Assembly: GCA_963719515.1 (NCBI GenBank)
Contig: CAVRCJ010000004.1
Location: 64,001 to 128,000, forward strand
DNA: 64,000 nt
Origin: an uncultured cyanobacterium
Lineage (GTDB): Bacteria > Cyanobacteriota > Cyanobacteriia > CAKZMO01
Direction: 5' to 3'
This document shows, piece by piece, positions 1 to 64,000 of the stretch (positions are counted from its first letter, which is position 1; the number at the start of each line of letters is the position of its first letter). The position numbers and the translations under genes were made by a program. The notes beneath the pieces are model-generated. The model was given only the letters and a program-made list of their open reading frames with translations, was not told the DNA's origin and ran no database searches.

Positions 1-555
1 AAGTTTCCCAAGCTGTCGGCCTCCCTCACAGAGCACCTCGACTACGCCGCCGTGGAGCAAATGCTGCAGGAGGGCAAAGCGGACGTGGGCATCACCTACC
101 TCCCAAGCCCCAAGGAATTCGAAACTTGGGAGCTGCTTCGAGACGAATATCTGGTCTTCCTGCCGCCCCAGGCTTCGGTGCCCGAGGCCCTCACCTGGGA
201 GCAGCTGGCCGCCTATCCGCTGATCCTCGGCCCCGATGACGATGCTTGCCTAGTGACGCTGCGGACTCACTTTGCCCGACACAAGTTCTTGAAAAAGGCC
301 GACTACCAGGTGAGCGAGGATTCCACGATTCTCGGGATGGTGGCTCAAGGGCTAGGCATTGCTATCTTGCCTCAGCTGGCCGCTTGCCCCACCCCCCCCG
401 GAATTCAAACGCGATCGCTGCCGGTGCCCTTTTATCGGCATTTGGGAGTGGCGATGTTGGCAGAGGCCCTCCACCCGCCGCCGGTATTTGCCTTTGTCGA
501 CATTCTTAAGCAGCTGCCCGTGCAGACAGCGAGTTTTGAGGACAAGTTGTCGTAA
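1..555 (+). CDS. LysR-family transcriptional regulator, C-terminal substrate-binding domain (5' truncated by window edge)
   Basis: Motifs typical of the LysR substrate-binding domain: ADVGI, LAAYPLI, ILGMVAQGLGIAILP. The frame is open back to the window start. Confidence 0.85.
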   Translation, partial: KFPKLSASLTEHLDYAAVEQMLQEGKADVGITYLPSPKEFETWELLRDEYLVFLPPQASVPEALTWEQLAAYPLILGPDDDACLVTLRTHFARHKFLKKADYQVSEDSTILGMVAQGLGIAILPQLAACPTPPGIQTRSLPVPFYRHLGVAMLAEALHPPPVFAFVDILKQLPVQTASFEDKLS

Positions 556-558
556 CCT

Positions 559-1236
559 ATGACCCCAGCAGTTCAAGCCATTCGCAGCGCCTTGGTGATC
601 TCCTGCCAGGCTCCCGCCGACTCTCCCCTCCACCAGCCTGAAATCATTGCCGCGATCGCCCAGGCGTCGGTCCAGCGGGGGGCAGTGGGGGTGCGCATCG
701 ACAGCCCCGCGCACATTCGCGCCGTTCGCCAGCAGGTTTCGGTACCCATCATTGGCCTGTGGAAGCAGACGCTGCCGGGGTCTGAGGTCTATATCACCCC
801 CCAGTTTCATCATGGGCAAGCCGTGGCGGAAGCCGGAGCCGATATCATCGCCATTGACGCTACCCAGCGCCCCCGCCCCGGTGGGGAGACGCTGCCGCAG
901 CTCGTAGAGCGCATCCACTCAGAACTACACCGTCCCGTGATGGCAGATGTAGATACCCTGGCGTCGGCAAAGGCGGCGATAGATGCGGGGGCCGACCTGG
1001 TGGGGACGACGCTGTTTGGCTATACAGCAGCGACGAGGTCGGAAAAGCCCCCTGGGTTCAAGCTATTGAAGCAGCTCGTAGATCTGGGGGTCCCTGCCGT
1101 CTGTGAGGGAGGAATTGCCTCGCCCGAGATGGCCCGGCAAGCGCTGGCGCTAGGGGCATTTAGCGTCGTGGTGGGGACGGCAATTACCGGGGTGGATGCG
1201 CTGGCGGCGGCCTATACGGCAGCGGTAAAATTCTAG
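559..1236 (+). CDS. nanE: N-acetylmannosamine-6-phosphate 2-epimerase
   Basis: LVISCQA, PIIGLWK, VYITP, GADIIAIDAT, GTTLFGYT, EGGI and VVVGTAIT motifs. Confidence 0.93.
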   Translation: MTPAVQAIRSALVISCQAPADSPLHQPEIIAAIAQASVQRGAVGVRIDSPAHIRAVRQQVSVPIIGLWKQTLPGSEVYITPQFHHGQAVAEAGADIIAIDATQRPRPGGETLPQLVERIHSELHRPVMADVDTLASAKAAIDAGADLVGTTLFGYTAATRSEKPPGFKLLKQLVDLGVPAVCEGGIASPEMARQALALGAFSVVVGTAITGVDALAAAYTAAVKF

Positions 1237-1264
1237 CTTGCGGCGATCGCACGAAGCGCCAGCG

Positions 1265-2176
1265 CTAAGCGTCCAAAAGGCGCGCCGCCGCCGCACTGTA
1301 CTCCGGGTAAGACTTTACCCCAACTAAGGTCTCTACGAGCTCGCCATCCTTGAAGAACATCACCGCCGGTATTCCCTTCAGCTCAAATCGCTTGGTGATT
1401 TGCCGATTGATGTCGAAGTCTATCTTCATTACCGCAACGTGACGGTCCGCCTGGGCCGAATGACCATCGCCATACTCCCCCGCCAGCTTATCGATGAGCG
1501 GCGTCACCTGCTTGCAAGAGCCACACCAAGACGCCATGCAGTCTACCACCAGCCTCGCCTCTTTCTCTAAAAGCGCGTCAAGCTCCGCCTCATCTTGAAT
1601 CAGCGGAGCCGCCTCTAGGGTCTCGTAACCCAATCGCATTAACGCTTGGGTTACCTCCGCAAACGGCAGGCTGCCGTTGAGGGCCTTGAGCTGCGATCGC
1701 TGCCGATAGTGATCCAGCAGCGGGGCCACTTCTGCCTGATGGCGGTCCAGATGTTGGCGAATCGCCGTGGTTGAAGGGTACTTTTCTTTGTCAGCCGAGA
1801 GCCGGTTCATCAAAATTCCGGGGGTGGCCTTGAGGTAGACCACAGTGAAAGGCGGGAGACCCACCGCAGCGGCCCAATCGTCGAACGCCTGGGCTTGCCC
1901 CAGGGTGCGCGGAAACCCATCGAGCACCCACCCCTGCAGCATCACGTCCGGCTGCTCAAACCGCCTCCGGATTAGCGTCATGGCGGAGGAATCGGGGATC
2001 TGCTTCCCAGCCGCCGCTTCCTTCGCCTCAGCGCCAATTGCCGACTCGCTGGCGATCGCGGCCTGCAAAAGCTCATCCATGGAAACGTGGGGAATTTGCC
2101 AGCGCGTCGCGATCGCGGCGGCTTGCGATTCGACACTCACCCCAGGCGGCCCCAAGAGAATGAACTGCTTCTCCAT
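1265..2176 (-). CDS. Adenylate kinase-like domain (degenerate) fused to C-terminal thioredoxin
   Basis: N-terminus has ILLGPPG and WVLDGFPRT (ADK fold). C-terminus has ASWCGSCK and GIPAVMFFKDG (thioredoxin). Confidence 0.85.
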   Translation of the reverse strand: MEKQFILLGPPGVSVESQAAAIATRWQIPHVSMDELLQAAIASESAIGAEAKEAAAGKQIPDSSAMTLIRRRFEQPDVMLQGWVLDGFPRTLGQAQAFDDWAAAVGLPPFTVVYLKATPGILMNRLSADKEKYPSTTAIRQHLDRHQAEVAPLLDHYRQRSQLKALNGSLPFAEVTQALMRLGYETLEAAPLIQDEAELDALLEKEARLVVDCMASWCGSCKQVTPLIDKLAGEYGDGHSAQADRHVAVMKIDFDINRQITKRFELKGIPAVMFFKDGELVETLVGVKSYPEYSAAAARLLDA

Positions 2177-2278
2177 CTGCTTTGTCGTTGGTAGCGTAGA
2201 TCTTTTTAGCGTAGATCTTTATAAACTACACGCTGGCCGTCTCCTCTAAACCAAGAGCAAAACAAAAAGTTGCAATCG

Positions 2279-2764
2279 TTACGTTTTGCCGTGGCAATGC
2301 TTGAACTTCTTGCCGCTGCCGCACCAGCAGGGTTCGTTTCGCTTGGGCTGCACGGGTGGCAGCAGGTCGCCCTCCAGGTAAAACCATCGGCCCCGCTGCT
2401 GGCGAAACTGCGATCGCTCGTGCAGCTGGGCCGTGCGATCGCCCTCCCGGTAGACCGCCACAAACTCCACCTCACCGGTTTTGTCTGCTGGCTGCCCCTG
2501 ATGCGCGGCAACCACGGTGAGCCCTAACCAGGTGACGCGATTGATCGTATCGGCGAGCGGGCGGCTGTCCGAGGTGCGGCGCGTGGGGTGGTGGGTCGCC
2601 ATCAGGTAGTCGACCTGGCCCAGACAGTAGGCCGTGTAGCGCGATCGCATCAGCGCCTCTGCCGTCGGGGCTAGGCCAGTCCCTTGCAGACGGGGACCGC
2701 AGCAGTCTGTAAGCCGTTGGCCACTGCCGCAGGGGCAGGGCAACGCGGAGGAGAAATTGACCAC
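2279..2764 (-). CDS. ychJ: YchJ family SEC-C motif protein
   Basis: [27 protein letters not shown] and C-terminal [18 protein letters not shown]. Confidence 0.9.
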
Positions 2765-2860
2765 GGGCTTGCTGCCCCACAGCAGGGCAGAAATTGCTGG
2801 TTAGCACTAGCCTAGACGACCCTTGGCCCCACAGCCAACTTTCCTTGCCGTCGAGTAGGT

Positions 2861-3592
2861 TTAGTCGAAGATGTCGGACCCGGCAATCCGATCGCTCACC
2901 TCACCGATATCGGTCCTTCTGAGAATAGCTAAAGCGCGATCGCCGAATTCCACCACCGCGTTTCGCCCCCGCTGCACCAGGGCAATGTCGCCCATGCGGA
3001 TTTCTTCGTCCAGCACCAGACGGTCCCGGCTCTCCTCAAAATCCCGAATTATTAGCTGACCCGCTGTGTTCAGCACAAAGAAGTCGCCCCCCGAACCCCC
3101 CCAGGCCATATCGCGTCCAGCACCGCCGTCTAGAATATCCCGACCGCGATCGCCTTTCAACCGGTCGTTATCCTCACCGCCTAGCAGTAGATCCCGACCT
3201 CGACCCCCGATGAGTAGGTCTCGCCCTAGCGCCCCCACAAGGGTGTCATGTCCCGCGAGGCCGCTGAGAACGTCGGCTGTAGGGCCGCCCAGCAGCAGAT
3301 TGCTCGCCACGCTGCCGATGAGGCGTCGGTTTCCTGGCTCGATGAGTTGGGCGAAGTCGATGTCGCCCAGCCGATTGAGCAGGCTGTTGGAGACGTCGCC
3401 TAACTCATCGGCAAGGTCGGAGAGCACCGCTAAGAGGTTGAGGCTTGGGATGTCGATGTCTGAAAAGTCAATGCCCGAGAAATCAATGCCTGGGAGGTCA
3501 ATACCTGAGAAATCAATACCTGGGAGATCAATACCTGAGAAATCAAGATCGATATCCAGGTCATCAAAAATGTTGCTGTCGAAGATGGCCAT
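2861..3592 (-). CDS. RTX-type calcium-binding repeat protein
   Basis: Multiple GGxGxDxL nonapeptides and an N-terminal ID(F/L)(S/P)G tandem repeat. Confidence 0.8.
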   Translation of the reverse strand: MAIFDSNIFDDLDIDLDFSGIDLPGIDFSGIDLPGIDFSGIDFSDIDIPSLNLLAVLSDLADELGDVSNSLLNRLGDIDFAQLIEPGNRRLIGSVASNLLLGGPTADVLSGLAGHDTLVGALGRDLLIGGRGRDLLLGGEDNDRLKGDRGRDILDGGAGRDMAWGGSGGDFFVLNTAGQLIIRDFEESRDRLVLDEEIRMGDIALVQRGRNAVVEFGDRALAILRRTDIGEVSDRIAGSDIFD

Positions 3593-3719
3593 ACCGTTTC
3601 CTTGAACGCTCTATGGTCAAGCTAAGCGGTGCTGGAGCGGTGTGAGGGAGACCATGTGTCAGCTTTGGGGACTGCCCCCCTGCCCCCCCGTGGCGTGGCC
3701 CGCGTTTTGTCCCTACCAC

Positions 3720-5825
3720 TCATGGGCACCCGTAGCCAAGCGCAACGTCCATCTCTAACACCCTGACCAAAAAGCCAAACTTGTCTGCAACCTCCTCAAT
3801 CACCTTTGCCGTTGGCTTCCCCGCCCCGTGCCCGGCCTTCGTCTCAATGCGAATCAGCACCGGCTCTTTGCCCCCATGGGCCGCCTGCAGCGCTGCCGCA
3901 AACTTAAAACTGTGGGCGGGCACGACGCGATCGTCGTGGTCGGCGGTGGTGATTAGGGTGGCGGGATAGGCGGTTTGGTCCTTGAGGTTGTGGTACGGCG
4001 AGTAGGCATAGAGTGCCTTAAACTCCTCAACATTCTCTTCCGGCGAGCCATACTCCGACATCCAGGCCCAGCCAATGGTGAACTTATGGAAGCGCAGCAT
4101 ATCCATCACGCCGACGGCGGGCAGCGCTGCCGCAAACAGGTCAGGCCGCTGAACCATGCAGGCCCCCACCAACAGACCGCCGTTGCTGCCGCCGGAGATA
4201 GCGAGCTTAGCGGGGGCGGTGTACTGCTGCTCCACTAGCCACTCAGCAGCGGCAATAAAATCGTCAAATACGTTTTGCTTTTGCTGGGTCATTCCCGCTT
4301 GATGCCAGGCTTCCCCATACTCGCCGCCCCCCCGGAGGTTAGGCACTGCGTACAGTCCGCCCAGCTCCATCCAGACCAGACTGCTCACCGAGAACCCCGG
4401 CGTGAGAGAAACGTTGAAGCCGCCATAGCCGTAAAGCAGGGCGGGGTTGCTGCCGTCTAGGGTGAGCCCTTTCTTGTGAGTGATGAACAGGGGCACCTGG
4501 GTGCCGTCCTTACTGGGGTAGAACGCTTGGGTCGTGACGTAGTCCGCTGGGTCGAAGGCCACTTCGGGCTGGCGAAACAGGGTGCTCTCCCCCCTAGCCA
4601 TGTCGTAGCGGTAGATCGTCGCTGGGGTGGTGAAGCCGGTGAAGCTGTAAAAGGTTTCGGTGTGGCTGCGCCTGCCGCCAAAGCCTCCCACAGAGCCGAT
4701 ACCGGGCAGCGCTACGTCGCCTGCTGGCGTGCCGTCTAGCTCAAAGACTTTGACGGCGGAGTAGGCATCCTTGAGATAGCTGACCACGAACTGATTGTTA
4801 ATTGTATTGACGCTCTGCAGCGTTTCCGCCGCCTCGGGAATTAGCGTTCTTCGTGCCTCAGGCTGGGCAATATCAATGGCAATCAGGCGACCTCGGGGGG
4901 CCTCAAGGTCTGTCTTGATCCAAAACACGGAGCCGTCGTTGTCAATGAAGTCATAGCTGGCCTCAAAGGTGCTGATGAGTTCCACCACCTCACTATCGGG
5001 CTGGCTCAGGTCTTGGTAGAACAGCAGGTTCTTGCGCTCCGTTCCTCGCCAGACGCTGATAATCAAGTAGCGTCCGTCGTCGGTGACGCTGCCGTCAAAG
5101 CCCCACTCCTTTTCGTCCGGGCGCTCATACACCAGCCGATCGTCAGACTGAGGCGTCCCTACGCGGTGATAGTAGAGCTTTTGGTAGTAGTTGACGTCCT
5201 CAAACTTAGTCTTCTCGCTAGGCTCGTCGTAGCGGCTGTAGTAAAAGCCCTGACCGTCGTGGGTCCAAGAGGCCCCAGAGAACTTCACCCACTGCAGGCG
5301 ATCGCCCAGCTCTTCGCCAGTTTCCACTCGCCGCACTCGCCATTCCTGCCAGTCGGAGCCGGAGCTGGAAAGGCCATAGGCAATATACTGAGCATCTTCG
5401 CTGATAGCTAGGCTAGAGAGGGCCACGGTGCCGTCGTCTGACAAGGTGTTGGGGTCAATAAGGACCCGAGGCTCGGCGTCTGATTCGAATTTCGAGTAGG
5501 GCAGGGTGTAGAGCACGTCCTGGTTTTGCAGTCCGTCATTCTTGAAGAAGAAGAGACGGTTGCCCCTGCGAAACGGGGTCCTGAACTTCTCGTAGTTCCA
5601 CAGGTCGGTAAGCCGCTCGATAATCTGCTGACGCTGGGGAATTTGGGCCAGGTAATCGAAAGTGACGCGGTTTTGAGCCTCAATCCACTCGCGGCTCTGC
5701 GGTGAGTCCGGGTTCTCTAGCCAGCGGTAGGGATCGGCAACCGGAGTGCCGTGGTAATCGTCGATTTGATCGACGGTTTTGGAATGGGGATAGGTGAGTT
5801 TAGAATCGGCCTGAGAATTCGCCAT
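3720..5825 (-). CDS. Prolyl oligopeptidase (S9A)
   Basis: VADPYRWLE, GGSNGGLL nucleophile motif, DDRVVP, AGHG. Confidence 0.95.
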   Translation of the reverse strand: MANSQADSKLTYPHSKTVDQIDDYHGTPVADPYRWLENPDSPQSREWIEAQNRVTFDYLAQIPQRQQIIERLTDLWNYEKFRTPFRRGNRLFFFKNDGLQNQDVLYTLPYSKFESDAEPRVLIDPNTLSDDGTVALSSLAISEDAQYIAYGLSSSGSDWQEWRVRRVETGEELGDRLQWVKFSGASWTHDGQGFYYSRYDEPSEKTKFEDVNYYQKLYYHRVGTPQSDDRLVYERPDEKEWGFDGSVTDDGRYLIISVWRGTERKNLLFYQDLSQPDSEVVELISTFEASYDFIDNDGSVFWIKTDLEAPRGRLIAIDIAQPEARRTLIPEAAETLQSVNTINNQFVVSYLKDAYSAVKVFELDGTPAGDVALPGIGSVGGFGGRRSHTETFYSFTGFTTPATIYRYDMARGESTLFRQPEVAFDPADYVTTQAFYPSKDGTQVPLFITHKKGLTLDGSNPALLYGYGGFNVSLTPGFSVSSLVWMELGGLYAVPNLRGGGEYGEAWHQAGMTQQKQNVFDDFIAAAEWLVEQQYTAPAKLAISGGSNGGLLVGACMVQRPDLFAAALPAVGVMDMLRFHKFTIGWAWMSEYGSPEENVEEFKALYAYSPYHNLKDQTAYPATLITTADHDDRVVPAHSFKFAAALQAAHGGKEPVLIRIETKAGHGAGKPTAKVIEEVADKFGFLVRVLEMDVALGYGCP

Positions 5826-5854
5826 GGACCCAGCAAAAGCGCAACGCTTTTAGT

Positions 5855-6784
5855 CTAGCGCCGCTCGTAGGAATAGATGCCGCCGGATTGAGTGAATAGG
5901 GCATCTGAAGTATCGCTCAGCAGCTGGCGATCGCCCTCACTCATTTCCCACGTCAGCGCCGTGGCGTTTTGCTGAATCTCCTCGCGCTTAAGGGTCAGCC
6001 CTGCAATCACGCCGCCCACGGCGGGCTGGGCCGCCGCCCAGTTTAGGGCTACTTGAGCAACTGTCTTGTCGTAGCCCTGCGCCACCTTTGACAAGGTCTC
6101 TAGCAGGGTCTGCACCGGCTTCCAGCCACCGTGAAGCTTTACCATATTGGCGTAATAGAAAGAGCGGGCGTGATCGGATTCTAGGGTGGGACGCTCGACG
6201 TGACGAAACCCATCAGAGAGAAAGCCCCCCGCCAAGACCCCATAGGCCAGCAGCGAAATATCCTGCTCTAGGCAAAAGGCCTGCATGCCGTTCTCGGCGC
6301 GGCGGTCTATGAGGCTGTACTGTACCTGGTTGGATGAAATGGGAGCCAAGGCGATCGCCTTTTTCAGCATGTCGAGATTGAAATTAGTCACTCCAAACTT
6401 AGCGATTGTGCCTTCGCTCACTAGCGCGGCAAAGGTTTCTAGGGTGCTGGTGAAGTCGAGCTGGGGATCTTGCCAGTGGAGCTGTACGCAATCTAAAACA
6501 TCCTGCTTCAGATTGCGTTGCGCAATTTCTATTCTGTGGCGAATTTGCTTCGGGGTGAGAAGCTCGTCGAAAAAAGAGGCTTTGGTCAGCACCTGGCTGG
6601 TTCTCCCCTTTAGAGCTCGCCCAAGCACCTGTTCACTGCGGCCATAGATATCTGCTGTGTCAAAGGTCTGCACTCCCATGGCAACATAGGTATCAATCGC
6701 CCGAGTTAGGTGCTCCTCTGAATGGGCTTTCCAGCTGCGATCGTCTAATTGCCAACACCCTACGATTAGAGGATTTTCCGACAT
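5855..6784 (-). CDS. Aldo/keto reductase
   Basis: GCWQL, FDTADIYG, QLHW, GVTNF, NQVQYSLIDRR. Start placed at MSENP; the alternative start is 6799. Confidence 0.9.
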   Translation of the reverse strand: MSENPLIVGCWQLDDRSWKAHSEEHLTRAIDTYVAMGVQTFDTADIYGRSEQVLGRALKGRTSQVLTKASFFDELLTPKQIRHRIEIAQRNLKQDVLDCVQLHWQDPQLDFTSTLETFAALVSEGTIAKFGVTNFNLDMLKKAIALAPISSNQVQYSLIDRRAENGMQAFCLEQDISLLAYGVLAGGFLSDGFRHVERPTLESDHARSFYYANMVKLHGGWKPVQTLLETLSKVAQGYDKTVAQVALNWAAAQPAVGGVIAGLTLKREEIQQNATALTWEMSEGDRQLLSDTSDALFTQSGGIYSYERR

Positions 6785-6954
6785 TGCGCGAAACGGCATA
6801 GAGCTAAAAACTCAGTCTGTGGATTATCGAAGGGGGGTGGATAGCGTAAAGTGAGCCGCACGGTACGGATTGAGCCGGTTCCCCATTATGAGCCGCCGAG
6901 AACTGATTTGTAAATCGAATCCTAGTTTTCTGCCATAGGAGACCACCGTTCGCT

Positions 6955-7296
6955 TTAGGGTTCCGGAGCGGGGGGCGCTGCCAAATGAGCGTAACCATAC
7001 ATGCGGGGATGGAAAAGAGACTGAACCGGGCGATCGCCCTCTAGATGCTCGGCGACAACGGTCGCAACATCGCTGGGCTTAACGCGGCAGTAAGAGACGC
7101 CGTCCGGCATGATGCGGACGTTGGGACCAACGCTACATTGGCTCATGCAGCCGCTTTCCGCAACGAAGACGGGAGGGGCGGTTTGGGCCTGAAACGCGTC
7201 AAACACTTCTGCAGCGCCGCTTCTTAGACAAGAGCGGTGCTGGCAAATTAAGATACAGCGGCGGTTTGAGGGCTCAGACGGGTTGGACAAATCCAT
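6955..7296 (-). CDS. Thioredoxin-like (2Fe-2S) ferredoxin
   Basis: CQHRSC and GCMSQCSVGP motifs, PDGVSY, EHL. Confidence 0.85.
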   Translation of the reverse strand: MDLSNPSEPSNRRCILICQHRSCLRSGAAEVFDAFQAQTAPPVFVAESGCMSQCSVGPNVRIMPDGVSYCRVKPSDVATVVAEHLEGDRPVQSLFHPRMYGYAHLAAPPAPEP

Positions 7297-7399
7297 GGGA
7301 TAAGACTCTATACCTATTGCATTCTAGAGCTAGACCTGCTGGAGAGCACGCTAGGACAGGGCGCGCGCTCTGGCAGGCAACAGGTAAAAAGACGATAAG

Positions 7400-8413
7400 C
7401 TACCCCACAAGGCTCCCCAGCGATCGCATCATGTTTTTGGGATTCATGGCGTCTAGAGCAGCCGTAGGCTCATAGCCACAGTGCACCATGCAGTCGGCGC
7501 ATTGGGGGTTCCCGCTGCGGTGGCCGTACTGATCCCACTCGGTATTATCCATCAGCTCTTGAAAGGTTTCGTAGTGCCCTTCATTGAGCAGGTAACAGGG
7601 CTTTTGCCAGCCCAAAACGCTATAGCTAGGGCTTCCCCAAGGGGTACATTCGTAGTCCTTTTCACCGATTAAAAAGTCGAGGAATAGGGGATTGTGGTTG
7701 AAATTCCACTTTTTCTTCCCCTGAGTCATCGGCGCTAAAATTTCTCGGAACAGCGCTTTCGTCTGCTCCCGCTTCAAGAAATGCTCTTGGTCAGGGGCCC
7801 ACTCATAGCTATAGCCGGGGGACACCATCATCCCATCAACCCCTAGCTCATTTAGGAAGTCAAAAAAGTCCTGAATGTCCTTGGGGTTCGCCCCTTCAAA
7901 AATCGTGGTGTTTGTGGTGACCCGAAAGCCGCGTGCTTTAGCCGCTTTGATAGCCTTCACTGCCGTCTCGAACACGCCATCCTGGTTCACAGCGCGGTCG
8001 TGGTGCTCTCCAAGGCCGTCGAGGTGGACGCTGAAGGTTAGGTAGGGCGAGGGCGTAAATTTGTCGAGGTTCTTCTCTAGAAGAATAGCGTTGGTGCAGA
8101 GATAGATGTATTTCTTCCGCGCTACCAAACCATCGACAATCGCCTTAATCTGCGGGTGTAGCAGAGGCTCTCCACCCGGAATGGAGACCACGGGCACGCC
8201 GCATTCTTCTACGGCGGCGAAGCACTCTTCTGGCGATAGATGCTGCTTGAGAATTTCTTTGGGGTGCTGAATCTTACCGCAGCCTGGGCAAGCCAGGTTG
8301 CACCGGAACAGGGGCTCTAGCATGAGCACGAGAGGAAAGCGCTTGCGTCCTTGAAGCCGCTGGGTAATTAGATATTTAGCGACGCTAGCAGCTTGCTGTA
8401 GTTGAACGGCCAT
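7400..8413 (-). CDS. hpnH: Adenosyl-hopene transferase (radical SAM)
   Basis: [42 protein letters not shown]. Confidence 0.95.
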
Positions 8414-8657
8414 GGGATCTCCTCACACGATGTCTCCTATAGCAGGAGAAACTGTACTGTGTTGATATACTAGCTTGACCCTAACGAAAGGTTACGGGCT
8501 TAGGAATTAAGACTTTCGGCAAAAACGCTTCTTTGAGTCCAACGGTGTTGCTCTACCCTCGCCCGTTACGGCTAGACGCGAGAGCACCGCCAGCGGGTTT
8601 ATCCTGAAAGCGCAGTGGATCTCTAGACTAGTTTTGCCGAAGCACCGGCCCATCTCG

Positions 8658-9755
8658 CTACGAAATGTAGGACTTCAACAGCCGCAGCATCGCGGCAACC
8701 GAAGACAGCGACGCCGTTTCATTGGCCGTATGGTAGTCCGTTGTGGGAATCTGTAGCGTCGTCCCGCTGATGACGCCGCTCGTGGCGGCAATTAGACGGC
8801 CCATTTCGGTACGGCCCATAGAATAGGGTCTGGTTCGCGTCTGGTTTTGAACGTTGATGTAGTCGTCTTTGTAGCTGTAGGTAATGCCCAGCTGCTCACA
8901 TCGAGCGGCTAGCTCTTGCGTAATGGCCTCGGCAAAATCCGCGCTCGCATCCTTACGGCGTAGAGTTACCTGCTGCATATCAGCAGCCTCACGGTTGTGG
9001 TAAGGGCTGGTGTCAAGGGCAATCAGGCGCTGAGTGGACAGCTGGTGCCGCTGGAACCACGACAGGGCATGACGCCAGCTGCGGCCCGATTCCTCTTGGG
9101 CGGTAAATAGCGCGGTCCCCTGAAACCCGCAGCGAAATAGGAAAATGATCATCGCGGCGCTGATCACATTGTCGAGCTGAGCCGAGATGTAGCCTCCGCT
9201 GGACCGCAGACGATCTAAAAAGGCAATAGGGGTGCCCGGCTGCAGATGTTCTAAGCCATCTACCTCAAAGATCAAGTTGTGTCGTTCTGGGCAAATGTAA
9301 GAGTTCGTAATCGTGCCTTGCCCAATGTAGGCTCCGTTGTAGGGCTGGTGAGCCTGCACCCGCTGGCCCTGAAAGCGATTTTCGATGGTGTTGAGCATCT
9401 GCTCGGACACCGAGTCGCCAGTCAGCTCGCCCTTGTTTCCCGCAACAAAAGCCGCATATTGAAACTCATTAGGACCGGTGCATAAAAGGCCGTGGCGGTC
9501 GATATGGGCGGAGAGCATCAGCTCCTCGGGGCGGCTGCCCTGTGCGACGAGCACTCCGTAGTAGTAGTGAACCTCTACGCCGACTTCCTCTAGCTCTCGG
9601 CGCAGCACTCTGAAAAAGGAGTCTTCGCTACCCACCACCGCCGGTTCTCGGATGAGCTGCCGCAGGATCTTGAGAAAGTTTCTCGTATCTGCCAGTTCAT
9701 TATTCTGGTCGTTGGCAATGACAAGAGGCTCGACCACTAAATCGACAGGAATCAT
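8658..9755 (-). CDS. M42/M20-like zinc metallopeptidase
   Basis: Metal-ligand pattern SAHIDRHG, AQLDN, QEES, LD, YHTANE. Confidence 0.75.
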   Translation of the reverse strand: MIPVDLVVEPLVIANDQNNELADTRNFLKILRQLIREPAVVGSEDSFFRVLRRELEEVGVEVHYYYGVLVAQGSRPEELMLSAHIDRHGLLCTGPNEFQYAAFVAGNKGELTGDSVSEQMLNTIENRFQGQRVQAHQPYNGAYIGQGTITNSYICPERHNLIFEVDGLEHLQPGTPIAFLDRLRSSGGYISAQLDNVISAAMIIFLFRCGFQGTALFTAQEESGRSWRHALSWFQRHQLSTQRLIALDTSPYHNREAADMQQVTLRRKDASADFAEAITQELAARCEQLGITYSYKDDYINVQNQTRTRPYSMGRTEMGRLIAATSGVISGTTLQIPTTDYHTANETASLSSVAAMLRLLKSYIS

Positions 9756-9939
9756 AGGGTACTAGCGGCTAAATTTTGTTTGAACTCTGGTCTGAACTTT
9801 GGGCTTATAACAGCGGCGATCGCGTGATGAAAACGAACTTGGCAATCTAGCCCCCTATTATAGAGCCGAAATCGCGGGCCATCAGTACAGTGCAATACAG
9901 TTTTTCGCCGCTTACCGGTCTTAAGACTCAACCCTGTAC

Positions 9940-11088
9940 TTAAAGCGATCGCTGCCTTTTCAACATCTCGAAGCGGTGATCTAATTCAAGGTTGTAGCGA
10001 ATGGTCGCAATTGTAGAGCGCAACCCGAGATGTGCAGCCCAGTCCTGCACGGCTTGGGGGAGGCTGGCTAAGGCGGGATGGCCCTTGACGATGTCGTGCC
10101 AGCGCTTAACGTGCGGGGCCGTCGGATTCAGCCAGGCCTGTGGCTCTTCTAGTGAGTTGGCGTAGGCACGAGCCACGCAGGCGTAGGGTGAAACTGACGC
10201 CTGCTGCACATCGTCTCCAGAGGCTAGCCAGGGCTTGATCCCCATGGCATGGATGACGGCAGGTAGACCAAACAGTAAGCTCGATAAACGTTCGTCCGGC
10301 GTGTAGCTGCCTGGGCTAATACATTGGGCGATATCTCGGCCCGTTTTGAGCAGGCGGACGTCAAGGGTTTCGTAGGGTTTCGAGCCGAGTAGCGCCAGGA
10401 AAACGGCGTCGCTGCCGCGAAAGCACAGGGGGCGACTGTTGCGAGGCTGGGCTTGCCAATGTTGATAGCGATCGCTGGCCGACATCGCCTGCCACTGGCC
10501 CAAAAACGAGCGGTGGGCATTGGTGACCGACATACAGCAGTTGGAGGGAATGCGCCGAAAGCGACGGCCCAACGGCATATCCCAGCCCGCTGTGTGCTCA
10601 TGGGTGACAAACTGAGCCTTGCGGGCCAGCTGCGACGCGACGAGAACCTCTTCCGGAGCCTCGATCAAGAGGCTGGGGGGCGATTGCGTCAAAATCATAT
10701 CGCTATCAAACCAAACGACGCGCCGATAGCCTTGATCCAACGTCCACAGGAAATGGGCAGGTTTAATATCGCAGCCGCCCAGCTCACCCACACGCGTTAG
10801 GTGTAGGGTGACGGGGCGGGGCGCTAACCAATGCTGCAGCGACGGCGTCGCGTTGGGCGCGAAGATATGAATGTCGAGCGGCAAGCGTCGCTCTGTCAGG
10901 GGCGCGGTGTTTTCCGCTACTGCAGAGGCGCTGCCGGTCTCAATATGATTTGAAGGTGTCGGCTTTGAATGCGTCGGTGCAGAAAGGTGTTGAAGCAGGC
11001 TCGCAACCAGGAGCCTAATTCCGGTCTCGCAGCGCGGACGGTCTTCGTAAATAATAATCGCTGAGCGATCTTTGAATGCGGTGGTCAT
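9940..11088 (-). CDS. Hypothetical GT-A-like nucleotide-sugar transferase
   Basis: DxD motif (VWFDSDMIL) and HAMGIKPW. Last gene of a glycosyltransferase cluster. Confidence 0.55.
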   Translation of the reverse strand: MTTAFKDRSAIIIYEDRPRCETGIRLLVASLLQHLSAPTHSKPTPSNHIETGSASAVAENTAPLTERRLPLDIHIFAPNATPSLQHWLAPRPVTLHLTRVGELGGCDIKPAHFLWTLDQGYRRVVWFDSDMILTQSPPSLLIEAPEEVLVASQLARKAQFVTHEHTAGWDMPLGRRFRRIPSNCCMSVTNAHRSFLGQWQAMSASDRYQHWQAQPRNSRPLCFRGSDAVFLALLGSKPYETLDVRLLKTGRDIAQCISPGSYTPDERLSSLLFGLPAVIHAMGIKPWLASGDDVQQASVSPYACVARAYANSLEEPQAWLNPTAPHVKRWHDIVKGHPALASLPQAVQDWAAHLGLRSTIATIRYNLELDHRFEMLKRQRSL

Positions 11089-11144
11089 GAGTCGGTAGCT
11101 CCTGGGGGGTAGGCAATGACAAAGGGGAGAAGACGTCCGGGTAT

Positions 11145-12398
11145 CTAAAGCTTTTGGTTTGTCGTCTCTAGGGAGGCATGCTGCACCGCTTCTAAGCTAA
11201 CTGTAGAAAACAGCTTAATCAACGTCTCAGCCTCCGTCATGGCGCTGTGCTGCTGCGCCACCCGGCGCATTCCAGAGGCTCCCATAGCGGCCAGCTGCTC
11301 GCTGGGCCGCTGGAGAGCGGTGCGCATGGCTGCAGTCAGGGACGCCACGTTTCCGGGAGTCACTAGCCACCCGCACTCTGGCTTCACTAATTCAGGGATA
11401 CCCGCGACGTAGGTCGTGATCACGGGGCGGCAGCAGGCCAGCGCTTCCATAATGACGACGGGCAAGCCTTCTGCGAAGCTCGGTAGCACCATGGCCCTAG
11501 CGCTCAAAAGCTGCTGTCTGACTTCAGCTCCGGTAGCCCAGCCGGTAATATCAACGTAGTCATCAAGCTGGTAGCGCGATCGCAGTGCCTCAATCGCCTC
11601 TCGGCTTTCTCCGTCCCCCACGAGCACCAGTTTGAAACGATGACCTTCAGCGGCGAGCTGCTTGACCGCCTCCATTAGCAAGAGCTGCCCTTTCTGCTCG
11701 CACAGCCGCCCCACACAGACAAGCTGCGCCTTTGAAGGAATGGGAACGGGATTTTGTCCTAGAAAAGTTTGGTCAACCCCGCAGCGCACGACGTGAATTT
11801 TTGGCCAGTGGTCGTAGTCACACCAGCGGTAGAGCTGGCTTTTCGCGAAGGAGCTGATGGCCACCACAAAGGCAGCTCGCCTAATTTTAGTGGGAAGGGC
11901 GATCGCCGCCACCTGATCAAATTCTTCGGGACCATGGACTGTGAAGCTATAGGGAGGACCACCCAGCGCCTCGCAGAGCATAGCGACGGTGGTTGAATTG
12001 GTGCCAAAGTGGGCGTGGAGGTGGCTGGCATGGGAATCGGTAATCCAGCCTAACAGGACGCAGGCTTCTGCCAAATAGATGATGTGATAGAGGACGCCTC
12101 GGCTTGAACGCCAGCCGACGGTTATCGCCAAACGTAGCGCTTGCAGGAAGCGCAGCGGTCGGGTTGCAATCACCTTCAGCAGCCCCAACAGCAGCCCCAC
12201 GGCCCCCACCGCCAAAATAAATCGGGTTTTGGCCAGCTCTTGACGGTCGGCCTCATCCACTAGCTCCGCTGCGCAGGAGCGAATGGAGTAGCGCTCGATG
12301 GGCAGCCCTAAATCTTCTAGAGCCAGGATCTCCCGGCGGATGAAGCTGTGGCTGACCATCGGATACTGGTTGACTAAATAGGCGACCTTAGCCGGCAT
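11145..12398 (-). CDS. Glycosyltransferase family 4 (WcaL-like)
   Basis: SHSFIRREI, HLHAHFG, VGRLCEQKG, EGLPVVIMEA. Confidence 0.92.
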   Translation of the reverse strand: MPAKVAYLVNQYPMVSHSFIRREILALEDLGLPIERYSIRSCAAELVDEADRQELAKTRFILAVGAVGLLLGLLKVIATRPLRFLQALRLAITVGWRSSRGVLYHIIYLAEACVLLGWITDSHASHLHAHFGTNSTTVAMLCEALGGPPYSFTVHGPEEFDQVAAIALPTKIRRAAFVVAISSFAKSQLYRWCDYDHWPKIHVVRCGVDQTFLGQNPVPIPSKAQLVCVGRLCEQKGQLLLMEAVKQLAAEGHRFKLVLVGDGESREAIEALRSRYQLDDYVDITGWATGAEVRQQLLSARAMVLPSFAEGLPVVIMEALACCRPVITTYVAGIPELVKPECGWLVTPGNVASLTAAMRTALQRPSEQLAAMGASGMRRVAQQHSAMTEAETLIKLFSTVSLEAVQHASLETTNQKL

Positions 12399-13110
12399 GA
12401 CCTGGCCTCTGGGTGGGGGCGTGATGCATCAGCTCCGATACCGTTTTGAACGTATAGCCCTGGGCCTGGAGCGTTTTTACAATGGTTTCGGTAGCCATAA
12501 CGGTGGCGGTGCGATCGCTGCCGCCGTCGTGCAGCAGGATGATCGAGCCGGGGGCCACATGCTGCACGACGTGATCTGAAATGGCCTTGGCATCAGAGGT
12601 GGCGTAGTCTTTAGGGTCGACGCTCCAGAGAATGCTCTGCTTTCCCATCTGCTTAAGCACCCAGGGCAAAATCAGTAGCTTAAAGCCGAAGGGGGCGCGA
12701 AAGTGGATGTCTTGCTTGACGCCAAACTGCCGCAGCAGCAGGTCCGTTTTTTCAATTTCGGTCTGCACCACCTGGGGACGCTGCCAGGTCAGCCGCCGAT
12801 GGGAGTAGGAATGGTTGCCCAGTTCGTGCCCTTGAGCCACGAGCGTTTGCACCGTCTCTGGAGCCTGTTCTACGTTTTTACCCAGTACGAAGAAGGTGGC
12901 TTTCACCTGCAGCCGGTCGAGCAGGGCAATCAGCTGCTCCGTTATTGGCGGGTTGGGGCCGTCGTCGTAGGTGAGAGCCACTACCTTGTCGGTGGTGGCA
13001 ACCCGAGTCGTAAAGTCTCCCAGAAGCTGAAACTTTGAGGTTTTTGCCAGGCGATCGAGCAAAAAGGCGATCGCTCCGACACCCAAGACGCTAGTTAGAA
13101 CGAGTGACAT
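12388..13110 (-). CDS. Polysaccharide deacetylase (NodB/CE4)
   Basis: ALTYDDGP, GNHSYSH, FRAPFG, IILLHDG. Confidence 0.93.
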   Translation of the reverse strand: MSLVLTSVLGVGAIAFLLDRLAKTSKFQLLGDFTTRVATTDKVVALTYDDGPNPPITEQLIALLDRLQVKATFFVLGKNVEQAPETVQTLVAQGHELGNHSYSHRRLTWQRPQVVQTEIEKTDLLLRQFGVKQDIHFRAPFGFKLLILPWVLKQMGKQSILWSVDPKDYATSDAKAISDHVVQHVAPGSIILLHDGGSDRTATVMATETIVKTLQAQGYTFKTVSELMHHAPTQRPGHAG

Positions 13111-13146
13111 GGCATTATGTTGGATTCGATGTCAGTTTGAATCAAT

Positions 13147-14451
13147 TCAAAGCTCTTTGAACTTCGAATCGCTGGGAGACGCGGTCTCTCCGTGGAAGGG
13201 ACTGCGATCGCTAGACGGATTGACGCTAGCTTGTCCAGTCGACGGTTCTCTTCCCGTGCGCACCCAAGCTCTCTGGGGGCGCAGCAAGAACTGCCGGTAA
13301 ATCGACAGTTTCCACAGCATGTACATCGGCACCGACAAGATTAGGCGCAAGGGCAAGAATGCGCGAGCGAACCGCAGCCAGGAAATCGCTACCAGCGCGA
13401 ATAGAATACCCCCCTGAGCCCCCAAGGCGATCGCGGGTAGCCAAGGACCGCCAAGCAACCCCACCACCCCGGCGACGCCGGTGGTAACCGTCCACAACAA
13501 AACTAACAGCGAGAGGGGCGGTACGGCGGTGTCTAGCGCCAATGCGAGCAGGCTAATGCTGCGGCGAGCAGCGGCCTGACGCAGCAGCTGCGGCACCTGG
13601 GTCACCAGCGTCTGGAGATGCCCGTGGGTCCAGCGGGTTTTCTGGGAATCGAGAGAAGACTCGTCCTCAGGAAACGTGCCGGTGACCAAGGCCTCTTCAC
13701 AGAAGATGGGAGAATACCCTTGCAGAGCAAAGTCTAGTCCCATCTGCTTATCTTCGACGATGTTTCCGCTCGCTGTCGACACCGTACGGATGATACTCCA
13801 GGGAAATGCCATGCCGGTTCCAGTTAGACCGACAGGCAGCCCCAGCTGCTGCAGCCCTCGCTGCCGCACTAGGTTCTTGAACAAAAAGGCGAAAGAGAGA
13901 ACGGCATGCTTTGGGGAAGGATCTCCCGGCGGAAGCAGCAGGTTGGTCGCCTGAACGGGGCTACCCGTGGAGACGGCGGTCTCCGCCAAACGTTCCACTG
14001 TGTTTAGAGCCACCTGACAGTCTGCATCAATGACGACAACCACATCCGGAGGGCAATTCTGCAGGGACCGGAAGCCAAAGTCGAGCGCGTAGCCTTTACC
14101 CCGGCGATCGCTATCAAATCGCTCAATCACCTCTACCCCAAAGCGCCGACCAATTTCTGCGGTCTCATCGGTGCAGTTGTCCGCCACCAGAAGAATGCGA
14201 TCGCCCTTTGCCACCGTTGGTATCAACGACAAGAGCGTTGCTCCAATCACCTCGGCTTCGTTATGCGCTGGAATTAAAACGACGACGCTAGGCCGACGGG
14301 CAGCAGTCTGGCGATCGCCGCCTGCTCGTTTTACGGGTAAAAGCGCTGCGCCACATTCCACAATCAAAATTATTGTAAGTAGCGATAAAAAACCAGTCGT
14401 TCCGTACAAAGCGGTTTTGAGAAATAAAGCATCAGGGAAGTAGTTTGTCAT
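13147..14451 (-). CDS. Glycosyltransferase family 2 (membrane, processive-like)
   Basis: IPAHNE, ADNCTD, GKGYAL, IDAD, VED, QKTRW. Confidence 0.92.
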   Translation of the reverse strand: MTNYFPDALFLKTALYGTTGFLSLLTIILIVECGAALLPVKRAGGDRQTAARRPSVVVLIPAHNEAEVIGATLLSLIPTVAKGDRILLVADNCTDETAEIGRRFGVEVIERFDSDRRGKGYALDFGFRSLQNCPPDVVVVIDADCQVALNTVERLAETAVSTGSPVQATNLLLPPGDPSPKHAVLSFAFLFKNLVRQRGLQQLGLPVGLTGTGMAFPWSIIRTVSTASGNIVEDKQMGLDFALQGYSPIFCEEALVTGTFPEDESSLDSQKTRWTHGHLQTLVTQVPQLLRQAAARRSISLLALALDTAVPPLSLLVLLWTVTTGVAGVVGLLGGPWLPAIALGAQGGILFALVAISWLRFARAFLPLRLILSVPMYMLWKLSIYRQFLLRPQRAWVRTGREPSTGQASVNPSSDRSPFHGETASPSDSKFKEL

Positions 14452-15785
14452 TCTGTTCTTGACGGTTTTTCCATGCGAAATCCATAAGAAATCTTTAAGA
14501 AAAGCGATGCGTCACAGAGGGCCATAATAAATACAGCCTGCACGTGAATCCCTGATGGCACCGAGGTTTAAGCTTCTGAGGTGGCCTGCGGTTATCTTAC
14601 TTCCTTGCCGTGAACCAGGCTATCCACTTTACTGAAAAAACATCTGCATTGCTGCGTTGTCTTTTTTGTTTGGCCCGTGATAAGCCACTAGTAAAGTATC
14701 GACTTATAAGCTATAGCGGCGATTTTATATAGTGAAAAAAATTTAATTTATATCGCTCAAAAAGGCTGCGATTTAGCTCGCGTAGCTCTGAGGAATGATA
14801 TTAGCTAAATCTGGGAATTGAGCTAATCTTTCCTTGCTAAAAGATTAGCTTGATCTGTTCTATTTAGACTATTTAGCAAGAAGCTTTAACTCTGAAAGTA
14901 GCGTTGAATAGAGAAATCTGATTCTGAAGAGCCGATTTTTTCAAAGCGCAGCCATATCTTATAAATCTCATGACTACGCTATCGAAAAAATTCTGTAATC
15001 GGACTGAATTTTTACCTTATTATGGCGCTCTTAATGCTGCACAAGCTCTGTAAAAATAATTTATAACGGACTTTTGTACGGGAGGACACTTCGCCGATGT
15101 CTTTGTAAAAAAATACATTAGAAAGCCCCGTAGGACTCGCGCGGACAGCTACAGGCAGTAAGAGCAGATATCGTCCATCCTGTTTACGCAGCAAAGCTTC
15201 CGAGAGTTTAAAATTCTTCTTCAAGAGTTCTATTGGCATATCGAAGTTTTTAATGCATATTTCTAGATAAATCTAGAGCTGAGCCGGATCATTGAAAGAG
15301 AGTAACTCCGCTTTTGCGGAATTCAGCCCAGCAAGGCCTTATTTTCTAAAGGGGGAAAACCCTGCTCGAATTTGATTATGTTGGCGTTGATACTCAGCCT
15401 CAAAGCAGACAAAGTACACCGAAACGCTGAGATATTCTGGTTACTCATGGGTCGGCTGCTTGCGAAAGCAGGTAAGTGCGATCGCAGCTTGGCTGCCCAT
15501 TCAAAGAAATTGTGAACACTTCAGGTGTTTTCCGGGTTGCCCTCAGAGGCTCAGTATGGTTTTCGATTTGGAAATCAGCGTATAGGGCTTCACCGAATTT
15601 GTCGCGAGAGAGAGCCGCCCTTGGATTTTCGTCAAGTCTGGTATATTCAGATACAATTTTCGCCAAGCCGCCCTGACTCATCTCAGAGTGACGGCAGAAA
15701 AATTTATTCCCGTCACAGAATTCTTGTAGCTTTATAAAGGCACCGTGAAGCCCGCCGCCGGCCAGATATCACCTGAATTCTCAGC

Positions 15786-17522
15786 ATGCACAAACTTACC
15801 GCAGGTCTGGCTGAATGCCGCACGGATAGACTCTCCCTCAAGCGTTCTGCCGGGTTGGGATTGAGCGTAATCGCTCCCCTCTATTTTGGATTAATGTCTT
15901 GGAGGTATGCTAACTTCAGCTCTATAATCCAGGACGACGCCCGTCTGCACCTGGTTTGGCTGCAGAGGCTAATCGACCCGGCTCTCTTCCCCGCAGATGC
16001 GATCGCCGACTACTACTCCGCCATCCAGCCCATAGGATTTCAGGCCGTATATGGCCTCGTCGCGGCTTTGGGCATTGAGCCGCTCGCCTTTGCCAAGATT
16101 CTTCCGCTGGGGCTTGCGCTCATTGCTACGGTCTACCTCTATTGGGGGGTACTCCTCATCTGGCCGGTGCCTTTGAGCGGCCTGCTGGTCACCCTAGTAT
16201 TCAATCAAAATATCTGGCTCAAAGACGATCTCGTCTCGGCAACGCCTCGGGCATTTGTCTATCCCCTTTTTGCGGCGTTCCTCTACTACTTCCTGCGCGA
16301 CGCCAGGGGGTTTTGGCTACTAGTTCTAGGTCTACAGGGGCTATTCTATCCGCAGATGATGCTGGTGTCTTTGGGGATGCTGACGCTGCGATCGCTGGGG
16401 CGCGCGATGGGATCTAGGCTGCGCCAGGCAGAGGTTTGGGGCTGGCTAGCGGCGCTGGCGCTGACGGTGAGCCTGCTGCTCCTGTTTTCTTACCGGGCAC
16501 AGAGCCAGGCTGGGGCATTGGTGAGTTTGAGCGAGATGCAGACAATGCCGGAGTTTCAGGCAGGGGGGCGGCGGGCCTACTTTGGGGTATCACCCTTGGC
16601 ATTCATCTTTTCGGGGGCCAGCGGGCTGCGGATGCCCCTCTTCCCGCCAATTATCGGCGTTGGCATTCTGCTACCCGCTTTGCTTTGGAGACGTCGGGAC
16701 GCCGCTGACCAGACACCTTATGTCGCGATCCAGGCTGCGGCGCTGGGGCAGCTTTTGGCCTCTGCCCTCATCCTGTTTTTGCTGGCCCACCTGACGTTTC
16801 CCCGCCTTTATCTCCCCAGCCGCTATAGCTTCTACAGCCTGCGCTTCGCCATGGCGATCGCTTCTGGCCTCGCGCTTACCCTGATCGCTCAGCGGGCAGA
16901 CGCTTGGGTCCGGCGTCGCACCGCCTGGACCTGGCGCGATCGCCTTTGGGCTGCGCTGGGCGGAGGGCTAGCGATCGCCATTGTGGTCCTGCCCGCCATT
17001 CCGGCTATTGTGCTGCCCTGCCAGGGGTGGGTAGTGGGCCGAAATCCTGGCCTCTATCGTGCTATTGCCCACACCCCAAAGGACAGCCTAGTTGCCTCTA
17101 TCGCCCCTGAGGTAGACAATGTGCCCGCCTTCGCCCAGCGGTCGGTGCTGGTGGGGGCAGAGTTTGCCCTGCCCTACCACAGCGAGTTCTACGCCCTGAT
17201 GCTGCAGCGGATGGCGGACCTAGTGGCCGCGCAGTACAGCCCTGAGACTGCCCAACTCGCCGCCTTTATTCAAGCCTACGGCATAGATCTGTGGCTTGTG
17301 GACCGGCATTTTGCTGAACCAGATTACTTGCTCCAACAGGGCTGGCTGATGAATAGCTCCATCGGAGACCAAATTGCTGAAGCTGTCCGAGACCTGCAAA
17401 CAGGGCTGCAGCCAGCGCTGGCCCAGGCCATTCCCGCCTGCGGCATTTTGGAGGAGGACCTGGTTCTTCTAGACGCCGCCTGTGTCGCTGAAAGGGCGCA
17501 GGGCGAGGGGTCAGGGGAGTGA
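15786..17522 (+). CDS. Multi-pass membrane hypothetical protein
   Basis: 578 aa ORF with many hydrophobic helices and a soluble C-terminal domain. Function not recognised. Confidence 0.7.
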   Translation: MHKLTAGLAECRTDRLSLKRSAGLGLSVIAPLYFGLMSWRYANFSSIIQDDARLHLVWLQRLIDPALFPADAIADYYSAIQPIGFQAVYGLVAALGIEPLAFAKILPLGLALIATVYLYWGVLLIWPVPLSGLLVTLVFNQNIWLKDDLVSATPRAFVYPLFAAFLYYFLRDARGFWLLVLGLQGLFYPQMMLVSLGMLTLRSLGRAMGSRLRQAEVWGWLAALALTVSLLLLFSYRAQSQAGALVSLSEMQTMPEFQAGGRRAYFGVSPLAFIFSGASGLRMPLFPPIIGVGILLPALLWRRRDAADQTPYVAIQAAALGQLLASALILFLLAHLTFPRLYLPSRYSFYSLRFAMAIASGLALTLIAQRADAWVRRRTAWTWRDRLWAALGGGLAIAIVVLPAIPAIVLPCQGWVVGRNPGLYRAIAHTPKDSLVASIAPEVDNVPAFAQRSVLVGAEFALPYHSEFYALMLQRMADLVAAQYSPETAQLAAFIQAYGIDLWLVDRHFAEPDYLLQQGWLMNSSIGDQIAEAVRDLQTGLQPALAQAIPACGILEEDLVLLDAACVAERAQGEGSGE

Positions 17523-19214
17523 ACCGGCGCTTGGGCCCTGCCGCCACAGCAGACGGTAGGGGTCTTGCTCTAGCTGCTGCACCCCGGACGCTCCTAGGTA
17601 GGGCCGGTAGGCCTCGTCTCCTGCCAGATGGACCTGAAAAAACGTCAGACTCAGCATCTGGTGATACATTTCGGTGACGGGCTTAATGGTCTCCCAGTCT
17701 GTGGCCTGATTGGTGAGCCGGTTGACGACGTCTAGGGTGAGGCGGGCGTGGGGCAGCCCTGCGGTCACCACGAGATAGCGAGGGTCTAAGTCTTGTTTCG
17801 CTGGCGGAGAAGACCCCTCACTGGCGGGTGCAGTGACCCAAGAGAAGGCGGGCAGCTGCTCTATGGTCAGCGGCGTCAGCACGTCGTACTCCGTCGCCTC
17901 CCAAAACACTGGCCCCTCCACCTGGGCTAGCCCTTGCGGGCCGTAGAGGCTGCGGCCAAAAGGCACAAACAGGTAGACCGCCTGGACGCGCTTATCTTGG
18001 AGATCCGTCTGCGCGGGCGGCAGCTCCAGCGCCCGGCATTGATAGAGCAGCGAAATATTGAGTAATCCCGACCGGGTGGCGCAGGCGTGGCGCAGATGGT
18101 CGCGGTCGATGGTGGCCCCCGCGAGGGCCAGGGCCGTGGTGCCGCCAAAAGAATAGCCAAACACCCCTGCTCGTTCAGGGTCAAGGCGATCGCCAAATTG
18201 CTCACGGTTGCGTCGGGCCAGCTCGTCGAGCAAAAAGCTGACGTCTAGGGGCCGGTCTACATACTCCGCCGCCTCAAAATTCTCGGTGTGTATGCCCTGG
18301 TAGAACTCCTGCAGCCGCTGGCGATCGCTGCCGGGGTGGTCGAGCATCGCAACAGCGAACCCGTGGGACGCTAGATGCAAAGCCAGCTCATCGAAACGAC
18401 TGCGCCGCGCCCCTAATCCGTTAGAAACGACGATTATGGGGAGCGGTTCCGCTGCCTCATCAGGGGTGTAGACATCGACCTCGAAGCGGCGATCGCGGCT
18501 CGTATCCTGCAGGGTGAGGGTTTGAACCGTGGTAGACCTGCTGCCCGGCTGCCGGGGGTCGGGGAGGACGCTGAAGTCCGCTGTGGAAGCTGAGGCGGCG
18601 CTGGTTTCGCCCGCGAGCTGCGCCATGGCCGTCTGGGAATTCGTCAGCATTTGCCCCACCTCGCGGGCAAGACCCAGGGCCGTACCGATATCAATGCGAA
18701 TATCGGTGGGAAACGCCTCTAGAACGTTGAGCAGGGTCAGCCCCTCAGGGTCCGCTGCCGCTAGGGTCAGCGCCGCCCGTAGACCGTAAAGGCCGTTTTG
18801 CCCCGATTCGGTTTGCACCAGCTCCCCCGCCTCCGTAAGCAGCAGTCGCCCCGAAGAGGTGTAGGAAAAGCGGTTCACCAGCACGGGGTCGACGTCGTAG
18901 CGGGCCTGAAGCGCTGCGCGAATTTGCTCACTTTGCCCAGGGCCAAGTCGCGCCAGCAGGGTGCTCAGCCAGCCGTCTGCAGCCCCCGTCTGGGCAAAGG
19001 TGTCCAGGGCTTGCCGGGTAATAGAAAAGCCGAAAGGACCATACTGGAAGCGGATACGCTCTGCGGCCCCGACAGGCGACGCAGTCGCCAAAAGGCCAAG
19101 CATCGCGGCGGCGATCGCGGCTTTGAAGCGCCCCCCCAACCCTGGGATTGTCGTGGGGGTGCGGTGCGGTGACGGGGGAACTACGGATTTGGGCGTGAAT
19201 TGTGGCAAAGGCAT
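17511..19214 (-). CDS. Alpha/beta hydrolase with N-terminal DUF1400
   Basis: AAERIRFQYG, ALTLAAADPEGLTLLN, GYSFGG nucleophile elbow. Start placed at MPLPQ. Confidence 0.85.
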   Translation of the reverse strand: MPLPQFTPKSVVPPSPHRTPTTIPGLGGRFKAAIAAAMLGLLATASPVGAAERIRFQYGPFGFSITRQALDTFAQTGAADGWLSTLLARLGPGQSEQIRAALQARYDVDPVLVNRFSYTSSGRLLLTEAGELVQTESGQNGLYGLRAALTLAAADPEGLTLLNVLEAFPTDIRIDIGTALGLAREVGQMLTNSQTAMAQLAGETSAASASTADFSVLPDPRQPGSRSTTVQTLTLQDTSRDRRFEVDVYTPDEAAEPLPIIVVSNGLGARRSRFDELALHLASHGFAVAMLDHPGSDRQRLQEFYQGIHTENFEAAEYVDRPLDVSFLLDELARRNREQFGDRLDPERAGVFGYSFGGTTALALAGATIDRDHLRHACATRSGLLNISLLYQCRALELPPAQTDLQDKRVQAVYLFVPFGRSLYGPQGLAQVEGPVFWEATEYDVLTPLTIEQLPAFSWVTAPASEGSSPPAKQDLDPRYLVVTAGLPHARLTLDVVNRLTNQATDWETIKPVTEMYHQMLSLTFFQVHLAGDEAYRPYLGASGVQQLEQDPYRLLWRQGPSAGSLP

Positions 19215-19326
19215 GGGGCTTCTGGGTTGGGTCCGACAGGGCAGCGTTACTGGCAGCAACCAATAAGACAGCGTAGCAAAGTTGGCAGCGTCAAGGATCA
19301 GGTTGTCTTTTAGGTCGGATGGGCCA

Positions 19327-21489
<2,163 letters not shown>

Positions 21490-21546
21490 CTATGGAATGA
21501 GAATAGGGCAATGTCCTACCGGACCGCCACGGTGGCCGCTGCGCAA

Positions 21547-22173
21547 TCAGCTATGAATCCGAGGCTCATGGTGCAGCGTCGCCAACACCTCGCTCTCCAC
21601 CTCAGCCAGCTCCGTCAGCCGCGCATCTACCACGCTGCGCTCAAAGCTCTGGGTCGCCAGCACCCAAAAGGCCCCATAGTGCCGTGCCTCAGACGCCATC
21701 AGTCCCCGATAAAACGCCCCCAGCTCCGGGTCCGGGCAGTGCTCTCCCAACAGCCCCAGCCGCTCGTGGCTGCGGGCCTCAATCAGCGCCGACACCAGCA
21801 GCGAGTCCAGCATGCGGTAGGGTTCCTGCTTGCGCACCTGGGCCTTCAAGGTTGCTCCGTAGGGCGGTGCATTCAGTGGAGCTAGCGGTACTCCTCGCCG
21901 CTCTAGCCAGCGGTTCACCTGCTCAAAGTGCTCCAGCTCCTCACGGGCGATCGCCGTCAGGCTATGCACCAGGGGCGCGTTGGCCGGATAGCGAAACATC
22001 AGGGTCAGCGCGTTGCTGGCCGCCTTGCGCTCGCAGTGGGAATGGTCCAGCATGACTTCGTCCAGGTGGGCGATCGCCTGATCGATCCAGGCTTGAGACG
22101 TAGGCTGCTGCAAAAACTTGATGGGCTGCTGGGGGATTGCGGGGGATTGCGGTGCGGTGGAATGAAGCGTCAC
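21547..22173 (-). CDS. miaE: tRNA-(ms2io6A) hydroxylase
   Basis: DHSHCERKAA, EELEHF, LIEARSHERL, SEARHY di-iron motifs. Confidence 0.92.
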   Translation of the reverse strand: MTLHSTAPQSPAIPQQPIKFLQQPTSQAWIDQAIAHLDEVMLDHSHCERKAASNALTLMFRYPANAPLVHSLTAIAREELEHFEQVNRWLERRGVPLAPLNAPPYGATLKAQVRKQEPYRMLDSLLVSALIEARSHERLGLLGEHCPDPELGAFYRGLMASEARHYGAFWVLATQSFERSVVDARLTELAEVESEVLATLHHEPRIHS

Positions 22174-22256
22174 AGGAGTAGCGGCCAGAGGGACAGGGTC
22201 GCCATTATCCTAACCTAAAGAGCCTACAGCGATGATCTCACGGAAGGTTCACCCCT

Positions 22257-22514
22257 ATGTCAAGTGACAACAAGACGACGATTTTAGCTGCGATCATCGG
22301 TCTATTCAGCGCAGTTGGCGTTGCCGCGATTTCAAACTTCGATACGCTTTACTCAACTGTAACAGAAGCGACCAGCGTCACAGAAGCAGCATCGACAGAG
22401 TTAGAAAGGGAGCCTCAGACAGCATCGCCGTCTAGCCCAGCTTCAACAACACGCACAGAGCCTTCAGCCCGAAGCTCAAGGAATAGACCAGCAGCGCGTC
22501 AGCGAAGGGGATAG
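22257..22514 (+). CDS. Small hypothetical membrane-anchored protein
   Basis: N-terminal hydrophobic helix and a Ser/Thr-rich tail. Confidence 0.55.
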   Translation: MSSDNKTTILAAIIGLFSAVGVAAISNFDTLYSTVTEATSVTEAASTELEREPQTASPSSPASTTRTEPSARSSRNRPAARQRRG

Positions 22515-22519
22515 ACGGT

Positions 22520-23308
22520 TTGGGGGCAGCGCAGTTTCAATTTCACCACCGTCAGCAGGGCCGCGGTCCCGCTATTCTGTTTCTGCATGGCTTTATGGGC
22601 GGCGGGCGCGATTTTGACGGGGTCTCGTCGCAGCTAAGCCAGCAGCAAACCTGTCTCACGCTAGACCTCCCCGACCACGGGCAGACCGTGACAGTTCGCG
22701 GAACGTCCTACTCTATGGCCGCAGTGGCGGACAGTATTCTGGACTGGCTGGCTGCGATCGCGCCGCGCCGCTGCATCTTGGCGGGCTACTCCATGGGCGG
22801 GCGGCTAGCGCTGTACCTAGCGCTGACGGCCCCCGAGCGCTTCTCTCACCTCTTGCTCGAGTCCGCCTCTCCCGGTCTAAAAACCCCCGCCGAGCGGCAG
22901 GCCCGCATCGCTCAAGATAAAGCGCGATCGCAGCAAATCCAGCAGGACTTCGAAGAGTTTCTGCAGCGCTGGTACCAAGCGCCCATGTTCCAAAATCTGG
23001 CCCAGCAGCCTAACTTTAACGCTGTGCTGCAGCGACGACGGCAGAATGCTCCCGAGGCATTGGGGCGATCGCTCCGCTGCCTCGGGACTGGACAACAGCC
23101 CTCCCTATGGCCGCAGCTGCACAAGCTTACTCTGCCGACGCTGCTGCTGACCGGCGAGCAGGACAAAAAATTCTGCACAATTAACGCTGAAATGGCGCAG
23201 CAAATTCCCAATGCGCAGTTGATAATGGTGGCGGGCTGCGGTCACACAATACATTTAGAGAAACCAGCTCGGTATGTGCAAGCGATCGCTGCTTTAGCTA
23301 GTTCGTGA
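22520..23308 (+). CDS. menH: 2-succinyl-6-hydroxy-2,4-cyclohexadiene-1-carboxylate synthase
   Basis: FLHGFMG, GYSMGGRLAL, LESASPGL, GTGQQPSLW, GEQDKKF, GHTIHLE. Confidence 0.9.
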   Translation: MGAAQFQFHHRQQGRGPAILFLHGFMGGGRDFDGVSSQLSQQQTCLTLDLPDHGQTVTVRGTSYSMAAVADSILDWLAAIAPRRCILAGYSMGGRLALYLALTAPERFSHLLLESASPGLKTPAERQARIAQDKARSQQIQQDFEEFLQRWYQAPMFQNLAQQPNFNAVLQRRRQNAPEALGRSLRCLGTGQQPSLWPQLHKLTLPTLLLTGEQDKKFCTINAEMAQQIPNAQLIMVAGCGHTIHLEKPARYVQAIAALASS

Positions 23309-23746
23309 AAGCCCCGCGCTGTATGCGCAGCATCAGCGTCGGGATGTGAGCGAGCGAGTCGAGGTGCGCCCTTAACTGGATGCCGAAGGCGGCAATTAAG
23401 GGCAGCGCCGAGGCGAGCAAAGGGTACAATTGAACCAAGCTCAAACTATTTCATGGCGGCGGCCTGCTATCCTGACACAAACGTACAGCCCTGGGCTGGT
23501 GAACAGTGCAGACGGTAGAAAACGTAGCTGGAAATTGAATACTCGTCACTGTCTGGGGTTGGTCATTGCCTGGACATTAAACAAATCGCCTGTCGATGGG
23601 ATCTAATCGGGGTTGCACGGCTTGCTGCGTAACTAGACAGGACCAGATGAAGCAGGATACCTTCTTGCGCGGCATCCATTAAATTGTGGTGCGTGAGCCA
23701 AGAAGCCCGCGCTCTATCTAAAAGATGAGCGTCGGGAGTATGTCAC
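23298..23746 (+). mobile_element. Non-autonomous IS200/IS605-derived element A (no ORF)
   Basis: Follows TTTAG. Left hairpin CCCGCGCTGTATGCGCAGCATCAGCGTCGGGA, right hairpin CCCGCGCTCTATCTAAAAGATGAGCGTCGGGA, ending GTCAC. Homologous over its length to 37934-38372. Confidence 0.8.
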
Positions 23747-23787
23747 TCGGGACAAAGTCTGATACTTGACCTATCTTCGTGGCTGCT

Positions 23788-23830
23788 GACGCTCAACCGC
23801 CGATAGAGTCTAGGGCTTCCCGTCTAGTCG
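23788..23830 (-). mobile_element. Isolated degenerate IS200/IS605 left end (element D)
   Basis: GGGCTTCCCGTCTAGTCGCTAAA is identical to the left end plus TTTAG of the element at 37075-37466. Confidence 0.65.
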
Positions 23831-23973
23831 CTAAATGCAACGGCATTGGTTACCTGCTGCTGCAATCAATGGCTTCTACCAGGTTACGCTGGCCCTCCAA
23901 TCCCCCCACGGCCACTTGACCCACTCGGAACTGATACACTCATAGTCGGCGTGAACCCTCAGGTTTAGGACCT

Positions 23974-24804
23974 ATGTACCCACCCGTTGACCCCATCATC
24001 TTTGAGTTTGGCCCCATTGCCCTGCGCTGGTACGGCCTCCTGATGATGCTCGCCATCTTGACAGGGGCAACCCTAGCGAGCCGCTACGTTGGCCGCCAGG
24101 GGCAAGACCCGGATGACTTCTGGGACATGCTGATTTGGGTGCTGATTCCTGCCTTCATTGGGGCCAGACTGTACTACGTGTTCATCCAGTCGCCGCGCGG
24201 TGAAGATGGCCTGCAGTATTACCTGTCGAATCCGGCGGAGATTTTTAAGATTTGGAGCGGCGGCATCCACATTTTTGGGGCGTTTATTGCGGGTACGCTG
24301 GCGCTGTGGCTCTATACGCGGCTGCGTAATTTACCCGCCTTGGTCTTTTTAGACGGCATTGCTTTAGGCTTGCCTTTGGCCCAGGCTATTGGCCGCTGGG
24401 GCAACTTCATCAACCAGGAGCTGTACGGCCCGCCGACTGACCTATCTTGGGGACTGCGCATCGACCCGCGCCACCGCATTGGGCCGTACCGCGACCTAGC
24501 TGAATATGACCAGAGCACCCGCTTTCATCCCCTATTTTTATATGAGTCGCTGTGGAATTTTGCGGGATTTGCGCTGATTTTCTGGATTTCCCGGCGCTTT
24601 AAGCTCAGAGATGGAGATTTGGCTCTGCTGTACCTAATTTGGTATCCCTTGGGTCGGTTTTTCATCGAGTTCCTGCGTACGGACTCCTGGTTTTTCCCAG
24701 GAACGCCGTTCAACGTGGTGCATATTTTGTGTGCGATCGCCGTCATTGCCGCAAGCGTTACCCTGTATTTACGGCGTCAGCGTCAGCAGTCAGCAGTTCA
24801 GTGA
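23974..24804 (+). CDS. lgt: Prolipoprotein diacylglyceryl transferase
   Basis: RWYG, GARLYYV, AQAIGRWGNFINQELYG, HPLFLYES, RFFIEFLR. Confidence 0.95.
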   Translation: MYPPVDPIIFEFGPIALRWYGLLMMLAILTGATLASRYVGRQGQDPDDFWDMLIWVLIPAFIGARLYYVFIQSPRGEDGLQYYLSNPAEIFKIWSGGIHIFGAFIAGTLALWLYTRLRNLPALVFLDGIALGLPLAQAIGRWGNFINQELYGPPTDLSWGLRIDPRHRIGPYRDLAEYDQSTRFHPLFLYESLWNFAGFALIFWISRRFKLRDGDLALLYLIWYPLGRFFIEFLRTDSWFFPGTPFNVVHILCAIAVIAASVTLYLRRQRQQSAVQ

Positions 24805-24823
24805 GCTACCGTAACGATTACCT

Positions 24824-26218
24824 ATGGCTCCCCCTTCCCCCCGTCTAATTATCATCGGTCTCGACTGCATGGAGCCCTCCCTGGTCTTCGAGCAGTGGCA
24901 GGGCGACCTGCCCAACCTATCGCGGCTGATGGCCCAAGGCAGCTATGGCCGCCTAGAGAGCAGCATTCCTGCCATCACCGTCCCGGCCTGGAGCTGCATG
25001 ACCAGCGGGCGCGACCCTGGCGAGCTGGGCATCTACGGCTTTCGCAACCGCCGCAGTCGCGACTATCACAGCATGGCCATCTCCGACGGGCGGGCGGTGA
25101 AGATGCCGCGCCTGTGGGACATCCTAGGGGATGCGGGCTGGCAGGTGGCGGTGCTCAGCGTACCGGGCACCTCGCCCCCCTACCCGGTGAACGGCTCGCT
25201 GGTGTCCTGCTTCCTCACCCCCAACACCGATGGCCCCTTCACCCATCCCCCCGAGCTGGCGGAGCAGATCCGCGACTGGATGCCCGACTTTATGCTGGAC
25301 GTGCCCCAGTTCCGCTCCAACGACAAAGCGCGGATTTTGGATAACCTCTACACCCTCTGCGACCAGCGCTTTACCCTAGCGGAAAAGCTAATCCACAGGG
25401 ACAGCCCCGACATGCTGATGCTGGTGGACATGGCCACCGATCGCATCCACCACTCGTTCTGGAAGCCCATGGACCCCCGCCATCCCCAGTACGAGCCGGA
25501 CTCGCCCTACAAAAGCGCCATTCACGACTACTACTGCCACGTGGACCAGCGCATTGGTGAGTTGCTGAACCACTGCAGCGATGAGACGGCGGTGCTAGTG
25601 GTGTCAGACCACGGCGCTCGCCCGCTGATGGGGGGCGTGTGCATTAACGAGTGGCTGATGGCCCAGGGCTACCTGACGCTCAAGGAGACGCCTAGCGAGG
25701 TTGTCTCTCTAGATCAAGCCGAAGTGGACTGGAGCAAAACTAAAGTCTGGGGCGCGGGAGGATACTACGCCCGCATCTTTATTAACGTGGAGGGCCGGGA
25801 GCCGGAGGGCGTGGTGCCCATGGCGGAATACGAGGGGCTGCGATCGCGCCTGGCCGACCAGCTCAAAACCCTCACTGACCCAGAGGGCAATCCCCTCGTC
25901 GTGAAGGTGTTCAGGCCCCAGGAGATTTACCGGCGGGTGCGGGGCATGGCCCCCGACCTAATCGTTTATTTTGACGACTTGGCCTGGCGCTCTATTGGTT
26001 CGGTGGGCATCGGGGCGCTGCACACCACCGACAACGACACCGGCCCCGACGACGCCAACCATGCCCCCTTCGGGATGATGATTTTCCACGACCCCAAAGA
26101 TCCAAAGGGAGGTCAAGTGCTGGAGGGGGCTCAGCTCTACGACATTTTGCCGACGCTGCTGTCGCGCTACGGGCTTCAAGCACCGTCTGGGCTGCGGGGC
26201 AGGGTGCTGCCGGTCTAG
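24824..26218 (+). CDS. Alkaline phosphatase superfamily / type I phosphodiesterase
   Basis: IIGLDC, PAITVPAW, DRIHHSFW, VSDHG, DDANH. Confidence 0.88.
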   Translation: MAPPSPRLIIIGLDCMEPSLVFEQWQGDLPNLSRLMAQGSYGRLESSIPAITVPAWSCMTSGRDPGELGIYGFRNRRSRDYHSMAISDGRAVKMPRLWDILGDAGWQVAVLSVPGTSPPYPVNGSLVSCFLTPNTDGPFTHPPELAEQIRDWMPDFMLDVPQFRSNDKARILDNLYTLCDQRFTLAEKLIHRDSPDMLMLVDMATDRIHHSFWKPMDPRHPQYEPDSPYKSAIHDYYCHVDQRIGELLNHCSDETAVLVVSDHGARPLMGGVCINEWLMAQGYLTLKETPSEVVSLDQAEVDWSKTKVWGAGGYYARIFINVEGREPEGVVPMAEYEGLRSRLADQLKTLTDPEGNPLVVKVFRPQEIYRRVRGMAPDLIVYFDDLAWRSIGSVGIGALHTTDNDTGPDDANHAPFGMMIFHDPKDPKGGQVLEGAQLYDILPTLLSRYGLQAPSGLRGRVLPV

Positions 26219-26320
26219 CCAACGCTATGACCGCTGCTTAGGTGCTGTATGGGTGGCCCTAAGCGGCGAGCAGGGCAATTGCTAGATAGGGTGCGGATTT
26301 TTTTGAGGCGATCGTGGTTA

Positions 26321-26444
26321 CAACACTCCGGACAGTTTTTGATGATCAACGAGAGAATGAGGGTTTTAGCCCTCTCTTACGATAGTTGAGCGAACGAGAA
26401 ATCAAGGGTTTCAGCGATCGCCTAGAAAATTGTCCGGACTATTG
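26321..26444. mobile_element. MITE with about 19 bp terminal inverted repeats
   Basis: CAACACTCCGGACAGTTTT ... AAAATTGTCCGGACTATTG (3 mismatches), with no ORF between. Confidence 0.6.
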
Positions 26445-26508
26445 AAGAGATAGACTCAAAACAAAATAAAATTAACCATTTAACCATTTCGATAGCTGTC
26501 ATCAGGTC

Positions 26509-27690
26509 ATGAATCAAGAGCATGTAAACAATTTGGATAAAGGTAAAAATTTTTGGAATGAATGGCGAAAACATAATGCAGACATAGAACCTGACTTTAA
26601 AGAAGCTCAGTTAACTGATATGGATTCGCATTTAATCGCTCCCTTGAAGCGGAGAGATTTAAGAGGCTATGATTTGAGCAGAGCTAATTTTTGGCGGGCA
26701 AACTTTAGAGCCGTAGATTTGACTGAGGCAAATTTATCTAGAGCACACCTTAATCAAGCAATTTTAGAAGAAGCTGATCTAACTAGAGCTAATTTGCAAA
26801 GTGCTTGGGTTGAAGGAGCAAATCTATGTAAAGCCTCATTGCAGGAAGCTAATTTATGTTCAGCTCAGCTATGGAGATCAGATTTATCTAGAGCAGATTG
26901 TAGTAGTGCCTTCTTTTGTCAAGCTAATTTAGGTGCTGCTGATTTATTCAAGGCAAATTTTAGCAATACTTGTTTGCGAAATTCTAACCTTATGGGTGCG
27001 CGGCTTGTAGAAACTAATTTTAGGAATGTAGATCTTACAGGTAGTTCAATCTGGGGAATATCTGCTTGGGATTTAAATTTAGAAGGCGCAAATCAAGACA
27101 ATTTAGTAATTACACCTAAAGGTTCTTCTACCATTACAGTGGATAATCTTGAAGTTGCTCAATTTACATATTTACTGCTCAACAATCAGAAGCTCCGTAA
27201 CATAATCGACACCATTACATCTAAAGCGGTGCTGATTTTAGGGCGATTTACTCAAGAACGTAAAATAGTGTTAGATGCGATAAGAGATGCACTAAGACAG
27301 CACAATTTTGTCCCGATGATATTTGATTTCGACCGCCCCAGTGATCGAGACTTTACCGAAACAATTGTGACCCTGACCGGGATGTGCCGATTTGTTATAG
27401 CAGATATTACAAACCCGAAATCAAGTCCTCTTGAGCTACAGGCAACAGTGCCAAACTATATGATTCCTTTCGTTCCTATTCTTCAGAAGGGAGAAAATCC
27501 CTTCTCAATGTTTCGAGATCTCCGAAATAAATATGATTGGGTATTAGATACTCTAGTTTATGACTCTACAGAGAATTTACTTAAAGGGTTGAACAAAGCT
27601 GTTATTTATCCTGCTTTGCAAAAGAGTGAAGAGCTTATGTTAAGGAAAGCCAGTGAGTTAAAGACTAGAGATATTCATGATTATTTATAG
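26509..27690 (+). CDS. Pentapeptide-repeat protein with C-terminal TIR/NDT-like alpha/beta domain
   Basis: A(N/D)Lxx repeats at about aa 50-195, then VLILGRF...RFVIADITNPKSSPLEL...PFVPIL. Markedly AT-rich, with no HIP1 site seen. Confidence 0.85.
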   Translation: MNQEHVNNLDKGKNFWNEWRKHNADIEPDFKEAQLTDMDSHLIAPLKRRDLRGYDLSRANFWRANFRAVDLTEANLSRAHLNQAILEEADLTRANLQSAWVEGANLCKASLQEANLCSAQLWRSDLSRADCSSAFFCQANLGAADLFKANFSNTCLRNSNLMGARLVETNFRNVDLTGSSIWGISAWDLNLEGANQDNLVITPKGSSTITVDNLEVAQFTYLLLNNQKLRNIIDTITSKAVLILGRFTQERKIVLDAIRDALRQHNFVPMIFDFDRPSDRDFTETIVTLTGMCRFVIADITNPKSSPLELQATVPNYMIPFVPILQKGENPFSMFRDLRNKYDWVLDTLVYDSTENLLKGLNKAVIYPALQKSEELMLRKASELKTRDIHDYL

Positions 27691-27760
27691 TAATGTTGAC
27701 CTGATTTTTTATACTTGTTTAACCCATAAATGTTTAAGTTATTTTAGTTAAGTAATAGAG

Positions 27761-27846
27761 GTCTAACACTTCACGGCAGCGGACGGACGGAAGCCGTTGG
27801 TGCTGAGTTCTGGGTTATCTGCCGCCGCTGCGTTTTGCCGTTAGAC
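27761..27846 (+). mobile_element. Integron attC-like recombination site
   Basis: R'' GTCTAAC and R' GTTAGAC are complementary. ACGGCAGCGGACGG pairs with CCGCCGCTGCGT leaving two extrahelical bases. It lies 70 bp after the stop of the AT-rich gene. Confidence 0.75.
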
Positions 27847-27909
27847 AAATGCTTCAACATGCCCCATCGGCTACGGGATAGAATGCTACCGGCGTGATTA
27901 ATGTAGCAA

Positions 27910-28887
27910 TTAGCCCGGGTAGTGACAGGCGACGTAATGATCATCGCCGCTAGGCTGGAGCATCGGCAGAACCTGTTGGCAGCGATCGCCTCCCTTGGGG
28001 CAGCGGCCATAGAGCCGGCAAACCTGAGGCGAGGGGTTGATGGGGCTGCGGGGTTCACCCGTCAGAGGAATACGAGGCGGACGGCCTTCAAAGCTAGGAA
28101 TAGCCGAGACTAGAGCCTGGGTGTAGGGGTGCTGGGGATGGTTGAAGATTTGGTCTGTGGGCCCCGTTTCCACCAGCTTGCCCAGGTACATCACCAAAAT
28201 GCGATCGCACAGCAGCCGCACCACGTTTAGGTCGTGGGAGACGAACAGGTAGCTCATGTTCAGCTGCGATCGCAGGTCGGCCAGCAAATGTAAAATCACC
28301 GCCTGCACCGACACGTCTAGCGCCGAGGTGGGCTCATCCAAAATCAGCAGCTTCGGGCTGAGGGCGATCGCCCGCGCAATTCCCACCCGCGCCTTTTGGC
28401 CCCCAGAAAGCTGATGGGGAAAGCGGCCTAGCAGTTCGGGCGGCAGGCCCACCTGCTGGGCTAGCGCCATGGTCCGCTGCTGCATTTGCTGGCGGCTGCG
28501 CTTGTCCCCAAGTCGCCGGATAGGCTCTGTGATCGTGTCAAAGGCCGTGAACCGGGGGTTGAGGCTGTCGCTGGGGTCTTGAAACACCATCTGCAGCTCG
28601 GGCCGATGGGCGCTGTGGGCAAAGGTGCCAACTGGGATGCGGCCAATATCGACGCCGTCAAACGCGATCGCCCCTGCGGTGGGTTCTAGCAGGCGGGCAA
28701 TGAGGCGAATTAGCGTCGACTTGCCGCAGCCCGACTCTCCCACAAGCCCGACGCTTTCCCCTGGCGCAATGGTGAGGTCGATGCCGTCCACGGCGTGGAG
28801 CGATCGCTTGGGGCTGGGCATCAGCGGCCAGGAGAACCCGGACGGCGCGACGGGGAAGTGTTTTTCGAGTCCGGTGACTTGGAGCAT
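27910..28887 (-). CDS. Dpp/Opp-family ABC transporter ATP-binding protein (F-type)
   Basis: [24 protein letters not shown] and a C-terminal oligopeptide-transport cysteine domain. Confidence 0.93.
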
Positions 28888-28937
28888 TTTGAGGCTGTGC
28901 TTACAGGTGTTTAACTAAGGCTGTCGGTTTACTCCCC

Positions 28938-29996
28938 TCAGTCCCCCCTTGCCAAGGGGGGAAGTTCGGTCTGCGGCGCTGGTGCGGCTGGCATAGGGAA
29001 GTCAAAGGGCGATAAAGGGTGCCAGCAGGCCACCGCGTGGTCGGCCCCTACGGTTTCGTAGGGCAGCGGATTTTGGTGGCAGGTGTCGGTAGCGCGATCG
29101 CAGCGGCTGATGAACCGGCAGGGGGGGAGGTCGGAGCGGCGTAGGTCCGGCAGGTTGCCCAAAATGGGAATCAGGTCGTTAAAGCCTTTGTGGGGTTCTG
29201 GGGTGGCGGCGATTAGCTTAGCGGTGTAGGGGTGGCGCGGCTGGCGAAATAGGGTGTGGGTAGGGGCGCTCTCGACGACGTGGCCCGCATGCATGACTAA
29301 GATGCGATCGCAATATTCTGAGGCCATGGCCAGGTCGTGGGTAATGACGATGGTGGCCATCTGCTGCCCTGTGGCCAGCTGCTTAAGCAAGGTCATCACC
29401 GTAGCCTGGGTGGTGACGTCCAGACCTGTGGTGGGCTCATCTGCGATCAGAAGGTCGGGGGAGCAGGCCAGGGCTAGGGCAATCATCACCCGCTGGCAGA
29501 GCCCGCCTGAAAGCTCGTAGGGGTAGGCCTTATAGCGCTGCTGAGGGTCGGGGATGTTGACGCTGGCCAAGAGTTCCACGGCGCGGGATTTGAGCTGTGG
29601 TCGAGGCAGCTCGGTGTGGCAGCGCAGTACGTCGGTGAGCTGCTTGCCCACCTGACGGATGGGGTTGAGGGCGACCCGAGGATTTTGGAAGATCATCGAC
29701 AGCTCTTTGCCCCGCAGCGATCGCAGCCGCCTTTCTGGGAATTTGAGTAAGTTACAGAGTCCTTCGGGCTGCTGCCAGAGAATTTCTCCGGCGGTTACTT
29801 CCCCGGCGCGGTCTAGAATTCCAAGGATGGTCAGCGCCAGCACCGATTTCCCGGAGCCGCTCTCGCCCACGATGCCGAGGGTTTCGCCTCGGTTGATCTG
29901 GAAGCTAACGTTTTCTAGGGCGTTGACGGTGCCGCTGCGGGTGCGGAATTCGACGGACAGTCCCCGAACGGTGAGGAGGCTTTCGTTGTCGCTCAT
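28938..29996 (-). CDS. Dpp/Opp-family ABC transporter ATP-binding protein (D-type)
   Basis: [26 protein letters not shown]. Confidence 0.93.
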
Positions 29997-30166
29997 TTTG
30001 TCCTCCCATTCCTCATCACAACTTGACAGCGCAGCGTTTTTGGACCAGGGCTAAATGCGCCTCCATTAACGCTTTACTTCCCCTAGATACCGCCGTTTGC
30101 AGGGGGTTTGGGGGAGTCAACTCGTCCCCCAGATGGGGGTTTGGGGGCCTGCCCCCAAGCAGCCGG

Positions 30167-31054
30167 TTACGTTCGCATCCTCGGGTCAATCAAATCCCGC
30201 AGCCCATCCCCCAGCAAATTAAAACAAAACACCGCCAGCATCAGCACCATCCCCGGAAATATCGCCAGCCACCACTCCCCCGAAATAATATACGTCGCTC
30301 CCTCGGCGACCATAATCCCCCACTCCGGCGTCGGCGGACGCACCCCCAGACCAATAAACGACAGCCCCGCCGCATTCAGCATCGCCCAGCCCATATTCAG
30401 CGAAATATGCACCATCATCACCGGCAGCACGTTGGGAAACAGGTGCGCCGCCATAATCCGCAGGTGGCTATTGCCCGCGAGCCGCGCCGCCTCCACGTAG
30501 CCCGCCTCCCGCCGCACCAAAATCTCAGAGCGCACCACCCGCGTATAGAGCGGCAAATTGATCACCGCAGTGGCGTAGATGATGTTCTCCACGGTGTTGC
30601 CCAGGGCGGCCACTAGGCCCATGGCCAAAATAAACAGCGGAAACGCCATCAGCGTGTCGATGACGCGGCTGATAAGGCGATCGCACCAGCCGCCGAAGTA
30701 GCCGGCGCAGGTGCCCAAGATGCTGCCCAGGACAAAGGACAAGGCCACGGCCACTACCGCAATCCCCAGGTCCAGCCGCGTCGCTACCATCACCCGGCTG
30801 AGCACGTCTCTCCCCAGGGCATCGGTGCCAAACCAGTGAGCCATAGAGGGGGGCGATAGGGCCATGGCTGCGTTGCTGGCCAGCGGGTCGTAGGGGGCGA
30901 TCGCGTTCCCCAGCAGCGCCAGCAGCACCAGGCCAGAGAACATCAGGAAGGCCCCAAAGGTGACCGGGTTTTCGCTGATGACGTAGCGGGCCTGGTCTAG
31001 GGTCGCTTTGAAGGGCGAGGCGCTGGGGGGTTTGCTATGCGAGGGCGCTGTCAT
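30167..31054 (-). CDS. Dpp/Opp-family ABC permease (C-type)
   Basis: HWFGTDALGRDVLSR, EAA loop, LSFIGLG...PEWG. Confidence 0.93.
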   Translation of the reverse strand: MTAPSHSKPPSASPFKATLDQARYVISENPVTFGAFLMFSGLVLLALLGNAIAPYDPLASNAAMALSPPSMAHWFGTDALGRDVLSRVMVATRLDLGIAVVAVALSFVLGSILGTCAGYFGGWCDRLISRVIDTLMAFPLFILAMGLVAALGNTVENIIYATAVINLPLYTRVVRSEILVRREAGYVEAARLAGNSHLRIMAAHLFPNVLPVMMVHISLNMGWAMLNAAGLSFIGLGVRPPTPEWGIMVAEGATYIISGEWWLAIFPGMVLMLAVFCFNLLGDGLRDLIDPRMRT

Positions 31055-32076
31055 TCCACACCTGCCCGAGGGTCAATTACGGTGTACAGCAAGTCGATTA
31101 GCAGGTTTAGCACCACGTAGAGCAGCGCCATGGTGAGCACAAATCCCTGCACCGCCGCGTAGTCGGAGGCAATTAGGGCCGACACCGCGTAGGAGCCAAT
31201 CCCCGGCCAGGCGAACACCTTCTCCACCAGCACGTTCGCCCCCAGCAAAAAGGAAAATACTACCCCCAGCGTGGTGACCACCGGCAGCATGGCGTTGCGA
31301 AAAGCATAGGCAAACAGCACCGTGTGGGCGGCCAGTCCGCTAGCGCGGGCGGTGCGGATGAAGTCGCTGGAGAGCACCCCCAGCATGGCGGCGCGGGTGA
31401 CGCGGGCTAACGGCGCGAGGGCAAACAGCCCTAGGGTAATGGCGGGCAGAATCAGCTGGCCTAGGGCAGCGCCGAAGGTATCCAAGTCTCCGGCCAGCAG
31501 GCTATCTACTAGGAACAGCCCCGTCACGGGGTTTGGAGCCGAGTAGAGCAGGGCCAGTCGACCCAGGGGGGCAGGGGCGATGCCGAGGCGAAAGTAGAAG
31601 ACGTAGATCAGCAGCAGCCCCGTGAAGAAGGTGGGCAGGGACACCCCCGCCGTGGCCAATACCCGCACCCCATGGTCAATCCAAGAGCCCGGACGGGTGG
31701 CCGCTAGAATGCCCAGCGGCAGGGCTAAGCTGAGAGAAAACAGCAGCCCCGCTAGGGTTAGCTCCAGGGAGGCGGGCAGTCGCGTCAGCAGGTCTGACAT
31801 CACCGTTTGCCCCGTGGTCAGGGAGTTGCCCAAATCCCCCCGCAGCAGTTCCCCCACGTAGATCAAGAACTGCTCGGGCAGGCTGCGGTCCAGCCCTAGG
31901 GTGACGCGAATTTGGTCGATGGCCTCCTGGCTGGCCGCTGGCCCGGCAAAGTAGGCCGCTGGGTCCCCCGGTAGCGATCGCGTCAGCACGAAGGTGACCA
32001 CAATCACGCCAATGACGCTGGGAACGGCGGCGAGGATGCGGCGAAGGATAATCGTGATTGTGGAGGGCCGGGCCAT
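31051..32076 (-). CDS. Dpp/Opp-family ABC permease (B-type)
   Basis: LPGDPA, GDLGNS, DFIRTARASG, VEKVFAWPGIG. Confidence 0.93.
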   Translation of the reverse strand: MARPSTITIILRRILAAVPSVIGVIVVTFVLTRSLPGDPAAYFAGPAASQEAIDQIRVTLGLDRSLPEQFLIYVGELLRGDLGNSLTTGQTVMSDLLTRLPASLELTLAGLLFSLSLALPLGILAATRPGSWIDHGVRVLATAGVSLPTFFTGLLLIYVFYFRLGIAPAPLGRLALLYSAPNPVTGLFLVDSLLAGDLDTFGAALGQLILPAITLGLFALAPLARVTRAAMLGVLSSDFIRTARASGLAAHTVLFAYAFRNAMLPVVTTLGVVFSFLLGANVLVEKVFAWPGIGSYAVSALIASDYAAVQGFVLTMALLYVVLNLLIDLLYTVIDPRAGVE

Positions 32077-32079
32077 GAG

Positions 32080-33771
32080 TTACGCCTTCTGCAGCTGCCG
32101 GTAGTCCAGCTGCCGGTGGAACCAATATTGATAGCCCTCCACACCGGGCTGCATGGCCACCGAGAGGTAGGGCTGGGCAATCACGATGCGGGGCATCTCT
32201 TCAAAGGCGATCTTGAGGAACGCCTTGACGTTCTCTTCGTAGGCAGGCTCGTCCGGCGCTAAGGCCAGGGCTGCGTCCACATGCTTGTCTAGCTCAGGGT
32301 TTTGGTAGGCGCTGCCGTTAAAGGTGGCGTTCTGCCCGTGGTAGGAGTAGAAGAAGAAATAGTCGGGGTAGTTGAGCCAGCCGCCGAAGTTGTTGACAAT
32401 CATGGGCCGGTTCTTTTCCACCAGCACCGCCCGGAAGTTGGAGCCTGGCACCTTCTCCAGGGTGACGTCGATGCCAATTTGGGCCAGGGATTCCTGCACT
32501 AGCACGCTCAGGGGTTCGGCCCACTCCTGGGTGCCCAGGTTGAAGGCCAGGGTGGTCTCAAAGCCTTCGGGGTAGCCCGATTCTGCCATCAAGGCTTTGG
32601 CCTGCTCCAGGTCGGTGCTGTAGGGGTAGGGCTGGGGCCAGTCGATGGTTTTCGGCTCGGCGCTGTCCGCCCCGTACATGGGAACACATTCCCCGTAGAG
32701 CGCGGTGTTCACAATGTCGTCGTAGGGCATGGCGTAGGCCACCGCCTGCCGCACTTTCACATCGCTAAAGGGGTTGGGGGCACCCTCCAGCTCGGGCTGA
32801 GAGTTGAGGTCGATGGTGTAAAGGCAGTTTTCAATGGGCGTAGAGACGATGGTGTAGTCTCCGGTGGTGCGCAGCTCGCTGACGTCTTTCTCAGACATGT
32901 CGAAGTTGACGTCCACATCCCCCTTCTCCAACAGGGCGCGGCGGTTTCCAGCCTCGGGCACGTTTAGCTCAATGATCTTAGCAACGGCGGGCAGCGGCCC
33001 CGATTTCCACTCCTCAAACCGCACCAGCTCCACCCGCTCTTCGGGCTGGAACGACTCTAGCTTATAGGCTCCGCCTCCCGCCGGGTTGGCGTTGACCCAC
33101 TCCAGCCCCCAGGGGTCAGCCTCGGTGACGTTGGGCTCAATCAGCGCTGAGTTCATGATGGCTGGAATGGGCACCGCCATATCCATCAGGGTCAGCTTAT
33201 CTTGGCGCAGGAAGTTGACCCGAAACGTATAGTCATCTTCTACAACGAACTGCTCAGGGTTCTCTAGCGCCCCGGCCTTCATCTGAAACGAGGGGAAGCC
33301 GCCCACGGAAACAGCGCGATCGTAAGACCACTTCACGTCTTTGGCGGTGACGGGGGTGCCGTCGTGGAAGGTGGCGTCTTCCCGCAGCTTGAAGGTCACC
33401 GAAAGTCCGTCGTCGGCCACGGTCCAGGATTCGGCCAGCTCGGGTTCAACTGTGGTGTAGTCGTAGGATAAGGAGCCGTCCTCTAGGGTTTTGGTGCCGA
33501 AGGTGACGAGGCGATCGTACAGGCACCAGGAGGTGCCGTAGGCGGGGCGGTTGGTGCCCACCTGGTGCAGGTCCAAGCCGTTGGGGAAGCCGCCGCCTCG
33601 GACGACGGTGAGGATAGCGGGTTCGCTGCTGCCCGAGGCGTCTGCCTCTGCGTCGGTTGAGGGGGCGTCTGAGGTGGTGTCACTGCTAGGTCCGCAGGCT
33701 TTGAGCAGCATAGCTAGGGAGATGCCTGTAGTGAAGGCGGTGCCCCGCTGTAGTAAGTCTCGTCTTCGCAT
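32080..33771 (-). CDS. ABC transporter substrate-binding lipoprotein, family 5 (Tat signal)
   Basis: MRRRDLL twin-arginine motif, LKAC lipobox, LAESW, FHDGTPVTAKDV. Confidence 0.92.
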   Translation of the reverse strand: MRRRDLLQRGTAFTTGISLAMLLKACGPSSDTTSDAPSTDAEADASGSSEPAILTVVRGGGFPNGLDLHQVGTNRPAYGTSWCLYDRLVTFGTKTLEDGSLSYDYTTVEPELAESWTVADDGLSVTFKLREDATFHDGTPVTAKDVKWSYDRAVSVGGFPSFQMKAGALENPEQFVVEDDYTFRVNFLRQDKLTLMDMAVPIPAIMNSALIEPNVTEADPWGLEWVNANPAGGGAYKLESFQPEERVELVRFEEWKSGPLPAVAKIIELNVPEAGNRRALLEKGDVDVNFDMSEKDVSELRTTGDYTIVSTPIENCLYTIDLNSQPELEGAPNPFSDVKVRQAVAYAMPYDDIVNTALYGECVPMYGADSAEPKTIDWPQPYPYSTDLEQAKALMAESGYPEGFETTLAFNLGTQEWAEPLSVLVQESLAQIGIDVTLEKVPGSNFRAVLVEKNRPMIVNNFGGWLNYPDYFFFYSYHGQNATFNGSAYQNPELDKHVDAALALAPDEPAYEENVKAFLKIAFEEMPRIVIAQPYLSVAMQPGVEGYQYWFHRQLDYRQLQKA

Positions 33772-33984
33772 GGTGTTGCTCCTTTGGCCCGGCCTGACAC
33801 GTTAAAGATAATAGTAGGGCAAGGGCGCGGAGCTTTTGGGGAAGAAATCGGGAAGATTGAGCTAGTTGGACTGGATCTTGAGAGGAATTATGAATGGTCG
33901 AGGAAACTATCGTCTTTCTGGAAGCCTTTAAGATGTGGCCAGTGCTCGCGTGGCGGTTAGGAAATGGTGTAGGACATGGGAGAG

Positions 33985-34355
33985 CGGTGCGCCTTTACTT
34001 TGATGCCGAAGGCGAGAATTGAGGGCAGCGCTGAGGTGAGCAATAGGTGTACTTGTGGATGTACTTAAGTATAGATGTACTTAAGAGATAGCGGTAATGC
34101 GCACTAATATATCCTATGGGTATGGTCCGGAGCACCTGAAAAACCTGTAGTGGCGGTCAACCACAAGCCAGAGCCAGCTGGTGCTGAGAAGAGGATTTCC
34201 TCAAATTGTCTGCGGTGGGACGCACCGTCGACGTAAAACAAACAGCCTGTGAAGGCGTTCTGACCGGGGATGTCTGGGCTTGCTTGGATATCTAGGCATG
34301 AGCCAGTGAAACAGGACTTTCTGACTGTACCCGTAGGGTCAGGGGGAGAGCGTTA
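33985..34355 (+). mobile_element. Decayed IS200/IS605-derived element E
   Basis: Shares the GGTGCGCC...GATGCCGAAGGC...GAGGGCAGCGC..GAGG.GAGCAA block with elements A and B. Has a tnpB-tail-like segment (AVGRTVDVKQTACEG; GCCAGTGAAACAGGA) and a degenerate end hairpin CTGTACCCGTAGGGTCAG. Confidence 0.6.
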
Positions 34356-34376
34356 GGGCGGCCTCCTGCTCAAAAC

Positions 34377-35219
34377 CTAGTCCGCAGCGTTAGGGCGGAG
34401 ATAGCTGCTCAGACTATCGACAAGGGTGACCAACACCAACACCAAAATCAATAGGGCCGAAACCTCGTTGTATTTCAACACCCGCAGAGCGCTAATAATC
34501 TCCAGCCCTAAGCCCCCAGCCCCCACAGCCCCCAGCACTAGAGATGCCCGCAGGTTGTATTCCCAGCGGTAAAGGGTTACATCCGCTATCTGGGGAAAGA
34601 TCTGGGGAAAGATGCTGTGGACAATCACCTGTGGCTGCGTTGCGCCAGTGGCGCGGGCCGCTTCTACGGGAGCCTGGTCACTCAGCTCAATCGACTCGGC
34701 AAAAAACTTACCGACCATACCGATAGAATGCAGACCTAAAGCCAGGGTGCCAGGCAATGTGCCAAAGCCCACCGCTGCCACCAAAATCATCCCTAAAATT
34801 AGCTCGGGAATGGCCCGGGCCACGTTGAGCGCCAGGCGAGCGAGATGGAAGACGCCGGGATGAGGAGACGTGTTTCTCGCGGCCAGTAGGGATAGGGGAA
34901 GGCACAACCCAACCGCGATCGCCGTCCCGGCCACGCTCATGGCTAGGGTGTCAACAATTGGGGAAATCCACTGGGGAAAGCGGCTAAAGTCTGGCGGAAA
35001 TGAGGCCTGGGCGAGGCGGGCGATCGCGGGGAGACCTGCTGCCATGCGCCTGACATCCAGCAGCCCGACGGCAGCAAAGCTCACCGAAATAAGCCCCAAC
35101 AGTAGGGCGAGCCGTATCGCCTGCCTATACCACCGCCGCTGATGCTGGCGGAGAATACCGCTGAACGGATCTTTGGGAAAGGGCTCTTGGCCCGGTGCGC
35201 TATCGGTCGGTGAACGCAT
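34377..35219 (-). CDS. ptxC: Phosphite/phosphonate ABC permease (PtxC/PhnE)
   Basis: PPDFS, LAARNTSPH, RAIPE, GKFFAESIE, YRWEYNLR. Start placed at MRSP; the alternative start is 35234. Confidence 0.85.
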   Translation of the reverse strand: MRSPTDSAPGQEPFPKDPFSGILRQHQRRWYRQAIRLALLLGLISVSFAAVGLLDVRRMAAGLPAIARLAQASFPPDFSRFPQWISPIVDTLAMSVAGTAIAVGLCLPLSLLAARNTSPHPGVFHLARLALNVARAIPELILGMILVAAVGFGTLPGTLALGLHSIGMVGKFFAESIELSDQAPVEAARATGATQPQVIVHSIFPQIFPQIADVTLYRWEYNLRASLVLGAVGAGGLGLEIISALRVLKYNEVSALLILVLVLVTLVDSLSSYLRPNAAD

Positions 35220-35223
35220 ACCG

Positions 35224-36171
<948 letters not shown>

Positions 36172-36233
36172 CTATAGCAAATGTCCTGATGCATTAGGAC
36201 ATTTGCGCGTTCAGCTGCCTACACAACGCCGGA

Positions 36234-37034
36234 TTAGTTTCTTGCTTCGCTGATGTCATAACGCTCTACATCGGTTGGCGAACCGGCAGGCTGCCCTGCG
36301 TAAATTTCACTCAACACTTGAGGTCCTAATGCGGTAGGAGGGCCATCAAAAATAATCCGCCCGTGGGCCAGGCCAATAATGCGATCGCTGTAGGCTTGAG
36401 CAAAATCGACCTGGTGCAGGCTCAGCAGCGCCGCAATGCCGTCGGTCTTACAAATAGAGCGCAGTAGCGCCAGTATTGTGTGGGCGCTTTCTGGGTCTAA
36501 GCTAGCGATGGGCTCATCTGCCAGCATCAGCTGCGGATGCTGAGCCAAGGCGCGGGCAATGCCAACCCGCTGCTGCTGTCCGCCGCTTAGGGTGCTTACG
36601 GGCGTCAACGCCTTATCAATTAAGCCCACCCGCGCCAAGCAGTCTAAGGCGATCTTTTGGTCTCGCTGGGGCAGGGGCAGCAGACTCCGCCAGAACGAGT
36701 GGTAGGCCAGTCGACCTGTGAGTACATTTTGCAGCGCTGAGTATCGCTCAATCAGCTGGTGCTGCTGAAAAATCATTCCGGTTTGTTTGCGATGGAGCCG
36801 TAGCGCAGCGGATTGGGAAAGCGCGCCCAAGCCGTTAATGCTGACCCTGCCGCGAGTGGGAGGGTGCAGATAATTAATCGCGCGCAGCAGCGTCGATTTT
36901 CCTGCGCCAGAAGAGCCCAAGAGCACAACAAATTCGCCCCGGTTCAACCGTAGCGACACCGACTCTAGAGCAACTGTGCCGTTGGGGTAGGTGACGCCAA
37001 TGCGCTCTAAGCGGAGCAGCTGATCGCCTTTCAT
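36234..37034 (-). CDS. ptxA: Phosphite/phosphonate ABC ATP-binding protein (PtxA/PhnC)
   Basis: GSSGAGKST, FQQHQLI, LSGGQQQRVGIARA, ADEPIASLDP. Confidence 0.85.
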   Translation of the reverse strand: MKGDQLLRLERIGVTYPNGTVALESVSLRLNRGEFVVLLGSSGAGKSTLLRAINYLHPPTRGRVSINGLGALSQSAALRLHRKQTGMIFQQHQLIERYSALQNVLTGRLAYHSFWRSLLPLPQRDQKIALDCLARVGLIDKALTPVSTLSGGQQQRVGIARALAQHPQLMLADEPIASLDPESAHTILALLRSICKTDGIAALLSLHQVDFAQAYSDRIIGLAHGRIIFDGPPTALGPQVLSEIYAGQPAGSPTDVERYDISEARN

Positions 37035-37074
37035 CGCGTATCGTTCAACCGCACCTGGTCTTGAGAGACGCTCA

Positions 37075-37466
37075 GTGACATCCTCCCGACGCTGACAGCA
37101 AGCTGTACAGCGCGGGCTTCCTCAGTGACTCCCAGCTATTGCCGGGACATATCCTGAGATAGGTTTATACTCCGCCTGATGCCCCACGGCAGAGTTTTGA
37201 ATTTTCATCTCCGCGAGGGAGGATACGCACTATGTGTCGCAGATACATTTGCAAACTGAGGAACGGGTGACTTGCAGCTTTCGCCTACGGGCCCGTCACA
37301 CTCTTTGCGGGGTGTATCACCTTGCTATCTCTATCATACCAACTGCTAGCCTCAGCGCTGAGCGCACTATCCGCTGTGCATCATTTTGCGGGCGCACTTC
37401 GGCTAGCGCGACTCTCATCCCGACGCTCACCCTGACGGGTAGAGCGCGGGGCTTCCCGTCTAGTCG
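37075..37466 (-). mobile_element. Non-autonomous IS200/IS605-derived element C (no ORF)
   Basis: Minus strand reads TTTAG|CGACTAGACGGGAAGCCCCGCGCTCTACCCGTCAGGGTGAGCGTCGGGA ... GAAGCCCGCGCTGTACAGCTTGCTGTCAGCGTCGGGAGGATGTCAC. Confidence 0.8.
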
Positions 37467-37472
37467 CTAAAC

Positions 37473-37871
37473 CTACTGAGGTTGCCCCTCTTGATAGGCC
37501 CGCCAGCCGCCCCACGCGGTAATCTCCCGCTGTCCCTCACAGGCGATCGCCTCCCCTAGCACCCCTAGCACTTCTTCCCCGTCAGCAAGCTTCACCTTGC
37601 CAATCGCTAGCCCCGAGGGCTCCTGCTGCAAAATCTGCAATAGACCTGCAGACGGTACAGCCCATACCTCTAGGGCGATCGCGGCGCCACCCTCCTTCAC
37701 GCGCTGCATAGCCGGGTGGCGATCGCTGATGGACCATAGGCGGTAGGTCGGCTCCGTCTGGGCATCGTAGAGAAATTCTGCTCCCGCTGCTTGCATGTTG
37801 CCGTTGAGTTCTAATCCCCGCATCAGGGTTCCGTTGACGGCAAGCTTGAGAGTGAAAGAAGGATCTGACAT
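37473..37871 (-). CDS. Allophanate hydrolase C-terminal-domain-like protein (GGCT-like fold), standalone
   Basis: LAVNGTLMRGLELN, YRLWSI, LEVWAVP, GLAIGKVKLADG, EITAWGGWRAY. Confidence 0.8.
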   Translation of the reverse strand: MSDPSFTLKLAVNGTLMRGLELNGNMQAAGAEFLYDAQTEPTYRLWSISDRHPAMQRVKEGGAAIALEVWAVPSAGLLQILQQEPSGLAIGKVKLADGEEVLGVLGEAIACEGQREITAWGGWRAYQEGQPQ

Positions 37872-37933
37872 AGAAAGTTTGCTCGCTTGACGTCGATTCT
37901 AGGCCTAGGGGGCTGTGAGTCTGTAAGTCTCAA

Positions 37934-38372
37934 GTGACATTCTCCCGGCGCTTATCTTACAGATAAATCGCCGGCTTCAGAGAGCGCTCCCCTGCGATTT
38001 CCTGCTTATTTTGGCTCTGTCTAGTCACGCAGCACGCTATGCGACCCCGATTAGCTCCCATCCACAGGCCATTCTTACGTCCAGGTGATGACCCACCCCA
38101 GACACCAAGTATTTACTCCTTCACCTCACGTATCCTAATTTGCCGCACTGTTCACCAGCCATAGCTGCAGTTTGTGTCAGAACAGAAGGCCGCCACCCGT
38201 GTCGTCCCTCTGGGCGGTTTGTCCGCGTTGGCGATGTAATTCTACCATTTGTTCATCTCGCCACTGCCCTCAATTTCTGCCCTCGGCATCAGACTAGGGG
38301 CGCACCTCGACTCACACGATTTTCACCCCGACGCTGATGCTTTGCTTACAGCGCGGGGCTTCCATCTAAAAG
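37934..38372 (-). mobile_element. Non-autonomous IS200/IS605-derived element B (no ORF)
   Basis: Minus strand reads TTTAG|CTTTTAGATGGAAGCCCCGCGCTGTAAGCAAAGCATCAGCGTCGGG ... CCGGCGATTTATCTGTAAGATAAGCGCCGGGAGAATGTCAC. Collinear with element A. Confidence 0.8.
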
Positions 38373-39001
38373 CTAAAGATCGCCTCATCACATCTAAGCT
38401 GCCGCGCCCTGATCTTGCCAACGGCGATCGCCGTGAGAATCGTCGTGCGCGAGAGCGCAAAGAGTGCGGTGCGGCTAGAGTTGGCGAAAAGCAGATGACC
38501 GCATAACCCCAGGAACAGGAGGCCGAACTGGAGGGAGCTGTGGTTTTGTCCTAGCCAGGAGTAGCCCGAGATAGTGACCCCCTCACGATAAATTTTTCCC
38601 GTCCCCGTATGGACCCGTCTGCGCTGACGCTGAAGCTTGAGAGCCCCAGGCAGCTGGGAGACAAACGACAGGGGGCAGCTGCGCCGCCAGAAATCGTGGC
38701 CAAATACCAGCAAAACGAAGATACAGGCTGGAACGACAACCATCCAAAAGACAAAATTGCCCAGGCTGTAGGGGGCGGCCTCAAAGCACCGTCCCTGAAA
38801 TTCAACACAGCGGCTGGGGCCTAAACGAAACGGGCTGACAAGGCTCGACCCAGCGGTCAGCTGGCTCGAAAGGGGGTCGTACAGCAAAGAGCAAAGCAAG
38901 ATGCCCCATCCGGCTGTGAGTATCCACCTGACGCGGCGCATACTTTTTTCAGGCAAATCAGCAATCATGACGGGTGTGGCAATAGAGACGGGCCGGTCCA
39001 C
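38366..39001 (-). pseudogene. Truncated N-terminal fragment of a membrane 4Fe-4S-binding (NosR/NapH-like) protein
   Basis: GHDFWRRSCPLSFVSQL motif and transmembrane helices. The sequence departs from the expected pattern after AIAVG, where a second CP motif would be expected, and stops inside element B. Confidence 0.55.
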
Positions 39002-39043
39002 CAGGGTGGCGGCCCTTGATGTGAGTAGCCGAGTCAGGGAGAA

Positions 39044-39589
39044 TCAGTTGGCGGAGAACTCGGGCAGTGCGACTGCGCTGACGTCTGGGGAAACCGACGT
39101 CGGAGATTGAGCAAGCAGAGTCACTTTGTCAGCAGCGTTGGCCTGAGCGGGAATGGAATAGTTCAACGGTGATGACGCCAGCGGGGTATTGAAGTCGTCT
39201 GACAGCAGAAACGCGGCTGTCGTCGCCGTCATCAGGCTACCGAGTCCCGCCAGTCCTATCTTTAGAGAGGGGTGGGTCAAGGGCGAGCCGCTGTGACGCA
39301 CAATAGTGTAGCGGCGGCCCTGCGCTGGAGCTGCATTGCCGAGGCCTGAATGCCCCGTAAACTGCTGATAGTACTCCTGAAAAGAGGTTGCTTCCCCACC
39401 TGCCATAGGGTTTTCCCATTCAGTAAACGTAGAATCGCTGGTGACCGGTGCGTCATCAGGTAGCGACGATGCTGAGGAAGGAAGGCTAAATCGATTGTTC
39501 ATAACTGCCGTGGCGCTGGGCGAGCCGAGGGAGGTGAGGCGACCCAAAACGGGAACAACCTCGGTTTGCGTGCTTAGGGTAATATCCAT
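39044..39589 (-). CDS. Hypothetical protein
   Basis: 181 aa Ser/Thr-rich ORF with one hydrophobic segment. No family recognised. Confidence 0.45.
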   Translation of the reverse strand: MDITLSTQTEVVPVLGRLTSLGSPSATAVMNNRFSLPSSASSLPDDAPVTSDSTFTEWENPMAGGEATSFQEYYQQFTGHSGLGNAAPAQGRRYTIVRHSGSPLTHPSLKIGLAGLGSLMTATTAAFLLSDDFNTPLASSPLNYSIPAQANAADKVTLLAQSPTSVSPDVSAVALPEFSAN

Positions 39590-39659
39590 TTCTGTTTTCT
39601 CGTAAACAACAGTGGTAAGCGTCGGGGTAGTTTGAAAGTTGCCCTCGTGCGAAGGGGAG

Positions 39660-39693
39660 GTAGGGGCCTAAAGCGATCGCTTTAGGCCCCTAC
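39660..39693. repeat. Perfect 34 bp palindrome (GTAG-type REP, possible terminator) centred on HIP1
   Basis: GTAGGGGCCTAAAGCGATCGCTTTAGGCCCCTAC, 10 bp beyond the stop of the last EPS gene. Confidence 0.75.
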
Positions 39694-39703
39694 TCGCCGA
39701 GTT

Positions 39704-41980
39704 CTAGTAGGCTCCCGTCTTGCGCAAAACAGTGTCGACGGTCCGCAGCAAAATCCTGACGTCGAGCAGCAGCGACCAGTTCTCGATGTAGCGCAGGTCT
39801 AGGGCCACGACGTCTTCAAAATCGAGAATGTCGGAGCGGCCTGAGACCTGCCACAGCCCCGTGATGCCGGGCAGCACTTCGTGGCGAACGAAGTGGTGGG
39901 GCGAGAATTTCTCGGTGTCGCGGAGAGGTAAGGGGCGCGGACCCACCAGGCTCATCTCGCCGAGCAGCACGTTGATGAGCTGGGGCAGCTCGTCTAGGCT
40001 GTACTGCCTCAAAAAGACGCCAACGCGAGTGATACGCGGATCTTTCTTCACCTTAAACAAGATGCCGTCCTGGGTTTCGTTCATCGTCTCAAGCTGAGCC
40101 TGCAGGGCTTCCGCGTTGATCACCATCGTGCGAAACTTCCAGGCCTGAAAAAGATCGTCTTTGAGACCCATGCGCGTCTGCTTAAAGAAAATCGGACCGG
40201 GAGAGTCCAGCTTGATCAGCGTGGCAATCAGCAGCAGCAGCGGCGACAGCAGCAGCAGCAGCAGCAGCGCCCCGCAAGTATCAAAGACGCGCTTGACTAG
40301 AAATTCGCTACCCGTCAGCAGCGGCGGGGTGAGCCTGTGGGAAGAGAGGTCTTTCCCTAGCTTTGACTCGCGGGGTAGGGCGCTGAGGTTGGCGGGCAGG
40401 ACCTGCAGCGTGATACCGGCGTTGCGCAGCTTCCAGTACAAAAACATCGAATTTTCTACGGTTTGCGTTCCGTAGAGAAACACGTCTGAAACCCCCTGCT
40501 GGCTAATCGTTTTCAGCGTCAGATCCCAGCCGCTGTTGTCAATTGCGTTGACGTCAATCCAGCCTTTGAGAGCGTAGCGATTTTGCTGCCCTAGCAGCTG
40601 CCGCGCGGCCTCAACCTGGTCGGATGGACAGATTAAAACGCTGGGATAGCGCCCCGTCCCCGACCGCCGCACTGACGCGATCGCTCTATCGAGGGCGGCG
40701 CGCCCCGCCATCACAAAAATGACGCTCAGCAGCCAAACCGCTGCCACTGCAGTCCCCAGAACAAACCCGTTCGGCTGCAGCGACGCAGCCAAACCGAGGG
40801 GCAAAGCCGCCAGCGCCAGCGCCTTGGCTACCGTCCCAGAGTCGCGGCGGTGCTCCCCCGGACCGTACAGCCCGCAGGCTGCCATAAAGCACACCTGCAG
40901 GGCGACGCTGAGCAGCATCACCAGGGTCTGCTCCTGTTGACTCCAAAACCAGTAGGGCTGGTGGGTCAACCATCGGTTGGCTTCTTGGGCCGCGCTGAGC
41001 AGGCTAATGTCTAGGGACAGCAGCGTCAGCACCCGCAGAGACACCAGGGGCAGGCCTTTTCGCAGAGTCGTGAAGGTGGAGGCCCGCAGGTCGATATTGT
41101 TTGAGGAGCGCCTAGCTGCTGGAGGATGAGCGGAGGCTTGAGCAGAAGGTTGAGTAGGGGCTTGAGAGGGGACCTGGAGAGTCTGGACTCGCTGCCCTAG
41201 CATCGTCTTGAAGACGCGGTAGAAGAAGAGAGGATTGCCCACTAGGTAGCGCTGCCAGAGCCGTCCCGGCTCTGTAAATAGCCGGGTGAGCCACTCTAGG
41301 CCCATATCGGTGGCCCAGCGAGGGCCGCGGTTCACCGCTCCGGTATAAAAGTCGAGGCAGGCTCCTAGGGGAAGAAACACCTTGGCGTCGATGCGGTCCA
41401 GGTTTTCGTCAATCCACCACTCCTGCAGCGGCATGCCGAAGCCTACGTAGAGCACGTCAGGCTTAAACGCGTTAATGGCGTCAATGACGGCGTCGTTCTC
41501 CGGGCCTGACTTCTCGAAGTAGCCGTGGTGGCCCTGAATGCGAAGGTTGGGGGCGATCGCCTTGAGCTGAGCAATGGCGCGGTCGGTAATGCCGGGCTCA
41601 CCGGCCAGCAAAAACACCGAGAGATTGTTGCGATCGCAGGCCTGGGCCAAATCCTCGATGTAGTCAGGGGCGGTCATCCGGTGGCACGACTGCACATCGG
41701 CTCCAAGCAGTTTGCTGCCCAGCAGCGTCCCAAATCCATCGCAAAATACGAGGTCTGACCGATTGAGAAACGAGCGATACCACGGCAGGTCGCAAGAAAA
41801 ATTGGCGCTGCGGATGTTGACGTTGCCGACGACCGTCTTTTCAGGCCGCTGACCGGCGTCAACGATGTAGTCAATCAGCTGCTCAACGGTCACCTTGTGA
41901 AAACGCGTTTGCAGAAGGGGAACTTCTTCAAACTGCGCTCTCGGCTCGACCAGCTTGGGGTCTTGTATAGATTGAATCAT
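39704..41980 (-). CDS. WecB/TagA/CpsF glycosyltransferase fused to a WcaJ/WbaP-type polyprenyl glycosylphosphotransferase
   Basis: N-terminus has [30 protein letters not shown]-terminus has [46 protein letters not shown]. Confidence 0.92.
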
Positions 41981-42482
41981 GGGTTGAACTCAATGGCGTG
42001 AAGATCGGACTAAGCAGGTAGACCACACCTTGAGCTTGGGTAAGCAGAACGCCTACAGTAAAAATTAAAACGGAGTAAAAAGCTTGCGGATCGAGACCCA
42101 CGTCTCGTCTGGTTCAAGCAAAAAAGATTGAACCTATGAGTTGGAGATGAATGCTTATCTACAGGGGGCAGTATTGACCTGCCAAAATTCGGTATTCTAA
42201 ACCTTTTGCACCGGTTTAAGCGACGAGAAATACCGATAAGTGAGTCATTGAGAGAATACACTCAACTTAGCGGCCTCTATTGATTACTCAAGACCACGTT
42301 GGGTCCGTAATTGTTCCACGCTTAGGCTTTTGTCGATACCTTTGGACGGGGTTACGTCACGGATGCGGGAGGTTTGGCCGAGGGGCAACTCCTGTGGCTT
42401 TTCCATTACGAAATGGGGACCCGCACAAGTCCCCGTTTCGTAAGCAGCCTTCTTGGTACTGCACATCGCCAGCTAGGCCTCA

Positions 42483-43718
42483 CTAAGACAGCTGCGCCGC
42501 CAGCATTGAGGCAGGCCGCGCCGTCAAAATCTCCTCTAGTTCATTCATCATCTTGTCCATGCGGGCTACCCAACTGTGGTGGTCGATGGCTATTTGGCGG
42601 GCGCGATCGCCCATGGCGGCGAGCTGCTGGCGCTGGTGGTGGGCCTGGGTGAGGGCGCGCTTCAGGTCTTCCTTGTCCCCCGGCGCGTAAAGAAAGCCGG
42701 TTTTCCCCTCCTCCAGCGTGCGCCGGGCATCCTCAAAGGCAGAGGCCACCACGGGCTTGGCCATGGCCATATATTCGTAGAGCTTCAGAGGCGAGTGATA
42801 CATCTTGCCCACCTGCATTTTGATCTGCCCAGTGTAGCCAACGTCAAACCCGGCGATGTAGTCCGGCACCTCTGACCAGGGCACCTGCCCTACAAAGGCC
42901 ACCTGAGATCCCAGCTCCAGGGTCTGAGCCAGAGCCTCCCACTCAGGCCGCATCAGGCCGTCCCCCACCACCACCAGACCAACGGGGATGCCCTCAAGCT
43001 TAAGCTCGTGAATGGCGCTCAGCAACAGGTCCAGCCCGTGCCAGCTGTACAGCCGCCCGACGAAGCCCACCGTCAGGTGGGGGAACGGCCGCTTGGGCTT
43101 TGCCCGCTTGGGGTTGAAGCGCTCGGTGTCGACGCCGTTGGGCACCACAATCACCTTGTCGGCAGAAATGCCCGAGGCCTCAATTACCAGCGATTTGAGC
43201 GCCTCAGTGACGCACACCAAGGCGTCGCAGTCGCGGTAGGCCTGCACCTCTAGCCGCCGCGCTAAGCCGTGGAGCACCGTGGTTTTCCGTTCTGTTTTGG
43301 CCTCGTAAAACAGGGGGGCGTGGGTTTCCAGAACCCAGGGCACCCCGCGGCGCTTAAAAGGTTTTCCCAACGCCTGGAAGGGGGCAAACCGCTCGTAGAC
43401 CCAGTCCACCTGACCCCCAAGCTCGCTCCAGGCCTCGCGGGCGTACTTCATACCCAGGACGATTCGCGCCAGGTCTAGCGCCAAAGCGCGAGGCACCCCG
43501 CCGCTCATGGCCCGCTCCGACTTGCCGGTCACCCAGGCGGTGGGAACGCGATCGCCGACGATGAAGGGGTTCACCTGCCAGCCCAGGGCTTCTTTGGCGC
43601 GAATGCAGCCCAGAATGTGGGCGCGGGGGCCGCTAATCTCGGCCTCGGGGTGGGTGGAAATTCGCGGGGCACCGCTGAGGTAGCCGAGTCGGGTGTTAAG
43701 GGTGGAGGTAGGTCTCAT
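42483..43718 (-). CDS. Glycosyltransferase family 4
   Basis: PNGVD, GFVGRLYSWHG, SPLKLYEYMAMAKPVV. Confidence 0.92.
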   Translation of the reverse strand: MRPTSTLNTRLGYLSGAPRISTHPEAEISGPRAHILGCIRAKEALGWQVNPFIVGDRVPTAWVTGKSERAMSGGVPRALALDLARIVLGMKYAREAWSELGGQVDWVYERFAPFQALGKPFKRRGVPWVLETHAPLFYEAKTERKTTVLHGLARRLEVQAYRDCDALVCVTEALKSLVIEASGISADKVIVVPNGVDTERFNPKRAKPKRPFPHLTVGFVGRLYSWHGLDLLLSAIHELKLEGIPVGLVVVGDGLMRPEWEALAQTLELGSQVAFVGQVPWSEVPDYIAGFDVGYTGQIKMQVGKMYHSPLKLYEYMAMAKPVVASAFEDARRTLEEGKTGFLYAPGDKEDLKRALTQAHHQRQQLAAMGDRARQIAIDHHSWVARMDKMMNELEEILTARPASMLAAQLS

Positions 43719-43799
43719 GAATTATCCTTAGTGAAAGTTACCTATTAAGCCTGGGGGCCAGCGATCGCAGGGTGGGCAATGCCCATCCGACCCATGGGA

Positions 43800-44960
43800 C
43801 TATTTGACCGGGGAGGCCAGCGATCGCAGCGAGGAGACCCCCATCGCCTGGTGGTAGAGGCCTTCAAGCTGGCGCGTTTGCCGGTGCAAATCGAAGCTTT
43901 GGGTGACCCAAGCTTGCCCCCGGCGGCTGAATCGTCGCCACAGAACTGAGTCCGTCAGCAGCTGGAGAATGTATTGACCGAGGGTCTCCCAATCTCCCTC
44001 CGGAGCAAGAAAGCCCGTCTCACCGTGCATCACCGCCTCTGGAATGCCGCCGCTGGCAAAGCTGACTACGGGAAGCCCCATGGCCTGGGCTTCAACAAAA
44101 ACGATGCCAAAGGCCTCGGCATCCCCCGAGGGCGCAATGACGCTAGGGACGCTAAACACCTGCGCCCGGTTCATCCAGGCTTTGACCTGCTCGGGAGACT
44201 GGCGGCCCAAGAAGCGATAGCGCTTTAGGGTTGCCTTGGCCTGCTCTTCTAGGGAAGAGCGCAGCGTCCCATCGCCAATTACCACCAGCTCAACATCGGG
44301 GCGCACCTGCTGGACCTGGGCCATTGCCTTGATGAGGCGATCGCAGCCTTTCTTCTCCACAAGCCTGCCCGTAAACAGCACCACCGGCTCTCGGGAAACG
44401 GTGCTGTCTGGGCAGAAGCGGGCGGTGTCGACGCCGATGTAGTGCACCTTCACCTTCTCGGGGGGAAACCCTTGATTGAGCATGGTGCGCTGAATAAAGT
44501 GGGACACCGCAATGAAGCAGGTGGCTTTTTTTTGAAGCCGACTGCGGTGGCGTAGATAGGTGCGGTGGCTGGAGGTGGACTGGCGAATGGCCTGTTCCGT
44601 CAGGGTGACGTCGTAGCCGTGCATCGTCACCAGCAGCGGAATATTCAGTCCCTGAGCGAGGGGTAAGGCTCTTAGCCCGTCTGGCCCGAAGTGGGCGTGG
44701 ACCAGGCTGGGCTGCAGCTTCTGGGCGCGCTCGAAGAAATCGGGGGCAAAGCCCTGGAGCTTATAGGAAAGCTTCCACAATTTGCCCAACCGACCGGCGT
44801 CGACAACTAGGGTCCGCTCTGCCGGCAGCGGTAGCCCCTCAACCCGCTGTATCCCCGCGTAGTGGGGCACAAACTCCTGCAGCGCTTCCGCCTGCGATCG
44901 CACAAAGGTGGCTGAATAGGCCAGCAGGTCATCGCAATAGATCAAGGCTGATTTAGCCAT
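43800..44960 (-). CDS. Glycosyltransferase family 4
   Basis: HAHFG, GRLVEKKG, EAFGIVFVEAQAMGLPVV. Start placed at MAKS. Confidence 0.92.
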   Translation of the reverse strand: MAKSALIYCDDLLAYSATFVRSQAEALQEFVPHYAGIQRVEGLPLPAERTLVVDAGRLGKLWKLSYKLQGFAPDFFERAQKLQPSLVHAHFGPDGLRALPLAQGLNIPLLVTMHGYDVTLTEQAIRQSTSSHRTYLRHRSRLQKKATCFIAVSHFIQRTMLNQGFPPEKVKVHYIGVDTARFCPDSTVSREPVVLFTGRLVEKKGCDRLIKAMAQVQQVRPDVELVVIGDGTLRSSLEEQAKATLKRYRFLGRQSPEQVKAWMNRAQVFSVPSVIAPSGDAEAFGIVFVEAQAMGLPVVSFASGGIPEAVMHGETGFLAPEGDWETLGQYILQLLTDSVLWRRFSRRGQAWVTQSFDLHRQTRQLEGLYHQAMGVSSLRSLASPVK

Positions 44961-44989
44961 GGCTTCAGTTCTATACCTTTTCAAAACCG

Positions 44990-46231
44990 TTATCTAGACG
45001 TAAGCACCCATGGCTCCGCCTGAACCGGCGGCGGGTCTGCAGGCTCGTCTCGCTCTTGAGGCGCGTGCCGCGTGCAGACCGTCGTGACGTAAAAAATCCA
45101 AAAGAAAGTATTTTGCAGCAGCCAGACGCTTTCCGTCAGGTTGTAGAGCAGCATAAACGTTAGGTAGGCCAGGGGCAGCAAATACTCAGAGGTCTGGGTG
45201 ACGCTCACCCGCCGGATGGCCCGGTAGAACGCAAACGCCAGCCCCAGCCCAAATACAATCATGCCCAGCAGCCCCACGTCGAGCCAAAGGTCCAGGTAGC
45301 CGTTGTGGGAATGCCTAGGGAACCAAGGCTCTAGAAACCAAACGTCTGCAGACGGCCCCGACCAGCCGCGCCAAAATCCGCCGTAGCCATAGCCCCACCA
45401 CAGCCGCTCTTGAATCTTCGTCAAGGCGATGCTCCACAGGTCCGTTCGCCCTGAGAAGGTGAGATCCTTGCCGGCGGCCCCCACCACGGACTCAATCTGG
45501 GCCAAAATACCGATAAACACGCCGCTGCCCAGCAGCAGGGTGACGCTGAGCACCGGCACCGCCAGCTTGTAGTAAAGCCGCACGATGCGGTAGACCGGCA
45601 TGAAGGCCAGCAGCAGCACAAACAGCGCCAGAGCCGTTTTCGAGTTAGACAACACCAGCAGCGCCACCGACAGCCCCAGCCCCGCCCAATGAACCCAGGC
45701 CCACCGCTGCCCCTGCTGCGCGTTCAACAAAAACACCATGCCGCTCAGCACCATCACCCGGCCCAAGAGGTTTTTGTGGTGATAAATTCCTTGCCAAGAC
45801 TGCCCCCCCTGCAGGCCATAGCTGGGCAACCCCAGGGCAAACACAAAGCTCAGGGCCACCGCAATCCCCATCACCCAGGCCAGCAGCTGCAGCTGCTGTT
45901 TGAGGGAGTAACGCTCCGCCAGGTAGACGCCAAACAGCGTCGTTCCCGTGAGGGCGATCGCCTTTTGCACCGTTTCTCCAGGGGCCGTCGACCAAACCAC
46001 CGACGCCGCGATAAACCCCATGTAGAGCCACAGCAGCTTGGCCCGCACAATCACGGGCAGCGCCGTCCGCCACTGCAGCGCCAAAAGCAGGGTCGTCATG
46101 GCGTATACCCCCAGCCAAAACACCTGACGCAGGGCATGGGGAATCAGCAGAATGAATGACTCGGTGGACAGCAGCAGGGTCAGCACCGCAAATCCCGGTT
46201 CGATACGACGAAAAGAAATGGTAAAAGGCAT
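44990..46231 (-). CDS. O-antigen ligase/Wzy-family polysaccharide polymerase (ExoQ-like)
   Basis: Multi-pass membrane protein with WQGIYHHKN, SNSKT, FSGRTDLW, HSHNGYLD. Confidence 0.88.
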   Translation of the reverse strand: MPFTISFRRIEPGFAVLTLLLSTESFILLIPHALRQVFWLGVYAMTTLLLALQWRTALPVIVRAKLLWLYMGFIAASVVWSTAPGETVQKAIALTGTTLFGVYLAERYSLKQQLQLLAWVMGIAVALSFVFALGLPSYGLQGGQSWQGIYHHKNLLGRVMVLSGMVFLLNAQQGQRWAWVHWAGLGLSVALLVLSNSKTALALFVLLLAFMPVYRIVRLYYKLAVPVLSVTLLLGSGVFIGILAQIESVVGAAGKDLTFSGRTDLWSIALTKIQERLWWGYGYGGFWRGWSGPSADVWFLEPWFPRHSHNGYLDLWLDVGLLGMIVFGLGLAFAFYRAIRRVSVTQTSEYLLPLAYLTFMLLYNLTESVWLLQNTFFWIFYVTTVCTRHAPQERDEPADPPPVQAEPWVLTSR

Positions 46232-46323
46232 GAGCGGTATGTATAAGACCGTTGTAGGGGCTTGGCGGTGCCAAGCCCACCCACAGGTTCAATCGGAGAC
46301 GAGATTGGACGACAAAAGAACCG

Positions 46324-47235
46324 TTAGCGCGGCACCAAATAGCGGTACACCGCCCGAGAATTGAGCTTGAACCGGTCTAGCCAGGACAGCGATCGCAAAT
46401 AGCTCGCCACAAAATCCCGCTGATCCGCCTCAATGCCCCCCGCCCGCCAGGATGCGCTCATGCCGCGAGCCAGCAGCCCGTGGGTAAAGCGCTCCAGGTT
46501 GGGAAACTTTTGACGAATCCAGTAGGCCGCCAAAATCAGGATGCGGGCCTGCATCAGCTGATTTTTGGGTTGCCAGGTGTAGGCGTTGTTGCCGTGAATG
46601 GTTTGGTTAGCTAGGTTTTGCTCCAAGAACACCCCTGGCGTTAGGGCCACGGTCGTAAACTTTAGGTAGTGATCACCGATGGAAATATGCTTTCCCTCCG
46701 GCATGGGCAGCACCTGCGCTAGCAGCGATCGCCTGAAGCAAAGGCCGGAGGTAGCGGGGGGGTCGAAGGAGACGGTCCCTTTGCTGCGAATGTAGCCCGT
46801 CATGTCGTAAATCTGCTCTAGGGCGTCGCCTTTGGGAAACGGCTCAAACAGGGTTTTGTGGGCGTCGCTAATGAGCTTTAGGGTGTGGAAGCACCAGCCG
46901 CTTTGGGGGTGTCGCTTGAAAACATCCATGACCGTTTCCACCTTTTGAGGCATGAACACGTCGTCCGCGTCGAGCAGGAAGATCACCTCGCCCTTGGCGG
47001 CGGCAAAGCCGGCGTTAAACGTAGAGGCCTGTCCTCCGTTTTCTTTAAAAACAGGCCGGACGCTGTCGCCATAGCCGCTAATGACGTCGCGGGAACCGTC
47101 AGTGGAGCCATCGTCCACCACAATTACTTCCGTATGAGGGTAGGTCTGATAAATGGCGCTGTCGATGGCCTGTTCGAGAAAGTCGGCGTAGTTGTAGTTG
47201 TTGATAATGATGCTGGCGAGCATGGGTTCTGACAT
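46324..47235 (-). CDS. Glycosyltransferase family 2
   Basis: SIIINNYNY, VDDGSTD, NGGQAS, LDADD. Confidence 0.92.
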   Translation of the reverse strand: MSEPMLASIIINNYNYADFLEQAIDSAIYQTYPHTEVIVVDDGSTDGSRDVISGYGDSVRPVFKENGGQASTFNAGFAAAKGEVIFLLDADDVFMPQKVETVMDVFKRHPQSGWCFHTLKLISDAHKTLFEPFPKGDALEQIYDMTGYIRSKGTVSFDPPATSGLCFRRSLLAQVLPMPEGKHISIGDHYLKFTTVALTPGVFLEQNLANQTIHGNNAYTWQPKNQLMQARILILAAYWIRQKFPNLERFTHGLLARGMSASWRAGGIEADQRDFVASYLRSLSWLDRFKLNSRAVYRYLVPR

Positions 47236-47383
47236 GTCTGCCTCTTTGTAGAAAAGTTGTAGTAAGAATGGATGGAACTATTGGCGTCGCAGCGGTAGTG
47301 AAATGAAGGCAGCGCTGGATTTTGGGCTTATGATTTTGGACTGATTCAGTGCCGCTTCACGCCGTGATTTCAAGGTCAAAGCG

Positions 47384-48299
47384 CTAGGCCCGCTTAGAGC
47401 TGCCCCCCATCACCAGACGGAGGCGCTCCCAGCTGCGCACATAGCGCACAAACAGCATCGCCGCCGTAAACTGCAGGCGCTGCCAGTGGGTCTTAAGGTG
47501 GTCGTAGGACCAAATGTAGAAGTACATCCGCACGGGGGGCAGGACGTCTTTAATAGAGTCTCGAAGAATCCGCAGCAGCAGTGGAACAGGGGCCACACCG
47601 CGCGATCGCACTAAGTCTAGGTGACCGCCCGTGACGCGGGCCACCTTCACCCGCAGCTGCCGCCAGGTGTGGCGCGCGGGGTGAGCCACAAGGGCCTCCT
47701 CGGCGTAAACCTGCCCGTAGCCTGCGGCAAATACCCGCTGCCCCCACTCGCGATCGCCGCTGGACTTGAGGCTGTCGTCAAAGGGACCCTACCGCTTCAA
47801 CAATGGCTTTGGAGGTAAACAGGTTGGCCGTGGCCCCGTAGTGGGACTCCGCCACAAACTCGGCCTGGGGAAAGCCGATTTTGATGCTGTCGTACAGCTC
47901 CACCGCTGTGGGCTGTGACGGGTTTTGAAAAAACAGCTCGATTTGTCCCGCCACTAGGCCACAGTTGTCGGCGGCCAAAAAGCGCGCTGCGCCCAGCGCA
48001 ATCCACTGCCGGTCGGGAATGCAGTCGGCGTCGGTGAACGCCAGGATATCTCCTTTGGCTTTGGCGATGCCGGCGTTGCGGGCCGCGTAAGACCCTGGGC
48101 GACGCTCCCTCAGCAAGACGACTTGCTTGTAGGGATCCACCACGGGCTGCAGGTCATCATCTGAGCCGTTGTCCACCACAACCACCTCGTAGCGATCGCG
48201 GGGGTAGCTTTGGCGCTCTAGGGCCTGTAGGCAGAGCCGCAGGCGCTCGGCGTCATTAAAAACGGGAATGATGACGGAGACAAAGGGAGATGAAGTCAT
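47384..48299 (-). pseudogene. Glycosyltransferase family 2 split by a +1 frameshift (pseudogene or sequencing error)
   Basis: The frame breaks at AVG (about 47787-47789). Removing one base restores AVGPFDDSLKSSGDREWGQRV, matching the paralog at 48400-49299. Confidence 0.8.
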
Positions 48300-48399
48300 C
48301 GGTACGGTGTGGGTAATGGAAATTAGAATGTCGAGGCTAGGCGCTGTGTGGTTTGGACTCTTCCCCTTTAAAGGGAAGCTTTTAGGGACGCGTCAGGGC

Positions 48400-49299
48400 C
48401 TAGCCTCGGGTCGAGATGCCGCCCAGCCGCAGCCGCAGCCGCTCGCGGGCGCTCAGGTGCTTCACCGACAGCATTACTAGATTGATCTGCAGCTTTTGGG
48501 CCGCGCTCAAGCGCCCGTGGGTCCAGATGCGGCGGCAGTCTTCGCTAGAGAGTATCAGGTCTCTCGACAAGTCCCTCAAGAACTCCTTCCAGCGGTAGCC
48601 CCGCCGGGTTTTGAAATCGTAGTGGCCCCCGGTGATGCGAATTGTGCGCTTGAACAGCTCGGCAAACGACCGACGGGCCGGGTGAGCGACGCGGGTGCTC
48701 TCCCCATAGACCTGCTGGTAGCCCGCCTTGTAGACCCGCTGTCCCCACTCGCGATCGCCGTTGGACTTGAGGCTGTCGTTGAATCCTCCCACCCGGCCTA
48801 AAACGGCGCGAAAGGTGAAAACGTTGGCCGTTGCCCCATACCGCAGCTTCTCGATGAACTTCTTTTGGTGGAAGGCCGTGACGCTGTCGTAGAGTTCTAC
48901 TAGGGTGGGCTGCTTGGGGTTTTCAAAGGAAAGCTCAATTTTTCCCGCGACCAGTCCGCAGTTTGAGGTGGCCAGCAGGGTGGCTACCCCCGTCTCCAGC
49001 CAGTCGGAGGCCGGAAGACAGTCGGCGTCCGTAAAGGCCACCACCTCGCCTTTGGCGAGCTTGATGCCGTGATTGCGGGCGGCGTAAGAGCCGGTTTTCT
49101 TTTCGTAGGTGAGAGTAACTAGGGGGAAGGGATCGACAGCTGGGCGGGGGTCTTCTTTGGACCCGTTGTCGACCACAATAATCTCATAGCGATCGCGAGG
49201 GTAGGTCTGGTTGTGCAGCGCCGACAGGCAGGCGCTCAGGCGCTCTGAGTCGTTAAATACGGGAATAATAATAGAAACAAACGGATGGAAAGAACTCAT
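48400..49299 (-). CDS. Glycosyltransferase family 2
   Basis: SIIIPVFND, VDNGS, GSYAARN, FTDADC, GDREWG. Confidence 0.92.
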   Translation of the reverse strand: MSSFHPFVSIIIPVFNDSERLSACLSALHNQTYPRDRYEIIVVDNGSKEDPRPAVDPFPLVTLTYEKKTGSYAARNHGIKLAKGEVVAFTDADCLPASDWLETGVATLLATSNCGLVAGKIELSFENPKQPTLVELYDSVTAFHQKKFIEKLRYGATANVFTFRAVLGRVGGFNDSLKSNGDREWGQRVYKAGYQQVYGESTRVAHPARRSFAELFKRTIRITGGHYDFKTRRGYRWKEFLRDLSRDLILSSEDCRRIWTHGRLSAAQKLQINLVMLSVKHLSARERLRLRLGGISTRG

Positions 49300-49442
49300 A
49301 GTTTTACGCGTCCCTTGAAACGGTATTACCGTTTAGCACGGTTAACAGGTGCAGAATGGAAGGGGCGGTAGTGCAGCCTTATAGGTCGATTGCGCCCGGT
49401 TTATACCGGGCTCGACCTCGCATATTAGATAAAAACTATTCT

Positions 49443-49678
49443 GGGAGCCGGGTCTCCCCGTCGGGGAGTATCTGTTTGGCATCTCGGAAGACCCCCTCTA
49501 ACTCCCCCTTGCTAAGGGGGAGAACTGCACCTTCCCCCTTTGTTTTGGCGCAGCCTGCCCGTTGGCGAAGCCTGACCGAAGGTCATAGGGCGTAGGGGGA
49601 TTGAGGGGGGTAAGACCGAGGCATCTCGCTGCTTCTCCAAAGCTGCTAAACACTTACATCGGGGGAAGCCCAGCTCCC
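49443..49678. repeat. Nested REP / MITE / short dispersed repeat cluster
   Basis: Outer hairpin halves GGGAGCCGGGTCTCCCCG and CGGGGGAAGCCCAGCTCCC, TGTTT(G/A)GC inverted ends, CCCCCTT..AAGGGGG units and nested TTGGCG.AGCCTG units. Confidence 0.7.
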
Positions 49679-49762
49679 AACCCAGACAAGGTTTAATTGA
49701 CCTTCGCTGGTTATGGTAGACCAGGCGCTAGGGGCCAAGGTTCCGGCTTCACCGTATCCTCA

Positions 49763-50827
49763 TCAAGGTTTGGCCGGTAATGCCACCTGCTGTGGGGGCC
49801 ACTGAAGGCCGTACTGACGGATCAACGCTGACGCAAACCGGGTTCGGGACTGGTGGAGGGTGAAGGTCCGCTTGGGGGTTAGCTTGGCCTGTAGATGGTT
49901 GAGATAGATGGTGGGGCTGTGGAGCACCAGGCGCGCCAGCCGCCACGCACTCTCCAGCCTGCGGCGATCGCGGCGGCTTTGCTTGTACTGCCGCAGCAGG
50001 TACTCATAGCTGAGGTGGGCCAGCAGCGCCTTGCCCTGGGCGGTTTCGAGAGCTTTTGGCTTCAGCGTCTGCAGACGTTCTACATTAGCCGCCGCGATCT
50101 TGAGCCCCCGCTCTGCTTTCTCCACCGTGCGGGTGGGCTGGGTGGCCTGCCCGTCGTAGATGCGCCAGGTGGCCAGCAGCTGGGGTAAGTAGAGCACGTC
50201 CGTCGCGAGGGCCGCTCGCATGGTCCAGTCGTAGTCGCCGGAAGAGCCGTAGTCGCTGCTAAAGCCCTGCAGGGTTTCTAGGAGGCGGGTGCGAAACACG
50301 AGCGAGGTAATAGTGACGTAGGGGGCTCGGTAGGCAAAGTGGAGCACAAACTCGCATAGCCCCGAGCGGCGGTGAGGGGACCGGTTGACCTCGGCGTAGA
50401 GGGGGAACTGGTGCTCAATGATGTCTTGGTAGGGGCGCGTGATGTGGCCCTGCTCGTCGATGTAGGCAAACTGAACGTGGCACATGTCCACATCCGGGTG
50501 GGCATCAAGGGCGCGGGTGGTCTCTGAAACTAACGCGGGGTAGCAGGTGTCGTCGCTGGTGAGAATGTAGAAGTATTCCGTGTCGACATGGGCCAGACAC
50601 TCGTTCCAGTCTTGATACATGCCCTGCTGGCGGCCCTGCAGCAGGAGAAAGCGCGGATCGCCTTTGAACTGCTGCATATATTCCCAGCTGCCGTCGGTGG
50701 AATAGCCGTCGACAAACACGCATCGCCAGTCGGGGCAGTCCTGCTGGAGGATGCTGTCGATGCAGGCCGGCAGATACTTAATTTTGTTGAGGTTAGGGAC
50801 GCAAAAGGTAAATCGAGGCCGGGTCAT
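49763..50827 (-). CDS. Glycosyltransferase family 2
   Basis: FCVPNLN, VDGYSTDGS, LTSDD, GDYDW. Start at MTRPR overlaps the upstream stop (ATGA). Confidence 0.9.
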   Translation of the reverse strand: MTRPRFTFCVPNLNKIKYLPACIDSILQQDCPDWRCVFVDGYSTDGSWEYMQQFKGDPRFLLLQGRQQGMYQDWNECLAHVDTEYFYILTSDDTCYPALVSETTRALDAHPDVDMCHVQFAYIDEQGHITRPYQDIIEHQFPLYAEVNRSPHRRSGLCEFVLHFAYRAPYVTITSLVFRTRLLETLQGFSSDYGSSGDYDWTMRAALATDVLYLPQLLATWRIYDGQATQPTRTVEKAERGLKIAAANVERLQTLKPKALETAQGKALLAHLSYEYLLRQYKQSRRDRRRLESAWRLARLVLHSPTIYLNHLQAKLTPKRTFTLHQSRTRFASALIRQYGLQWPPQQVALPAKP

Positions 50828-51873
50828 GGTGTAGTCCAGGTCGTAAGGGTGTATTTCTGTAATAGACGCACCAGCGCCCCCCCGGCCCCCCGCCGCTGAA
50901 AGGCGCGAATCACGTTGACGACGGCCTGCTCGTACTCCCAGCTGCGGCGGGTTTCCCGCGTCTTCAGCAGCCACGACAGGGGAATGGTGCCCATTTGCTG
51001 TAGCTTGGGGGGGCGGAACTCGTCAACGGTGCGCTGCAGGCCGTCAAAGTCGTAGCCCATTTGGGCCAGAGTATCCGGCCCCAGCAGGGTCAAGTAGTCT
51101 TGAATCACCCGCCAATATTGGGGGTCAGACAGGTTCTGCGTCCATTTATCTAGGTTTTGCTGACTGGGGGTTCCCTGACGAAAGACGCTGCCCTGGTCTT
51201 TGTAGCCGTATCCAGACTGGGGAGCTGACTGGGTCTGATACTGCAGCAGGTCTGGGGAGAAAGGAAGACTGAGGGCAGCGCAGAGCGACTCGACGGTCTC
51301 GGCGGGCGAGGTGGTGAGCTGCTCGTAGGTGACCACCTGGGCGCGATCGCCCAAGGACTCAATCCCCTCTATCAAGTAGCGCGGCGCGGCCACCAAGTCC
51401 TGCTCGTAGCGGTGCAGCCGAAACCAGTTGTCTCGCTTCCAGGCGTTGGCGATGGAGCAGGCCACGGCCAAGGGATTGCGCAGCAGAATGACAAATTTCG
51501 CTTGGGGAAAGATGCGCTGCAGCTCGGGAATGATTAGGTAGTAGCGGGGGGTTTTGTCGAGGAAGCAGGCCTTATCGGTGGAGGCAAGGGCGGCGTTGTA
51601 GAGGTGGGTATACAGCTGGCGCAGCCCCGCTATGTAGGCGTCCTCAGGTAGCCCCTGCAGGAACTCCCCCACCGCCTGCCGCTCGGCGGAAACGGTGTAG
51701 TTGGCGCTATATCCCGTATCCTTGAGGCCGTAGGCTCCCTGCAGCATCACCCATGGCTCGGCCAGGGTGTGGACGGCGGCGTGGCTGCCCAGGATGCGCT
51801 GCAGCAGCGTAGACCCCGCACGGGGCTGAGAAATTAGAAAAATTAGGTTTTCGCCCGTGGGGCCAATGCTCAT
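50824..51873 (-). CDS. PAPS-dependent sulfotransferase
   Basis: 5'-PSB loop QPRAGSTLLQRIL, LDKTPRY, 3'-PB motif LLRNPLAVACS, YEQL. Confidence 0.9.
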   Translation of the reverse strand: MSIGPTGENLIFLISQPRAGSTLLQRILGSHAAVHTLAEPWVMLQGAYGLKDTGYSANYTVSAERQAVGEFLQGLPEDAYIAGLRQLYTHLYNAALASTDKACFLDKTPRYYLIIPELQRIFPQAKFVILLRNPLAVACSIANAWKRDNWFRLHRYEQDLVAAPRYLIEGIESLGDRAQVVTYEQLTTSPAETVESLCAALSLPFSPDLLQYQTQSAPQSGYGYKDQGSVFRQGTPSQQNLDKWTQNLSDPQYWRVIQDYLTLLGPDTLAQMGYDFDGLQRTVDEFRPPKLQQMGTIPLSWLLKTRETRRSWEYEQAVVNVIRAFQRRGAGGALVRLLQKYTLTTWTTP

Positions 51874-51903
51874 ACCGATACCTACAATAGAGTTGACGCT
51901 GCG

Positions 51904-52848
51904 CTACGCCCTGCGCAGCAAAATAGACCGATGGGTTTCGCCGGCGATCGCTCCCCTAGCGATTTTGAACAGCTCTTTGAGAGGGACGCGGCGACCGGTC
52001 AGCGCCTGCCCCAGCAGCGCCAGCATGCGCCCCACGTCGCGGCGCTCCATGGCGTCGAAGAATCGCCACCGAAACAGCCTTGTGGTCCAGGCCTGACGAA
52101 TGCGATCGCCCTCGGTCAGGGGAATCTGCTCCAGCAAAGGCTCAAGCTTGCTGTAGATCAAGGTCAAATCCTTGAGGTGGGCGGCGGCGTTTAGGGCAGT
52201 GGAGTCGCTGTTTTGATGGACGCGGTAGTCCACCAGCGGCGTGGGAATGTAGACCAGTCTGCCGTGGGCCGCCAGCCGCACCGACAGGTCGAAGCCGTCG
52301 TATCGGGGCAGGCGCTCGTCTAGTAGGCCAATGTCCTGCAGGGCGGCGCGGCTGATGACCAAGCTGCGCAGCAGCCCAAACTTGCCTGCGGCGACGTAGG
52401 CGAAAATCGCCCCCGAGGGGTGGGGGACGCGATCGCGCAGGCTAATGAGCTGCCCCCCTGACCCGACGATGCGCACGTTGCTGTAGACGCCGACGGCCCC
52501 CGGATGGGACTGCAGCGCTTCAATGGCCGTTTCGACGCCGTTGGGCAATACCTTGTCATCCCCATCTAAGATCGCCACGTGGCTTCCCGCGGCCACCTTG
52601 AGGGCGGCGTTGCGGTTTTTAGGGATGCCTACGTTGTGGGGCTGAAGGACGACGCGGACCCGGTCGGGATAGCGGCGGGCGTAGTCTTGAATCACCTCCA
52701 CGGACCCGTCGGTGGAGCCGTCGTCGGCAACGATAATTTCGTAGGGGCTCACCGTCTGCTGCAGCAGGCTGTCTATGGCCTCAATCAGGTAGGCCTTGTG
52801 ATTAAAGGAGGTGACGACGACGCTAATGCGGTAATCGGAATGGTTCAT
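51904..52848 (-). CDS. Glycosyltransferase family 2
   Basis: SVVVTSFN, ADDGSTD, LDGDD, YRVH. Confidence 0.92.
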   Translation of the reverse strand: MNHSDYRISVVVTSFNHKAYLIEAIDSLLQQTVSPYEIIVADDGSTDGSVEVIQDYARRYPDRVRVVLQPHNVGIPKNRNAALKVAAGSHVAILDGDDKVLPNGVETAIEALQSHPGAVGVYSNVRIVGSGGQLISLRDRVPHPSGAIFAYVAAGKFGLLRSLVISRAALQDIGLLDERLPRYDGFDLSVRLAAHGRLVYIPTPLVDYRVHQNSDSTALNAAAHLKDLTLIYSKLEPLLEQIPLTEGDRIRQAWTTRLFRWRFFDAMERRDVGRMLALLGQALTGRRVPLKELFKIARGAIAGETHRSILLRRA

Positions 52849-52960
52849 GGTGACACTGGAACTAAACTTGTTTCGGTTACCCTATCGCTGACAGGGATTT
52901 TGGCTTGAATCCTTGCGTTTCGTAGGCGACGGGGCGCGCAAACGCCTCAGAGCAGCTGCG

Positions 52961-54064
52961 CTAACAGCTCACGGGCATGGTGCGGCTTTCGACAAACTTC
53001 AAAAACCGCTGCACCTGATACTGAGGCTCAAACTCAGCCCGCTGGCTGTTGGCGTAGGCCTGCCGGGACAGCCGCTCGTAGACCCCCTCGCTGTGGCGCA
53101 GCTGCTGCAGCGCCTCAACGTAGCCCTCGGCCTGGTCGGCGGGCTGAACCAGCAGGCCGCCCTCGCCCAGGGTGTAGGGAATGCCGCCGATATGGGCTGC
53201 CACCACGGGAATACTGTTGGCCTGGGCCTCGACGATGACGCGGCCAAAGGTCTCGGTAAACTGCGACGGCACGAGCAGGATGTCCGTCATCTGGTAGACC
53301 TTGCGCATGTCGCTCTGGTAGTCAATGATGTCGACGTTGGGCAGCTCGCGGGCGATTTCCAAAAACGCGTCGGGTCGGTTCTGGTAGCGGGTCCACTTAC
53401 CTTTGACGAACAGAAACTTTTCCTCAGGGAGTCGCCGGGCCACTTCAATCGCTTGGTCCACTCCTTTTTCAGGAACGGGATTCACGAAGGTGATGTAGCG
53501 GCGATCGCGCTGGGGCACCCGGTAGCGCTCGACATCGATGAAGGGCAGCACCACCCCAACGGGGTTGTGGGTAACCCGTTTGGCCTGGGAGGCGGTGAAG
53601 GGAGAATTGGCAATGGCGTGAATCTTGGCGGGAATGGTCTCGCCCGCCTCAATGCTGCTCAACTCTCGTACAAAGTAAAAGCTGGGGTATCCCCGGCTGG
53701 CGGCGTAGTTGAGCAGCGGGCAGTTGGGGCTGCTGTAGCCCACCACCACGTCGGGCTGGTACTTACTCAAGCGGCGCTCAAGCCACTCTTGCCAGTCATG
53801 CAGCTGGGTAAATTTTGACAGCCGTCGCCAGCAGGGATATCCCAAGTCCTTGTCTTGAAGCACCAAGCCGGGACGCTGCAGCCGCAGCAGCGACCGCAGC
53901 CAGCCTCGCCGGGTGAAGGGCGATCGCAGGGATAGCCCGCACATGACTTCTATCTCCCAGCCCAGACGCTGAAGACTTTCAAACAGGTAGAGCGAAGATT
54001 GCTGAGCACCTCCTGAGGTGTCTGGATAAAAGGGATGTTCTGTGACGAATAGCAGTTTTGGCAT
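52961..54064 (-). CDS. Glycosyltransferase family 4
   Basis: GGAQQS, NPVPEKG, ETFGRVIVEAQANSIPVV. Confidence 0.92.
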   Translation of the reverse strand: MPKLLFVTEHPFYPDTSGGAQQSSLYLFESLQRLGWEIEVMCGLSLRSPFTRRGWLRSLLRLQRPGLVLQDKDLGYPCWRRLSKFTQLHDWQEWLERRLSKYQPDVVVGYSSPNCPLLNYAASRGYPSFYFVRELSSIEAGETIPAKIHAIANSPFTASQAKRVTHNPVGVVLPFIDVERYRVPQRDRRYITFVNPVPEKGVDQAIEVARRLPEEKFLFVKGKWTRYQNRPDAFLEIARELPNVDIIDYQSDMRKVYQMTDILLVPSQFTETFGRVIVEAQANSIPVVAAHIGGIPYTLGEGGLLVQPADQAEGYVEALQQLRHSEGVYERLSRQAYANSQRAEFEPQYQVQRFLKFVESRTMPVSC

Positions 54065-54253
54065 GGTGTCCTCGACTGATGGGGATCGGGGGTCGCTGAT
54101 CTGCGTAAGTCTGCGGATGTTAGAGTTACTGACTAGACCCCGTTCGAATTGTTTCGCGCTTTTCTGTATCGAACTGTTAGGAATCTTTCACGCAAAGAGA
54201 CTGAAATCAGCTGCATAAACCATCAAATTCGTTGGTAGAAAAGCGCTACGGGA

Positions 54254-55714
54254 TTATTTCTTGGTAGCTGGTTTCGCGAGAAACCCCTGGGTAAAACTGA
54301 GTACTTGCCTGTAAAGATCGGGAGCCAGCAGAAATACGCTGCCGCCATAGACCAAACCGCCAGCAGTAATACTGGTGACTAGAACCTGACGAGGATCGCT
54401 CTGCTCCGGCCAAACCGATTTGACCGCAAAGATAGTCGCCACCATGATTCCGGCACTGAGCAAAGGCACGCCAAACTCTTTCAGGTAGTCCACAATTTTG
54501 ACCCGGATGAGCTTTTGAATTAACCAGAAGCCCAACGGTGCTGAGAGGTAGCTGCGTGCAACCAGGGCGATCGCCACCGCCAAAATGCCCCAGCGCACGG
54601 CAATAAAGAAGCAGAGGACGTTCATCACCGTATTAAATACGTTGATTTTGAGCTGCCAGTCAGGCTGTCCCATGGCCAGCATGATGGGACCGTTGAACTG
54701 AAATACCGTCCGCAGGATGCCTAAAAAGGCCAGCACCTGCATCACCGGAATGCTCGGGGCCCACTGCTCGCCAAACACGACGGGAACGAGCTCAGAGGCG
54801 ACGGCGGAGATCCCCAAAAATACGGGAAACGCGATCAGACTGGTGAGCCGGGTGGCCTGGCAAAAAGCCCGTCGCAGCCGCTCTGGGTCGTGCTGCAGCC
54901 GCGAGAAGGTGGGAAAGGCCACCTGGTTTGTCGTTTTAGCGAGCAGCGTCGTCAGCACGGTCAGCACGCGGTAGGCAATGGTGTAGTAGCCCAGCGCCGT
55001 CGGCCCGAGATAATAGCCCACCAGTAAATTGTCGGAATAGTTAGAAAGAAAGATGAGCCCATTCATGCCGACGACGTGAATGCCAAAGTTAAACAATTCC
55101 CGAAAGTGGGGCTTAGAGAGCCGCAGTCCCGGTCGCCAGTCGCTGACCATCCAAAGGACGGGAACTTCGACGATGCCGTTGGCGAGCTGATAGCCCACCA
55201 AACTCCAAACGCCAAAGCCCATCAGCGCCATTGCCACACCCACCGCCCCTCCTGCGGTAATCCCAATCAGGGCTCGCACGGCCAGGGGGCGAAAGGCCAT
55301 CTGCCGGGTAAGAATCGCGTTTTGAACGCTGTTGAGCGCCTTGAAGACAAAGTTGATGGACAGCAGGCGAATCACCCAAGTCAACTCTGGCTCATGGTAA
55401 AGGTGGGCAACGAGGCCTGCCGTGGCCCAGGTGAGCGCCATCAGCACCAGGCTGATGCCGATGCTAATCCAAAAGGCCGTGTCGAGGTGCTCTGGCTCTA
55501 GGTCTTGCCGCTGCACAATGGCGGAGGCGAAGCCTTGGTCAAGGAACACTCGCATAAAGGCGATAAAAACCCCCGACATGGCAATCAGGCCGAAGTCTTC
55601 GGGACCCAACAGTCGGGCCAGCAGAAGGAAGACGCTAAAGGAGATGACCTGGCTTCCCCAGCGCTGAACAAAGGACCAGGCGATACCTTTGGCGGCTTTC
55701 TGTTTTAGAGACAT
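54254..55714 (-). CDS. wzx: Polysaccharide flippase (Wzx / PST family)
   Basis: LARLLGPEDFG, SAIVQR, GFGVWSLV, DNLLVGYYLG..ALGYY; multiple transmembrane helices. Confidence 0.9.
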   Translation of the reverse strand: MSLKQKAAKGIAWSFVQRWGSQVISFSVFLLLARLLGPEDFGLIAMSGVFIAFMRVFLDQGFASAIVQRQDLEPEHLDTAFWISIGISLVLMALTWATAGLVAHLYHEPELTWVIRLLSINFVFKALNSVQNAILTRQMAFRPLAVRALIGITAGGAVGVAMALMGFGVWSLVGYQLANGIVEVPVLWMVSDWRPGLRLSKPHFRELFNFGIHVVGMNGLIFLSNYSDNLLVGYYLGPTALGYYTIAYRVLTVLTTLLAKTTNQVAFPTFSRLQHDPERLRRAFCQATRLTSLIAFPVFLGISAVASELVPVVFGEQWAPSIPVMQVLAFLGILRTVFQFNGPIMLAMGQPDWQLKINVFNTVMNVLCFFIAVRWGILAVAIALVARSYLSAPLGFWLIQKLIRVKIVDYLKEFGVPLLSAGIMVATIFAVKSVWPEQSDPRQVLVTSITAGGLVYGGSVFLLAPDLYRQVLSFTQGFLAKPATKK

Positions 55715-55773
55715 GGCTGTCAAATAGGTGAAATTTTAGTTGCGATAGGGCATTCAGCCGTTGGAGTTGCCCG

Positions 55774-56152
55774 CGGGGACAGGGCACTGATGTGTGTTTA
55801 ACGTTCTGGTAGACCCCCTCTAGCTCCCCTACGCCCTGCGGGCAGGCTAACGCCAAAGCTCAAGGGGGAGAACTGCACTTCCCCCCTTACCAAGCTACGG
55901 TGTACACACGAGTCGGTCTGACCCCCTCTAGCTTCCCTACGCCCTGCGGGCAGGCTAACGCCAAAGCTCAAGGGGGAGAATTGCCCTTTCCCCCCTTAGT
56001 AAGGGGGGATTAAGGGGGGTAATGCAGCATTTAGGCTTCTCAACAAAGATGTGTGTACACGGTAGCCTTATCAAGGGGGGAATTAAGGGGGGTAAAACCA
56101 AAGCGTGTCGCCTTTTCCAGAGTCGCTAAACACGTGCCTGCCATGTCCCTAC
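55774..56152. repeat. Nested REP > MITE > MITE / short dispersed repeat cluster
   Basis: Outer inverted repeats at 55794 and 56133, inner inverted repeats GCTAC(G/C)GTGTACACAC at 55894 and 56066, and a 60 bp direct repeat at 55813 and 55921. Confidence 0.8.
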
Positions 56153-57264
56153 TACACCGCCACGTCTTGATATAGCCGCGAATAATTCTTGGCCACCGAC
56201 TGGGGATGGAAATGGGTCTCGGCAAACAGCTGTCCCTGCTGAGACCAGTGCTGCAGCTGCTCGGAGTCATTGAGCAGCGACGTCAGCCGGGCGGCGGCAG
56301 CATCGGCGTCGGGCGGCAGCACCAGCCCCAAATCGTGCTGCTCAAACAGCTCGGCAAAGTTAATTGTCTCCGCCACCGCGCAGGGCGTCCCCAGATACAT
56401 GGCCTCCGCAATAGAAATGCCAAACACCTCCCAGCGGGCGGGCTGAATGTAGAGGCTGGCCTCTGCCAGCACCCGAAACTTGTCGGGGCCGTACACCGGG
56501 CGATGGAACTGTACGTTGGCGGGTAAGTCTTGCTTAAGTTCGTCCAGCCAGGCCTTAGTCTTGGCGTCTTCGGTGCCGTAGAGATGAAACTCGACCTCGG
56601 GGGCAAAGCGAGCGATCGCCACCAGCAGGTCGATGCCTTTATGCAGCACGTCGAATCGCCCCAGGTATACCACCCGCTTTGCCTCTGGGCCCTGCCAGCG
56701 CTGGCCCTGAAGGCTTTCGATATCAACCGGGTTAGGCATCCAGCGGACGATGCCGCCGTAGCTGGGGACAAACGCCCGCACGGGCCGCTCTTCTCCAGGG
56801 GTAACCACAGCGATCGCCGCAGCGTTGTGAAAGCGCGGCCTTTCCAGCACCCAGCTGTAGAACAGCTTTTGCCAGTAGCCCCGCTTTAGCACCTCGGGCA
56901 GCAGCCCCCCGGCGGGCTTAATCACGTAGGGAACGTTGTGCTGGCGGAACTGCCGCGCCAGCATGGCCTGCCGCATCTGAAAGACAGAGTGCATATGGGC
57001 CACGTCGGGCGGGTTCTGCCGCAGCCGCTGGGCGACTGCCTGGGGATCATACCGCCAGGTGTTGGGCAAGTGCAGCAGCTCAAAGCCGCCAGCTTTCGCG
57101 GCCTGCTCCCCCGCTTGGTCCGGGGGAGAATGGACCACAAAGGTGACCTGATGGCCCAGCTTAGCCTGCTCGCGGGCCATCACCCAGGCCGACATATTGA
57201 GGCCACTGACCCGCTTGGGGGAGGCCGATGCGCCGACGTGCCAAATCTTCATGGCGATCTCCAA
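56152..57264 (-). CDS. Glycosyltransferase family 4
   Basis: MPNPVD, YLGRFDVLHKGID, WEVFGISIAEAMYLG. Confidence 0.92.
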   Translation of the reverse strand: MEIAMKIWHVGASASPKRVSGLNMSAWVMAREQAKLGHQVTFVVHSPPDQAGEQAAKAGGFELLHLPNTWRYDPQAVAQRLRQNPPDVAHMHSVFQMRQAMLARQFRQHNVPYVIKPAGGLLPEVLKRGYWQKLFYSWVLERPRFHNAAAIAVVTPGEERPVRAFVPSYGGIVRWMPNPVDIESLQGQRWQGPEAKRVVYLGRFDVLHKGIDLLVAIARFAPEVEFHLYGTEDAKTKAWLDELKQDLPANVQFHRPVYGPDKFRVLAEASLYIQPARWEVFGISIAEAMYLGTPCAVAETINFAELFEQHDLGLVLPPDADAAAARLTSLLNDSEQLQHWSQQGQLFAETHFHPQSVAKNYSRLYQDVAV

Positions 57265-57314
57265 TGATTAACGATCTCGGTTGGGGTAAATGGCCGTTTA
57301 CCCATACGGCGGGG

Positions 57315-58472
57315 TTACGCTACGGCAAGCTGCTGGGCGCGGGTTTGGGCGAAGGACGTCACGATGATGCGGTTCTGCAGCGCCTGGGCGCGTATGTTGT
57401 GCCAAGCCTCGTCCTTGATGTCGGGCGGGCTGCAGGCTGCCTGAACCGCTTGATCAGTCTTTTGGGCCGCTAGCTCTGGCGTCAGGTTTTCCAGCAGCGT
57501 GCACTGCTGCGATCGCTCGATTTGCTCGTAGAAGCGGGCGACCTTGGCGTGGACCGCGTAGGACTCGGCGTAGACCCCCATGGCGTAGGCCACGATCGCC
57601 ACGTGCAGCTTGGTGGTCATCACGGCGGAGAGCCGAGAAATGAGGGCGACGGTTTGCCAAGTGCCCTGAAACGGCACCGTCAGGCAGGGGCCTTTGGTGC
57701 GCGATTGAATCAGTCCGGCCAAGCGATCGCAGGGCTCAGACGATTTGCTGCCCCCATCGTCGGCCAGCACCACCGGCACCACCTGGGGGTTGGCCGCCAG
57801 GGTCTCTAAAAGACTGTTGCGCAGGGCCTCCGCTTGGGGCGTGTCGGCCAAGATATAGCGGGGGTGGTGGATGCCCAGCAGGGGGCGATCGCCGTAGGGA
57901 GACAGGCGCTGCTCCACAGATGCGATCGCCTTTTCCGGGATGTCCTCCCGCGTCAGGGTGAGGGCGGCATCGGGGACCATGGCAACGGTGTCGATGCCGA
58001 GCTGCTCGCGCACAAAGGTTTCAGAGGCCTGGTCTCGCACTGAAACCGCGGTGGCGTTGGCAAAGATGCGCTGCACCTCTTTCCGCACCAAAAGGTTAGA
58101 CAGGGGACCGACGCCGACCCCGGCAATTAGGTAGGGCACCTGGTGACGCATACACAGCTCGGCGGGCCACACGTGCCGCAGGAAAAAGCGCAGGCTCCAG
58201 CTGCGGTAGCCTTGGTAGCCCTTACGGGAGCTGATGTTGGGCTCGCCAAAATGACCGCCGCCAGCGTAAATCAGGCCTTGCCACTGCTGAGGGTTCTGGG
58301 TCCCAAACTGAGCCTCCGGAAAAAATCGCCCAAACCGGGACTGCTCCCCCTCTGGCACTAGGGGATAGACTACAGGCGACGGCGCGGAAGCGCGCAGCCA
58401 GGTCTCGAAAATTTTCATCAGCAGCAGGTCGCCGAAGTTGTTGTCGTAGTAAGCGCCGTGAATTGCAAACAT
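57315..58472 (-). CDS. Polysaccharide pyruvyl transferase family protein
   Basis: GAYYDNNFGDLLL, YAGGG, GVGVGP, SVRDQAS, PDAA, TTKLHVAI. Start placed at MFAIH. Confidence 0.88.
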   Translation of the reverse strand: MFAIHGAYYDNNFGDLLLMKIFETWLRASAPSPVVYPLVPEGEQSRFGRFFPEAQFGTQNPQQWQGLIYAGGGHFGEPNISSRKGYQGYRSWSLRFFLRHVWPAELCMRHQVPYLIAGVGVGPLSNLLVRKEVQRIFANATAVSVRDQASETFVREQLGIDTVAMVPDAALTLTREDIPEKAIASVEQRLSPYGDRPLLGIHHPRYILADTPQAEALRNSLLETLAANPQVVPVVLADDGGSKSSEPCDRLAGLIQSRTKGPCLTVPFQGTWQTVALISRLSAVMTTKLHVAIVAYAMGVYAESYAVHAKVARFYEQIERSQQCTLLENLTPELAAQKTDQAVQAACSPPDIKDEAWHNIRAQALQNRIIVTSFAQTRAQQLAVA

Positions 58473-58587
58473 AGTAAAAATAGGTCGATATTGGACTAGC
58501 GGATTAATTGGGGGAAGGGCCAGGGATGGGGGCCTCCGGGACGCTAAACCATGGCACTGCCATGTCCCTACAACCGGGTTGACATCC

Positions 58588-59875
58588 CTACCCGGCGGTT
58601 TCAGGGTTGGCGATCGCCATAGACTTTGAGGCGATATCCCCGACGACGACCGGCTTCGAGGCCACCAGCGTCTGGTAAAACTGCGACATCCGCCGCACCT
58701 TCTTGGGCCAGGTCTGCGTTTTAGCGTAGGCAAACCCCGCCCTCCCCATGGCCGCACGAGCTTCTGGGTCGCGGTGGAGACGCTCAATGGCCTGGGTCAG
58801 CCCTTGTCGAGTCTCAGCGGGCTCGGTGACCGCCACCTTTACTCCCGCCGCTGCCGGAACGTGGTCTCCCGCGCCCTGATGGTCGAGGATCACTACGGGC
58901 AGCGCCTGGGCCATGGCCTCCAGCAGCTGCGCCCCGCCGGTATCCCGCAGGCTGGTGAACAGCATGGCGTCGTGCTCCAGGTATTGGGCCTTCACCGCAT
59001 CCCAAGTCAGAAAGCCAACGCAGGTTACCTTGTCCGTCAGGCCCAGCTCTTCTAGCCACTGGGGCAGCAGCGTCTCCTGGGCTGCCGCCCCCGGCAATGG
59101 TCAGCCGCACCGGCACCGCTGGGTCCACGTCGGCGATCGCCTCTAGAGCCAGCCGCAGGGCCTTGCGGGGAAACATGCGGGCCACCCAAAGCAGCCGCAG
59201 CTCATCGGCAGGCTCTCTTACTGGAGGCTCCGCCGGGAAGTAGTCCTCGGGCAGTCCGGCGTCGAAAAACAGCTCGGCTCGCTTAGCCCCTAGCCGCTGC
59301 ACCAGGCCAACGCTGTCGCGATTGGCCGCCAGCACTAGGTCGGCGTGGCCAAAGGTGTTGCGCAGCCAGGGGTGTAGCGGAATCAGACGGTTGACGATGA
59401 AATTGCGGCAGGCCTCGGTCCACCAGGCGTCGTAGAAGTACTGCTTGAAGGCCGCTGGCGCGGTCTGGCCGCCGCCCGCCGGACCGAAGACGAAGGGCTT
59501 TTTGAGCTGCCACAGCCACGAGCCTCCGGTGAGGCTGCCCATGGTCACATGGTGCACCACGTCAAAGTTATGGGCGTCATCTAGGGCTTGGGCCACGCTC
59601 CGGGCTTTCCACTGCCACAGGAAGTAGCGCAAAATGGTGCCTTTCTTGTCTGTGAGGTGCTTGCGAATTAGCTCAGAGTCGGCGATGTAGACAAAGGTGA
59701 GGGCGGGCAGCGATAGGGTGGCCAGCACAGGCTCAATCAACGCCTTGTTTTTGGTGGGGGTGAGCACCCAAACGTGATGGCCCAGCTTGGCAAGCTCTAG
59801 GGCGCAGTTCCAGCCGCGCCCCTGTTCGCGCCCTCGGTTGGGTTCGCACTCGTAGGCAGAGAGCAAAATGTTCAT
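58588..59875 (-). pseudogene. Glycosyltransferase family 4 split by a +1 frameshift (pseudogene or sequencing error)
   Basis: The N-terminal part (SAYECEPNRGRE...IAGGG) continues in another frame as QETLL...FTSLRDTGGAQLLEAMA. Break at about 59079-59081. Confidence 0.8.
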
Positions 59876-59902
59876 AGTTGTCTTAATATCTGGAATCTAA
59901 AT

Positions 59903-60988
59903 CTAAAACTGGTTGATCAGGTCAATGACCGCCCCTAAAGGCCGCAGCACCCGGCCCGCAAAGTCGAGAATGGAGAAGGTGTTGCCCTTCGGCACAAACA
60001 CCACGTCGCCCTCCTGCACCTGGTACTCGTCAATTAAGTTGCGCAGGTCAATTTGCTCTCGCTGGATGGTGCCGCTCTCCGACAGACGCACCAGCTCGAC
60101 GCGGCGCAGGTTAGCGTCTTCTGTGGGCCCGCCCGCCGTAGCCACCGCACTCGAAATTGAGCTGTCGGGGGTTACCGCTATCTCTCCCGGTAGGGTGACC
60201 TCCCCGACGACGCGCACCTGCACCGTGTCGGGGGAGAGCCGAGAGCGGGCTAGCACCCGCCGGTCAAGGCGATCGCCGCTGGTGTTGCGGGGCACAAACA
60301 CCGCGTCCCCGTCCTGCAAAATTGGGTCTTGGGGCGTCGCCTCTGACCAGATGGCGTCCCACAGGTTAACGCTGATGGTCTGCGCCTCCCCGCTGCTGCC
60401 GGTGCGCTGCACCTGAATCTCGCGGATATCGGCCAGACTTGTCACTCCTCCAGCCTCCATCAGGGCGGAGCTAAGGGTGGGCATCGCCTCTAGGGCCGCG
60501 CCTGGGGTGCCGCGATTGGCGGATGTGGCCGTGGTCAGTCCCCGCAGCTCCACCGGACCCGGGCGCTGCACCTCTCCGGCAACCGTAACCACCACAGGGC
60601 GCAGGGTGGCCAAGCTAACGGTCACGGCGGGCTCCACCACCAGCGCGCTGAGCTGCGTTGTCAGGCTGCTCGTCAGGCTGCTGAGGGTCTGCCCCTCCAC
60701 CTGCACCTGCCCCACCAGCGGCAGGGTAATGGTGCCGTCTGGCAGCACTACCTTGGGGCCGGTGTACTCCTCGTAGCCGTAGACGGTAATTTCGATCTGG
60801 TCCCCTGGGCCGAGCTGGTAGTTGGGGTCTAGCGCTGCGGGCGGTAGGGCTGGGCCTTGGGTGGCTGCGCCCTGGGTCGATATCGCGGGCAGCGGCAGCG
60901 ATTCAACAGCCTTACTGGACGGAGCTGAGCTAGCCAGCAGGATAAGGGCGATCGCGGTGGAGTGAGGTAGCCGGAGAAATACTGGCAT
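59903..60988 (-). CDS. wza: Polysaccharide export protein (Wza/OPX, SLBB domains)
   Basis: YQLGPGDQIEITV, PDGTITLPLVG, VAGEVQRPG, LQDGDAVFVP. Confidence 0.9.
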   Translation of the reverse strand: MPVFLRLPHSTAIALILLASSAPSSKAVESLPLPAISTQGAATQGPALPPAALDPNYQLGPGDQIEITVYGYEEYTGPKVVLPDGTITLPLVGQVQVEGQTLSSLTSSLTTQLSALVVEPAVTVSLATLRPVVVTVAGEVQRPGPVELRGLTTATSANRGTPGAALEAMPTLSSALMEAGGVTSLADIREIQVQRTGSSGEAQTISVNLWDAIWSEATPQDPILQDGDAVFVPRNTSGDRLDRRVLARSRLSPDTVQVRVVGEVTLPGEIAVTPDSSISSAVATAGGPTEDANLRRVELVRLSESGTIQREQIDLRNLIDEYQVQEGDVVFVPKGNTFSILDFAGRVLRPLGAVIDLINQF

Positions 60989-61137
60989 AGAACTCCTATA
61001 GAAATAAGGGTGGGGTGGGGACGGTACTGTCGGAGGTGAATGAGGGACTGTCCGCGCAGGCGCTAGATCGCGATATAGATTGCGGCGAACCCTGCGCGGC
61101 AGACCCTATTTGGTAGAACCCTGCAGTGACGCTGAGC

Positions 61138-63360
61138 TTAAGCGCCAGTAGTCACGCCAGTAGTCGCGCCAGTGGTCACGGCTGCAGGCACGACCTCGAC
61201 AGGAGGCTCAGCAATCCGGTCTCCATCCTGGAAGTAGTAGTAGCTGTCGGGCTCTTCGGCCACCAGCACGTGGTTGGCGACAAGGCCGAGAACGGTCTGC
61301 CTAGAGCGCTCCAGAAAGTCCTTTGCCTGAGTGGCTTGGGCCTGGGTCGCCTCTCCGGGGCGCACCACCATCAGTAATCCATCCGTCAGCTTGCTCAAGG
61401 TGAGGGTGTCAGCGGCGCCCAGCAGCGCTGGGGTATCAAACAAAATCAGGTCGTAGTCGTAGCGATGCCTACAGCTCTCTACGAGGTGAGCCATCCCCTT
61501 AGAGCCTAAGAGCGCTAGCGTATTGGGCGGCGTCACCCCTGCCGTCAGTACATCGAGATTGGGCACAGTCGTCTGCACAGCCTGATGAAAGCTTGATTGC
61601 CGGACAATGACGTTGCTGAGCCCAGTGGTGTTGTTCAACTCCCAAAAATGATGCTGCATGGGCTGATGGAAGTTGGCATCAACGAGAAGGACTCGCTGTC
61701 CCCGCAGGGCCGCCGCCGCCGCAAGGTTGGCTACAACCTCCGACTTTCCTTCCCCCGCCACGGCGCTGCTGACGGCCACCGCCCGAATCACCCCGTCAGG
61801 GTTGGCAAACTCTAGGTTGGCTTGCAGCATCTGGTAGGCGCTGCTCAAAGGAGACTGGGGCGCAGCCAGCACCACGATGCGATCGCGGTTGGGCCGGTCG
61901 ACGACGGGGCTGGGGCTGCGGAAGGCGGGAATTACCCCCAAGACGGGCTGGTCGTAGAGTACTTGGGCCGCCCTGATGGTCTTCACCGAGCCGTCGGCTA
62001 GATCTCGCAGGAAGGCCGCGGCGATCGCCATCAGCAGTCCGGCAATTATGCCCGCCGCCATATTGATTTTTTTGCTAGGCGCGACGGGGCTGCCGGGCGC
62101 GGTCGCCGCTGAAATCACCTGGGCGTTGCCGATGGTCTGATTTTCGGCCACCTGCACCTCTTGCAGCTGGGCTAAGAGGGTCTCGTAGGTCTGCTGCGCA
62201 GCGTTCAACTGCCGCTCTAGCTCCCGCTGGGTTTCCTCCAAACGAGGTAGAGACTGCGATCGCGCCTGCGACTCTCGCTGGGCCGCTTGAAGCTGCTCTA
62301 AACGCTGGGTCAACCCCAGTCGCTCTACTTCAGTCTGCACGAGGTCAGAAATCAGGCCTTGCTCAAGCTCTCCGAGCTGCAGGTTGTCTAGAGAGACAGA
62401 CTGATTGGAGCCCAACATCTCTTGGACTCGCTCCCGCAGCAGCGCGATTAAGGAGGCTTCTTGGCGCTGGAGTCCCGCGACCTCGGGATGTTCCGCCCGA
62501 TAGCGCGTTCGCTGAACCGCCAGCTCACCCTGCACCTGCTGCAGCTGCAGCAGGGCCTCTTGTACGCCCTGGGACTGACTGAGGGCGCTCATGGCCACGG
62601 CAACCTCAGAGTCCATCCCGACGCGATCGCGCAGGGTCGACGCTTTTTGGGTGATATCGGCGAGCTGCGACTTGACTTGGGTAATCGTCTGCTCCAAGGT
62701 CGACAGCCTACTCACTGTGGCCGTAGCTTCTTCCTGCAGCACCACAATGTTGTTTGCTTCCTTAAACTGCCTTAGCTCTGCCTCAGCTTGGCTTACGGCC
62801 TGCTCCGTCCCCGGCAGCTCCGCTAAAATAAACTCTCGCGCCGCAGCCGTCGCCGCCCGATTCATCAGAACGTTTTTCTCTCGATACACTTCGATGAGGC
62901 CGTTGACCACCGCCGCCGCCAGGATTGGATCGGGAGAGCGATAGGATAGCTGCAGCACGTCTGAGCCGGGAACAGGCCGCACCGAGAGCTCAGATGTAAT
63001 CTTTCCTGGAGAAATAGGTTCCCCGTCTTCGGTACGGATGTCGAGGGCGTCAATGGTTGCTTGGGCAACGGCGGGCGATTTGATAATTTCTGCTTGGGTC
63101 GTCAGGGGCTCGCTTTTGGCGCTGACGCTGTCTAGCTCGCCACGCTTGTTTTGACTCTCTAGCCCCGTCAGTGATGAGCTTTGGTCACTTTGAAAGAGTA
63201 GCTTTGCTTGGGCTTCGTATACAGGTTCCTGCAGCGCTGTTGCGATCGTCGCCGCAATAACAGAGAGGCCAAATACGCTTGAGGCCACAAACCAGCGGCG
63301 CTTCAAGGTTAGCCAATACTTGCTGAGGTCAATATCTTCTGAATAGGTTTTGAGATCCAT
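61138..63360 (-). CDS. wzc: Polysaccharide co-polymerase / tyrosine autokinase (Wzc/GumC)
   Basis: Two transmembrane segments, coiled coil, GEGKS Walker A, LLVDAN, LFDTP and C-terminal SYYY. Start placed at MDLK. Confidence 0.92.
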   Translation of the reverse strand: MDLKTYSEDIDLSKYWLTLKRRWFVASSVFGLSVIAATIATALQEPVYEAQAKLLFQSDQSSSLTGLESQNKRGELDSVSAKSEPLTTQAEIIKSPAVAQATIDALDIRTEDGEPISPGKITSELSVRPVPGSDVLQLSYRSPDPILAAAVVNGLIEVYREKNVLMNRAATAAAREFILAELPGTEQAVSQAEAELRQFKEANNIVVLQEEATATVSRLSTLEQTITQVKSQLADITQKASTLRDRVGMDSEVAVAMSALSQSQGVQEALLQLQQVQGELAVQRTRYRAEHPEVAGLQRQEASLIALLRERVQEMLGSNQSVSLDNLQLGELEQGLISDLVQTEVERLGLTQRLEQLQAAQRESQARSQSLPRLEETQRELERQLNAAQQTYETLLAQLQEVQVAENQTIGNAQVISAATAPGSPVAPSKKINMAAGIIAGLLMAIAAAFLRDLADGSVKTIRAAQVLYDQPVLGVIPAFRSPSPVVDRPNRDRIVVLAAPQSPLSSAYQMLQANLEFANPDGVIRAVAVSSAVAGEGKSEVVANLAAAAALRGQRVLLVDANFHQPMQHHFWELNNTTGLSNVIVRQSSFHQAVQTTVPNLDVLTAGVTPPNTLALLGSKGMAHLVESCRHRYDYDLILFDTPALLGAADTLTLSKLTDGLLMVVRPGEATQAQATQAKDFLERSRQTVLGLVANHVLVAEEPDSYYYFQDGDRIAEPPVEVVPAAVTTGATTGVTTGA

Positions 63361-63593
63361 AGGGTTAAGAAATGCGGCACGCACTCAGCTAAACCGGCAA
63401 TGCAGCGGTAAATGTACCCTAGGCCGTAGAAACGGTTGACTTACGATAGAGGTTATGCATGTGCTTTGCTTATGGGACGCTGAGGCCTCGGTAAAGTTCC
63501 GTACCTGCCCTTGCTAATGCTGTCTTGTATGTGACCTGGTTTCGTCCGGATGCTCCCAGAAAAGCCCGAATATCAGCGATATGGCTAAACGGC

Positions 63594-63776
63594 CTAAGCA
63601 TCAGAGGACCGATGCGATCGCCTACTAACGATAGGCATTATCTGCATGCCGGTTACGAGCAAGCCAATCAGTCCAGATCCCACCAGCAAGACATGGACTG
63701 GCTTTAGCGCTGATCCCAGATATGTTGTCGCCGTGAGTAGTAGGGACAGCAGGATTGACGCGCTTTTGCGGCGCAA
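63594..63776 (-). CDS. Possible small membrane protein
   Basis: 60 aa with two hydrophobic segments, on the same strand as the EPS cluster. Confidence 0.3.
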   Translation of the reverse strand: MRRKSASILLSLLLTATTYLGSALKPVHVLLVGSGLIGLLVTGMQIMPIVSRRSHRSSDA

Positions 63777-64000
63777 TATACGAAACCGTATTATTCAGTT
63801 TTCCTTAAAAGGGTTGTGGTCGGCAGCAGGTGATAGAGCACCCCTAAACCTCAATCCACTGCCGCAGTAAGTTGGCGTGGGTTTTACTGAGCAAATCAAA
63901 TTCGAGTGTTTTGCCGTACTTCTCGAAGATAGAGCGGCGAGCGGTATCTAAATCGAACAGCAGTTCGCGCTGCTGGGCGTTGCGCAACAGACTTTGCACC

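Follow-up and report, generated by a model that had tools for sequence, protein, structure and literature searches.

TnpB normally takes its guide from its own mRNA, and an RNA-only element must win TnpB in trans. Protein-free IS605-family elements (PATEs) have been described in Haloquadratum walsbyi as lacking terminal inverted repeats and target duplication and carrying near-terminal palindromes that resemble each other at the two ends; they are too short to code, form homogeneous families and also occur in terminal-only forms (Dyall-Smith et al. 2011, PMC3119063). The sections of that paper drawn on here present them as degenerate transposons and do not consider an RNA function. According to the portion of Meers et al. 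(10.1101/2023.03.14.532601) cited here, PATEs frequently carry omegaRNAs that depend on TnpB supplied in trans, their retention by cutting of the empty donor site has been proposed, and PATE-like elements of Geobacillus stearothermophilus have no protein gene and share the ends of tnpA/tnpB elements of the same genome. Standalone omegaRNAs that are mobilised without an effector or a transposase, and that act in trans with an effector of the same genome, have likewise been reported (Altae-Tran et al. 2023, PMC10691335). TnpB itself has been described to trim the 5' end of its own RNA (PMC10278001).

Three PATEs, elements A, B and C, were identified in the window (the whole 64,000-nucleotide stretch of an uncultured cyanobacterium analysed here, from contig CAVRCJ010000004.1). 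Element A (449 bp; 23298-23746, plus strand) is one of 18 copies recovered by a genome copy search and element C (392 bp; 37075-37466, minus strand) is one of 53, while element B (439 bp; 37934-38372, minus strand) is a single copy with relatives elsewhere in the genome (one at 86% and one half copy). An earlier note on this sequence had placed three complete elements at these coordinates, with the same imperfect hairpin at either end and a GTCAC terminus, and the sequence bears this out. The left-end hairpin is located at 23308-23343 (plus strand) in A, where it is subterminal and a predicted TnpA site; in B (38327-38362) and C (37419-37455) it forms, together with an upstream hairpin module (37347-37408 in C), the regions 38253-38362 and 37347-37455, both on the minus strand. 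When the near-terminal hairpins of the three elements are aligned with their counterparts in tnpA+tnpB and tnpB-only elements from this genome, they match at 78-97%. The terminal inverted repeats and target duplication expected of a MITE were not seen in the ends and flanks of A, B and C; like the H. walsbyi elements they combine IS605-type palindromes with small size (392-449 bp), and their target is a fixed 4-5 bases. Their longest ORFs are of 65, 55 and 46 codons, none of TnpA or TnpB length, in agreement with the earlier observation that no tnpA or tnpB ORF is left. As this type of element is already known, the core idea of the earlier note, that such ORF-less elements are stand-alone omegaRNA cassettes, is not new. 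The new part of the finding is that the elements carry two different structured 5' leaders, one of A/B type and one of C type.

Each element is preceded by TTTAG, which lies outside the element (23293-23297, plus strand, for A; 38373-38377 for B; 37467-37471 for C). This pentamer holds for A, B and C as had been claimed, but the target conserved across copies is TTAG (53/53 C copies and 15/15 A copies scored), the full TTTAG preceding 47 and ten of these, respectively. D elements insert after TTAA, and the left-end guide tracks the target, being GAAGC with TTAG and GAAGT with TTAA. The genome contains 79 complete ORF-less copies (53 C, 18 A, six D and two B-like) at 79 different flanks, numbers far beyond chance; together they occupy approximately 32 kb. 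The C copies are 97-99% alike, and the C site is empty in the relative G004, where 93 bp separate the flanking genes versus 480 bp here. In the two regions tested, comparison with four congeners revealed no copy fixed at a shared site. The menH gene upstream of element A terminates at a stop codon contributed by the element's left end; ORF-less elements also remodel gene ends in this genome.

Two decayed copies had also been reported, without coordinates. The best candidates are element E and a terminal-only remnant of a related element (23766-23830, minus strand; nhmmer E 0.014), in which TTTAG is followed by the start of a left end and a single hairpin. Element E (about 33930-34356, plus strand, left boundary approximate) is, however, not a decayed form of A, B or C but a separate two-copy ORF-less family with different ends. 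It possesses an upstream hairpin as in A, B and C, a leader of its own and a scaffold of its own, and the -10 region of the copy in the window is broken by a short tandem duplication. A 128-bp repeat at 26319-26446 is unrelated.

The ends of C are common to three 1.8-kb tnpA+tnpB elements and 15 tnpB-only elements of 1483 bp. The genome has three TnpA genes whose ends match, and A, B and C have likely been moved by TnpA made elsewhere. Fifty-eight full-length TnpB ORFs were identified, with D/E/D kept in 56 (48 scored by pattern and eight by eye); the two deviating ORFs are single copies. No multi-copy nuclease-dead TnpB family was found among the 58, which speaks against the earlier suggestion that the RNAs could load a TldR. 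A/D-type left ends accompany 13 TnpB starts; five of these are full length with D/E/D, and TTAG precedes only one of the five. The scaffold of C is related to that of the 1483-bp and 1.8-kb elements (78% over 116 nt). For the scaffold of A, the genome offers no closely related coding element, alignment being limited to the final 57 nt (82%), and B' aligns at 66% over 144 nt. Judged by shared ends and scaffold likeness, a catalytically intact and compatible TnpB appears to be encoded in the genome, less firmly so for A and B. The searches proposed earlier for further copies, for intact tnpA and tnpB genes bounded by matching ends and for empty sites in relatives (the last for C) gave positive results, and the cognate TnpB on which the earlier proposal had been made to depend was among the genes found.

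Predicted -10 boxes are located at equivalent positions, as previously noted: TACAAT in A (23425-23430, plus strand; no TG extension and no -35), and the extended boxes TGGTAGAAT in B (38239-38247, minus strand; -10 at 38244-38239) and TGGTATGAT in C (37333-37341, minus strand; -10 at 37338-37333). No -35 box is present at these sites, and a sigma-70 scan gives no full promoter. The extended -10 pattern, which was composed after the sequences had been viewed, occurs in 13 of 16 elements examined, with varying middles, and in 7/7 distant C-type loci. Between the left end and the -10 box lies a 60-nt covarying hairpin (23356-23418, plus strand, in A) common to A, B, C and E, nine of its 22 pairs having changed on both sides among ten sequences.

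A putative omegaRNA scaffold with a TCAC end occupies 23551-23746 (plus strand) in A, consisting of stem 1 with a pseudoknot loop, stems 2-3 and the right-end hairpin (23702-23736). Those of B (37934-38103, minus strand) and C (37075-37194, minus strand) are, respectively, of A/D type and one in which stem 1 is compensated and the pseudoknot is 6 bp long. The resemblance to the tnpB 3' end that had been noted for A and B is present there, stems 2-3 aligning with coding-element scaffolds, but is not confined to them, as C has such a block derived from another TnpB family. As in the part of the ISDra2 omegaRNA description used here (Nakagawa et al. 2023, PMC10097598), the scaffold ends at the right end and, in C, the stem-1 loop is predicted to pair with positions -3 to -5. 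However, the ISDra2 omegaRNA and the RAGATH-18 reRNA (RF03064) are described as lying within or beside tnpB (PMC10097598, PMC11061315), whereas the RNAs of A, B and C are on ORF-less elements, and RAGATH-18 goes with IS607 TnpB in the account of Ren et al. (2024, PMC11061315), whereas these elements are of the IS605 family. The scaffold core of a relative scored 25.7 bits against RAGATH-18, below the gathering cut-off of 44.9 bits, and no Rfam match was obtained anywhere in the window at cut-off.

Across 16 scaffold sequences (12 ORF-less), nine of the 16 base pairs show changes in both partners, and stems 2 and 3 are paired in 100% and 98%. The pseudoknot is located 100-190 nt inside the element end, beyond the TnpA-bound part. 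With registers anchored on the loop and picked by eye instead of automatically, its pairs at -3 and -5 are kept in 17/17 and 16/17 ORF-less elements. In C it consists of six pairs, one of them G-U, with compensatory changes in relatives, position -6 alternating between A-U and G-C among C-type elements. In A and B, Watson-Crick pairs at -3, -5, -6 and -7 flank a U-U at -4; this U-U is fixed in nine of 17 ORF-less scaffolds (A, B, D and relatives) versus none of seven coding ones. The tnpB reading frame within the scaffold is shifted in G374. The interior of the elements is not neutral: the -10 box persists, and covariation is seen in the stems of the omegaRNA and in its pseudoknot, which answers the earlier concern about neutral decay, with the U-U of A and B as a weak point. 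The view of a -10 box and scaffold as parts retained after ORF loss is upheld as to their structural conservation, but not as to the RNA being a mere leftover, since it begins with a distinct conserved domain that comes in two unrelated types. The predicted RNAs measure 268-330 nt, close to the roughly 300 nt previously estimated.

Leaders of both types directly follow the -10 box. The A/B type, a long hairpin whose internal loop is conserved, is located at 23459-23527 (plus strand) in A and 38126-38193 (minus strand) in B, and the C type, unrelated to it by either covariance model, at 37200-37330 (minus strand). The A/B leader covaries strongly and is 90% paired, with double changes in nine of 15 pairs; covariation in the C leader is thin (two of 18 pairs, which comes down to two clades). 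The invariant bases lie in internal loops, not in stems, and leaders alone fold no better than shuffles (z -1.96 to +1.69). The A/B leader is present in 11 of 310 other cyanobacterial genomes, a count that includes a match in G018 (E 0.0015) lacking element ends and possibly due to chance (the R2 search of G151-G230 gave 0/80; G231-G320 lay outside the search). For the C leader, a covariance model gave matches in eight of 150 genomes, more than BLAST, which recovered only two congeners among 400. In the leader-bearing genome G397 (700 contigs), no TnpB match was obtained with the query used. Scaffold, or part of it, is downstream of at least one A/B-leader copy in nine of the 11 genomes and in all eight C-type loci fetched; it is deleted in the second copy of G356, and none is visible in G112. 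Neither leader type was seen on a tnpB-coding element, neither matches Rfam, ribozyme families included, and the A-leader and upstream-module patterns have no match in viral contigs.

Several alternative views of the leaders were discarded. The first A-leader structure, in which an inner CAC pairs with the nearer GTG, gave a covariation of 0.069 versus 0.222 for the other register. The resemblance, seen by eye, between a C-leader hairpin and the A-leader stem was set aside, as the hairpin is missing from distant C-type leaders and neither model matches the other leader. A short peptide encoded in the A leader was rejected on the basis of stop codons in G374 and G111. The longest helices between leaders and tnpA/tnpB mRNA are of 10-15 bp versus 9-17 bp for shuffles (12 each); values slightly above shuffles for D (14-15) and for the A leader against a 1398-bp element (14 versus a maximum of 13) were not taken as a signal.

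The predicted guides are the flanking DNA at 23747-23766 (plus strand) for A, 37914-37933 (minus strand) for B and 37055-37074 (minus strand) for C. All 79 guides differ. When they were compared with all genomic TTAG and TTAA sites, the best matches equalled those of 298 random controls, none reaching 14/16, and no match to a host promoter beside the target motif, of the TldR type, rose above the random control. The genomic targets that the earlier note had proposed to search for thus did not emerge, and its dispersed guide repertoire is not borne out; the guides are chance flanks of recent insertions. For one of the three guides in the window, viral contigs contain TTAG followed by 14 identical bases, the match ending there; we estimate this to be about chance level. 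Element A has no match in the plasmid collection, nor element C in the phage collection.

The observed ends, target motif, copy number, partner genes, -10 box, covarying scaffold and leaders and guides without other targets are best explained, with moderate confidence, by ORF-less elements, probably mobilised by TnpA, that likely transcribe a trans-acting omegaRNA, with which TnpB would cut the element's own empty site and repair would restore the element. Transcription from the -10 box would yield an RNA of 270-330 bases comprising structured leader, omegaRNA scaffold and a guide from the flank. This RNA would load TnpB encoded elsewhere in the genome, the loaded TnpB would cut the empty site, and repair would copy the element back. 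In the most speculative step, the leader may take the place that tnpB mRNA otherwise holds at the front of the precursor, protect the untranslated RNA and aid TnpB capture in trans before being trimmed off. Points that count against this explanation are the missing -35 box and the lack of a TG extension in A, a -10 pattern composed after viewing the sequences, the U-U at -4, the A scaffold without a closely related coding element, TTAG before only one of the five intact TnpBs of A/D type, the negative TnpB query in G397, leaders that alone fold no better than shuffles and the thin covariation of the C leader. Selfish retention of this kind is likelier than steering of TnpB or TldR to host genes or phages by dispersed guides. 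For the latter speak the 79 different guides and the abundance of TnpB, but with matches at control level, no multi-copy nuclease-dead TnpB, no copy fixed in four congeners across the two regions tested and a sole viral match near chance, a host-used repertoire is highly improbable. Plain non-autonomous elements, in which only the end hairpins have a role and everything between them is passenger DNA unused as RNA, also appear very unlikely. Conservation within the genome could be explained by recent spread alone, since copies within a family are 97-99% alike, and horizontal transfer could account for likeness between genomes; yet across families the spacer and upstream sequences diverge, whereas compensatory changes preserve the -10 box, the core of the leader, the scaffold stems and the pseudoknot, and full 390-450-bp forms have been amplified although a 65-bp terminal-only form exists.

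It is unlikely, too, that the RNAs act as decoys or antagonists, binding TnpB while guiding little cutting (above all those of A, B and D) and damping the nuclease of coding elements. The U-U at -4, a stem 1 longer than in the four coding elements aligned, the excess of 79 ORF-less copies over 58 full-length tnpB ORFs and a TnpB mRNA segment reported to inhibit cutting (in the part of PMC10278001 cited here) would fit such a role, but A and B keep the four flanking pseudoknot pairs, the pseudoknot is complete in C, E and most distant elements, and the element would have no clear gain in spread. A leader that is cargo RNA (self-cleaving, protein-binding or an sRNA), independent of TnpB loading, seems quite unlikely. 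Its invariant internal-loop bases, the occurrence of two unrelated leaders on different scaffolds and the scaffold-free cases in G356 and G112 are consistent with cargo; against it stand the scaffold downstream of most leaders, the lack of an Rfam match and mRNA pairing no better than shuffles.

The cyanobacterial elements differ from the G. stearothermophilus PATEs, as far as the cited part of that study (10.1101/2023.03.14.532601) describes them, in that most copies (79) lack an ORF and that conserved structured 5' leaders, together with a hairpin upstream, are found on them. No leader domain is described in the part of the standalone omegaRNA report considered here (PMC10691335), and the activity of the present elements is predicted from sequence. 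Two unrelated covarying leaders, seen only on ORF-less elements, are candidates for the means of winning TnpB in trans. They would be new RNA families and would make it possible to test directly what keeps standalone omegaRNAs in existence; they might also make guides more stable, or easier to load, in TnpB-based editing, for which the guide and the protein are delivered separately. More tentatively, it is possible, if doubtful, that cyanobacteria harbour long-lived RNA-only IS605 satellites, modular (ends, upstream hairpin, promoter, interchangeable structured leader and omegaRNA scaffold) rather than deletion remnants, whose leaders boost the loading of guides in trans. In that case, the leaders would let an untranslated RNA divert TnpB from its own mRNA by binding, stabilising or self-processing.

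The three ORF-less IS200/IS605-type elements A (23298-23746, + strand), B (37934-38372, - strand) and C (37075-37466, - strand) are placed as the earlier note had stated, each with TTTAG ahead, related end hairpins and a GTCAC terminus. The likely counterparts of its two "decayed" copies are a terminal-only remnant (23766-23830) and element E (~33930-34356, + strand), although E, one of a two-copy ORF-less family (second copy at G000:C7:179659-180063 of the same genome, 80% alike), has other IS605 ends. A scan of the genome containing the window (G000; 5.28 Mb, 21 contigs) gave 222 matches to the end hairpin, and 101 elements emerged when left ends were paired with right ends; three A copies overlooked by this pattern were recovered by BLAST. 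Family C has 53 copies (391-393 bp, mean 98% alike), family A eighteen (449 bp), family D six (422-424 bp) and B a single copy with one relative at 86%, making 79 complete ORF-less copies, the genome-wide count for which the earlier note had called. The four bases ahead of the element are TTAG in 53/53 C and 15/15 scored A copies, and TTAA in 6/6 D copies.

ORF-less homologues are also present in other cyanobacterial families. In congener G004 the C site carries no element, and the B flank has the same initial bases in congener G002, where the upstream side of B is unaligned. C copies in G002 (L052:1490-1891) and G004 (L053) are 94% and 87% alike, while neighbouring host genes are at 70-83%; this excess points to selection or transfer. 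Within the window, menH (22520-23308) takes its stop codon from the left end of A, and an unannotated 211-aa ORF (38366-39001) terminates within that of B. Between B and C, and upstream of an ABC transporter of the phosphonate type, lies a stand-alone 132-aa ORF (37473-37871, - strand) whose sole match is to the C-terminal portion of allophanate hydrolase. A repeat of 128 bp at 26319-26446, whose ends are inverted, is unrelated to the omegaRNA elements and has 12 genome copies, one of them inserted in a tnpB element (G000:C13:118817-120428).

Partners for these elements are encoded in the same genome, where the TnpB zinc-finger family was matched 81 times and the Y1 transposase family 14 times. 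C has the same ends as fifteen 1483-bp elements with tnpB only and three 1.8-kb elements carrying both tnpA and tnpB (one of their TnpBs scores 274 bits to NF040570), and a second TnpB family shares its left ends with A and D (13 starts, 5 full length with the three RuvC residues, of which one follows TTAG and four TTAA). Intact coding relatives with shared ends, which had been proposed as a check, thus exist; no close coding parent of A was found in this genome. One C copy lies directly upstream of a 228-codon remainder of a tnpB of another family (G000:C6:428069-429155), into which it was apparently inserted. The left-end sequence switches with the target, GAAGC with TTAG and GAAGT with TTAA, a co-change expected of TnpA substrates from work on IS608. 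Among the 58 full-length TnpB ORFs, 48 fit all three catalytic patterns, a further eight show the glutamate by eye and two, each a single copy, deviate. As 56/58 retain the catalytic residues and the deviants are single copies, this set contains no family of TldR (nuclease-dead TnpB), and the suggested loading of a TldR was not borne out.

An extended -10 pattern, drawn up from sequences already inspected, occurs in 13/16 elements examined and in 7/7 distant C-type loci; the three exceptions are E, a copy truncated by a contig end, and a copy that reads CGGTAAAAT when inspected by eye. No -35 box was found at these elements. In the omegaRNA scaffold of A, B, D and E, 9/16 named pairs show two-sided changes in a set of 16 sequences (12 of them ORF-less and 4 coding), which 0/500 shuffles equalled, although kinship inflates such counts. 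The E scaffold is 72% like the tail of the tnpB at G000:C6:428397; over its last 116 nt, C matches the tail of the 1483-bp element at 78%, and relative to that tail stem 1 is rebuilt through compensatory changes. In the ISDra2 omegaRNA, the stem-1 loop is described as pairing with bases -3 to -5 (PMC10097598). With registers picked by eye, pair -3 is present in 24/24 elements and pair -5 in 16/17 ORF-less ones, and pair -6 alternates between A-U and G-C in C-type elements. Position -4 is U-U in 9/17 ORF-less elements, including A and B, and in 0/7 coding ones, which counts against the omegaRNA reading.

The -10 box is separated from the scaffold by 110-140 nt for which no search made gave a tnpB origin. 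The leaders of A and B have a common 70-nt core, predicted to fold into a long hairpin containing a bulged A, a nearly invariant internal loop and a variable capping hairpin. Its covariance model matches 21/21 A/B-type copies in this genome and 11/310 other genomes of the class (7/150, 0/80 and 4/80), in eight other families. When 16 copies are aligned by sequence alone, pairing holds in 90% of cells and 9/15 pairs change on both sides (covariation score 0.499 vs <=0.138 for slid controls). A scaffold or part of one follows in 9/11 genomes, and tnpB stands between leader and right end in none of the loci viewed; TnpB homologues occur in 9/10 of the genomes tested, at 56-77% identity in six. 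One match, in G018, has no element around it and may be due to chance. Another (L175, G112:C67:4900-6100) carries the leader together with a left end and a small divergent ORF, which by eye resembles a ribbon-helix-helix protein, with no tnpB or visible scaffold.

The C leader is different, neither covariance model hitting the other type. It was detected in 2/400 genomes by BLAST and in 8/150, from four other families, by covariance model. In 8/8 inspected loci (of 14 matches outside the genus) it runs straight into scaffold and right end, with a left end within 300 nt in five. Pairing reaches 95.5% with two-sided changes in only 2/18 pairs, and what supports the model is chiefly invariant sequence in the loops. 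The leaders of D and E differ again: that of D (L108:335-446), also found in another family (G185, L088), opens like the C leader, with a weak score against the C model (8.4 bits, E 1). By eye, all four types share CGUA or a near variant immediately ahead of the capping helix, which an A-rich strand follows; one common core is possible, although neither model supports it. Rfam gave no match at cut-off in the window, nor for the leaders at relaxed thresholds. No description of such leaders was found in the literature searched; subscription journals, bioRxiv supplements and a 2021 Science paper may hold one.

A 60-nt hairpin between left end and -10 box, upstream of the predicted transcript start, is present in A, B, C and E (E joining it to its own leader) and missing from D and this genome's coding elements. 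Nine of its 22 pairs change on both sides, and wobble pairs assign it to the top strand. Pattern scans found one C-type record and one chance match in genome contigs, and four A-type loci and two chance matches in metagenome contigs. As guesses, it might act as a fold of the single-stranded intermediate during transposition or insulate against read-through; 50/79 ORF-less copies are oriented like the upstream gene.

All 79 guides differ. Their best genome matches beside TTAG/TTAA reach 5-10 contiguous bases and <=13 of 16, similar to 298 random controls (5-11 and <=14 of 16), and searches of viral contigs for exact target plus 14 bases gave 0, 1 and 0 hits for the three window guides, the single hit ending at base 14. 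Because matches stay at this level, each guide has just one perfect target, the empty site of its own element, in line with the retention model put forward by Meers et al. (10.1101/2023.03.14.532601), where PATEs are described as often encoding omegaRNAs that need TnpB in trans; standalone omegaRNAs are elsewhere stated to act in trans (PMC10691335). The dispersed guide repertoire of the earlier note loses ground here, and its use by the host is highly improbable. That the interior is inert passenger DNA is quite improbable: scaffold pairs covary, against neutral decay. It is improbable that the leader is a separate cargo RNA, given a scaffold or part of one in most A/B-leader genomes and in every C-type locus inspected. 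Decoys, whose RNAs bind TnpB yet guide little cutting, are unlikely.

We consider it probable that these are TnpA-moved elements whose omegaRNA loads TnpB in trans for cutting of the empty site. TnpA would move them, and the -10 box would drive an RNA of 268-330 nt. TnpB made by coding elements would bind this RNA and trim its 5' end, by analogy with the trimming reported on its own mRNA (PMC10278001). The complex would cut the empty site, and repair would refill that site. Several chromosome copies are common in cyanobacteria and would favour such homing. The putative job of the leader would be to stabilise an untranslated RNA and aid its capture by TnpB in trans; elements of this kind are already known, and the leaders make these a novel variant.
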